63,567 nt of DNA, filler included, from Reticulomyxa filosa (GCA_000512085.1; 27 parts of 27 records of this genome joined end to end with filler, not necessarily neighbours in it); one strand, 5' to 3'; counted from the first letter of the whole stretch, positions 1 to 63,567 are shown. The notes: generated by a model not told the origin, from the sequence alone. Program-made: numbers and translations.

Positions 1-1639
1 CTTCTTTCCACTGTTAAAGATTCTGTGGGAGAAACCTTTTTTAAAACTGTATTTTTGATAAGAGATCATAGCTTTAAACATAGAATAAATTATGTTTGTT
101 AATCTGGTCCCCACTCCTGCAATGTGATTGAAGATGTACATGTTTTGATATTGTATCATCGGGTTGATTGTGTGTACATCTACCTGAGATTTTTCATCTG
201 TTTTCTTGCAGTATCAATATTTTTTCTACTTGTGATAATTTCAAAAAAAATGGAGTATAAATTGAGTGATTGATAGCATTGTTTTTTTTTGTTTTTTATT
301 TTGGATGTCAAAGTATTGAAGTATTAGACTCGAAATGTTTTGAAATAAGTCTTTAGCTTGTTTCTTTATTTGGTAACAATACAGCGACAAAAAAACATAA
401 AAACATGATCTAATAAAAAAAGTTTTTTGGTAACAAAGTACTAAAAAAAACAAATACGTACATTAACATTGGGAAACTTCGTTGTAACAATTGACCCCCC
501 CCCTGCTGTGATCATTTTTTGTAATTCCACGTACTGATTATTATGAACCATCAATTTCAATCGATGAACAGAGGATACCATTGTAGACTTTATTTTTAAT
601 TGTGGAAATGGCGTCTTGGGTTTCCACAGACTCTATTCTTTCTTTTTCTGCAGCTGTTACATTTTTACAGAGGACTACATTGGTGAAGGAAGTCTCCATG
701 TTGTATAGGTTTGGCTTGTTAGGTTGTTTAAAGAAAGAGAGGCAAAACCACCTTTGTAATGTCTAAGAGAACTTTTTCTAAAAAGGGAAAACTTTTTCTC
801 TTCCAGAGAAAAATCATTACTCAAGAAAAAGTGATGGTTCATTCCAAAAAAACAATTTTAATTTTAATAATCTGCAATTAATCAATTTTTTAGAATCAAA
901 AATGAAATAACATACAAAATTTTTAACATTTTTTTTTTTGTCAAAAATGCCAAAATATTCAAAAAAATTGCAAATTTACATTTTTTTTAATAGATATTTA
1001 TGAATTGTGCGTCTAAGTCTTGTTTAAGAAAAAAGGTCTTTTTTTTTTTTCCTTTGGTTGTATCTCTCTTTAGTACCAGTTCATAATTAAGGCGCTAATC
1101 GCTTTCTTAGCAATACACTGGTATGTCTTTTTTCTTTTTTAAGTTATTTTGCAACTTAAAAAGTGGTTTGTTTGAACAGTTCGCAAACTCTAAAAAAAAT
1201 AAAAGAAAGATTTCATTTTTGTTAGGATGCTGTTCATCCTTTATCAAGGAAAAAAAATAATTGAATACGGGGTAAGGCCCCCCGTCTCCGCAAGGAGTAA
1301 TAATGGTTTGTCCTACATTTATACGTTCTTTTTTTTTTGACATAATTTACGTCTTTTTTTTTTTTGATTAATAGCCGCAGCCCATATGTTCAAAAAAAAA
1401 AATGTATACGTCACCATCCAAATTTCCCACAAAGAAAAATTTCGGGGTTGAAGCCACCACACGTTGCAAAAAAAATTAAAGAGTTTTGGTTTTTTATTTT
1501 TTATTTTTTTTATTTTTTTTATCAAATGTTTGTATGTCTGTCAATAGGCATGCCCCCATCAACAATAAATTTTTACCCCCTCCCCGCAAAAAAGAAAAAA
1601 AAATTATAGATAATTGGAATTAGAGCTTTAAGCTCCACG

Positions 1640-2200
1640 TCAAATGTATGTTTTTATTTTTTAAAAAAATAAAAAATTATTTCAATTTGTGTTTTTGTTG
1701 ATAGGGTTCAAGATTCAAAAGGGTTGGAAGTTTATTTATTTTTTATTTTTATTTTTTATTTCTATTGGGATTATTGGATATTAAATATTTGGAGGGGAAA
1801 AAATGGTAAAAAGAAAATTTGGAAAAAAAAGTGAAAAAAATTAAGGGAAAATAAAATAAATTGAAAATTGTGGAAAATAAATGTTGGGAAAAATAAGTTG
1901 AAAAGGGGGTGAAAGGGGATGAAAAGATTGTGAAAAGGGTGGAAAAGGGGGTTTTAAAGTTATTTTTTTTAGAAAAATGAATAAAAATGTAAAAATGAAT
2001 AAAGAAATGAAAAAAATGATGGAAAAAAAAAGTTGAAAAATTTAAAGAAAAAAAAGATTAAAGAGAAAAATGAGAAAAAATTAGAAAAATATAGAAAAAT
2101 ATAGAAAAAAAATAGAGAAAAAAATATTTAAAAAGTGAGAAAAAAATTAGAAAAAAAAGAGAAAAAATGAAAAAGAAAGAGAAAAAAAAGATGAAAAAAA
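1640..2200. repeat. Low-complexity, mostly A/G-rich tract
   Basis: Irregular A/G runs with no period and no credible ORF. Confidence 0.7.
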
Positions 2201-3529
2201 GTTGCAAGAGTTTTATCATTTGAGTTTGTCGAGCAAGATCCTATTATACTTGCCAAACTGTCCATGTGATCGACTATGGACTCGAACGACGTGTTGGATG
2301 GTAATCAAGAAATCGAGAAGAAGAACAACAGCGAAGGCAAAAAAAGAAAGTAGAAATGATACTATATTATCGTCAATCCAAGTTGTGAATGATCGCATTG
2401 GCGATGAACGCGAGAATTGCCAACAACGACTATTATCCAAGGCCAAAGTGTGCCTCTAGTCACAAGGGCGACGAGGCTGATGCATTTCATATTTCGAAGA
2501 TATCATTATGTGATAGTATTTGAAGTTGAAGAAAATCTCCAAGTTCAATCGCAGGCAATCAGGGCCTTGGTGCTGCAGAATAAAAAGCAAGATCGCCAAA
2601 AGAAAAAAAGAAGTGAAAACGACGTCGATATTATGGTGTACTAACAGCAACAGCGACTGGCCGACGAAGAATTAGAAGAGGATGAAAAAAAAGAAAAAAA
2701 TCGATATTGCGATCGAGCAAACCGCTACATCGTGTGAACTATCGCATGTAAGAGTGGTTAAATTTCATTTGAGAAACCCGCAGGACACCAGCAAGCAAAA
2801 AGAGGAAAATGACGAAGAAGACGAAGAGAAAGAGCGTCCCGAAATCATATCCCGTTAAATTTGTTTAAAAATTAAAAAATAAAAAAAAATAACTAGTAGG
2901 CCGACTTTATTGAAATTGGTTACATGAATTCGCTTTTTACGTCTGGGAACGCGCACCATTCGCGAAAATATGAACGAATATGGCAATTTCTAGAAGTGAT
3001 ACCCAACGTATTTAAAAGAACTTGTTTGCCATCAACATAGGCAGACACAAGTCTCTGGCGCATTGCCAAGCTAACAATTACCCGAAACGAAGGTATCCAA
3101 CTGCGATCTACCAGTGTCAACGAGCAAGGGAAACTCAATTGTTATGGAAATGGTAATATTTTTATAAATTCAAGACACAATCTAAACGCACAGATTGGGC
3201 GCCAGTGTCGAAACGTCGTGTGTGCGCATGCACAAATTTGGGCTTTGAATCATGCGCGTGCTGATGGGGGAGGAATCGTAAGCTCCCGAAAGACATCGAG
3301 CATTGCGCATTTTCAGACATGAACGAATTTCAAATAGTGCGCCCCCTCTTCCCTCCCAATGGAAGTTACTGCACAGGTGTGAACATCAAATGCAGTCCAA
3401 TGACAACAACGACAAAGTGCAGTCCATTCTATCTTTTACTCATTTGTCAATGTTTCGGTCATTGGTTTGTGTTATGCGCCGTCAATATTTGGGCACAACT
3501 GCGTTTTACGATTTGATTTGGTGTGTGTG

Positions 3530-4620
3530 CTGGAGCTAATGTTGTTGTCATTTGTTACAAAAAGGAATAGCGTCGTGCCAGTCGATAGTCTGACCAACGA
3601 TTCAAAAGTCGTACCATTATTTATCAAATCAAGAAAAAAAGTATTGATATTGTCAACGTGCTGGTGGCGCTGGGCCCTGTTGGATGGATGCGTAGACAAC
3701 ATTTATGTCAGCAGTCGAGTCCCCTCTCACTATCTCTCATCTCATAAACATATGCGCCGTGGATACGAATTGTTCGATTACCAAAAGCAGAATCACTCGG
3801 ATTCGAAAAGTGGAAGGTTGTACCATTAACAAGACCACCACTCGAAAAATGGTAGGCTCTAGGGGACGATCCTTTTCAATGATAACAATTTCCCCAATTC
3901 CGTCGGCTGTCCTAAAATAATTGATGGGAATATTGATCTTTGAAATCGAAGCGCGCATTCGCAAGACCAAGAAGTTTCTGTTATTTGGTTAATCGTTTGT
4001 GCGCCGCCCCCTTTCCAGTTACCTGACGATATAATCGTGTTTGGGTCCATTGCTTGAAAAAGTTTTTTATACATACATTTTTTTTAATATATATGTACAT
4101 ATTCAATAACATCTTTATACGTACATTGATTATTTATTTATGTGTATGTGATTGTGTTCTTGAAATTTTTGATTAGACATTTAAAGCTGTCAATAAAGTA
4201 GTAGAATAAAAATGGACACGTTTTGTTGTTTACATTGTCATTAGTGCTGCAGCGAATTCCCAGCGAAGTGGCAATTGTGACAGCAATCACAGCAATATCG
4301 ATTGTTGCAGTAGATGAAAGTAGCACTGCAACCTCATGGCCGAATGTTGCTGATGGGAATCCAATATGTCGTCGGGTCATGAAAGCCGCACTACAATGCA
4401 CACGCTCGTCATTTTTCCAATACATTTATTTGTTCATTATTGAACAAGTATCTATAGTGACAGCGTGCTTCAACATGGATCATTGTTTACGTTTTGAATG
4501 ACGTGTGCAATTTGGGAAAAAATGAAAGGTCCATATCGTGTACTGCGGCTCATGATGGATTGAATGTGGTGAGCTGATGGTTATGATGGTTATGTGCGCA
4601 ACCTATATTCCAAGTTATAA
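3530..4620 (+). pseudogene. Decayed gene or element copy, homologous to 61118-62011 in opposite orientation
   Basis: Collinear nucleotide blocks shared with the reverse complement of 61118-62011. Conceptual peptides LDGCVDNIYVSS vs LDGYVGNVSVSS and GELMVMMVMCATYIPSYN vs GELIIVIICATYAPSYN. Many stops and frameshifts; the coding strand is inferred. Confidence 0.55.
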
Positions 4621-5090
4621 TGTTTTTCTTTTGATGTGATTGAAATTGAAATATATATGATTAATACACACGTTATAATATAGGTCTCCAAAGATATAAT
4701 ACCTGTGGAAAGTTGCTGTGGTAGTTGTGGTGCTAGTAAACAAGAGTGAAGCGAAGTGCAAACACGCCAAATTGTGGCATATGAATCGCAAATATTTAAC
4801 TTGCCTCAATTTTTTGATTGGAAAAATTTGTGTTGTGTGGATTGTAGTTCTTTTGATATTTCTTTTATATCTTACCTCCAGCTCACTTAATTTCTTTATC
4901 AAATTATACTTTCGTAAAAAATTTCTGAACTTTACTATTTTAAGTCTAAAAGAAAGCGCGTAAAACTGTGCGAAATGTGAATTGAGTTTGCCACTATTCG
5001 TGGCAAAAAAAGACTTCGAGTAAGAGTAGATAACAAGAAAGAATACGTATGACAGAAGGAGCAAGAAGATGATAAGATAATATCGAGAAA

Positions 5091-5190
5091 NNNNNNNNNN
5101 NNNNNNNNNNNNNNNNNNNNNNNNNNNNNNNNNNTTAATTAATTAANNNNNNNNNNNNNNNNNNNNNNNNNNNNNNNNNNNNNNNNNNNN
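5091..5190. other. Artificial contig-joining spacer (first of 26)
   Basis: N44-TTAATTAATTAA-N44, 100 nt, starting at 5091, 8916, 14367, 15950, 17347, 18480, 19763, 21233, 24409, 26056, 27469, 30509, 31902, 36742, 39677, 43128, 44754, 48845, 51017, 52761, 54450, 56672, 58005, 59105, 60293 and 62012. The 12-mer places stops in all six frames. Confidence 0.98.
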
Positions 5191-6113
5191 ACTGAAGAAC
5201 TTTGGAACCAATTCGAAACAGAATGATTTCTTTCTTACTTTGCTTTTTTTTTCAAAGACTAAATTATATTCAGGAATGAACGTATGTGAATAAAGCTTTT
5301 TGATTTATCATTTTTTTTTCCTTTATTAAAAATATCTTGTTGCCAAAAACATAAGTAATGAATATAAAAAGATTCTTAGAATAAGATCTTTATTTTCAAA
5401 GATTTTCAATGATATAGCTTCTTTTTATATTATTGTTTAAACATAATTTTTGGAACTTAATTCATGCACTTTTTTGCTTCTAAAAATCCTGATAAATCGT
5501 TGTGAATGTTATTTCATCTATTGGAATAAATTTTTCTTATTTCTGTGGATAATTTAATATTTTCGTCATCTCCAAATAGAAATCATTAGTGAAGATAATG
5601 TAACACTTATCTGAAATATCGTCTTTTTGTATCACTTAATCATTATCTTAAATGTAATTATATCAAGAACCATCAATTGCTCACCAGATTGAACTCGTTG
5701 TTTTTTAAATTTATTCAAAATAATGTCCTTGTTATTTTACATGCTAAGAGATGTAAAGGTCATATCATGCTTCAAGAGAAAACGTTATTTTTGATAATGC
5801 ACAATGTTCTTTTAACTTTATTCAATACAAAAAAAATCTAAATTAGTAGTGATTTGCAATGAAAAAAACAGATAATTGAAATATTTTACAATTTATTTGA
5901 TATTTGAATATAATTTTCATTTGTTATGCTTTTGAATTCTTTAAAAAACATTGAACAAAGCTTTTTCAATTTTTTTAAACAACAAAGTAAGATAAAACAT
6001 AACTTTCAATGCTTGCATTCAATAAAATAGACAACTTTAATATCATCTTACTTTTCTTTTAAGCAAAATTTTCAAGCAAAAACACTTTTATTTCTTATTC
6101 GACAAAAAGTAAA

Positions 6114-7488
6114 TTATCCCCAGATATGAATGAGACCTTTGTATGAACCATAACACAAATTCAAATCATGTGTATCATCATTTGCCTTCTTTTCCTTTTT
6201 CAATACAATACACTTAAGACAATATATCCCATTATCTTTTTTCTCATCTCCTTTGATCATATACAATTCATTCTTATTTGATCGAATGTCCCAAAAACGA
6301 ATTGTATTATCCCATGATCCAGAACATATCACATTTGAATTACCAATACTATTCTTTATTACAAATGGTGAATATTCAACAACACTCACCCAATGTTTAT
6401 GCCCATTGAGGACTTGGATTTGTTGACAAGATCGAATATCCCATAAACGAACACTTTTATCAGCTGATCCAGATAATATTGTATTTGATAATTCATTTGA
6501 TCCATATTTTACACTATTCACATAATTTGTATGTCCTTTGAATACATTCAATTGGTTGGTTGTTTCAATATCCCATATTCGAATGGTTTTATCCCATGAT
6601 CCAGAACAAATTGTATATCCATTTCCACCAATCACACCAATATTATTCATTTTATTATTATTATCATTGTTATTATTGCAATGTAATGGTGAAATATCAA
6701 CACAACAAACAGCCCTTTCATTTCCATTGAAGACATGTAATGATTTTGATGTTTCAACATCCCATAAACGAATTGTATTGTCAAATGATCCAGAACACAA
6801 ATATCTACCACAATTAAATGATGAAAATTCAATACCATTAACATCCAAGGTGTGTCCATTGAATATTTGTAATTGCTTATTATGTTTGAAATCCCAGAAG
6901 CAAATGGTTTTATCACCTGATGAAGAACAAATAACACGTTGACAATGGTTATGATAATGATATGGTGAAAATTTTACACAATGCACAGAATCTGAATGTC
7001 CATTAGATGATTGAATTTGTTTGTTGTTATCAACATCCCACACACGAACTGTTCTATCATTTGATCCAGAACAAATGAGTCTATCATCATCAAATGTTGA
7101 ATAATCAATACTGTACACCCAAGCAGTATGTCCAGTGAATGTATGAAGTAATTTGGATGATGAGCGAAATGTATTAAATACGAAGATAGTAGATATCTAT
7201 GTTAAATAAACATTGAATATTTTGATTGGCATTTGAAAAAAAGAAAGAACAAATGAACTAACATAATTGACAACAAGTATGTCAAACTCATTAATCCATC
7301 CTAATTTGATTTTCAATATTCGAGTCCAATGTTGTATGATTAGTTGAATCTTTTTTTCTTCAGACTATTTGAATCACAAATTCACGATAAGTAAAACAAT
7401 AAAAAAGCGCAGACTTCTGAAAGCTTGTAATAAAGCTTACCAACGCTAGTTGTGTTGAAGTTCGCTTCTCATTGCTAAGGGTTGTCAT
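6114..7488 (-). CDS. WD40-repeat protein, 3 exons (7488-7441, 7364-7263, 7196-6114), about 410 aa, with N-terminal IKLGWI module
   Basis: Repeated GH...SGSxDxTIRxWD units in ORF 6114-7118. Phase-0 GT-AG introns join MTTLSNEKRTSTQLAL / SEEKKIQLIIQHWTRILKIKLGWINEFDILVVNY / ISTIFVFNTFRSSSKLLHTFTGH in frame. Confidence 0.93.
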
Positions 7489-8024
7489 TTTATTTTTTGC
7501 ATAAGCTCGTTTTCGACGATGTAAAATGGACGATAGGATTTTTTTTTTCTCAAGGGCAACGAAAGTGGTTTTCAAAAATATTTTGACAATATGAAATTGA
7601 TTTTAATAACGCATGAAATTCTTTTTCAATGAAGATAAGAAATTTTTAAAAAGAACTTGTCCAAAACTGAGTATGCACATACCACAAGTTTTTTAATTAT
7701 ATTTAGTGTTTTTCGAAAAAAAAAAATTTATGTCATGAATTACCATAAAGAAAATCGTGTTCTATTCTGTACAAAAAATATAATACTTGAAATATCTTAC
7801 AATTTATTTTGATATTTAGATGCAATTTTTATTTATTATGCTTTTAAATCTTTAAAAAGCATTGAACGCAATTTTTTCAATTTTGTAAAAAACAAAGTAG
7901 GATAAAACACATTCTTCAATGCTTGCATTCAATCAAAAAAAACAAGTTCAATATCAACTTACTTTTCATTTAAGCAAAATTTTCAAACAAAAACACTTTT
8001 ATTTCTTATTTGACAAAATGTAAA

Positions 8025-8130
8025 TTATCCCCAAATACGAATGGGACCTTTACGTGAACTATAACACAAATTCATATCATATGAAACATTCTTTGTTTTA
8101 TCTTTTTTTTTCAATTCAATAAATTTAAGG
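8025..8130 (-). pseudogene. Orphan 3' fragment of the same WD40 family
   Basis: LKFIELKKKDKTKNVSYDMNLCYSSRKGPIRIWG* matches the C-termini ending at 6114 and 8616, but the upstream sequence is not WD40. Confidence 0.8.
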
Positions 8131-8615
8131 CCTTTTTTGGAATCAGTGTAATTATTAGTTTTGTTTATGAGTATTGATTTTGATTTTTTTTGCGAGATTA
8201 TCAAAATATGAGCAATCAATAACTTTTTTGTTAATCTCATGTAATATACTGTTTTCTTTCTGCACTTAAGCAAAATAATTTTTAAGCTGATCTTGCTCTG
8301 TTTTTGGAAAGTAATACAAGAAAATATTATTTCAATGTTCCAAAGACTTCTATATAGTATTAAAAACATTATGTGCTTTTCAAAGTAGTCTTAGTCGTGT
8401 CATTGTATGATACAATTTTTATTATTATGCTTTTGAGTTCTTTACAAAACATTGAATGCAGTTTTTTCAATTTTTTTAAACAAAAAAGTAAGATAGAACA
8501 CATCTTTCAAAGCTCGCATTCAATCAAATCAAACAAGTTTAATATCAACTTACTTTTCTTTTAATCAAACTTTTCAAACAAAAACACTTTCATTTCTTAT
8601 TCGGTAAAAAGTAAA

Positions 8616-8915
8616 TTATCCCCAAATGTGAATGGAACCATTACTTAAACCATAACACAAATTCGAATCATATGCCTTATCTTTCTTTTTCAATGCGATA
8701 AATTTAAGACAAATTATTCCATCATCTCCTTTGATCATATACAATTCATTCTTATTTGATCGAATGTCCCAAAAACGAATTGTATTATCACCTGATCCAG
8801 AACATATCACATTTGAATTACCAATACTATTCTTTATTACAAATGGTGAATATTCAACAGCATACACCATGTGAGTATGTCCATTGAACACTTGAATTTG
8901 TTGACCAGATCGAAT
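8616..8915 (-). CDS. WD40-repeat protein paralog, 3' part (cut by contig end)
   Basis: FNGHTHMVYAVEYSPFVIKNSIGNSNVICSGSGDNTIRFWDIRSNKNELY...IHIWG*, nearly identical to the last blade of 6114-7118. Confidence 0.9.
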   Translation of the reverse strand: MRSGQQIQVFNGHTHMVYAVEYSPFVIKNSIGNSNVICSGSGDNTIRFWDIRSNKNELYMIKGDDGIICLKFIALKKKDKAYDSNLCYGLSNGSIHIWG

Positions 8916-9129
8916 NNNNNNNNNNNNNNNNNNNNNNNNNNNNNNNNNNNNNNNNNNNNTTAATTAATTAANNNNNNNNNNNNNNNNNNNNNNNNNNNNN
9001 NNNNNNNNNNNNNNNCAGATAATAAGTCAAGGTTGCAAGCATGCATACAAACTCAACAAGTGACAGTCTTAAAGGCATCCGAACGCTGCCAAGAAAAACA
9101 AAAAACAAAAAAAAGTAGCACAAATTTTG

Positions 9130-9330
9130 CTCCGGATACAATATATTTGAATTTGTCTTCCTGATTATATATCCCATATTCGAATTGTGCGATCAGATGA
9201 ACATTGCAATTTTTCATCACATTTACACTTCCTTCCAACAATTGAAATTGTTTTCCGGATTGTTACATCACATGCATATGATAGAATTGTAGAACCATCT
9301 GTGCACATGTTTGAAAAGATCAGTTTTTTG
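9130..9330 (-). pseudogene. Degenerate WD40 relic
   Basis: Minus strand gives CSSDRTIRIWDI*SGRQIQI and DGSTILSYACDVTIR, with stops and frameshifts. Confidence 0.6.
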
Positions 9331-12300
9331 CAACCTATTTGTATTTACTTATCATTTCAAATACTGACTACATTTTTATTTATAAGATAGAAAATATTGC
9401 AACGTTAAGCGTAAATTGAGCCTTTTTAATATAGTAATAGAAGAAATTTGTCATTATTATTATTTAATATCTGAAAATTGAAATGTTTTTTGTTACTTAT
9501 ACATCAATCTAAGCTTACAACAATATAATTCAAATAAATCTTTTATTTTCTTGTGCCCAAGTAAGTAAAGTAAAAAATAAATTATCAATCGTGTTTAAAT
9601 TACTTCATTTAATAATTACAAGAGACTGTTGATCGCAAAACATTACGTACGACACTTGGGCACTGTTTTTGAGAAAATAGAATTGATCACTTGACTTTAA
9701 TAGTAAGATAATAAACAATTTTATGTTCAAGTATTCCCTTCTCAACTAAATTTTTTTGTTGCTTGCAACGAACGTTTGTATGCATAAATTTACATTTGAA
9801 AATTTTGGTATGAAAAAACAAATTAATTCGGTAATTTACTTTTGCTAATTTCTATTAGAAAATGCGAGGAAAAGTGTATATGCATTGTAACATTTGTCCA
9901 TATTAAGATTTATTTGTATTGCTTTTATCAGTTTCAATTAACCTCGTCAATTGCTACCTTTATTGTCGTGACTTCTATTAAACACAAAACTTTTGCCTTC
10001 TTGGTCACAAAACCATTCATAGATGTCATCTCTATCCAAACGAATTCGATATCCAACATTATGACTTCGCAAATAACAATTATTTGCATCAGTTTGTGCT
10101 GGACGGTATGACTATCTCTTTACAATCGACTGAATAGCACTATAATACAAATGTTTCATGCTATTTCATGTTTGCTTGCTTTTAATTTTAATACATTGTT
10201 GATATAATTTTCAACCATTTCTTATGTTGATTGATGTCCATGCTATTGCATGGAACGTAAGCAATCACATAAGGTTGTAACAATTTAAACTTATTGTCTT
10301 TTGTGCTAGCCTTGCTTGGATGAAGTGCATTGCATGGCATAATGTCCATTCATCGATGATCCACCCGCACCAAAATTGAAGATGATAATTTACACAAACT
10401 TAAATAAATCGAATGATCTTTATAGCCAACTATCAAGCTCATTTCATAACAGTAATTATTGGATGACATTGGTTTTAAATGCATTAAACGAGCAACCACA
10501 TTACAACTCCAACTATCAAGTAAGTCTGAACGTTTGGAGTATATCATTGTAGCTATAATGTGATCCCAATATGTTGTCAACTGCACTTGCAATTCCCTCA
10601 ATCCCTTTTCATATACTTGTTCAAATGTTTTGTTTTTTGGTAATTTAATATTATATCTATCCGCTCGTTTCAATCGAATACATATTTCAAATAATAAAGA
10701 TATTCGATACTTGAAAATATTGTTGGATATCGTCCTTCATCAAACTTTTTGTGTTGAAATTTTCCACTTCAATTAACTTAACATTTCGAGCTGCTGCCAA
10801 TACCATAAATTGCAATTAATTAATATCTTTTGTAATTGCTTTGATGCACTCCCAATAAGAAACTTGCTCCTTCTTGCACCAACGTCTTGGAATCTTCAAT
10901 ATCAATGACCTGTCAGACACAATCTTTCATTAATTTGTCTTTGACATAATTGATAGCATATTCAATTTGTTTCATTGAAAATATCACTCGATTTTTGTAT
11001 TCGCCACAACGAACAACAAATGCAAATGGAAGTGGCTACGATCATTTGAATTCCATTGAAAATCTCTTGTTTCATATGCGTATCCAAATGGAAGATAATT
11101 GTTTAATATTTGTTTCAAATTATTTTTGATTATCAGTAACAATATTAATTTTTCAATAGCATTGAGTCAAAAAAGTAGGTTTTACTTGATTACTAAATTT
11201 GTTTTTATTTTATAAAATGCATTTATCACTTTCTCATAAGCTTTAGCAGTTTCTATTTTATACTTTAAAGAGGTTGTTATTTTTTTATACATATGCTTTA
11301 TTTACAGTATTTAAATTTTTTTCCTCACTTTCAAAAGCGAAGAGATCTTTGGTGAAATAAAAAAATAAAAGTGAATCAATGTTTGTGATTTCGTTTCATT
11401 AAGAAAAAATAATTTATTCAAATTGTATATACTATGTACACTGCATAAAAAATTTTGAAATGACAAACTTTCGATTGTTCAAACACTTTTATTTAATTAT
11501 TTTTCTTGCATATAATTTTATTATAGTTCAAATATTTCCACCTTTTCTAATTTATCGATTTTTCATCCATTTCTGCAAGAATTTTGTTTCTTCTCTAATT
11601 TTATTAAATTAAGGTACCCTTGAACTTTTTCTTAGTGAACAAAGGAAGTAGTTTTTTTCTTCCCATCCAATAAGTGCAATATTTCAATTATTTTCTCTTT
11701 TTCAAATTATTTACTGAATAGTTCGTTTGAAATTTCACATCTTTTTTATGTTTGTTGTTATCTGCGTCGTTTAGATATCAAAAGATAAATTTATATTAAC
11801 TTTTGAGTGCCATCATAACATATAACAATTAAAAATAGTGGAATATGCAAATTCTTCAAATTTTGATTTTATTCCATTTGTGTTTTGAGATATTTTCAAT
11901 TACACATGTTGTTAATGTAAAGAAATATTGGATAGTTTAGATTGGATGAGCTTAAAAAACAAAATTGTTATTAGATTAGTAATATAAACTATGGCATGGT
12001 CATAAGGGAATCTTTTTTCGATTGCGATTGTAAATAATTTGAAGTGTAAAAAATAATAAAATCAAACGAGTTAGATACTAACTTTAATTTTAAAATGTTA
12101 AACACAAAAAAATTTATAGTTTTTACGTGTTCGTTTGCTTAATGATATCATAAATCTAGAAAGCGTCTCTTTTAAACAAACTAAAAAAAATCCTTCATTA
12201 GCAATTGTGTCCTAATACATGGCGAAAATTCATATTAAACTGACTCCTGTCGAAAAAAGAACATGAGCTCTGCTGAAATGGAGCTTTTTCATTTCCCCTG

Positions 12301-14248
12301 GAGCTTTGGCAAGTTTTCATACCCCAAAACTTTTTTTCCTCTTGAAAAAACAAAAAAAAGATGAAAAATGCAACTAAACAACACATAAACGGATAATATG
12401 TAGTGCTATATCTAATAATTACTGCAATGGTTTATCTACATTTTTTTAAAAAATTTGAATAATAATGTGTACTTGCTATCAATTTCAACATGTTTATTGT
12501 TTATTTGCTGTTTCTTATTGCTTTCAGATTTCTCTCTTTTGAGAGTTCAGAATAAGCAGAAGGAAACATTGGGAGATAAATGCAAAATGCTTGTTTTGTT
12601 TTTCTTTGCTTTGTTTTTATCTTCTCTCCATAACAGTCTAGGCAGACAGCAATGTAATTTTAAAAAATGAAAAACATAATTTGGCTCAATCTTAGAGGAT
12701 GGCAGCGTGTCCTTGTTGCGACAAAGAAGAATGAGTCACAGTAGCGGCACATATCGGCGACATGTTTATTGGTTATTTGTCGTGCAACTTTGGACTGGGT
12801 TAATTGTCATCGTCTTAACACTACAAATGGTGGTGAATTTAATGTATGTGGTGTGGAACAACTTGAACGGTCAAAATATCAATCGTTATCATGCCCACTT
12901 AGTTAATGGAACATGGATATTGTCTTTATATTTGGTCAAGTTGACATCCTTTTCTAAAACAATGTTCCTCTAAAAAAATTTCACTTATTAAAAAACAAAC
13001 TATTTCAATAGTTAAAAATGAGGCCAATATAGCCATTTCAAATTGTATTCTTTGAAAAGAATAAACCGACTTCGCGAGCAATTGCCTCTTTCTCACACAT
13101 ATGGTGTTGATCAATTATACTTTAGGATAAGTGCCAGAGACTGTCACTAACTGTAATACAAACGTTAATTAAATAATGAAAGAATGAGTGAAGTAAGGTT
13201 TTTAGATAAAGAAAAAATGACTTTTATGTTCCAAGTGAAATTTTATTTATTTATTTTAATCTGTTAAATCAACATGTGAAAAATTTTACATGTTGTCTTG
13301 TGATGATTTTTGGCAATTGCATTTTTGTTCAAAGAAATATAATTACAATAAAGCGTTATAATTTCAATTGTAAAATTCAATATTTCTTTTTTTGATATTT
13401 ATTAAAAACTTATAGTGAATATAGGCTGGTGTGCAAAAACCCAAAAAAACTTTTAAGTTTAAAAAAATATGTCATCTTTGTTGCTTTTCAATTTTTTTAA
13501 AATTACAATTACTAACGCAAAAAATAATAAAAAAAACAAAAAAAATAGACGTAAAAAATTCAAAAAATCAATAAGACAAATACTAATGTTATAGAAAATG
13601 ATAAAAACGTTTGTAAAAAAATGAAATAATGTCAAATTATGTTATGGTTCATATCAAGGTATAATTAAAATGTTAAAAAAAAATCAAATGATGTTTCAAC
13701 AGCAAAAAAAATGAAAATTTGTTTGTTTTTTTTTGCAAAGCCAAATAATCTGACGCACTTAAGAAAGTCCAAATAAGTAATCAGTAATGCTTGTAGCAGA
13801 AAGCAATTAAAGCAAAATTTCATATTGAGTCATTCTTAGTAATTTGCTTCAATAGCTTTGTCAACATCTCTTGAATTAAAGATAGGTTCATTTTAGTATT
13901 GATGAAACATAATAACAAGTCTTTAAACAGTGGTCAAGCAAAACTCAACGCAACTATTTTTAAACTCCTTGAAAAACCTTTAATTTAAAAGATATACAGT
14001 TGATTTGCATGTACTTGAGTCAACTAAAAAGCTAAAAAAAAAAAAAATTTTGATTTAATAAATTTTATTTTCTAAAGTCATTTTCTTTTATTATAACACA
14101 GTAACGCATATTACAATATTAAAAAAAAAAAATTTGCATAAATTAAAAATACAAAAGCACTTAGAATAAATATAAAAAGTTTCTACAGTATTACTGTGTA
14201 AAAAGCAAATATAGATCTAAAAATGATGGCTACATCGCATAAAAAATT

Positions 14249-14354
14249 TTTAAAATGAAAAAATAAAAAAATATGAAATATTTAAATTTAATGCGGCACT
14301 TCAGTGCCGCATTAAGTATAAATATTTCATATTTTTTTATTTTTTCATTTTAAA
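14249..14354. repeat. Long hairpin: 52-bp arms, 2-nt loop, 2 mismatches
   Basis: 14249-14300 is the reverse complement of 14303-14354 except at two positions. Core TTAATGCGGCACT-TC-AGTGCCGCATTAA. Confidence 0.95.
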
Positions 14355-14498
14355 GCGCCCACCTCCNNNNNNNNNNNNNNNNNNNNNNNNNNNNNNNNNN
14401 NNNNNNNNNNTTAATTAATTAANNNNNNNNNNNNNNNNNNNNNNNNNNNNNNNNNNNNNNNNNNNNCCCTTTTTTTATTATTAAATTTTTGTTTTACT

Positions 14499-14861
14499 TG
14501 AATCCTTCGCTATTTTCAAGGATAGCCACACCGGTACCAAATTTTTGCAACGTTGCTCGCAATTGCGAAAAACACAGCTCGATTTTTTTTTCACTTGTTA
14601 TCATCTGCGACTTTGCTGGCTCTTTTGATGTTCTTTTTGTTGGTAAAATGCTCCTTTAAATGTCTTGGACAACGTTCGCGCTGCTACTTCTGCTGCTGTC
14701 TCTTCTTTGTGCTGCTTTTTTCCAATTAGTTCTGTGAAGTGTGTGTCGCTTGCACGGGTTACCAACGAGGAGTAGGCATGTTGAAATAATAATGCCACTG
14801 GCTCTTTCTTACAAATTGAATAGGGTAAAATGCCGACAAAATCCGATTTTTTTTGTGGCAT
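14499..14861 (-). CDS. Nudix-fold-like protein with degenerate Nudix box (5' part; one probable homopolymer frameshift near 14625)
   Basis: FVGILPYSICKKEPVALLF...FTELIGKKQHKEETAAEVAARTLSKTFKG resembles Nudix strand A plus the GX5EX7REUXEEXGU box without its glutamates. Adding one A continues the frame into EPAKSQMITSEKKIELCFSQLRATLQKFGTGVAILENSEGF, then a GT donor. Confidence 0.45.
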
Positions 14862-15248
14862 TTTGACTTTATTTTATGCACAGAAGCGAAACTCTACCCT
14901 AAACTTACTTTCTGAGGGACCTTCTCTTTGTCTTGTGGACGGTTGCAGTTTGCGGTACACAGCGTGATAAACTTTCTCGAAGCATATTTAATTGTTTTAC
15001 TTGTGTAGGTGTACACATTTTAAAATTAACGCTTTATACCGCATACTTTTGCAACGAGAACGTTAAGAGGCCCTTATCATTTTTTGCCTCAAAAAACACA
15101 TTCTCCAAATCTCTTCTCGTGCTGTTCCTCACAACTATTGAATTTCTAGTTATCATTGGGATAGATTTGGTGAAAGAAGTAAGAAAAAAACCAGAGAAAA
15201 TATTTGAATCAAGTGCGTTGAGTCTTGTTCAAGACGAGAAGTGGAGAG

Positions 15249-15891
15249 ATGTCGTACGATGAGCAAACACGAAGATTTGTGGAAGAGAGTGCAAAAAAAC
15301 GAATTGAGCAAAGCTTGGCTTCCTTTCATGCAGGATTACAACAAATAGACTTGAATGTGAGCAAAGCAGAGAAAACGTACAAACCCTGCCCTTTCCCCTT
15401 TCCAAAAAACAAAACAAAACAAAATTAAACAAGTATGATTTTTTATTTGTGATTGGATCCTTTAGATCAATGTTTTCCCTCTCAAGGACAAACTTGAAGA
15501 ATGGTATGTTTTTTTATTTATTTATTTTTCCAAAAAAAAAAAAAAAAGTTGGGAGTATGTGTATGTGTGCACATTTTTTTTGTAACAATTTAGTAAATTA
15601 AGTTTTTTTTTTTTTTTTGATTGTTGTCTATGTGTGTGTGTGTGTGTATGGTGTGTTTTATTAAATAATTGACCGTGGATCAACTTAAAAGGCATTTTAA
15701 CATATGGCCAAAAAGTGGCAAATTTGCGAGTTTGTGCATTCACGGAACACTTGAGTTTCCACGAGAATATCCCATGAAACCGCCCAATATCGAAATTATG
15801 TCACCTATTTCCACCCCTCAGGCTCCTTTCAGCCATTCTTGCGTCATGGACGTCAACCATAAACTTATTGTCAAATTACCAATGCTTCAAT
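15249..15891 (+). CDS. Ubiquitin-conjugating enzyme (UBC/E2)-fold protein, probably an inactive variant; exons 15249-15356, 15466-15503, 15692-15891; cut by contig end
   Basis: Spliced product INVFPLKDKLEEWHFNIWPKSGKFASLCIHGTLEFPREYPMKPPNIEIMSP...FSHSCVMDVNHKLIVKLPMLQ carries the UBC W..I.P..G and L.FP..YP..PP motifs. Confidence 0.8.
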
Positions 15892-16049
15892 GTAAGCAAC
15901 ATTTGAGTGACGCTCAAAATAAAACAAACAAACAAACAAGCAAAAAAAANNNNNNNNNNNNNNNNNNNNNNNNNNNNNNNNNNNNNNNNNNNNTTAATTA
16001 ATTAANNNNNNNNNNNNNNNNNNNNNNNNNNNNNNNNNNNNNNNNNNNN

Positions 16050-16088
<39 letters not shown>

Positions 16089-16089
<1 letters not shown>

Positions 16090-16260
16090 TTGAGAGTGAA
16101 AAAGGAAGCATTGCAGAACGAAGAATCAAAATACAGAGAAGAGTTACGGATAAAACGGGAAAAAGAAAAAGAAGAAGAAGAAGAACGGAAACGACAAGAA
16201 CAACAACGACTACAAGAAATGATGGCTTCGAACAATGACACTAATAATAATAGTAATAGC

Positions 16261-16315
<55 letters not shown>

Positions 16316-17328
16316 TCGAATCACAACAAATGGATAAAAAACATTCATCCGTCCTCCAACAGCAGCAAGACAATGAAATAGCAAAAGAAGAGTTTCCCTA
16401 TCCTGAAGAATACAGACCACCAGATGTATGGTCAATCTGTTTAGTTGTTTTTGTTTTTTGTTGTAAAAAGGGACTAATATTTTGATTAGTGCATCGAATG
16501 AGACGCGCTTGCATCTATTCGTCTGATTTCAATTAGCCATCTGCACTGCCATACGAACACAATCGAAATAGCCCAAGGTCGGTGACAAACGTGATACGCA
16601 AGAGACGCGTGACTCACAAAGCGAGGACTTTCCTTATCCAGAACAGTACCGTCATGTTGAAGAAACACATGACATTGACAAAGAGGAAGAGGATCGACAT
16701 CAACATCGTGATATCGATGAGAACAATGACAACAATGATGATGATGACGACGATGGTATGCCAAACAATATTCGGCAATCTTTTCTTCTTTTATGGGGGG
16801 GGGAGGGGGAACATTTGTATTGATGTGTATTTGTTATTGCATATTTTGTCAATAGATGAAGATCTGTCGGACAGACTATCATTGTTGGAGAGAGTGTACG
16901 ATTGGGCAATCGTATGGCTACGTTGGATCGGAGTCAAACTATCACTTGATGTGGATAAACACTTTCCAATTATTCATCGTCCAATGACACACAAACATGA
17001 CAAAATTTCACCTCGTCACATCCATCATAAACATAACGAACCTTTGGAAGATACCCCTTTCACACAAGGTGTTTCTTCGTTTTTGTTTCTGCTATATATT
17101 TGTTACTTTTATTGTATTAGATCCCAATCACTTGTGTATGCTAATGATTCGCACGCGGGGTCAACAGCTGCTCGAGAAGCCAGAGATGCGTGGCATACTG
17201 CTGATACCACACTTCGTAATTTAAAAAAAGAAATGGATGAGATCAACAGTTTTTTAGAAATTGATTTTGGTCCAGACAATATTTTTGCTGCATTATTTGA
17301 TCAATGCTTTGAAAAAACCATTCAACAG
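16089..17328 (+). CDS. PRKCSH: Glucosidase II beta subunit (PRKCSH-like), internal multi-exon fragment
   Basis: Coiled-coil and acidic central region, then AREARDAWHTADTTLRNLKKEMDEINSFLEIDFGPDNIFAALFDQCFEK, the typical lead-in to the MRH domain. Confidence 0.8.
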
Positions 17329-17499
17329 TTTTTCATTTTTTTTTTTNNNNNNNNNNNNNNNNNNNNNNNNNNNNNNNNNNNNNNNNNNNNTTAATTAATT
17401 AANNNNNNNNNNNNNNNNNNNNNNNNNNNNNNNNNNNNNNNNNNNNTATATATGTATATATATATGTATATATGTATACATATATATGTACATATATAA

Positions 17500-18479
17500 A
17501 TGTATGAATTGTATTCCAAAAAGGGTGAAGAACGTGCAATATTTTCAAGCGATTTGTCCGTGTTTGGTGATATGGACATGAACGAATTGAAAGGATTTTT
17601 AAAGGATGTGGACGAAGAGAATCACGCGCTTATTCATGAGTACAATGCAAATAAGAAGAACTCGATTGCGGCGGCACAAGGGAGCGACACGGCCACCAAG
17701 ATTCAAATTGCAATTCAAGACCTTGATCAGCACAGCGGCGAAGAAGAAAAGACCAATGGTCCGTTGACACCGCCCTCACCGCCTACGCGCCCTAGTGTCA
17801 TACCCACCACGCCTACGCGCCCTAGTGTCATACCCACCACGCCTACGCCGTCGCCCATCTCCTCGCCAACACCAACGCCAATGCCGATATCGAAAGCCAG
17901 CAAGGTCAAGTCCAAGGTAAAGGCAAAGGCAAAGGCGAAGGCCAAGATCAAGGCCAAGATCAAGGCCAAGTCCAAATCCAAGTCCAAGTCCAAGTCCAGA
18001 GCCAAGTCGAAAGAAAAAGAGAAAGAGAAAGACAAAGAAGAAAAAGAAGAAGAAAAGGAAAGAGAGAATGAAAGAGTAGACATAATGACAAAGATAAGCG
18101 AAGAGCCGACCATTACACTCGAGGATCAAAAGACAATCGAAGAAAAGGAAGAGCAAAAGATTGAAATACAAGACGACGTGATAGACATTCCGTCGCCACA
18201 ATCTCCAGTGATTCAGGTCTTGCCAACCTCACCCTTCAACCCAAGCACAAATGAGAACATACATGCAAATGTAAGTGAAAATACGAATGAAAATGAACAC
18301 GAGAATGAAAATCAAGATCAACACTGTGATCAAAGTGAAAGTAGCAAGCAAGAGCAAAGTGAAAAGAATGACATAGCAGAGGAATCGACCCCATCGAAAC
18401 AGATGATGAAAAAGATGAAAAAGAAGAAGGAGAAGAAGAAGGAGAAAGAGAAGAAAGAGAAGAAAGAGAAGAAGAAGAT
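17500..18479 (+). CDS. Low-complexity Pro/Thr-, Lys/Ala/Ser- and Glu-rich protein fragment with N-terminal coiled segment
   Basis: Open frame of about 326 codons to the contig end, with a 30-bp tandem duplication encoding PTRPSVIPTT twice. Confidence 0.65.
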
Positions 18480-19129
18480 NNNNNNNNNNNNNNNNNNNNN
18501 NNNNNNNNNNNNNNNNNNNNNNNTTAATTAATTAANNNNNNNNNNNNNNNNNNNNNNNNNNNNNNNNNNNNNNNNNNNNAATTGAATCTCAATATTTCAC
18601 TGAGACTTCAACACTTCGAAAACAAGGCTCAGAGGATTCGGTTGAGCATTGGCATAGCCAAATTTGTTTTTACAACCGTTGATTGATCTCGCCGTACAAC
18701 CTTTGATTTTATTTGTTTTTTTTTTTTGATATTTTAAAGATTAAATTAAAATTTAAAATTTTTTTTTCATTTATTGTTGATTGTGCGTGAGTTTTTGATA
18801 TGTTTTGTTGATCTTTTCCTTTTTTCGTTTGTTTTTATTAGAGTACTGGTTCCTTTTGGGACGAGGTGCTCATTTTAACTTGGATAAGATTTCACTCTTG
18901 CTAAAAAAAAAAAAATTGTCATATTCTATCTTTGAGGAAGCTATCCAACTAATACATTCTTCATTTTAATCCAAATTATATCTCATATGCTGATGATGTT
19001 CATATGATACTCAATTGTTATCAAATGATGAATAAATAAATTCAGTCATTCGTAATAACAATTCTGATGTGTTGTGTCAAGATTGAAATCCCGTTTGATG
19101 ATCCTTTCTAATAACTGTAAAAAAAAAAA

Positions 19130-19495
19130 TAATAATATTTATCCACTTCATCATTAATATTAACTTTTCTTAAAAAGTTGTATTTTGAAAGAGATTGCGG
19201 TTGGAAGTAACTTTAAACTATTTTGTTACCCTTTGGCAACATTTTTTGTTGCAGTTTATTTTTGGGGGGCTTCGTCGGTTCCGTATCTAGTGTGACTTTG
19301 AGAGGTGGAAGTGCTTTTAAACTTACCTTAAGTGTACCGAGGTACAAACTCCTGGTAACTGAGATAGTAACTCTTTTACTGGAACGGCGACTTGTGAGAG
19401 GGTAAGAGTGTTCGACTTTCGGGAAATTAGCATTCTCGAGGCATACCAGTCTTTTATGTTTGCAAAACCGAAACCCACTCGCTGATAACAAAAAA
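19130..19495 (+). mobile_element. Modular non-coding repeat, copy A (internally deleted, ends in an A-run)
   Basis: Collinear with the reverse complements of 21672-22310 and 23398-23960: TATTAACTTTTCTTAAAAAGTTGTATTTTGAAAGAG, TTTTGTTACCCTTTGGCAAC, CAAACTCCTGGTAACTG, CAAAACCGAAAC. Confidence 0.75.
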
Positions 19496-19990
19496 AATAT
19501 ATATATATTATCGTCATTAACGATCGTCGTTAAAAATCGTCAAGATTATCTCGAAATCACTTCAAGTAAACTTAGAACAAGTAGATATATCGATATATCT
19601 CAAAATCGTCGAAAAGTCAAGTCGTTTCAACACAACAAGAATCTTCAAGTTAAAGTCCGAAATTTTTTTTTACTAGTAAAATTAATTTTTATAGTGATTA
19701 AAAAATTTTTTTATAGTAGTTGGATTTTTGTGATATTGTTAGTATTGTGGTTTTTAACCTTTNNNNNNNNNNNNNNNNNNNNNNNNNNNNNNNNNNNNNN
19801 NNNNNNTTAATTAATTAANNNNNNNNNNNNNNNNNNNNNNNNNNNNNNNNNNNNNNNNNNNNCGTTCATTAAAAACAAATAGCATAGAAAAATAATAAAT
19901 TGCACTCTTTATTGAAATATTTTTTTCATTTGTTGTCTTGCATTTGTCAGTCAAAGTCAAAGTAAACTTTGAAGAAAGTACAATACGCAA

Positions 19991-21180
19991 ATGGAGTCCC
20001 TATTTACAAGGTTGAGTTGCTTACCTAACATAAGCGGCAGTGCTCAATACGTACTACACCAACATGAAATCATTGTTTGTGCAGGCCGTGATAGAAATTG
20101 TTATTCTTGTGCTAGGTCAACAAATAAACATAATTTTATTTGTAAGTATCCTAGTTATTTTGATGTAGCTGGACACTGTGTAGTGAAATTTACAGATAAT
20201 AGTAATAACAACAAAGATACAAATGAAATTACTTTGCTAGCTTTTGACGCACACAGGAAGCATGTATTGATGATGAAATATGTAAGCGTCTGGAATAAAG
20301 AAAACACATCAAAGATATCATTAAAGAATTATAATGAATGGGTTTTTTTCAAAGACGATCACAATAATCCAATCTTTATTGGGGGGATTACAACTCATTA
20401 TAATGGATTGCGTGCAGTAATTGGTGGAAACAATAATCATTTGCTATTTATCACTTATTATCCAAAAAATATTGACGTGTTTAATTTAAATACACGTCAA
20501 TTTATTAAACAAGAAAATTTACCAATTAATGATGAGACATATTTTAATTGTTTTGTGTTAAATGCGAAGAATGCAAATAACGACAAAATACAAAAAGGAA
20601 AAAATGAAATGTGGCTATTTTATAACAACAAAGGGTTGTCTATTGAATATGATGAAGATAATAATACATTTAAATTTTATAATATTCGTGTTTGCACAAA
20701 TCTCAAATCACTTTTTGATATGCATATATTTGTGTTAATGATTGTATTTTGGTTTTTTTGGAGGGAGAAATGATAATTTTGATATTTCGAGTAGTATCTA
20801 TAAATATTCAATTACTAGAAATCAATGGATGATATCAAGGCGAGGCTTGGCTACTAAGTTGTACAATTGTGTTGCTGTATTAAGTGAGGATAATAAATTT
20901 GTGCACATTCTCGGAGCGTTTGATAAAAATGCAAGGCCCCCCGAGATACTTCTGTGCTGAAACCAGTGAAAGTGATGAACATACGTATTGGATTAAAAGA
21001 AATTTAAAAAAAGAAAGAGAGGTGGATTGGGTTGCAATTCATATAAAAACGAAAGTGGAAGAATGGACGAAAGAAGATGAAAAAAAATGGACCATTGAAA
21101 GTGAAGAAGAGCTAGAAATTCAAGAAATTAAATGTGAATTGAAAGACATAGGAAATGGCTTAGATATTAAAAATCTGAAA
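19991..21180 (+). CDS. Kelch-like beta-propeller protein (frameshifts near 20710-20760 and 20940; sequencing error or pseudogene), cut after a phase-0 donor at 21181
   Basis: GHCVV, MMKYVSVW, RAVIGGNNNHLLFITYYPKNIDVFNL, FFGG, IYKYSITRNQW and KTKVEEW are Kelch-like GG/Y/W blade motifs shared with 52381-52760 and 57666-58003. Confidence 0.8.
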
Positions 21181-21332
21181 GTTAAGTGGTGTGATTTGTT
21201 TTGTTTGTGTGAAGGGATGTTTGTGAGATACCNNNNNNNNNNNNNNNNNNNNNNNNNNNNNNNNNNNNNNNNNNNNTTAATTAATTAANNNNNNNNNNNN
21301 NNNNNNNNNNNNNNNNNNNNNNNNNNNNNNNN

Positions 21333-21600
21333 TCTTCAGTCTTGGATAAAAGCACCTTGACAATTGGCATCTTATGGACTCGTTTAACTTCTTATATTTG
21401 ATATCAATAACCTTCCAATGTCTCCTTGATTTTACAATCGCTTTCGCGTCTTTCTTTTTATTGGCTATTCGCCTTGTGCCATTTCCAATGCCACCATGCA
21501 TACTGTCATTTGATAGTTCACTAGTGGCAGACATGCTCAAAAGTGTAGTTAGCATGTCTGCCTTATCATTAGATTGAATTCTTGAACCAATTCCAAGTGA
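21333..21600 (-). pseudogene. Basic ORF fragment downstream of repeat copy B (possible retroelement ORF1 N-terminus)
   Basis: The 21277-21555 frame follows the conserved non-coding module in the same orientation; no RT or endonuclease motif is visible. Confidence 0.35.
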
Positions 21601-21671
21601 GGTATTTTATCCCAACATGGCTTGCAGTATAGCCGATTATGGTTAAAATACCTTGCCTCGGCCGTCACAAG

Positions 21672-22310
21672 CCTTGTTATCAGCTAGTGAGTTTCGGTTT
21701 TGCCTGAGGTTCAGTAGAAGTTACCCGATCCTCGGAGTTCTGCCAAACTCAAAAGACTGGTATTTGCCTCGAGAATTCTTAATTTCCCGAAAGCGTCGAA
21801 CACTCTTAATGCTAAACAAGGATCGATACCATCTCATACAAGCCGCTCGTTGCCAGTAAAAGAGTTAATATCTCAGTTACCAGGAGTTTGCAAATCGGTA
21901 CACTAAAGCAACTGAGGACAAGATACGCGGTAAGTTTAAAAGCACTTCTATCTCACACACTAGATGCTGAACCGACGACTTTTTTTTTTTTGAACCGACG
22001 GCGAAACACTCAAAAATAAACTGCAACAAAAAACGTTGCCAAAGGGTAACAAAATAGTTTACAATCACACTCCAGCCACAATCTCACAAAATCCAAATAA
22101 AAAAATTTTTACTAGTTAAAAATTTTCTAGTTAGAATTTTCTTTCTTTCTTGGTCGAAACTTTCTTGGACTATACGACGTTTGAAATACTTTACCCTTCA
22201 AAACTTAAGAGATGTCGATGTATCTTGACACTTCCAGCCGCAATCTCTTTCAAAATACAACTTTTTAAGAAAAGTTAATATTAATGATGAATGGGATAAA
22301 TATTAATTTA
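21672..22310 (-). mobile_element. Modular non-coding repeat, copy B (most complete)
   Basis: Contains all blocks of copy A plus extra segments, several also present in copy C. Confidence 0.75.
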
Positions 22311-22316
22311 TTTTTT

Positions 22317-22850
22317 TTATTTTTTTTTTCCAATTGTTATTGATGTTGGAAATGCACAAATACCGTCTTCCAAGTCATTGAAAATGTATTTTCTTTGATC
22401 ATCGTTGCTAATGTCTTTCCTTTTTTCCCAAATATCTTCAATATCGATGTCTGTAGCTTCAATTGATGTCCATTTACAGAGCCAATCACCACTTTTGGAA
22501 AATTCTTGCAGAAAAATTCCTTGCTTACTTTCATTTTCTGCTTCTAAATGTTCTTTTCGCTTATCTCTTCGTTTTTCTTTTCTTCTTTTTATTCTTGTTG
22601 CTCTTTCAATCGATTTCTTGTTTGTTCTGAACTGAGATTGCATTCAATTCAGAATGTCTCATCTTTTTGTCCATTGTTCCAGTGATAGAATTATCTTCGA
22701 CTTCGGATAATCTTCTCTTGCGATTTTTCCTTGACAGATCGATTGATGAACGTTTTCCATTATTTGCCAATGCTTTTTCATTATCCATTTTTGCGTCCAT
22801 GTTCATATCTAAATCCATTGTTGCAATTTCTTTGATCGATTATCCATTGA
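22317..22850 (-). pseudogene. Frameshifted Lys/Arg-rich ORF1/gag-like relic ending in an A-rich run
   Basis: Overlapping fragments MDLDMNMDAKMDNEK..KNRKRRLSEVEDNS, RKEKRRDKRK and KTVFVHFQ lie downstream of repeat copies C/D and abut the head of copy B. Confidence 0.4.
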
Positions 22851-23239
22851 ATTTATCTAATTTTTAATTAATGAATTAGGGTTTGGCAATCTGTTTAATG
22901 ATGTTCCTGTTGTTGTCTTTGTTAGTATTATTTCCCTCTGGTGCTTGCGACAGACGACTGCATCTTTGTTTTGAATAGAAGTCAAAAGTTTTAAAGCTCC
23001 GGATAGCCTTTTTTTTAGTCGCAAAATACGTGCTGAAAAAAGCATAACTTCTTTTATGAGACTGTTTCTAGGCCTGAGTATAGCAGCTCTCGATTACGTC
23101 TGCTAAGGGAATATATTCAGCCCCGTAACAACTTCATTGAAAAATGATGGCGGTAAGCCTTGCTGAACGGCTTTCTTGTTATCACCACACTCGATAAGAG
23201 ACTCTTTCTTTTAACCACACGTGCCTCAAAGTACCCTGC

Positions 23240-23960
23240 CCAAATAAACTGCAACAAATAAGTTGCCAAAAAATAACAAAAGGGTTAAAGACACTCAACT
23301 GTACAATATTTACACGATAAAAAAAAATTTATATCTCTATACTACTATAAAAATTTCAAGTAGTAAAAACAAAGTTTCTTTGTTCTTGGTTTTCTTCTAG
23401 CTATTAGGTTTCGGTTTTGACCAAGGTTCAGTAGAAGTACCCGACCCTCTTAGTTCTGCCAAACATAAAGACCGAGATTGCCAATTTCTCAAGGCGTCGG
23501 ATACTCTTAAGGCAAGTCGCCCGTTTCCAATAAAAGGGTTACTATCCAGTTACCAGGAGTTTGCACCTTGTTACTCTTAAAGCAAGTGAGGTTAATATAC
23601 GCGTGAAGTTTAAAATGCACTTACACATCTCAAAATCACACAGATGCTGAACCGGCGATGATACCCCCGAAAATGAATTGCAACAAAAAAAATGTTACTA
23701 AAAAGGTAACAAAAGGGACGAAGTCACAATACACTAACAATATTACAAAATCCGACTCTATAAAAAACTTTATATCACTATTAAAAAATTTCTTGAATTT
23801 TTTTCACTTTTCTCGATCTCCGAAATTTCTTGGCCACTGAAATCTTTAATCGCTCGATTTCAAAACCACTTAGATTATGAAGATCTTGCAGATTCAAACA
23901 TTTTTCGCCTTCGAAATATACAACTTTTTTGACAAAAGTTAATACGATGATGAAGTGATT
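23240..23960 (-). mobile_element. Modular non-coding repeat, copy C (23960-23398) followed by partial copy D (23385-23240)
   Basis: Same ordered blocks as A and B with more substitutions; D repeats only the AT-rich spacer and the GCAAC..GTTGC hairpin. Confidence 0.7.
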
Positions 23961-24508
23961 TTAAAATGACTTTTTTTTTTTACGATATATTCAGCAATTT
24001 TTATAGCAGATTGAATTTTTGCTCAAATACTTGAATATTGAATGATTACGCTGCAAATTTTGATAGAAACTGCAGGAAAATAGGGCAATCAGCTGCGTGA
24101 TGATCACAAAAGTTTTGGTGGTTAAATTGAAATGATAAAAGTATGCATTTTCTATCTTCACCTAAACAAATTTAAATTAAAATTATTGCTTCGATGTTGA
24201 AGCTTGAATGTTTTTTGTAAGTATTATTTAGTACTGAGTTCACTTTTGAGTGAGGTGCTTGTTTTACAATATTTTCCTTTATCAATTCAACAAATTACAT
24301 TCTTCCACGCTATAAATAAAAAAAAAGTCCGCAATATTACATAAAATATATATATATATATATCCCCTTGCATCATCGTTGACTAACTAAAATTCAACAG
24401 GGGTAAATNNNNNNNNNNNNNNNNNNNNNNNNNNNNNNNNNNNNNNNNNNNNTTAATTAATTAANNNNNNNNNNNNNNNNNNNNNNNNNNNNNNNNNNNN
24501 NNNNNNNN

Positions 24509-24981
24509 GATGATGATGATGATGATGATAATATATTATTATAAAATAATTGAGCAGTCATTGGTGTAAAAATTCCAGAAATAAGTGGAGTAATTTGATA
24601 TTGAAATGTAATAGTTTGTTGTGATTTTAAAGAATCAAGAAAATATTCAATAATATCTTTATGAATATGATCACCAAATCTTTGAAAAGAATTCCAATCC
24701 CATGTATCTCTTATTACTAAATTTTTTGCTTCACTTGTTCCTATATTTGTTAATTCATACATTACTGTAAAATTATATCCAACACCAAAATATCCATTTG
24801 TTCCTTCTATTATTTTTCGACATATTACCCAAGGATTGTCATCCAAAAAATAATCATTCACATCCACATTACTCTCACTCCATGTATCACCACCTAATAC
24901 CATCATTTTTCTTTTCTTTCCAAATTCCGTTAAGGAAAAGGTCAACAAAAAGAACCACCAAATGTTTACCAATCCAAGCAT
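24509..24981 (-). CDS. TRAP-beta (SSR2)-like protein, copy 1, cut by contig end
   Basis: Hydrophobic N-terminus, then RKII...NFTVMYELTNIGTSEAKNLVIRDTW...QYQITPLISGIF...AQLFY, matching the TRAP-beta pattern (TVxYxIYNVGxxxAxDVxLxD). Confidence 0.65.
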
Positions 24982-25582
24982 CTTTTATAGTTAGGTTTTT
25001 AGTTTAGTAAAAGCAAAAGTAATAGTTCTTTCACCACTTATTACAGCAAACGTACAAGATTAGTTCTTTTTCTTTTACCCTTTTTTTTTTTTGACTAAAC
25101 TTTTCTGAGTTTTAGTTGGCGCTTTACACCATAGGAAACTTTTATTGCTTAAAAGAACACAATATAATTTATTGTTTCCAATTTATTTATTTATAAATTA
25201 GTGTTGTGCTTTTTGAATGTTTGAAAGCAACTTCTTCAAGTGCGGACATTGTATAAGATTGCGGAAGCATACCTCCATTTTCTTTATCTTTGAGATTCCT
25301 TATACTTTTGTAAGTCGTTTTTATTTTTAGATTAAATGGTATTTGTGGAACAACCTTGCAATTTTAACTCGCTAAAGTAATTTCTTTGGTAAATTGTTAT
25401 AAGTTACAGTTTTTTAAATTAAATGAGAAAAAATAAAAACTTAAAAGTGACGAACGTTACAAATACGTGCAGCTAAAAAAAAAGGGTAAAAGAAAAAGAA
25501 CTAATCTTGTACGTTTGCTGTAATAAGTGGTGAAAGAACTATTACTTTTGCTTTTACTAAACTAAAAACCTAACTATAAAAG

Positions 25583-26055
25583 ATGCTTGGATTGGTAAAC
25601 ATTTGGTGGTTCTTTTTGTTGACCTTTTCCTTAACGGAATTTGGAAAGAAAAGAAAAATGATGGTATTAGGTGGTGATACATGGAGTGAGAGTAATGTGG
25701 ATGTGAATGATTATTTTTTGGATGACAATCCTTGGGTAATATGTCGAAAAATAATAGAAGGAACAAATGGATATTTTGGTGTTGGATATAATTTTACAGT
25801 AATGTATGAATTAACAAATATAGGAACAAGTGAAGCAAAAAATTTAGTAATAAGAGATACATGGGATTGGAATTCTTTTCAAAGATTTGGTGATCATATT
25901 CATAAAGATATTATTGAATATTTTCTTGATTCTTTAAAATCACAACAAACTATTACATTTCAATATCAAATTACTCCACTTATTTCTGGAATTTTTACAC
26001 CAATGACTGCTCAATTATTTTATAATAATATATTATCATCATCATCATCATCATC
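25583..26055 (+). CDS. TRAP-beta (SSR2)-like protein, copy 2, identical translation to copy 1
   Basis: The ORF track gives the same translation on opposite strands. Confidence 0.65.
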
Positions 26056-26172
26056 NNNNNNNNNNNNNNNNNNNNNNNNNNNNNNNNNNNNNNNNNNNNT
26101 TAATTAATTAANNNNNNNNNNNNNNNNNNNNNNNNNNNNNNNNNNNNNNNNNNNNAAAAAAAAAAAAAAAAG

Positions 26173-27344
26173 GATGGAAACAAAAGATAGTGAATGTTGG
26201 ATACATTTCAATGGATTGGGCGAATAGCAATCCTCTGTACATTTACATTGCAATCGGCGGAGGCAGCGTAGGTGTGATCCTGCTGGTATTTATGCTGTTA
26301 TTTTTATGGGAAGTCAAAACGTATGGCATTTACAAGTACATTCAACGAGATGACCAAAAGGCCAGAGATCACTACTTTTATTCCTTTGTCGGCACCATCA
26401 TTTATGGTCATGGACAATTTCATTCTTCCAATAACAAAATATCTATGGTTAACTCATCTTGCTTACACTTTTTATTGCACTTCCGATATACACACTAATA
26501 TATATATATATATGTATATGAACAGATAATGAGACTACTGTGTGACACAATATTTTTGGTGATATGCGACAAATTGGTAATGATCCTTTGCTGTACGAGG
26601 GATGGGAAGTGGCGAATGGACTCGGACGTGACATGTTGGACCGGAGAACATTTGAAAATCGGCACAGTTGCATTGATTGCATTGGCGTATTACATTCCCT
26701 TTTGCATAATGGTGGCTCCAATGTTTGTCGAGTTCCCAACTCCGTTAACTGGGTCGTGCAAAGACTATTTGTCGCTCACTTCGACGGTGGAGTTTATCAA
26801 GCCTTATCTGTCGGTGATCACCTTGGCCAAATCATTTATGTTAGTTTCGACTCAACTTTTAAGTGAAGGAAAGCCAGTGGGCACTGTCTTGTCTCAACTC
26901 TTTACGTGTCTGGCTCTGTTCATTGCCACCGTCCTTTGGTCGTGGAACAACTTGAATCTGCAACAATACCATAAAGTATTCATGCCCGTGTTCCCGTACG
27001 GCGTGTCTATCCTCAAATCCTTGGGCTTTTTGGCAGGTATCATTGGCTCCATTGTTGAGTTGCTGTTTGTTTATCAATCCCTACCTGGCTCCATGTTTGG
27101 ACACAAACTCAGTCAGGATTCTGCTGATATGCAATACTTGTTGCTTATATTTGCTCTTGCTTGTATCTTTGCTGCCCTGTTTTTCTTCAAGGTCAAGCAC
27201 ACTGTCAAGAAGAACAATCAACTTTCTTTGCAAGACAAGCAGGTTTTGTTGACTGGATTTGAGCTTCAAAATTTGTTGCATGTTTATCATAATGTACTTT
27301 ACATTGTCTTTGACTCGGTTGCTGGAACATGGTTTTGGAGATAA
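26173..27344 (+). CDS. Multi-pass membrane protein, C-terminal part (at least 2 exons)
   Basis: Several hydrophobic helices and a LxCT..MDSDVTCWTGEH extracellular loop typical of protist multi-TM receptor-like proteins. Confidence 0.7.
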
Positions 27345-27574
27345 CAACGTGTTTACATTTACTTTTTTAAAATTCTAAAGTCAATAGATATGTAATTAAA
27401 TAAAGATAAATTTGAATCAAGTTGTTATTACCAAAGTTCTTTTACACTACCCCTAACAAAAAGGACATNNNNNNNNNNNNNNNNNNNNNNNNNNNNNNNN
27501 NNNNNNNNNNNNTTAATTAATTAANNNNNNNNNNNNNNNNNNNNNNNNNNNNNNNNNNNNNNNNNNNNAAAAAT

Positions 27575-27605
<31 letters not shown>

Positions 27606-27609
27606 TTGA

Positions 27610-27883
27610 ACTTGTTTCGTGAGTCGACGTTGGCTTGCTGGCTATGTAACAACTCCACTACAGCCAAGTGACCATATTGACAGGCAAAGTGCAGAGCCGT
27701 GTTGCGAGTTGCATATACGCCGTTTACACCTTCGTCGATTGTGCTTACTAGAGTTGGGTTCGCTTTCAATAAGTCACGACAAGCTGCTGTGTTTCCTGTT
27801 CGTGCGTAATGAAACAGTTGTTGGGCTGGGTCCAACGTTGACAACGTCTCTTCTTCCGTCACAACTTTTTCTTCCATATCCAC
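27610..27883 (-). CDS. Ankyrin-repeat protein, first exon
   Basis: LFHYARTGNTAACRDLL and NTALHFACQYGHLAVVELLHSQQANVDSRNK. Confidence 0.9.
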
Positions 27884-28849
27884 TTGATATATATATATGG
27901 AGACTATTCAAATAAAACTCGTGTCAACTGCCAAGAGAATAATTCTATATGATTGAATAACAAATTTTTTTTCCCCCACAAACAAAAAAAAACTTGTTAC
28001 AACTAACCCCTCTATTAAAACAATTGTGTCTTTTTATCTTTGACAAACAAATTTTTTCAATACATACTAATTTCTTTATTGAATCAGTTAAATAGTTATT
28101 GAAGTAAGTACATTTTTATTAACAGAGGTGCTTAAAAGCAGACCTCCAAGGAAACAGCAAGTTTACCTTTTTTTTAAAAAAAAAAATTAAGGGACTCCTC
28201 TTAGTTTCCTTGCCCCTGCAATATCCAAAGTAAAAAGTTAGGATTAATGTTGAAATACGAAGAACGTGAGCTTGTGATCTCGGTTTCCTTAGCTTCTGAA
28301 AGTAATCTTTGTTTGTGTGATTGATTCTAGCCAACAACCAAAGTACTCTGTTACGTATATTCATAGGTAACCTTCCAAACGAGCAAAACACATATTCTCC
28401 CACCCAATCGGAGACAGATACCCAAAGCATCAAAGGTAGACGATCCACCCAAAAAAAAAAAAAAGAATATATATATGTATATGTATATACATACGATTAA
28501 AATTATACGTCACATTGTACGTTTCTAATGTGTTATGTTCCCCTAAAAATATGTATCCCTCCCTTGCCTGCCCCGAACTAATGTACAGACAGTCGAAAAC
28601 GGGGTCTTTGCTTACAGTAATAACAACCAGTTTTGACTTGTTTTGTATGAGTCATCATTTTGGAGATTTGTCAATCCCAAACATGCAAATGTTTTTGTTT
28701 TTGTTTTTTTTTTTTTTTGGAGTTTTTTTTTTTTTTTTTTTTTTTCAAAACACACATCCCCTCTTTCTTTCTTCTGAGAAACCGCAAGAAATTTCAAGCA
28801 AAGTTTTTTTTTTTTTTTTTTTTTGGAAAAAAAAAGTTGATAGTTGAAT

Positions 28850-30480
28850 TGAACTTTGGACTGTTTGAAGTGTGGAAACAGCTTCAATAAACCATCTAGA
28901 ATACAGCCAAGAGCTCTCGTCGCACATTGGGACGCCCCCTCCACTCAACAAAGCTGACTCAAAGGTAACACCTTCAAACATGATAAGTATGGGATGCTCA
29001 CAAATATATATACATAATACATATACATATATATATATAAATGTATATGCATATATACATATATACATTTATATATATACATATATCCCAGGACGATGAA
29101 CACAAGCATGGACCAGTGTTGTTGTTGTTGGAACCAACCAAGTCAGACCCGGCATTGGCAGGAAGTGTAACTGAGAATGAAAAGTCGGTGTCCACCTCCA
29201 AGCATCACTCGCACGAAAAACTATGTGGTGATTGTAAGGGCCTGTTGCCCGGCCAAGTGGTGTTTCCTCTCACCTACGATCTGGAACAGGATTTAAAACG
29301 CTCTGCACAAGAGTTAACCAAACAAAACAAAACAAAACAAAACAAAGCAAAGCGAAACAAAAAAAAGTGAGGGCTCTTTTTTTTTTTTTTTTTTGTTCAA
29401 AGGGTAATATATAAATCGCCATATAATAACAAAACAAAGTGGAAAAGTAAGTAAGTTAGTGTGCAAACATGTTCAAAAAAAAAAGATATGAAGGCAACTA
29501 TGCACCAATATTGAAACAACAATTTGAAAAAACGTCGATCGAAACAAATCCAAATGTAATTGACGATGCCACGCTAAAGCTCTCTGTACTTCAATTTAAT
29601 ATGCTTGCAGATTCGTTGTCCAATGCTTACAGTTTGCATTTACTAACAATAACTCATTTTATTTAAAAAAAAAAAAAAAAAAAAAAAAAATTATATGTAC
29701 ATAATGTATACGTGAATGACAGCGGAAGGCAGCAATGCGAAAGAATTTATTGGAGTGGACAAAGAGTGTCTGACATGGTCCTATCGAGGCCTGCGCATTG
29801 TGGAACTGCTGCATGGGATGAACACGGACTTGTTGTGCGTCGAGGAGTGCGACCAAAGCGAGTTTTTGACCAAGTATTTGAGCTCGACGTACGAGTGCTA
29901 TCACCAGCCCAAAGATAAGGCCCCTGCACGTCATGTCATGACGCAGTTCCAAGAGGAGCGGAAAGACGCGTTGCCGCCAGACTTCAAACTTAATAACGAT
30001 GGCATCTTCCTTGCTTTCAAAAAAGACAAGTTTGAAAAGATTGGAAGTGTAATTCGAATCAAAGACTCAGAAAATGAGGTTACGTATTATAAAAGTTTTT
30101 TTTATATATACATATATATATGTATATCCTACGCACACATAAATGTACATACAGTTACAAGGAAAATCATATGTATGTATGTATGTTGTAAACGTCTTGC
30201 ACACTTGGCTTGAATTTGGCAACATGATAAGGAAGAAAGGAGGGGAAATCATATGATATAAATACTTGCATAGCATCATGTCGTGGGCTTGGCCTTACAT
30301 TTGAGAGAAAAACAAAGTGGAAAAAACAATGAATTTGTAATCGTTGGCACGCATTTGAAATCGGAAAAGTCGGAAGAAGGAGAGCAAATACGCCAAAAGC
30401 AGGTTCGGTGGCTGCTTGATCATTTCTCCAATATTCGCTTGCCTATCATTTTAGCATGCGATCTCAATGCAAATCCCAAA
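28850..30480 (+). CDS. Nocturnin/CCR4-like EEP phosphatase, multi-exon, partial
   Basis: EEP motifs in order: SVLQFNMLADSL, LTWSYRGLRIVE, DLLCVEECDQ, NNDG, GTHLKS, PIILACDLNA. Confidence 0.85.
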
Positions 30481-32014
30481 GTTAAAACAATCGTGGTTTT
30501 TTGTTTGTNNNNNNNNNNNNNNNNNNNNNNNNNNNNNNNNNNNNNNNNNNNNTTAATTAATTAANNNNNNNNNNNNNNNNNNNNNNNNNNNNNNNNNNNN
30601 NNNNNNNNATCAAGGCCAACACTTCAGGAATCACGCACTCAGTTGTAGCTTCTTTGGCAACAGCATCAAACGTGGTAACTAAATTCTAAAGATGGAACGT
30701 GACAGAAACAAAACAAACAAAAAACATTGTAAACAATGGTTTAAAGATATATATAAAAAGAAAGATATAGTTATAACGTAACTACCAAACGGTCCATTAT
30801 TTTCACTGTTTGGGAAACGCTACCTTTTCCACAAATTTGGGCATTTCATCAACAATCCATGTTTTGTCCTTTGTCAATCTGTTTTCCCCCCCAAAGCAAG
30901 ATCAAAAAAAAAAAAGATTAATTAATGATCAACAAAAAGTCCTAGATATTTTTTTTTTAAAAAAAACATAACGGCGATTTGGCAGCATATTTCTTATGCA
31001 ATGGACACGATGATTTAACTTTCATCGGCGTTTGCATCTTCACAAACTCCCCTCTTTCCACAGACACATCAGCTCTCTTCAATTATTTTATCTTGAACTT
31101 TGCCAAGGACACAATAAACATTGGACAATTTTGGACAATGCACAATTCGAATTTGATCTATCACATACACATTCAACATACAAACTTTTTTAAAAAGGTA
31201 AAAAAAAAAAATAAATATTTATTGAAATAAAAAAAATTTTCAGAGTTGCTATTGTTTTCATGTCTCCACTTTAGGTGAAAACAAACAAAGTAAAGTCAAA
31301 GAGAGTAACATTTTCATCAAGATAAACATCAAAAAAACAAGACATAACTTTATTTCCGCACTTGTTCAAATTCTATTTTAACCTAAAACTATGGTTCTTT
31401 CCCTTTGGGCGAAGTTTAAAAAAAAAACTAAAAAAAATTTATTATTATTATTTTATTTCGAAAGTGTTAGAAGAAAAAGAAATATTTTGTGTTTGTTATT
31501 TTAGTTTAATTTTGTTTTATGCATTTTTTTTTTAAATAATACTACTTAATTTACTAGATTGCATTGTTTAAATTCATAAGTGATTATGCTCAAAAAAATA
31601 ATTTTATCAAAAGAGTCATTCATTCCCATTATACAAATGTAGGACAATCCCCTATTACACATGGCTGAACTCTTATTGAACTGAGGAGCTCCCGTTGGAT
31701 TAACTTCTCCATCAACTTTCTTTACTTCTTGTTTTGTCTTTCTTCTTACTATTGAGTTATTCATTTTAGTTATTCAGTTTACTTTGTTTTATTGAAAGCC
31801 AATCTAAATTCGAGTAAAACCTTTTTGTATTACATTTAGTGTATCTCTCTAATACTTGACACCTCCACATCATTACTTGAATAGATAAAAAAGAAATTTA
31901 CNNNNNNNNNNNNNNNNNNNNNNNNNNNNNNNNNNNNNNNNNNNNTTAATTAATTAANNNNNNNNNNNNNNNNNNNNNNNNNNNNNNNNNNNNNNNNNNN
32001 NAAAAAAAAAAAAG

Positions 32015-33483
32015 TGTCATTCAGCAGAACGTCCATTAGTGATAATTGCGAAAAGCATTGGAGGGGAAGCACTAAAGTTTTTGATACAAAACAAAGTCAA
32101 TAACAAAGTAAAAGTTTGTCCGTTACGATGTCCCGGCGATGGTGACTACAAAAAGTATTTTTTTCAGGATTTGGCGGCGGTCACTGGAGCGAATCTAATC
32201 ATGGATGAAGTGGGACTAAAGCTGAAAAATGTCCAGCTGGCCGACTTGGGCGAATGTAGACGCATTGTTATCAATGAAAAAACCACCACGTTAGTCGATG
32301 GCCGCGGCGATGGGGAACAGATTGAAAATTTGATTCAACACGTCAAAGAGTTGCTTAAACAAGAAGACATTAAAAAGCGAATCAGATTTTGGGAGGAGTT
32401 ATATTTAAGAATATTAATATACATATATATATATATATATGTATATGTACATATATGTATATGTGCATACGTATATATAATGTACTCAGGGACCAAATGC
32501 TATGTTTTGATTATTTGTGGACAAAATAAAACAGACGAATAAGTCGATTGCAAGGAGGCGTGGCAATAATTCGAGTGGGTGGAAACAATGAAATGCATAT
32601 TAAAGAGAAGAAGGATCGCATAAATGATGCACTGAATGCAGTGAAGGCGGCAGTTGGAGAAGGTGTGACAGTTGGGGGTGGCATGACGTATTTGTATTGT
32701 TCGATATTTTTGGATCGTTATTTTCAGGATAAGTATTTGCAACTTGACAATGAAGATCAACGATTTGGCGTTGAAATTATACGCAAAGCCTTGAAGATCC
32801 CATCGACACAGCTTTTGGAAAATGCCGGGGAAAATGCTGGATTTGTCATCTTTTCCTTATTGGAAACTGCAAAGGAACAGCTCTTGGGAACGCAACAATC
32901 ACCTCTTCAACACCCTACAGATTTCAAACATCCTAACTCGGTCTTGCTTCGATATATTGATCAATATATCCGTGCCAGTATCACCGAGGGTCAATTGAAA
33001 GTCAACCCAAACAAGTACACTGTTCTCAATGAATTGGATTATTCTTATCGTCAAATGCATCAAAATTATATGACTGAAAACAATCCAAGTAGCGAAGAGT
33101 TTTTGTCTGCTCAAGCTGTAGACTCGATTTTGAAGAATGAATTGATGGGACAAGTAAAAGAAGAGTTGAAGCCTATTTTCTCCAAGGGATATGATAGCCA
33201 GTTCAAATACTGCGACTTTGTTGAAAAAGGAATTATGGATCCCTTCAAAGTCTGCAAACATGCATTGTTAGATGCATCTTCGGTAGCTGGAATGTTAATC
33301 ACCACTGAAACTGTCATTTCGGAAATTCGATATCCTGATTCTGGAGTCCCCGAACCATATCGTGGAGAACTTATGTCACAAGATGAGTTTAACAAGGTAA
33401 GGGGCCCACTACCAGGTATGTCCGAAGATGAGAGCAAAGAAGAATTTAAACGATTATCCCACAAATTCAAACCTTCCTTTTAA
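32015..33483 (+). CDS. Divergent group I chaperonin (Cpn60/Hsp60), 3' half; exons 32015-32397 and 32535-33483
   Basis: RPLVIIA..GEAL, DLAAVTGA, LADLG, ERISRLQGGVAIIRVGG, EKKDRINDALNAVKAAVGEG..GGG, ENAG, GIMDPFKV, DASSVAGMLITTE. Confidence 0.92.
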
Positions 33484-34103
33484 ATGTCGATCGCACTTAT
33501 TGTACGAGTAACCATTGTTCCTACTTAATTCCAACTCTTCATTTTTCATATGAACCAAAAATATTTTTATGATAAATAAAAACAAAAAAAAACACAAATT
33601 TGATATTTTTTGATTTAATGTATTGTGACGAGTCTCTTGTTCAAATTGTTTACGCTTTCAAATGCACTTCTATTCAGACAAATCTCGTTTTTTTGTAAAG
33701 CTGATTTGCTAGGAGACAGAAACGAAACGTTTGAGTGAACAGATATTCTCTCAAGAAAGCACTCAAACAGCATATCACCTCATGCCTGTCACAAACAAGC
33801 AAGAAACTGATACCATCTTTTTTTTTTCTTTAAATGCAACGTGAATTATTTATGCAAGAAATAGTTTTGCTTCGCACAAGGAAAATAAAGGTTGAGCTAC
33901 ATTTGTGAAAGGGTTAAAACAACAACAGATTGGCACATTGGCAATTCTTTTTAGACAAACACAAACATTTAATTGTGCACAAAAACTGGTGACATTGATA
34001 AATACAACCTTTGACAGTAACAAGCGTCTGTTGTCGACAATTTTTTTTTTGGAAAAAAAGAGGAAGAGGAAAGAACAGAAAGGCAATAAATTCTTGTAAT
34101 TCA

Positions 34104-35596
34104 TTAGTCGATATCTAACTCAGAATCGCTGTCTTCATCCTGCGAATGTGTTCTGAAATTTTTGCTTGTGTTGTGTTGAATAGTCGTTCGAGTTTTGTTG
34201 GTCGATGTTTTTTTGTCGATTGTTTCTTGTTCATCTTCAAATTCATCTTCAAGTTGTCTTCTGGGTTTTGATGGTAAATATCCGACAGGAGATAATATTC
34301 TTTGTCTGCACAATTAACAAAAATATGTTCCCAGATGTGGTTATCGTATTTAACTTATTAAAAAGGAGAATATGAGATGGATAGGGAGAGGAAAAAAAGT
34401 AAATAAAAACAAAACTCAATGAAAAATTGTTCCACTTTGACAGGGGTCAAAGGAAGACCGACCAGTTCATGACAAGCAATAAAGTTGTGTTTCTGTTGGC
34501 CCCCTTGGAATACAATAATAGTAGGTAATCCAACCTCAGGATAGTTATCCAAGCCAATTCGATCACTTCGTGCACGTAAAAATTTGACATGAGAATAAGC
34601 TTTTGCAACTTCCTCTAGGCAATCATTCATTCGTGCACATCTTTCCAAATACTAACCGTGAGGTAATGCATTGAGGCAATTATCGTTGTGTCATATTTAA
34701 AAAAAAAAATTGATTTGTTAAGTGGAATAATTATTTCGACAAATACATTAAAAAGATAGACACCAAGACAACATAACGTCTTGAAACACACTGACGATGA
34801 CCAACAATTTCGGAGGAGCTTTATAAACCTCACTTTCAAATGTCCAAGCAGTTACCTCATTCATCGTTCCAAAATTGGGTGCATGCTCATCTAATATTTT
34901 CATTTTTTCCATTTTGTATGCAAGCATCGCCTCTTCATCGTCATCGTCTTCCTCGTCCTCTTCATCTTTATTTGCATTTGCTTCTTTTTTGTCAGAAAAA
35001 AAGTCTTTTCTGTGTATTCGCATATTTCAAAACACAACGTTGCTATTGACACGTATCAAGAGTAAATAGAAGGGGGCAAAAAAAAAAAAAGGGGAGAAAA
35101 AGGTCGTCCCCTAAATACCTGGCTGATTCTTTGTTTTTGACAGCGGGTTGTTGTAACAATTGAAATGGCTTCACATATTGACCGGAGTCGACTTTCATGT
35201 ACATTTTCTTTTCACGAGCGAGTGCTTCTTGATGCCGACGAGCTCGCATCTTCAATCTGGCTTCCTCGTAATCCGTAATTACTCCCTTTGGTCCTGAATG
35301 ATATGTTTTACGTCCTTGTCTTGCTGCTTTTCTTGGCTCTTCGTGCACTGGCTTTTAATTTTTATTATTTTGTTGGTGTTGTGTTTGGGGTGGATAATTT
35401 TGCTCAAAACTGGCGGTCCTGCGTCCTGGAATTTTGCTACTTCCACATCGATCTGTTCACCTCTTAAATTAGGATGGCGCTCCGTCAATTCATCAAATGA
35501 GACCATATCTCCTTCTTGCATAGCTTCTTCGGCCTGTTCTTTTGTCAGGCCTTCTTCTGAATCGTCATTTTTATTTTCAAATTGTATATCTGCCAT
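34104..35596 (-). CDS. Phosducin-like protein (PhLP1 type), multi-exon
   Basis: HSGPKGVITDYEEAR phosducin N-terminal motif and thioredoxin-like domain CARMNDCLEEVAKAYSHVKFLRAR...GLPTIIVFQGG; acidic C-terminus DEDSDSELDID. Confidence 0.88.
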
Positions 35597-37889
35597 GTCG
35601 TTTTTTTAAAAACCCCTAAAATTTAATGTTTTAAATCCGACTCCGTTTTTCAGGTAAAATGCACGCTTGTCAAAGACAACAATCTTTGAGCTAGTTATTG
35701 TGGGACGTCTGCTGATAGTATTGGTGCACTAACTGTAATACGAAAGATGCTTACTTAAAAGAGAATATGAGTTTTCGTAAAACGAAAGTAAATTAAATAA
35801 TAAAATAAAAGAAGTAAGTTGTTGATGAAGTTTAACCTACTGTGGATTCCTCCGTTTCCTTGACGTTCAGATACTTATAATAGTGACTTGCCACACATTA
35901 ATGTGTGCAAACTTATGAAAGCTTGTGTTTGAAAATCAAACACTATGTGTCAATGTTGGGCCTGTCCACTCCATTCAAAAATTGGTGTTATTTATTTTAA
36001 TCTCCATTTTGAATTTTTTTTATGATTTTTTTTTTAAACAATATGAAGGGAAAAATGATAAAAAAAGAAGCAACAAATACACATCAATGAACCAACATTT
36101 CCAATGTAGTGTACGTTAAAGGAAAAAGGAGGCGAAAAAAGGGATTGAAGTTTGTCAACGAAAGAAAAAAAAAGAAATAAATACAACAAAAAAATAATTT
36201 GTTGAGTTGGTTATCCTTTGGGAAAACCGAGCAAAAATGAAAACAAAAAATAAAAAATAAAAGTGCAAAAAAAAACAAAGCTGAAAAGGAACTATTTAAA
36301 TGTTGGTCTATGATTTACTTTTTGTGAGTAGCAACATGACTAAACAATTCAAAGTTGGTTCTCTGAGTGATCGAATCCGATTGATCTAATCGCTCTAGCA
36401 AATTACTCGACGTTGCAGCTACTTTGAAATCCTTTTCACAAATTTCGAGCAAACAAAATCAAGTGACATTGACACACAATTTTTTTTTAAAAAAAAAAAA
36501 AAAAAAAGGAAACTGGAAAGTCAACAATGGAATGATCAAATCGGGGTTTTTTTGCCTTTGGTAAGTTGACATCTTCATTTTCATTACGAAAATCGACCAA
36601 TGGCAAATCCCCTCTTGCATTCCATCCTCTCTTTCGTCCTCTCGGTCGAGATCTCGCTTTTAGTTCTTGTGTCTGTGTCTGTGTTTGTGTTTGTGTCTGA
36701 TTTTGTGAAGAGTCTTCTTGCTGTTGCGATGCAACATTCATNNNNNNNNNNNNNNNNNNNNNNNNNNNNNNNNNNNNNNNNNNNNTTAATTAATTAANNN
36801 NNNNNNNNNNNNNNNNNNNNNNNNNNNNNNNNNNNNNNNNNGATATCGTTTTATGCGTTCAGTTTTCTTTGCAACATACTGTAATACTAAACCATTATTT
36901 GGTCTTTATCTTGCACTTGTTATTGCTAATAAGATAAACAATTTGCTCTTGATTTTATATTTGATGCTGTTCCATGTCCATCTTGTAACATTTTTGTACT
37001 CTTAATATGATCTTTTGGTGGTATTGCTAATGATATCCTACAACTTCTTCAAAATTGTGTTGCGTATTTTAAAACATATAGTCAATTTGCGTTTCAACTG
37101 ATTGCTTGAAATGTATAAACACTTTTTCTCTATGATCACCACTTCCAACATTTTTAGTATCACTTTTATTCGTTTATTATGCATATTTTTACAAACAAAT
37201 ATCTTTAAGATCTTTTGTTGTAATGTGATTAGTTTTCTGTTAAAAAGGTTTAATGTGCTATTTCCTTTTGAAACAAGGCGTGCAAACTTGGTTTGCAAGT
37301 TAGCATTAATACCTTGTTTTATGCTTATACGCTTGGTCCTTGTATAACAGTTAGTTTATTATAACTTCCTCCCAGTTGTTGAATGCAAAAAGTTTATTTT
37401 TTTCAATCATTATTTTAAAGAGTTAACAGTATTTATACCAATCCGCATGGCATGATATTGAGATCAATTAAACGAGTGAAGTAAAGTTAGTTTATCATTC
37501 GTAGATAATCTGTTTTTATATTCCAAATCAGAGTATCGAATGTTGGGAAATTATGTTTAACAAACAACTAAGCGTACCAGTTAATTGGGACTTGGATCCT
37601 ACAAACAAGTGCCTAGTTTTGGTTAGCAATGTGTCTCACCCAGACGGAGTTTGTTGCAAATTAAAACTTGAAAAGACATCAAAGCTAATCCAAGCTTTTC
37701 TTCACGTTTTTGAAAGCTAGACAACTCGTTCTAGAAGATGCTGACACAAAAACACAACAAGAAGCCACAGCACTTGCTGAAACGAAAACTATGGCAACAC
37801 ACTCGCGTGTCTTTATAGCATACAACTTCGAGATTCACACAAAATCTTATAACGACCTTCGAAAAGATCTTTTTGACGACATTTTGCGT

Positions 37890-39676
37890 TTAAAGATCAA
37901 TATCATCTATTCGATTAACATAGAAAAAAGATAAATTTCTTTTTTTTTTCTAATAAATTCATTTCACATACCTGAGGCAGGGGCCGCCGCTTCACCATGG
38001 TCTTGCTCAGGCCCTTGTGGGTCATTTGTTTGTGGGGGTTCTTCATACAAAGGCTCAGATACAATTGCTTGTCTATTCGCAGCAAGGTGGGGGAGTGTTG
38101 GTTCTTGAATTTGGATAACCTCACCATTTCCATTTGAATTTGTTGCCACAGCAGGTACTCCTTCGACGTTGTAATTTGCTGTTCGTGACACTTGCATTTC
38201 TTCACCGAAGTGATTAAACAAATTACTAGACTGACCAGGTTCTGGTTCTTGGACGTGTGAAAAGTTATAATTTGCGTGCTGCATGTTTTCATACATATTG
38301 AAATCGCCTTCGTCCATATTTGTGTGAAATGATTCGTGGGCCGGTTCTTCTTGGACTTCGTTTAAAATTGGTTCGATATTGTTTTCTTTGAGCAATTGTA
38401 AATATTTTTGGAAAAATTTTCCTTTGTCTTCTACAGACTCAGTTACATTCGTAAACGAATTGCTGTTGTAATACGAGTGTTCTCGATTAGCGTAATTTTT
38501 CAACCATGAATCCCACCACTTCCAATCGTCACGCTTTTGCAACATAAAGTGACGATAAGTCGAGTTGCTACTCATCATTTCCACTAAGCAGCGAATACAA
38601 TTGTATGAAAAGGGTTGATATCGTGATCGGAATGCAGAAACACAAAATAAAATACCGCCTTCCCTTTTGTGCAAAAGATCCAATCGACGTTGTTGCAAGG
38701 AGTCATCTATACAAATAAATCGTTCCATCACTTGCAAATATGTGGTTACAGTATCAGTACCACTGCGATCAATACCATCGTTTATGATTCGAACGACTTC
38801 ATCACTAAATCCAACTTCTTCAAATGACCAATGGCATACAATCAGATTCAGTGCTTCAAGTGATTCTTTAGAAGAATGGGCTTGGTTTATCATTTTCAAA
38901 TACAGTTCTCGTGAATTAAGAAGTTGTTTGTCCTGTGGAGATAGCTCAAGCAGATCTTCTTTTTCGTCATCATTGATATATGGCAATGACGTTTTTGGGA
39001 GCTTTAATAATTCTTTTATCTCATTTTCATTTGTTGCATCCAGGCGCTTTGCCTTTTCGAGTCGTATTTGTGTTGCAAGCGTGTGACACGAGCAGGCAAG
39101 CAGCGATAATGTTTGTAACAATGAATCAAATTCAGAGGTATACATTCGAGAGCTCATTTCGGAATACATTTTAGTTGGCATATCCCTGGCATATGGTGAA
39201 CGATTACCAAGATAAAAGTTTCCAAATTTTTCGATTATTGTTTTTTCACGAGCAATGTCCGCTGATATGGGCCCATTTTGGCAAAATCACGGAAGGTGTT
39301 GAAGAAATGCCGAAAGTTGAACCAATAATTTGATGCATTACGAAGTAACAATGCCAAGCATCCAATCATTTGCGCAGAACATGTTACACTGACAACTTGT
39401 TGTACTTCTTTTTTTTGGATTCCAAATTTCAATTTTATGGTTCGGGTAATTAGTTCAGTTTTCAGTAAATCTTTTTCTTCAAATGGTTGGAGCACTCGAA
39501 ATGCGTTATTTAACAGTTCACTGAATCCAGACATTACTGCGTTGTCATTTGTTTTCAGCAAATACTCACTAACCAATCCAGGACGTCTGCTCAGCGAGGA
39601 CAAGAGCCATTTGCACGCAGGAACATTATCTGCAAGAACGACATGCATTTGAATTATTATACAACGTTTTACGTGC
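37890..39676 (-). CDS. C-terminal region of a large ubiquitin-specific protease (USP9/24/34 type, DUF3517-like); homopolymer frameshift near 39240
   Basis: ACKWLL..VSEYLL, FRHFFNTFRDFAKMG, FYLGNRSP, CHWSFE..FS..V, DDSLQQRRL, YNCIR, WKWWDSWL; a short last exon encodes DDIDL*. Confidence 0.7.
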
Positions 39677-39814
39677 NNNNNNNNNNNNNNNNNNNNNNNN
39701 NNNNNNNNNNNNNNNNNNNNTTAATTAATTAANNNNNNNNNNNNNNNNNNNNNNNNNNNNNNNNNNNNNNNNNNNNTGTATGTATGTATGTGTGTAAACA
39801 AAAGAGAAACCACA

Positions 39815-42466
39815 AAACGCCGAGCCCAAAAAAAAGGCATTATGGGACTCAGACGATGAGCAAACCACCACTGCTGCGGCAGCAGCAGCAGCAGCAGCAA
39901 CAACAGCAGCAGTAGCAGAAGCAACAGCACCAACTGAAGCTTCATCAAAAGCTCCATCAAAAGCAGAAGCAAAGGAAGACAAGACCAAAGAATCGATATT
40001 TGACAAAGACGAACCCGAAATTCCAGAGATTCCGGACGTGGCAGAGCCGGTGGTTCGAGAAGTCCCTGTTGACGATTTGGCCATCGAAGAGACGGACGCA
40101 GGTGAAACCGCCGGAGAAGAGCCCAGCAACAAAAAAAGTCAATCGAAAATTGACCCGACGACATTGATGCCTTCCAAACAACCAATGACCATTTCCCAAA
40201 TCAAAAAGATGCGCTCTGAAAGCGAAAGCAGTCAGGCCTTAAATAACGAAGACAATCACGGCGTTTCAAACAAAAGTGAGGATGTACCACCACCGAGTGA
40301 TGAGAAGCTCCACCAAGAAAGCGATCCTCTGGCCGCAACGACCGCTTCGTCTGCCAGTGCACCCGCAAAGCCACAGCTCACTGGCAAATTGGGCGAAAAA
40401 TTTGGACATTTGGCATTCAATCCGCTCGCATTGAAACCAGACGCCAAAGTTGTCATCAAGCGTCCACAAAACAGCGGAGAGATCAGCAACAGTATGCTTT
40501 TGGACAGACCGACGCAACAAAGCACGCAAAAAAAAAGAAGGGCGAGAAACAGAAATAAAATGAACTTTGACGGCGATGACGATACTAATAATAACAACAA
40601 CAATGAAGGCGATGAAAATGAGGTTGAACCTACCTTTGCCGCTGCCGCTGAACAAAAGAAAGAGTCAGAGATCAAAGATGAACAAGTTTTGATATGACCC
40701 TTTCTTTTGTGTGTCTTTTTTAAATTTTACAAAAATGTGACATTATTTTTATCGCAAATGAGATATCTATGTGATCTTGTAGGATAAAGATGATGCTACT
40801 CCTCCGCCTGTCGCTCAAAAAGGTCTGCTTGTTTATTTGTTTGTTTGTTTTTTCCCTTCCTTCCTCCTCTCTCCTCTGTTTGTAGTCGAAGAAAGAAAGA
40901 AAGGGAAAAAAATAAAAATAAAAATAAACAAAACAAGATGAAATAATGATACTCTTTTTTTTTTTTTTTGATGGGATAAAAAACAGTGCAACCCACCAAA
41001 CCTGCGTCGAAGAATCCCTTATTTGACTCCGACGATGACGAAATTGCGGAAACAATAGCAAAATCGAAAGCGCTGACTCAAAACGTCTCAGGAAAAGCTT
41101 TGTTCGAAAGTGATGAAGAAGAAAAAGAGGACAAATTGCCATTGAAAAAAAAAGCAGAGTCACCAAAGCCAGTGGACAAACCACAGGAGGAGCCCGAAGA
41201 GAAAGTATTAGAACCTGAGCCTGAGCATGAGCCTGAGCCTGAGCCTGCAATACAGAAACGAGAAGACGATCCTCTCTTGCAACAACCAGAAGTAGTGACA
41301 CACCCTACAGAGAAAGAGAAAGAGAAAGAGAAAGAGGAAGAGGTACAGGCCACAATTGCCTCTGTCGAAAATATTCTTTCATCCGAAAAAATCGCAGATG
41401 ACGCCTTGGAGCCAACCAAGCAGTTGGACACGGTCGAACATGTAAAGCCATTGAAAGACGACGAAGAGCAACCGAAAGAGCCAAAGGAAAGCGAAAAAGA
41501 ACAAGCACGTCCGGAAGCGTCTTCCAAGCCATTGATGAAAGGCAAGTTGGGAGAGAAATTTGGCCATTTGGCATTCAACCCACTCGCATTGAGGCCAGAT
41601 GCAAAGGCCCCAATCAAACGTCCACAAAACAGTGGGGAGCTCAGCAGCACCATGATTTTGGACCGACCGACCCAGCAATCCAATCAAAAAAAGAAAAGAG
41701 CGAAAAACAGAAATAAGGTCAATTTCGATAACGATGAAGAAGAAAAAGAAAAAGCAAAGGAAGAAGAAGAAGAGGAGGAGGAAGAAGAAGAAGAAGCCGA
41801 ACATGTTTCCCATGTGAATGTAAATCCTGTCGAACATCGATTGAATATATTTGATGATGCTGAAAGTGACTGGGCTATTGTCGCGCCTGCAAAAATTGTA
41901 CGTAGAGTTGTTGTATTTTATCTGTGTAAAAAAAAAAATAATTGTTATATCAATATATTTCTGATCTTTGTGTTGTTGAATAAATCACTTAGAAAAATCC
42001 TCTTGAGGCAGAAGATGATTCTGACACTATTAAGGATTATGTTGATGGTGGTGTGGTCGCAGCTTCAGCGAAAGATAAAAAAAGTGAGAATAAACTAGAT
42101 GATGTGGTCGAAGCAGATGAGACCACTGAGAAAAAAGAAACGAAACCGGCTCCTGCTGCTGCCACTGATACTGCGGTTGGAAGTGAAACTGAGAAAAAAG
42201 AAAAAGAACCAGAGACCACTGAGACGCAGATTAACAAAAAACCTGCAGCTTTGGACAGTGATCAAGAAGATAACATTGCTCAACAGTCAAGTGACGCGGA
42301 CGTAGATAAAAAGAAAGGACCAACTGCTACTAAAGATTTGTTTAAGGACGAAGACGACGACGATGACTTCAAACCAATTCAAAAAAAAGAATCTATTAAA
42401 AAAACTAAAACATTGTTTGACGATGATGATGATGATGACTTCCCAACTTCCACCAAAAAAACATAA
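39815..42466 (+). CDS. FAM21/WASHC2-like acidic disordered tail with LF-acidic motifs and a duplicated CapZIP/CPI-like module, multi-exon
   Basis: LWDSDDE, IFDKDE, LFDSDDDE, LFESDEEE, IFDDAESD, LFKDEDDDDDF, LFDDDDDDDF, plus two copies of GKLGEKFGHLAFNPLALxPDAK..IKRPQNSGE..LDRPTQQS.QKK.RA. Confidence 0.6.
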
Positions 42467-43378
42467 TAAAAAGAAAATGTCTGACCTTGACACAATGTTT
42501 GGTTAGACATTCTTCTTTTTTCCCCTGGTTTAAATTGGAGATATTGTGTGATTTTTTTTTCCTTCATGTTTGAAAAGGATTAAATGAAATTGAAATAATT
42601 AAGTATTTTTTAATGTGAATTCTGAAACAAGGCGATCCAATTCAACTGTGCTATCAATCAACTTAAATTATTATTGCTCAGACAATGTTCATGATTCAAG
42701 TTTTAATATTTGAGTTCCTTGTCATTAGACAACAAGAACTTTTTTAAAATTTTATGTAAACCCTTGTATTCAACATAATTTTTTTTTTATCTTATTCGAA
42801 TGGTGGGTGACTTTTATCACCTTTATCCAAAAAAAATGTCACTATTTTTCAAGTAAGAAATTTAATAATAAGTCCACTATTTAAATTTTATAGTGAAGCT
42901 ATTTTTGTTATTTTATTGTGTTTGCTTTAATTATTTATTTTCTTCGACACATAATGAAAGCTGAAGAAAAAGTCAAACCAAAAATAAAATGTACAATAAC
43001 ATCACAGATTAAGGCTATGTCTTATTCTCACCATTCATTTTTAAAATATACAGTAGATTGCAAAAAAACTGCAATACCTAAACGGCACTATATGAAGAGA
43101 ATCGATTTTCTCAATGAAAAATAAAGANNNNNNNNNNNNNNNNNNNNNNNNNNNNNNNNNNNNNNNNNNNNTTAATTAATTAANNNNNNNNNNNNNNNNN
43201 NNNNNNNNNNNNNNNNNNNNNNNNNNNTTTTTTTTTTGGATGCAAAAATCGAGTAAGTGTGATATGTAAAAACAGTAAGCAAAGAAACTATTATTGTTAT
43301 ATTAGAGACAAAATGTTCTATTTTATTGCGCATATGGAATATAACAAAATAAAAATATGAAAAAAAGCAACAAAATGG

Positions 43379-44700
43379 TTGGATGAGCATGTATCTCTGG
43401 AAGCAATTAAACGAATGATAAATGAAGGCAATGAAGAAGAAAGTACCATTTTTCATGCAGAGGCTGCAACTGGACAATATGAATTGTTGCAATGGATATT
43501 CGACAAATGCCCCGAGCTAAATGTAGATCAGGCAAATCATTATGATTATACTGCATTACATAAAGCAGCTCGCAATGGCCAAAGAGAAGCAATTTCATGG
43601 CTTTTGGAATATCGAGTAGATATCTCTTTGATTACTGCTAATGGTGATCGTGCTGAATATGAAGCATTAAAATGTGCACACACTGAATTAATATCTTATT
43701 TACAACCTCCAATTGATTGATCTGTGAATTTTAATTCAAATTTCATTGCAGGCAATGTATGATCGTGTCCAAGCCATTCGATTATCTCATCCAAAACAGA
43801 AGTTATTTGGACATGAAGCATTGAAGTATTATTCAGATCAGTTATCAATGTGTCGTTTAGAATATGAGACAATCCTGTGCAATCCATTACTCAACTTGCA
43901 ATTGCATGTCTATTGGCACTTGGTGATCTAATGTTAGCATATATAATTTGGATGAATCAAGAGGAAGTGAAAGAGCCACTCTATCGCCAAGCCATGGGCT
44001 ATGCATCAGCAGCTTGCACAATGGCAACAAAACATGTTATTTTGCCCAATAGTTTGTTATGGCAAGTCAACAAATACGAATTTTGGCACAAATATTACCA
44101 AATTCAATAGCAATTTCATTTGAATTGTATAATAATTTGTGGAATAAATATCTAATTCAGTTATGTCAACTATGTGCAAATAAAAATACAAAAAGAATGA
44201 CAAGAGAATTGTGTGAAATATTGAAAATGATTTGGGAATTTGTTTTGAATCGACTGCCCCCATCTCTTTGCGAATATGCATTATTAGCTTTGAGATCATT
44301 AGGACGTAAAGAAGCATCACCTTATTCAGATATGGAGTGTGCTTGTTTGATCGCAGAAGATACTCCTGAAATACGTAAATACTTTGCAAATGTAAGTTCA
44401 ATGTTTGAAATTGTATTGATTGGAATGGGATAGACACTTGAAGAATTGTTAAGTTTATTTGCCAATTACAATGACATGCCACAAACTATTCGGAGTGGAT
44501 TGCATGCAGATCATTTCTATATGCCACATCGCAATCCAGATGTATTGATTCACACTCCAGTAAACTTGGTTGACATTCAGAGAAGTAGCATCTGGCAGCT
44601 GCTAGATCGACAAATTGTAACAGTTGGTTGAGCCTAATTCACACAAGCGATAGCTGGATATGCTCGGATGATGATCGAACAATCATAAAAACAAGTTCAT
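43379..44700 (+). pseudogene. Ankyrin repeats plus DUF294-like (Pol-beta superfamily) nucleotidyltransferase, disrupted
   Basis: Ankyrins IFHAEAATGQYELLQWI and YTALHKAARNGQREAISWLL, then LPPSLCEYALLALRSLGRKEASPYSDMECACLI..YF..IGMG*T. Several stops and frameshifts. Confidence 0.7.
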
Positions 44701-44879
44701 TGAGTCTTGCTTGATATTATCTTGAAGTTGTTTTCGTAATTGTCGTAAAAACGNNNNNNNNNNNNNNNNNNNNNNNNNNNNNNNNNNNNNNNNNNNNTTA
44801 ATTAATTAANNNNNNNNNNNNNNNNNNNNNNNNNNNNNNNNNNNNNNNNNNNNAAAAAAAAAAAAACTGGTTTTTTTTG

Positions 44880-45563
44880 ATGCGAAAGAAAAAACGGGAA
44901 CTCGGTTGCAGTGAGGGCAAATTAATGCTCGATCGGTATGCACTTTTTTGTGGGTGGACAAATTACTTTGATGTTTGTATTTTTTATGACACACATCACA
45001 TTCAAATGTCAGATTGGCATTTTCCTTTTGTTTGTTGCAATTCAATAATGTCCTCGTTTGACGGTTAGCCTTTTTGCACGAACTTGCGATCTTGTTATCT
45101 TTGACTTCTTGTGTGTGATGTCCCAACGAACTCATCATGGATAAAGACGTAATCGGTGAAGAGGCAGACGCAGACATAGACGTAGATGCAGAAGTAGCAG
45201 TAGCAGTAGTAGTAGTAGTTGTTGTTGTTGTAGCGGCAGGTGTTGATATCGACATCGACGTGAGACTGTCGGACATCATCGATAGCTGCGGTATGGACAT
45301 TGGTCTGGACATTGACATTGGCATCGACATTGACATTGACATTGGCATGGGCATGGGCACGGGCATTTGCATTTGCATCTGCATCGACATGGGGATCGAC
45401 ATCGGCATCGAAACCGGAATCGACATGGGAATTTGGTTGATCGGAATCGGTATTGACATTGACATGGGCCTGGTTTTCAATTCGAAGGCTTTTTGCCAAT
45501 TCAGGTCAAAATGAGGAAGTGGTGGAAATTCAGATTTTTCTAGTTTGTTATTACCATTGATTA

Positions 45564-45609
<46 letters not shown>

Positions 45610-46356
45610 ATGACGAATCGATTCCACGTGCTGGTTTGCCATTCTGAAATCATCACATCCAATTGTCTGTTGTGTGGTATCAATCAAATTACATCCTTCA
45701 ACAGGCAACGATTGAAAGGACATACAATTACAATTGGAAACGTGGATGACACTTGCCTCTTCTTTTGTACTTGCTTTGCGCACGAAGTTGTCATTGCCAG
45801 GACCGCCATTGTTCTTCAACGAATTACCACCACCACCACTGCTCATCATGTCGCCACTCATCGTGTCAGTATGGCTTCCAGACCAAAGCTTGCTATCACT
45901 ACTGCCGTTGTTATTATTATTATTATTGTTGCTGTTGCTGTTGCTGTGTACATTCAACACACTGTTTTGGACACGGCAAGGATATGCCTCGCACGCCGGA
46001 GGATGTGAATGTGTCACATCCCAACTATGTCCACTGCTGCCATTATTGCTACTACTGCTCCAGTTCGGATGGTATACATTTTGTGACATGTTGCACAATG
46101 TCGGATTACTCTTATGTCCGCTTTTGCTTACCATGTCTCCATGACAATCGTAACTCTCGCTTGGCCTTGTGTGCACAAAATTCTCACTGTTGCCTTGGTT
46201 GTTCCACGCCGCTGCGTGTCCTTCCAACAACTGGTCTACACTGTCGTATGAACACTGCTGCACTAGTTCGCTCACACAACAGTTGCAAACCGTTTTGTCA
46301 AAAGGATTTTTCGATCTGTTCAATATACCACACATCGGAGGCCAGACTCTATCCAT
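44880..46356 (-). CDS. C2H2 zinc-finger protein with Asn-, Met/Pro/Ser- and Thr-rich low-complexity regions, partial
   Basis: FECDVCHKKYKHQSNLSTHKKVHTDRALICPHCNR at the end of a long ORF. Confidence 0.88.
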
Positions 46357-47877
46357 TCTTTCTGTCTCCCGCTATGAAAATTCTGGTCAAAAACCTCCAG
46401 AACCTTAACAAGAACTTCTCACTACGCCGTGCCTTTTTCCCCTTCCTTGCAAACACACGCACAAAAAAAAAAAACCTTTACTTCACTAGTCATGGTCACA
46501 CAATGATTTTTTTTGTTTTTTTTTAATTGAGACTACTAATTCCTTATGTTAGAGTGAAAGTGCAAATTATCGTGCTTGTTTTTAAAAAGAATCTGCAAAA
46601 CAGGCTTTAGTGCTACTATTCATTCAGTGAAATAATCTTAAAACTTGTGCTATTCTTATGAGATTATCGTTGAACTCACTTTCTTGCTTCAGTTTACACG
46701 AAGGTAATATTTCTTGAATATTCAGTGATAGTATACAATCCCATTATTTAATTGCTTTGCATTTATGTTATTACATTAACTTTTTCATTGAGCATGCTTT
46801 TTAAAGAAATCAAACAAAAAAAGTATTACAGTTAGCATATAAATCTTATTTACTTACTAAGAAAAACATAAAAATTAAATTTATCAGGTATGAAAGTAAA
46901 ATTATGGTAATGAAATTGGCTCATTCATCGTGCATGCGTACTGATCCACCAATTGACTAATGTACATTAATGACAATGAAGATAATAATTGCTAAAGATA
47001 TCAATTTTCTACATGAAAAATAGAAAGATCAATACTTCAGCACATTTTCTTTTTTTTAAACAGAATTTCACTAACGATTATATCAAGTTTGTTCTATCTT
47101 TTCCACATGATTTTATCACTTTAAATTTGTTTTTCGTTTTTATTTTTAAAATTAGTAGTTATTTTGTACATTTAGTGTATCACTTCACATCTCGCTCTAA
47201 TGATAATTAACAAAGTTGCAATCTTTTTTTTTATTTTTTTAATGTTCGCTTTTTAATTGTAAATATTTAAACAGAAACTTTATTGTTATTTTATGCATTT
47301 TTGTGATTTTTGCTTCACTTCTTTTAGTTTTGATATTTTTTTGGAAATTATGTTTTGGCCTAGATTTTACTTTGGACCGCAATTATTTTATTCGTAATTT
47401 GTTTGTGATTTTAATTTTTTCTTTGTTGTTTTGAACAACATCTACCAAAATTAATTTTTTTGTCCAAGCATTTTAAGTAAACTGTTGCCCCTTTTAACAA
47501 GTATTGATAACAAAAAGCCATAATGTAATGCTATTGGGACTTTATGCAGCGTAAAGAGTATTGAATTTTTTTTTTTGTAGAACACATTGCGATGTATTGT
47601 TTTTTTAGCTCAGTTAATCTTTTCAGTTTGATAGTACGACATTTCTCTTCAAGACGAGAAAAACCAAAGAAAAATTAGACAAGCGCCAAACCAAAGACAG
47701 ATAAACTCAATTGTCAAGGGAGCAGCAACAATAACTAGCAATAACAACGACAACAACCACAGCCACAGCAAACATTATTAAACTTTTGTGAGGAAAAAAA
47801 GTAATGTTTTTTTTTTTTTTTTTTTTTTTAAAAAAAATGGTATTGTAGTGATTATAAATCGATTACAGCATTGGTTT

Positions 47878-48814
47878 TTATGTTTTTTGTTTTTTTGACT
47901 CTTCAATTTTTGCAAACTCTTCCATCAATTGTTTTTGCGTTTCAGTTAAATTTTTGGGAATAATGACATTAAAGTGCAAGTATTGGTGTCCAGTTCTAAA
48001 GGTGCCATGTTCAGTGATGCCCTTCGAGCGCATCACTTCTTTGTGGTCGTGTTGTGTTCCGGATTTCACACGGACCTCTGCTTCTCCAGTCAGCGTAGGT
48101 ACAGTGACAGTCCCCCCAAGCATTGCAATATGTATGGGCACATCCACTGCGACATGAATGTCACTGCCATGTCGTTCAAATTTCGGATGCGACGCAACCT
48201 TTTTTTTTTTAAGCATTATGCACATATATACACATAAATAAATGAATAAATATACATATATATGTATATAATCTCTCTTCGTTTTTCAAGCCTTATTTGA
48301 TGTGAAATAAAACCTAACTCTGCACAACACATAAGCATGCCCGCGCGGACCTTTGTTTTGAGCGGCATGCCCTTGATGCGGCAAGGAAATTCGAGTGCCG
48401 TCGTCGACGCCAGGGGGGATGTTGACATCCATTTTGAAGTTGGAAGGGATGATCCCGTGGCCATGGCACTTGCGACAGGGATCAAAGATTTGGCCTGAGC
48501 CGCCGCAATCCCAACAAGTTTGTTGCATCACCATGAAGGCTTGTCTGTGTTGAATCTGGCAAACAAAAGCTTTTTATAATAATGATAATGACAATAATAA
48601 ATAAATAAATAAATAAAACACAAAAGGATAAAAAGAAGAATAAAACAATTAATTATACACCATCCCAGTTCCATTGCACGATTTGCAATGTTTCTTTTTG
48701 GATCCTGGTTCCACTCCGGTGGAACTGCAAGCAGTGCATTCATCGTAGCGCTGCAAATTGATTTCTTTTTTGATCCCATGTACTGCTTCCATAAATGAAA
48801 GAGACACTTCTACC
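47878..48814 (-). CDS. Type I DnaJ/Hsp40 (zinc-finger and C-terminal domains), multi-exon 3' part
   Basis: CSSTG, CKSCNGTG, CWDCGGSG, CRKCHGHG, VNIPPGVDDG, HPKFERHGSDIH, AMLGGTVTVPTLTG, P.NLTETQKQLMEEF. Confidence 0.92.
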
Positions 48815-49033
48815 TGCCATTTTTTTTTTATTAAAAAAAAAAAANNNNNNNNNNNNNNNNNNNNNNNNNNNNNNNNNNNNNNNNNNNNTTAATTAATTAA
48901 NNNNNNNNNNNNNNNNNNNNNNNNNNNNNNNNNNNNNNNNNNNNAAAAAAAAAAAAAGTAGAGGAGCAACGATCTGTTGGTTTGTTTTTTGTGCTCTCTT
49001 TCACTTTTTTTTCTTCTTCTTTCTCCAAGGAAC

Positions 49034-49333
49034 TTGAATGGTGTCTACAGAAAGTCGCCTTTGATGGCTGATCAGCTCTGACGGATCGATGTGAGAATCA
49101 AAAGGTATTTTATATTCCCTCAATTGATTTTCAATGTCTTTGATCCTTCTTTCAATCTCTTGAATGCGGACAAGGTCCTTCGTGTGAGGCTTGTGAAAAG
49201 GTTGTAAGTCTTCATCCAAATCGATAAATTGAATGCAAGCCTCACGCCCGACAAAGTCCACAAATTCTTCTGCAACAGCTGCTGGCAGCATTACCTGGAT
49301 ATACGACATGTCCAACGAACGAAAGCTGGTCAT
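49034..49333 (-). CDS. V-type ATPase V0 subunit a, first exon
   Basis: MTSFRSLDMSYIQVML...IQFIDLDEDLQPFHKPHTKDLVRIQEIERRI matches the FRSEEM...QFxDLN...FQR N-terminus. Confidence 0.85.
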
Positions 49334-49689
49334 CTTTGTTTTATGTTTTGCTTTTCTCAAAGGATAGCATGAAAGGAGAGGAGAAAAAAAAAACGTTTTT
49401 TTTTGGTGCAAGAAATTTTGTAATGTAAACAGTTTTGAATTTTCGAAAAGGCACAAAAAGAGAGAGAGAGCAGGAATTTTTAAAAAAGTTAGTAAAAAGG
49501 AAATTTTTACTTCATTTACGAAAAAGTGTTTGCATCTAGTTTTGAAAGTGATTTCATTATTATTATTATTAAAATTGTGCCCTCAGGAACAACAAAAATT
49601 ACGGAAGAGAGGGAGAAAAAGAGAAAAGAGAAGAGGAGAGAGAGAGGGAGAGAGAGAGAAAAGTACTAGAGAGGAGGAGATGGTGAGGA

Positions 49690-51016
49690 TCAATTGGATC
49701 CAAACAAAAAGTCGGACAAAAAAATAGGTTTCATAATTTTGGTATCACCAGTTTCAGTAATGACATGTCTGAGATGCACTTCTTCTTGTGTTCCATCCTT
49801 GCACAACACATGTAAAAGAAAAAAGAATTTTTTTTTTTTTTTTGGGGGGGGGGGGGGAGAGGGAGAGAGAGGGAGGGAGGGTTTGAATATACACATATAT
49901 AAACATTAAAAGATATGCACAAACTTTGTTGAGATGCTTATAGAAGCATGACGTGCCAAATGGACACTCTCCTCTGTTTTGAAAGTGTTTGCAAGGGATT
50001 TGTGCTAAGGACTGTTTGTACTTTTGAATGAGCTGTTGTTTGCGCGTGGGATCGGAGATGAGGCGATCGGAAGGGATAATAAAGTAGGATATTTCACGGC
50101 AAATGGGACACCCACGAATGGCCTCTTTACTTTGGGAGATACTGCCACGCCATTCGCGTAAGCAGTTCAAGCAAAAGGTATGATTGCACCCAGTCAAAAT
50201 GCCAAATCTGCCGGCATTATCTTTGTGTCCTTGACTCTCGTATTTGCGCGCGATATTTTCATGACAAATACCGCACACGGCGTCCATCGACTCGCGACGT
50301 TCTTTGTGAATGCAGTCGAGTTCTTTGCATTGCTGTGGCTGCAACATGTGCCATTGTTGCGCGGCGATCGAGTGTCCAATGACGCGCTGACAGTGCGGGC
50401 ACGTATCCGTATTTTCGTCAAAGCAATGCCAGAGCATGCACGCTTGTCCATACTTGCAAGCACCCGACACAAAGAACGGACACACTTTGATGCGAGTGAC
50501 TTTGGTTATGTTGCGATTGGTGGTGGGCACTGTCGTCGTCGTCGTCGTCGTCGGCATTGCGATATTGCGATGGCCCTGCTTTGGACCAGCAATTTCAGAA
50601 TATGATTTCTTTTGCACTTTATTTATACTCGTATGAGAGCCATCGATATGGTCGTGTCCATTATTTGACCATTGTTGTGGTTGTGGTTCGTTCTTATGCT
50701 TCTCTTCATCTTGCTCTTGTCTCTCTCTTCGATACTCCTTCAGCAATTGCGCATGCAACTCGTTTTCAAAACATGCCATTTCTTCTTCTTCTTCTTCTTC
50801 TTCTTCTTCCATATCTCCTATGTCTCCTATGTCTCTTATGTCTCATTGTCGCCATACAGCTCCCTCTTCGACACTACCACTTCCTCGCCATTGTCCAGCT
50901 CAAACACTTCGTGCTCTGACTCGTCCAAATCTGGCCCGTGATCGACCATCCCGGTTTCAAACCCCGGGTAATATCCCATTCCCATTTCCATTCCCATTCC
51001 CATTCCCATTCCCATT
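49690..51016 (-). CDS. MKRN: Makorin-like E3 ligase (CCCH - RING - CCCH), 3' part
   Basis: CPFFVSGACKYGQACMLWH, CGICHE..RFGILTGCNHTFCLNCLREWR..CPICR..SYFIIPS, IPCKHF..GECPFGTSCFYKH; last exon DGTQEE..LSDFL. Confidence 0.93.
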
Positions 51017-51116
51017 NNNNNNNNNNNNNNNNNNNNNNNNNNNNNNNNNNNNNNNNNNNNTTAATTAATTAANNNNNNNNNNNNNNNNNNNNNNNNNNNN
51101 NNNNNNNNNNNNNNNN

Positions 51117-51650
51117 ACATGATTTGTTCATTGATCCACCATTGATAACATTCCCATAGACGTAATAATTGAATATGATGATATTGATAATACCAATTAT
51201 AATCATTTCCTTTTTTGAATCCAATAATTTTTAATTCATTTTCCATAAATACAAATACTTTCTCAAAATCTGCACGTAATGCATAACATTTCTGAAATAA
51301 ATAGTCGTATAAAGTTTGTCTGTGAATTTGACGATATTTGATATGTTTAGGATATTTCAAAATATTCCACAAAATATGCAAACACATTTCTCTTTTTATT
51401 TTTAATTCATTTTTTTCTTGATACCTATTCAATAATTTTTTTTGTTTCATTCTACAGTAATATATACATTTCATATTTATTTAACTCATTTAAGTTGGAA
51501 GTTGCACAAATTTCTTCTAATTTTTCATATGTGTCAAAAAAAATCTGATTGCAATTTTTCCATGTTTGTGATATTGTTATTTTTTCAAGTTTATCTCCAA
51601 AATGTTCAAATACTTCCATTAAATATTGTTGTTGTTGTAAATTTTTGCTG
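51117..51650 (-). CDS. PUB-domain-like protein, internal exons
   Basis: LHILWNILKYPKHIKYRQI....LKIIGF fits the PUB pattern (L..I..NI...P...KYR.I ... L...GF). Confidence 0.6.
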
Positions 51651-52380
51651 TATTAAAATAAATATGCAATAATCATCAAAAAACATATAATGATTATTTA
51701 TGAAAAAGAAAAAGAGTATGTAGAAATCTATTGTTACGTGTTCTCTGTTAGCCAAGTTAAAACACCCTTTGTCTCGTCGACATTTTCATTACATAGTTCC
51801 CATGCCTTTAAAACAACCTCTTCACCTATCTTGGAAAACGTTTGTTGAAGTTGTGTAAGCATGATGATGATGTAAACTTCAAAGCAAAACCTTTTTTTTT
51901 ATTTTGAGGTTAGAAACTTGATTTAGAAATTCACAAACAAAAAAAAATTGATTGAAAATGAGATATTAAATTAAAAACATCAAATATTGCATAAAGATAC
52001 ATTTCCTTTATGAGTAAAATTGTTGAAATAAAAAAGTTATATGTCGCAAATATTCTAATACATGGAAATAATAAAACAGATTAATCAGATTTAAGAGATG
52101 GTTTAGCAAATAAAGCTTGGCAATGCGGTACCTTTAGATGAGAAGTATCCATTATTCTTTAAAATTATTCATTACATTCTCCACTAACTAAACACGTTTT
52201 AGATTTTTGTGTTCATCTCATTGTGATTTAATCAATATTATAATTTTATGAAGAAAATTATAATTTTTGTTTCTTAGTCAAACAATACACTTTTTTTTAC
52301 TTTTAAAAGGACGACTTTTTTCATGTACTTTCCCCTTTTAAAAAAATCTAAACTACTTTATAATTCATCAACATTACAAC

Positions 52381-52760
52381 ATGAGCAATCAAGTCTTTCA
52401 AACTTGAAGAAGCTGCCCATTCCACTTCATAATTCTCAATGTGTGCTACACAAAACGAACTTCTCATTTGTGGAAGTTATGAACAAAGTGCTTGTTATTC
52501 TTATCATACACTCAAAAACAAATACAAGTTTATTTGTGAGTATCCAAATGATGTTGAATTATGGCATAATGTGTAGTGGAATTAGTAGATAACAACAAAG
52601 ACATTAATCAAATTACTTTGTTGTCTTTTGATGGACCTAAATTTAGAAATAGACATACATTGATGATGAAATATGTAAGCGTTTGGAGTAAAATACCAAA
52701 CAAATTAAACGAAGTTAACAATTACAATAAATGGACTCCTTTCACAGATAATCACAATAA
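52381..52760 (+). pseudogene. Kelch-like family member, 5' part, with two frameshifts
   Basis: MSNQVFQTLKKLPIPLHNSQCVLHK / ELLICGSYEQSACYSYHTLKNKYKFICEYP / VELVDNNKDINQITLLSF..HTLMMKYVSVW, paralogous to 19991-20773. Confidence 0.75.
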
Positions 52761-52914
52761 NNNNNNNNNNNNNNNNNNNNNNNNNNNNNNNNNNNNNNNN
52801 NNNNTTAATTAATTAANNNNNNNNNNNNNNNNNNNNNNNNNNNNNNNNNNNNNNNNNNNNTTTTTTTTTTTTTTTTTTTTTTAAATTTAAAAAAAAAAAA
52901 AAAATTTACTTGCT

Positions 52915-53547
52915 TGGCAAAATTATAGACAATGGGTAAAAGTGGATGATTATCTTCGCGTGAAAGGCGAGGAATCCAAAGATTGGAATATATATGCACT
53001 GGGTGATATCAACGACATTGAATCTCTGTTTGAAGTAAAGTTGGCCCACACAAGCGAGTTGCACGCAGAGTATGTCGCACATCATATTGAAAGCTGCTTG
53101 AGTCACAGAGGGGACATATGCACGTATGACTACTACACATTGGGAGATTCTTCCACGGATACGTCTTCGACGTCTGATCAGAAAAGAGAGGCTCCCATTA
53201 ATCCGTATTGTGTCAGTCTCGGCAGATACGACGGGTCATTGAGCTTTTTTGGGTTCAGCTTGAATGGCATTTTTGCAGGCATTGCCAAATGGGTCATTTG
53301 CTGGACCAAATGCAACACGCTCTTACACAACGATGGATGGCATTTTGGATTTTGGCTGGAAGAACAATCTATTCCTCCTATTTCCACGTTATCTGAGCAA
53401 CAAAAAACAGAATTCAATGTCATCGGCGATGGAACCGCACGCCTGTTTTATGGAATACGAGTTTACTCGATTGGTTACAGAGTATCCAATCTTGTCTGGG
53501 ATGTGAGTAATGCCTTGTGTCTGTTTTTGACCCGGAGGATACTCTGA
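52915..53547 (+). CDS. AIFM2/AMID-like FAD-dependent oxidoreductase, C-terminal part
   Basis: VDDYLRVKG..NIYALGDI..K.A..HAEYVAHHI..VSLGRYDG: second FAD-binding motif plus family-typical tail. Confidence 0.75.
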   Translation, partial: WQNYRQWVKVDDYLRVKGEESKDWNIYALGDINDIESLFEVKLAHTSELHAEYVAHHIESCLSHRGDICTYDYYTLGDSSTDTSSTSDQKREAPINPYCVSLGRYDGSLSFFGFSLNGIFAGIAKWVICWTKCNTLLHNDGWHFGFWLEEQSIPPISTLSEQQKTEFNVIGDGTARLFYGIRVYSIGYRVSNLVWDVSNALCLFLTRRIL

Positions 53548-55124
53548 TTCATATTGGCCAGTTTTTGTTTGCTGGTCTTGAAAAATTTTGCAATTTTAAG
53601 TAGTGCAAAAGAGCAAATGAAACAATTTCATACCAACGAAAACAAGAGAAAGAGCATTTCTTTTTTGTTTATTTTAATCGTTTGTTTTATCCGATTTTTG
53701 TTATTACTTAAGAGCAAATAATTACTTTTGAAATATGTTTGTGCACTTCACAACGTTGTTTTCTTCCTGTTGAGTCACACTCTCTATTATTTTGAGATAT
53801 AAATATCTGCAAAAACATGTATCATTATTTATCTACTATGTTGACTTGATTTTTCCAACTAAGTGCTCATTTCTCATATTATCAATTGTACATAATATTC
53901 GGTCTTTGGAGAATTTTCACATATTCCAAATATAAAAAGTTTTAATTTCTTGAAAACATGTTATTTTCAATATTTTTCAACACTCAAATCTTTTATATTT
54001 AGTTCATTAATTAATTGAATATATAGCTTGCATTTAGTATTCGTGAACCGATATCATTTAAGTTTTTTTTGATTATTTTGTAACTAGAAAAAAAGCTAGA
54101 GCTCAATGTCAACAACTCAAACTACAAACACAAACACGTTTAAAGAATGTTTTTATGTTGTGCTAAGCTTACAGCATACATTACTGCTAGCACGTTAGTA
54201 ACGTGACGATTAGTGTATTGATATTGTTGGGGAACGACAGACACAAACATTACCAATTGGACGCAATGCTGAATGTGCAATATCTGAAAACGGACAAAAC
54301 GACGATACAAATTATAAACATGAAAAAATCATAATAAAATACTAAACATCAAAAGTCAGTATCCAAGAACTAATAATGTTGGAATTAACACTTATATAAT
54401 TCAAAGATTCTACAGTAGGTTGCAAAGAAAAATGAATGCATAAAACGATNNNNNNNNNNNNNNNNNNNNNNNNNNNNNNNNNNNNNNNNNNNNTTAATTA
54501 ATTAANNNNNNNNNNNNNNNNNNNNNNNNNNNNNNNNNNNNNNNNNNNNGTTGTTAAAATGATTTTGAAAATCGATGATGTCATGCAGCCCGCTGAAGTC
54601 TATTATTAAAAAAAAAACTTTAGGGATTTTTTTTCCCTCAGCTTTTTTGTCTGCGCTTGTTTGTTTTTTTACTTTGCAATGAGTTAACATTTTTTTACTT
54701 CAAAAAGCACAAGATGAAACAGTGCGAATTTTTTGTTGGAAAAAAAAAAACACCCTCTCTTCCAATGCAATTTATTTGTGTGATTGTTTTGTGTTGGTTG
54801 ATATGAAGTCTATAATCATTTCAATTGAATATTTTCGATTTTCATGATCAAAATTCCTTTTTTTTTGCAATTTAAAATTTCTTTTTCGTTTACATGTACA
54901 AGCGCCAAAAAGGAGAGCAAAGAGAAATAATAATTCTCTTGTCAAAGGTAGGAAGAGAGAGAAAAAAAAACAAAAGAAATTACAAAAAAAAAATTGTTTC
55001 AAAGATACCAAGTTCTTGATGATGGAGGGGGAAAAAAAGAAAGTAAAAATTCATGTTTTTATTAAACAATGATGAAAGGCCCACAAGGATAAAAAAAAAT
55101 AACAACAACAAAAAAAAACGCAAT

Positions 55125-56590
55125 TTAATCGTCCCATTCTTCATCGTCAGATTCCTCATGGTCTGACTCATCTTGCACATAAGTGCGGTAATTGGCTAGA
55201 GTAGCTTGCAACAAAGAAGCCACATCTTGAGGAGCACCGTCTGAATGTGATTCGGATGTGGATGATTGTTCCTCTTTGACAACTTTTTTAAGAGTCGAAT
55301 CTCTGTTAAAGCTGGCGATTTGTCCCAATAGATTAACTCTCGGAACAGTAGTAGTACTATTACTAGTAGTAGTTGTAGTAGAAGGAGGTTTGGTAGTGGT
55401 AGTGGTAGTGGAAGGGGTAGTGCTCGATTCCGTCGTTCTCGGCGAGGTTACATCGGTGAAGGATTGTTGAGAAGGCAGCGGAGGTGGACCATTTCGATTG
55501 GGTGGGATGGGAGCGCGTCCAGGACGACGAGGGGGTGGCACAGGCGGGGACGCTGGAGATACCGTGGACATTCTTTTGGAGGCTGGCGGAGGAGCAGGAG
55601 CTGTTGGAAGAGGTCCAGCCGAGGAAGCACTGGATCGAGGTGGCGGAGGTGCCATCTTGGAGACCGAAGATCGACTCAATACTGTAGTAGCAGTAGTAGT
55701 AGTATCAGTTTGTTGATCAGAATGTTCTGTCGTTCCATCACTTTGTGCTTGCGAAGAAGAAGAAGAAGAAGAAGGTTTCGGAGGGGGCTTCGTTTTGACT
55801 TTATTTCGACCCTTTGTTTCTCTGACTTTTTTCCACTCTTCAATTTCGGCGATTTTGTCGTGATCGGTGATGGTGATGGTAGGGGCGGTGCCTTCCGGCG
55901 ACGTGGGTTCTCTACGCAGTCGCTTTTCCAAATCGACGGGATTGCACGGCCTCAAATTGTGTTCTTCTTCGTCCACCGTGTCTTCCATCTCATCAATCCA
56001 CGCTTCCATCTCTGTGTCATATTCGCAACAAATGATCACACTTCCCATCGCCAAGCTGTCATTGGGAGTGAAATTTTTGTTTTGTGGGATCACGGCAAAG
56101 CGGAACTTGCCTTCTTCCTGCAACGCCTCTTCGATGAGCGGATTGCGCAGTATACGTAGTCCAATCAACGGAAACACGGCGACCATTTCGCCATTTTTCC
56201 AACGCGACGACACAGTACCGATCACCAAAATATCATTGCATAAAATGAACACATGCGGCTGCCATTGCTTGTTCTTGATGATCTTCAACGTCCCATGACG
56301 CACACATAAGCGATGCGCCGCCGTCAGCAAAATCTTATCATTAAACACGTCCTTTTGCAACTGACCCACCAATCGTCGACACTTTTGGTCGCGACATTTC
56401 GTCGATATCTCGTCCGTCATCTTCTTAATGTCCACAATCGCCTTCAACAGATCCTTCGCCGCGTCGCTGTCCTTCGTGCCCTCGTTCTCACAGCTTTTGT
56501 ATACGCCGGCCATGTTCTGCAGGTAATGTGGTAGTCGAGACACCGGCGCGTCCAATAATGTCTTCAACTTTTTTTTCGCACAAAGTTCTT
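55125..56590 (-). CDS. RhoGEF (end of DH plus PH) with Pro-rich region and C-terminal WH2-C-acidic (WCA) tail; last exon
   Basis: DH LKTLLDAPVSRLPHY..LLKAIVDIKKMTDEIS; PH RLCVRHGTLK..HVFILCNDILVIG..EMEAWIDEM; poly-Pro; WH2 RVNLLGQIASFNRDSTLKKV; C DVASLLQATLANYR; A DESDHEESDDEEWDD*. Confidence 0.85.
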
Positions 56591-56631
56591 TTTTTTTTTT
56601 AAAATTTAAAAAAACAAACATTTACCAAAAA

Positions 56632-56671
<40 letters not shown>

Positions 56672-57665
56672 NNNNNNNNNNNNNNNNNNNNNNNNNNNNN
56701 NNNNNNNNNNNNNNNTTAATTAATTAANNNNNNNNNNNNNNNNNNNNNNNNNNNNNNNNNNNNNNNNNNNNTTTGGCACCTTACACGTAACTAACTATAA
56801 TAAATGTATCACAGTTTAATACGTTTGAAAGATTATATTTCTGTTTTGTTTAAATCTTTAATTTTATTTAAAACAACTTTGATAAAGGTAGAAATATCAT
56901 TGTATTTACTTATAATTATTATTAAAAAAAGAAAAAACAATTTCATACTTTCGAAAAAGTAATTTTGCAAACAAGAAAAGAACCTGGAAAACGGAATAGA
57001 AACGTTTTCCAGTTTTGGTTGTCATAACAAAGATTTGGTTTCGTTAACTAACGACTCACAGAAGCTAAGCAATTTATTCTGTTGTCTTTGCAACGAAAAA
57101 GGCAAATAAATTTAGCAATTTAATGTACATATTTCCACTTGTAACAACTTTGTGACTTGAATTGCTAAAATAAAATTGAGATAAATCATGATTTGTGACT
57201 CGAATTCATAAAAAAGATACATGAATATTTGAATTGAGAAATAAAATCCAGCAATTGATAACATAAAAAAATTCTTGAAAAACAAAACACTTGATTTTAA
57301 ATTGAGTGATATCAAGCATAATTAATATCGATCATAACCGTATTGTTTAAAATTAATCTTGACTATCTTTTTTGAAATGGTCATTACATAAATTGGTATC
57401 ATTCAATTCCACTTGTTTTACAAAAATGATAAACATGTCAATGAAATTACACAATCTCTTATGCGTTTTACATACTTTGATATGCAAGTCTTATATTTTT
57501 AATCAATCTTTTAATTAAAAAAAAATTTAGTAAAATTCTTTATTGTGATACAGATACAAGATAAATAAAAAATCAAATCAAAGCTATATTTAAAAAAGAA
57601 ATTATTTAGAGATATTTAAATTGTGCTTCTTCATGGAAAAATCAATTATCTCTATACGTAAGAAA

Positions 57666-58003
57666 TTATTTCTTTCTAATGTATTTTACAACCATTTTGT
57701 CAAAATCATCGATCCATCCTAATTTTATTTCGGAAGTTCGAGTCCAATATTGAACAATACATGTTATTTCACTTTTCAACTGTTAATTATTTATTATTTG
57801 TTAATTTGTTTTATTTATTTTTCATCAAAATAAATAATAAATAAACAAATCATTACAATCTGTGAAGGATCCCATTCACGCACTTTAGTTTTCAAGTGAG
57901 TTGACAATACTGTCCTTTTATCATCTTTTCCTCCAATGATGTGTATATGATTGTCTTCTTCATTCAATACTGCAATACAATTAAATAATGGACTGGGTAA
58001 AGT
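57666..58003 (-). CDS. Kelch-like family member, last two exons (58003-57857, 57779-57666), ending in the IKLGWI module; absent from the ORF track
   Basis: TLPSPLFNCIAVLNEEDNHIHIIGGKDDKRTVLSTHLKTKVREWDPSQI, phase-0 GT..AG intron, then LKSEITCIVQYWTRTSEIKLGWIDDFDKMVVKYIRKK*. Confidence 0.85.
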
Positions 58004-58179
58004 GNNNNNNNNNNNNNNNNNNNNNNNNNNNNNNNNNNNNNNNNNNNNTTAATTAATTAANNNNNNNNNNNNNNNNNNNNNNNNNNNNNNNNNNNNNNNN
58101 NNNNAAAAAAAAAAGTGTATTTGATGTTCATTCCCCCCCCTCTCCCTCCCTGTTTTTTATTAATTGCCAACCAAAAATA

Positions 58180-59104
58180 GAAACAATTCAGCAATTGAAA
58201 ATGAAGGAAATGAGAGTGACGTCAGTGTAAATTATACAATCGAAAAGCTATTGCCAATGGTGGAAGCGTTTGAGATGATAATTGAATATGACGGGGATGG
58301 GGAGGCGGAATTCGATGTGAATAAGAGCAAGGATAAGCCATTGGGCAACAAGACGGAGCACAAACGAGACCAACTCAAACCAAGCAAGACAATGGAAGCG
58401 TCCACACCTTCGCCTCTCCCGAGTGATGACGAAAGTGACGCGACTGGAAGCAGCAACAAAGTCGAACGTAAAACACCTACGCCGGTACCAATCACAATAC
58501 AACCGTCCACATCCGCCTCCACACCAACAGAAACAAAGGCCAAAAAAAAAATCCCAGCCACGCCAAAAGATGACTATACTGCCGAGCCGATCCAAGGCAA
58601 GCTGTTCGATGATGTCAAAGATCCTGTCAAGCCGAAAGAGGTTAAAAAGAAAGAGGATAAGCCCAAGGGTGGATTGAAAGAGCCTACAAATACACCATCC
58701 ATTGCTACTTCCGTGTCCAATCCAAGTCCTAAATTTCCCAAAGGTTTTATTATATATTTATTTATATATATATATATGTATGTATACATATATGTATATG
58801 CATATTATACATGTATATATGTGTATAATGTCCTATTCGACCTGGTTCAATGCCATTTTTTTTTTTTTGAATGACTACTCAAATGTGACTGTGTGGATTC
58901 TGCTGGACACAGATGTGTCGAAAAGTGCGAATACAAGCCCTCGAAAGAGCAATATTGAGACCAAAAAAAAAACGTCACAACAACTGGGGGCAAGTCCATC
59001 TCGAGCGTCTGCCTCGGCAGCGGCGTTGGATACTGGCGCGGCGCTGCAGTCGAGACGAGCAAAGACATCGTTTGGAGTGACCCAAAAAAAGAGTGCTATT
59101 GACA
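58180..59104 (+). CDS. Low-complexity Lys/Pro/Ser/Thr-rich protein, internal exons
   Basis: Two open frames separated by a TA-rich GT-AG intron (about 58744-58912); no recognisable domain. Confidence 0.55.
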
Positions 59105-59219
59105 NNNNNNNNNNNNNNNNNNNNNNNNNNNNNNNNNNNNNNNNNNNNTTAATTAATTAANNNNNNNNNNNNNNNNNNNNNNNNNNNNNNNNNNNNNNNN
59201 NNNNTTTTTTTTTTTTTTT

Positions 59220-59606
59220 TAAAGCCAAACCTTGCAATTGAAGGTCAGACTTGGACTGCAGGTATCTTCGATGGTTTTGATAATAGTTGTGAAACTCGAC
59301 GTAAAAGTAAATTGGCGGCTTCATGGTTCGGTCGATTTCGATCTCCACGGTGCATACCTTGGGCAATTGCGTGGAGTTGTATGAACTCAACACCTTACAC
59401 TCTGTAATGTTGTCGTATCGCGTTGTGTACTCCACCACTTGCTTACTTGCGTCTAGTACTAGTGATCCAATCACTATGAACACTATCCCTGTCAACACTA
59501 GTGACACTACAATAAACACTGGCGTCAATATCGGCTGAACCGCTTTCAACTGCTGCTGCTTTATTGCTTGTGCATCGAACTCAAAAAATTTCAACCCGTC
59601 TGACAT
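59220..59606 (-). CDS. CDC50: CDC50/LEM3 family flippase beta subunit, first exon
   Basis: KQQQLKAVQPILTP, TM helix, VVEYTTRYD, MKPPIYFYVEFHNYYQNHRRYLQSKSDLQLQG. Confidence 0.95.
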
Positions 59607-59780
59607 TCTTTTTCTTCTTTTTTGATATTTAAAAAAAGACTGATGACAGAAATTTGTTCAAATTGGAAAAGGGGTTACTTTATAACTTTGATAATTTTTT
59701 AAAAAATAAAGTTCAGTTTTCAACACGCAAAAAAAAAAAAACAAACAAAGGAAAATGTTTTACTTTTTTTAAAAAAGTGT

Positions 59781-60264
59781 TTATTGTTTGTGTTGACTGT
59801 CTAAGACAGCCCGGATAAAGTCAGCACATACAAGCAGCCCCCAATTTCGGGCGAAGCAATCATAAAAGATGCAATGACTGCCATAGTGCGTTTCAACATG
59901 AATAGTGGAAGGTGCAAAGTGATTTCCACAATGAAGAGCGCGAAAGTCTTCAATGTTTGCGGAAGAGCAAACGGGGTCATCATAGCTGTTCAAAGCCAAA
60001 ACAGGCTTCGTGACAAAGGCAACATTAACAATTGGATTGTTGAAAGCAAGATAAGACTCATAGCTGTCGTAGCCACTGAAGTGTCTGGCATATAATCGAA
60101 AGAAAGAGCTGAAGCTGCGGGCTTTGGCAAGGACCTCAAATCCTTTTGGGTTGTGTGGTTTCAAAACGCTTGCGTTTTGAAACAGAAAAGTATTTTTCAC
60201 CATTTGCAACATCAGCGAGTTTAACGGATATCCAATTCTTTCAAAGCAGACTGAAATATCATAA
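59781..60264 (-). CDS. Alpha/beta hydrolase (ABHD1-3/YheT-like), last exon
   Basis: GYDSYESY..PVLALNSYDDPVCS (catalytic Asp) ..THYGSHCIFYD (catalytic His). Confidence 0.8.
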
Positions 60265-61117
60265 CCTTTTTTTTTTTTTTTTTTTTTTTTTTNNNNNNNN
60301 NNNNNNNNNNNNNNNNNNNNNNNNNNNNNNNNNNNNTTAATTAATTAANNNNNNNNNNNNNNNNNNNNNNNNNNNNNNNNNNNNNNNNNNNNTTTTTTTT
60401 GTTGAACCCATGGGGTTACCACATTTTGCACGAGATGAAATTCACTTTGTATTACAAAATCTGTTGTAGGAATGTGTTGTCTTTTGCTGTTGTTCTGTTC
60501 TGTCTGTTGTTGTTGGTCCTTGGAGTGATTTTAGTATATGCTTTTTTTGTTTGCTTGTTTTATTCTTTTGTTGCCATATCTTACGCTCTGATGTTGATAT
60601 GTGAGGGAGACTTTCTCGCTTCAATATGCTTTTTCATCTCAATCTGCTTTTTCACTTGAAGTTATTACTATGACTCACCAAATGCGTATTGACACCCTAA
60701 ACAATAGAATAGAGCAAAATTAGTCAATTAATTTCAGCTATCAATTTTTTCAAAGACACAAGTAAAAACTAAATAAACCAAATTTTCTTTTGAATCGAAA
60801 TATTAAAATTCAGAAATTTTTTAAGATGAATAGAATTTGGTAAGAAAAATATCAGGTGCTGGAGAATTGTGAGTGTGAAATTAATTCCAAAAAAATCAAA
60901 AGAAAATACAATTAGCACAAAAGAGAAAAATTGAGGCAAGTGTCAAATACTTGGCCACAAACTTGACGCTGCTTGAACTTCGCTTTACACTTGCTGGCAC
61001 CGCAACCACTTTCCAATTGCTTGATAGACAGGCCGGATTCTTTGGAATATCTATGTTATATACATGTATTGATCATACATGTTTCAAGTATTTTCCAATC
61101 AAATTATAAAAAAACAT

Positions 61118-62011
61118 TATAACTTGGAGCATAGGTTGCGCATATAATCACAATAATCAGCTCACCACTTTCGATTGTTTGATTCCTTTCAATCAATCAT
61201 GGGGAACATTACATGATATGGACCTTCAGTAATTTTTTTTCAAATTATACGCCAAAAGCGCAATACCATAATCTATATTCGATGCACGCCGTTGCTATCA
61301 TTATTGCCATCATTGCTGGGGACTCACTATAGCACCAATAGCAACATAAACAGCAACAACTTGCCCATCTACAATCCAAAATGTATGTAACGTACGTCCA
61401 TTTCCACTTGCATACATTTCAATATCTATTCAAAAATTTCAAACAACACGTACTACATACATATAAATAAATAATCAATACACGTATAAAGATGTTATGT
61501 TGATATGTACACAAAACAAAACTTTTTCAAGCAATGGACCCGAGCACAATTATAGGATCAGGTAAGCGCACAAATGACCAATCGAATAACAACAATTCAT
61601 TGAGTTCTTGTGTCAAATGCGCACTTTGATTTCAATGATACTTCTTCCATCAAGTATTCCGTTATTTTGTGTGATTGAATGGACTTGAAGGAAGTTTGTA
61701 TCATTGAAAAGCTCGTCCCCCTAGAGCTACCATTTTGAGTGATGGTCTTGTTAATATCAGACCCTTCCACTTTTTGAATCCGAGAAATTCGTTCGTATCC
61801 ACAGCGACGACGTCTTTGTGAGTGAGCGAGAGTGAGAGAGGAGCATAATATAATAAACTACTGACACTGACGTTGCCCACGTATCCATCCAAAATATTGA
61901 AGTGATTCATTGACCACTTTGCCAAATGATGGAGCGACCTTTGAACCGTCATTCCAATTATCGACTGGCAAGACGTTGTTGCGTTTTGTGACAAATGACG
62001 CAGCCGACATT
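61118..62011 (-). pseudogene. Decayed copy homologous to 3530-4620
   Basis: Shared blocks on the plus strand here and the minus strand there: TTATAACTTGGA..ATAGGTTGCGCA.ATAA, ACTTTTTCAAGCAATGGACCC, TATCATTGAAAAG, GGTCTTGTTAAT, TATCGACTGGCA. Confidence 0.55.
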
Positions 62012-63567
62012 NNNNNNNNNNNNNNNNNNNNNNNNNNNNNNNNNNNNNNNNNNNNTTAATTAATTAANNNNNNNNNNNNNNNNNNNNNNNNNNNNNNNNN
62101 NNNNNNNNNNNACACTTGGAGATAAAAGATGTTTTCAACAGCACTAACAGAAAAAGGCAATGCAAATAATGCCCAAAATATAACTGCACTGGAAAACAAC
62201 AATCATTAGAGCCCAACACACTTTTATTACAATGAAAATAACAAATCACACAATGAAACGAATTACATAAAAAGAAACAAAGCAAAACAAAAAACAAATT
62301 AATGCGCTGTTTGTCATATCATCGAAGAGATTAGGCAGACAATATTGCCAAAAAAAAAAAAATATATATATATATATATATTGTGACAATATTGTTTTCA
62401 TTTTCTCCTTTGTTTGCACTCCGATGTCGTGATAAGTCTTGCTTTGCTATACGATAATCAATCGAATGTGTCTTTGGCAGCAGTCAATGCAATCAGCGAA
62501 GAAGGAGATATACAAGATAGTTGATGCAACTATGATCCCAAAATTACACAATTGTATCGACATCATTGCAAGTGCCCAATTACAGCAATAGCGACGACAT
62601 GGCCAACAGAAGTGGCAATCGATTGGAAGGCAGTATTTGTAGCCTTATTTTTATTCACATCAAATACAATCACTTGGTCATTGTTTAATGTGTTGGGTCG
62701 TCGTTTTGTCTCGGGCAGTTAATCCTCATTGTTTCAATGCGGAATCTTCCGCTTCTTCTCCATTTGCGGTTCCATTACATACACGACCAGCGGACTTAGT
62801 ATATCCTAGTTGTTGCAAACACAAAAACAGCAAAAACAACTTAATTCAAATTGCTTTAAAAGATAGACAAAAGTAATCAATGTTGTTTTAACTTCAATCT
62901 TCTTGCAAAGATATTATGATAATAATATGAAATTATCCAATTCAATCATTTCATGCCAATCTCCCTTTAACGACAATATCCACAGTAATTCTTCAATCCA
63001 ATTGCAATATACCAAAATTTTGATATCTTCTTCCACCAAATCAACACAAAGATCATAACAATTCTATATCGGAAATGCCTCCATGCATCTTTGGTGTGTC
63101 GATATCGGGAACAACATATACATAACCCCAAATACATATGAATGACGATGACGAGTATTTAATTAATTATGCATATGATGAGTTGAGTGTATATTAAGCT
63201 GGATGTCGTTTGCGATTGTAAACACATAACATTCGTTGTCACTGCTATTCGTTTCAACTAATATCATCCACAACAACTAATAATTTTTAGTGATACATGC
63301 TAATACATTTTAGGGATTGATGGTGTCAAAATTGTCTTTGTTTATACTTTCCATTTGCTTCACTCGATAAGTTCGTCCTGACGATTCATGAGCATTTGCT
63401 ATATTTCTTAACATAATTAATATGTTTGATGTTTTTTCTTCTTCTTAATATACTTTTCTTCTTTTTCCTCTTTATTTTTCTTTAAAAGATTCATGTTCAT
63501 ATTATTTTGATTAAGACATATCACAACAGCTAAGAATATGATAAAAGTAATGTAGAACTTCTATGAT

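Follow-up and report, generated by a model that had tools for sequence, protein, structure and literature searches.

The piece of the Reticulomyxa filosa genome studied here is a whole contig of 2,122 bases, at positions 54550-56671 of the window (the 63,567-nucleotide stretch of joined R. filosa records and filler that was analysed). All coding features of the RhoGEF/WCA gene lie on its minus strand, where a stop-free frame runs from 56621 to the stop codon at 55127-55125. An in-frame TAA (56624-56622) is found immediately 5' of the ATG of this ORF, and the single usable AG acceptor 5' of the conserved residues is at 56589-56588. Because the TAA precedes the ATG and the sole usable AG ends at 56588, we set the start of the terminal coding exon at 56587. 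The exon (55125-56587, minus strand, stop at 55125-55127) is in phase after this AG, and these limits agree with the 55125-56590 given in the original prediction. The G+C content of the ORF is 48%; it drops to 28% on the 3' side and to 4% across the 50 bases that precede the ORF, a stretch of poly-A and poly-T extending to the end of the contig. An AATAAA at 55058-55063 (minus strand), ∼60 nt 3' of the stop in the AT-rich flank, is a possible polyadenylation signal identified only by its match to the consensus. An Rfam scan of the contig detected no RNA family, and the only tandem repeats on it are a TGGTAG run within the part encoding the Thr-rich spacer and a terminal poly-T.

In the region 56588-56630 (minus strand), we also noted a GT (G|GTAAAT) 38 nt upstream of the AG acceptor that may mark a mini-intron; by eye, the bases before this GT would extend the ortholog alignment (K-I-x-E-x-C-A) without a gap. 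On the plus strand, an Arg-rich ORF of 231 residues (55464-56159) lies antisense to the Pro/Ser/Thr-rich spacer; we take it to be a spurious compositional mirror of the spacer and not a gene. A search for the 5' two thirds of the DH domain, with the first 145 residues of the Ammonia protein as the query, found no R. filosa piece and matched only other rotaliid fragments. The contig of the R. filosa paralog (L009) breaks at the equivalent point inside the DH domain.

The exon encodes the C-terminal third of a DH (RhoGEF) domain (56355-56585, minus strand), covering positions 115-178 of 180 in Pfam RhoGEF (E 3.5e-4) and placed additionally by alignment to ECT2 (6l30). This fragment holds the CR3-like motif APVSRLPHY and a helix with ...TDEISTKCRD. 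The match falls below the Pfam cut-off solely because two thirds of the domain are off the contig; full-length orthologs and relatives score 80–108 bits, the full-length foraminiferan ones 80–85 bits. Directly after the DH domain is a PH domain (55977-56330, minus strand; Pfam PH 25.2 bits, cut-off 25.1), which AlphaFold2 models as a beta-sandwich with a C-terminal helix. The AlphaFold2 model has a pLDDT of ∼90 across the DH domain, and Foldseek matched DH-PH tandems at E ∼1e-12 (Ephexin4, P-Rex1, Asef, Net1 and others). Both Pfam and the models thus place a DH domain and, right after it, a PH domain in this protein, as in the Dbl family.

The PH domain is followed by a linker (DTVDEEEHNLRPCNPVDLEKRLRR...TITITD...IEEWK; 55824-55982, minus strand) that was recognized by its conservation and has no Pfam match. 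It is the most conserved stretch of the foraminiferan clade, with 76% identity and a pN of 0.14 between the R. filosa paralogs, and AlphaFold2 predicts two short helices within it. We consider the linker a candidate regulatory or membrane-binding helix. A short D-F-E-x-x-[IV]-K-K-K element is all that is left of this linker in the cercozoan and WW clade. The adjoining Ser/Thr/Pro-rich spacer (55344-55823, minus strand) is predicted to be disordered, with pLDDT values below 50 and no secondary structure, and evolves fast (27% identity and a pN of 0.51 for the same paralog pair). Its Pro-rich core, at 55467-55658, comprises 62 residues of which 39% are Pro, including five runs of PPP or longer. 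A Pro-rich region is therefore located 5' of the WCA, as is found in class I nucleation-promoting factors (NPFs).

The remainder of the exon encodes a WH2-C-A tail. The WH2 motif (PRVNLLGQIASFNRDSTLKKV; RVNLLGQI...LKKV) is located at 55281-55343 (minus strand), aligns to the WH2 of N-WASP and displays the class I arrangement of an LLxxI helix followed by LKKV/T, with a linker between the helix and LKKV that is longer than in WASP. AlphaFold2 predicts a short helix at this position. The Pfam score of the R. filosa motif, 14.7 bits in a scan of the last 100 residues, is under the cut-off of 23.1 bits; relatives score 24.8–46.7 bits, above the cut-off, and WH2 was matched in 8 of 11 family tails with a best E of 8e-7. 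The strongest matches are in Mataza (46.7 bits) and a second Nonionella paralog (36.7 bits), each with two matched stretches. Two members, P0027 and P0028, keep C-A and have no recognisable WH2.

The connector (C) helix (PQDVASLLQATLANYRTYVQ; 55173-55232, minus strand) carries the family signature and aligns to the C region of N-WASP in 6uhc chain H. The C-helix motif quoted in the original prediction, DVASLLQATLANYRTYV, is present in the product of the exon, and AlphaFold2 predicts the helix with a pLDDT of ∼60–76. Its residues are V, L and L at i, i+4 and i+8, followed by Y-R-T-Y-V. According to Kollmar et al. 2012 (PMC3298513), C domains in general contain three large hydrophobic residues with a spacing of three, after which come two or three basic residues and a closing hydrophobic one. 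The R. filosa helix fits this pattern, including the spacing to its terminal Val, with one Arg where a basic doublet or triplet is general; in many cercozoan members this place is taken by RK. The hydrophobic moment of the helix is not significant, as 12% of shuffled sequences reach the same value, and for this reason we base the term amphipathic on the i, i+4, i+8 pattern and the predicted helix. The tail ends in an acidic A region (...SDDEEWDD; 55128-55172, minus strand) with 11 acidic residues and 1 basic residue in the last 20 positions. Its terminus, ...DESDHEESDDEEWDD, places a Trp at -3, the acidic Trp end of class I NPFs.

To compare the tail with known structures, a profile built from 11 tails was searched against 177,635 PDB sequences. 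The best match was the N-WASP VCA in the Arp2/3-bound cryo-EM structure 6uhc (chain H, E 3.4e-4). In this profile alignment the tail is colinear with the N-WASP VCA: positions 8–77 of the profile correspond to N-WASP residues 427–501, covering WH2, C and A and ending with the final residue of the chain. The next matches were other N-WASP constructs and the WH2 motifs of cordon-bleu and WIP. A single tail sequence searched against the PDB gave a chance match only. The AlphaFold2 prediction for the R. filosa product, for which the relatives were used as the alignment, consists of a PH sandwich, the two linker helices, ∼160 disordered residues, the WH2 helix and the C helix. Between the R. filosa paralogs, the pN of the WCA is 0.22 and those of the DH, PH and linker are 0.14–0.19, with synonymous sites saturated. 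The WCA value is near those of the folded domains, and thus the tail is constrained like a folded domain. In order, spacing and C-terminal position, the tail matches the class I WCA that had been proposed from the sequence, as judged by the N-WASP profile alignment and the patterns of Kollmar et al.

The gene has a paralog in R. filosa itself, RFI_18153 (ETO19085.1), which is 54% identical, ends in the same tail and is located on its own contig as the PH-to-tail part. In the database this entry carries just a PH-domain annotation, since its gene model, like the one studied here, is cut off inside the DH domain. A word-based protein search found orthologs with the same tail in Ammonia sp., Bolivina argentea, Nonionella stella and Rosalina sp., and the full-length foraminiferan orthologs, of 631–728 residues, have a complete DH domain, PH domain, linker and spacer. 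The cercozoan members are from Mataza sp., Paulinella micropora and P. chromatophora. DH, PH and tail occur in one product in Ammonia, Nonionella, Mataza and Paulinella micropora (transcripts or predicted proteins), and a more distant clade with the same tail adds WW domains (P0012, P0025-P0029). All nine named members that we looked up are rhizarian, and at least seven other named rhizarian species share the domain order. An Atlas search returned generic metazoan RhoGEF clusters, all below 0.9.

An exhaustive profile search yielded 7,568 DH proteins, and a C-A tail was present in 34 of the best 150 cluster representatives; at 50% identity, this family-specific tail is shared by ∼35 clusters. 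With cluster mates included, 51 sequences share a C-A signature, in which hydrophobic residues at -4, 0 and +4 are followed by [ST]L..[YF]R.[F]V and then by 10–30 mostly acidic residues. The tails of 46 of the 51 have a Trp at -1 to -5, in most cases at -2 or -3 and in two cases at -1 or -5; three end with Phe instead of Trp and one tail is incomplete.

The order of DH-PH, linker, Pro-rich spacer, WH2, C and acidic Trp end is thus conserved and under purifying selection. The RhoGEF-PH-WH2-acidic Trp architecture described in the original prediction is real, is carried by a single exon and has been conserved in both Foraminifera and Cercozoa. The proposed tie to reticulopodial motility in particular is weakened, as the family also occurs in filose or thecate cercozoans, among them Paulinella and Mataza.

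Several members depart from this architecture. P0068 has a DH-PH-C2-WW-WH2-C-A arrangement, while P0137 (Paulinella chromatophora) combines PH, SH3 and B-box with a C-A tail and has no Pfam RhoGEF match. P0038 and P0058 have heads of 550–630 residues with no Pfam match. Lastly, relative to the near-identical P0003, P0013 (Ammonia sp., MMETSP1384) has a 33-residue internal duplication at residues ∼595–640 that spans the start of the C helix and reflects either a true tandem duplication or an error of assembly.

In DH domains, a Gln and an Asn contact the switch regions of the GTPase, as described for Dbs, Tiam1 and Trio, and mutation of the Asn provides GEF-dead controls for Trio and Kalirin. 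The R. filosa product has Ser, His and Ser at the positions of the PVQR Gln, the Arg/Lys of R-x-x-[KR]-Y and the Asn of I-N-E, respectively, and the canonical GTPase-contact residues of Dbl-family RhoGEFs are absent from this product and largely so from the family. At the Gln position, only one of 37 tail-bearing members has Gln, and 14 different residues occur there, compared to Gln in 59 of 96 other DH matches. Four residues further on, where 57 of 96 other matches have Arg, 35 of the 37 tail-bearing members have Gln or His. Similarly, the position of the Asn in ECT2 I-N-E is occupied by Ala, Ser, Thr or Gly and never by Asn in tail-bearing members (0 of 37), whereas Asn is present in 51 of 92 other matches. 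Thus, the PVSR that had been noted in place of PVQR was read correctly and extends to the family, with Gln absent from 36 of 37 tail-bearing members. [quoted passage not shown]

The altered residues and the tail are found together. The canonical triad is present in 49 proteins of the DH match list, and Gln plus Arg/Lys at both positions in 57; none of the 49 and none of the 57 has the tail. The non-canonical DH type comprises 34 proteins with the tail and 28 with no detectable tail, many of which are fragments. On a quick FastTree tree of the DH-PH region, which is indicative only given its long branches, the DH type switches only three times. The rest of the DH domain is well kept: full-length orthologs retain the CR1 Glu, and P..RLP.Y is invariant. 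A variable contact position and an absent Asn favor an altered or non-catalytic binding role for the domain. Judging from these residues, we lean somewhat toward the DH-PH head being an altered or non-catalytic GTPase-binding module over its being a standard exchange factor.

To place the family among known Arp2/3 activators, we searched the R. filosa product and 14 full-length or long relatives with Pfam for the heads of WASP-family proteins (WH1/GBD, WHD, WAHD1, WMD/coiled coil, IMD, or GBD only) and found none. The Pfam heads in those relatives are RhoGEF and PH, accompanied in some by WW, C2, SH3 or B-box. Because no named head domain is present, the family falls outside the WASP, WAVE, WASH, WHAMM/JMY, WAML and WAWH subfamilies, and the earlier statement that the N-terminus is unlike the heads of known class I NPFs agrees with these scans. 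We found no description of a DH-PH plus WCA protein in the literature searched, which covered few subscription-journal papers, and 'undescribed' is used here provisionally. A rhizarian family of this type is not listed in the WASP-family survey of Kollmar et al. 2012 (PMC3298513), and a survey of the Dbl family contains no mention of WH2, WASP or Arp2/3.

WASP and N-WASP share with the rhizarian family a Pro-rich region, after which come WH2, a C helix and an acidic terminus whose Trp is at -3; a link to Rho-family GTPases is presumed in both. They differ in that WASP and N-WASP have WH1, a basic region and CRIB/GBD where the rhizarian family has the DH-PH tandem. Additionally, compared to WASP, the R. 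filosa protein has one WH2 with a longer, thymosin-like linker, and the rhizarian C helix is family-specific (L..[ST]L..YR.FV), with a single Arg in R. filosa. SCAR/WAVE likewise combines a Pro-rich region with a single C-terminal WH2-C-A, and its known output is Rac-controlled; in contrast, the rhizarian family lacks the WAVE homology domain and shows no sign of a five-protein complex. In Bigelowiella natans, also a rhizarian, SCAR was looked for and not found (PMC5461030), and on this basis one could speculate that the family described here might cover part of the SCAR role.

Lineage-restricted subfamilies that join another head to a Pro-rich region and VCA have a precedent in WAML, with an IMD, and WAWH (PMC3298513). 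WAML is the closest precedent for a head swap. The heads of WAML and WAWH are IMD or GBD and occur in Amoebozoa and Apusozoa, whereas the head described here is DH-PH and occurs in Rhizaria. A separate RhoGEF, GTPase and NPF act in one chain in the intersectin-Cdc42-N-WASP pathway. In Dictyostelium, GxcM, RacC, WASP and Arp2/3 similarly place RhoGEF, GTPase and NPF in series, and this GEF is canonical with PVQR present (PMC10072221). In both pathways the GEF and the NPF are separate proteins, unlike the single polypeptide described here, in which the DH domain is without the canonical Gln and Asn. The family shares its fold with Dbl-family DH-PH RhoGEFs including ECT2, which was the second-best PDB match by sequence and also has R-L-P after the PVQR position, but differs from them by the replaced Gln, Asn and Arg/Lys and by the WCA tail. 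Foraminifera are a labelled group in published trees of Arp2 and ARPC1 (PMC5455982).

Taken together, we consider it likely from the sequence comparisons that this exon forms the 3' end of a gene encoding a class I NPF of a new subfamily, so far Rhizaria-only, whose head has an altered and perhaps lost exchange function. By analogy with the characterized proteins, we infer Arp2/3 activation, actin binding and GTPase binding by the rhizarian protein. In the proposed mechanism, the PH domain and nearby basic residues would bring the protein to the membrane and the Pro-rich spacer would recruit profilin-actin or SH3/WW partners. The WH2 would then hand over an actin monomer, and C and A would bind the Arp2/3 complex, leading to branch nucleation. 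The DH-PH head, which probably binds a Rho-family GTPase, would replace the WH1/GBD or the WAVE homology domain and couple the tail to that GTPase. It could serve as a sensor or anchor and perhaps also mask the C helix; putative autoinhibition of the C helix by the DH-PH or by the conserved post-PH linker is plausible. A more specific, rather speculative and in our view less likely form of this reading holds that a pseudo-GEF head acts as a Rho-GTPase sensor, that the C helix is autoinhibited until the GTPase or lipid is met at the membrane and that the system is Rhizaria-specific and in part a substitute for SCAR/WAVE.

Exchange activity in the head has to be weighed against a non-catalytic role. 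From its sequence, standard exchange by the DH-PH head appears the less probable option, and we are doubtful of the fuller version in which an entirely active RhoGEF is combined with an active WCA, so that Rho/Rac-GTP and branched actin come from one polypeptide in a positive-feedback or coincidence device. On this explanation the odd DH residues would merely mirror a divergent GTPase partner. Indeed, the DH domain is strongly conserved at 80–108 bits, with the CR1 Glu and P..RLP.Y retained as above, ECT2 is itself active with the same RLP after PVQR, and the many Rho GTPases of R. filosa (PMC5499878) are possibly divergent. The difficulty lies in the contact residues themselves, as a Gln position that accepts 14 residues in 37 members is nearly unconstrained and the Asn position is never Asn. 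A contact position so released from constraint speaks against a conserved catalytic interface of the canonical kind. The head could nevertheless be an atypical GEF, in which case Rho-GTP and branched actin would be made at one spot.

A different alternative concerns the tail, which might not activate Arp2/3 and might use its WH2 and acidic segment to bind actin monomers or another partner, thereby regulating or localising a RhoGEF-like protein. The sub-threshold WH2 in R. filosa, the single Arg in its C helix, the members in which WH2 is not recognisable (P0027 and P0028) and the existence of actin-binding regions in other GEFs are all compatible with such a tail. We nonetheless consider it improbable, since the V-C-A order, spacing and terminal position are those of N-WASP, conservation within the tail is strongest in C and A, its Arp2/3-binding parts, and almost every member has the terminal Trp. 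Furthermore, C-A is retained in the members that lack WH2, whereas an actin-only tail would predict the reverse. That the gene is an assembly chimera of RhoGEF and WASP-like sequences, or a dead copy, could be suspected from a contig of 2,122 bases that ends in homopolymer runs, but is very hard to credit: a single unbroken ORF spans PH and WCA, their order recurs on an independent R. filosa contig and in the seven or more other named rhizarian species, and the domains are low in non-synonymous change while synonymous sites are saturated. A chimeric join between PH and WCA, raised at the outset as an outcome that would undo the proposal, is contradicted by the single ORF, the independent contig of the paralog and these other species.

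Known Arp2/3 activators sit downstream of Rho GTPases, through a GBD in WASP or a multi-protein complex in WAVE. In the rhizarian family, the WCA output is joined directly to DH-PH, normally an upstream activator of Rho GTPases, and the catalytic signature of the DH domain changed along with the fusion to WCA. If the tail is active, the WASP family would gain a subfamily for Rhizaria, whose actin regulation is, to our knowledge, almost unstudied, and the protein would be a compact natural case of rewired signalling modules. If the sensor reading is true, it would be a third independent GTPase control of WCA, after the WASP GBD and the WAVE complex. The family would also offer proteins for the study of branched actin in foraminiferan and cercozoan pseudopodia and a natural test of the DH domain as a non-catalytic GTPase-binding regulator.

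Two further observations concern the transcripts and genes of family members. For a member of the WW clade, six independent transcript contigs (L003-L008, bases 1-30) share the 5' end CTTATACTTATTTGAG, which directly precedes the start codon and in one contig follows adapter sequence. This sequence may be a spliced leader, one that differs from the Paulinella leader quoted in PMC6053224. In addition, L002 (GCA_050043615.1) contains an intronless family member of 689 residues located ∼250 bases 3' of a tRNA-like fragment (bases 1-70), an arrangement that suggests a compact genome.
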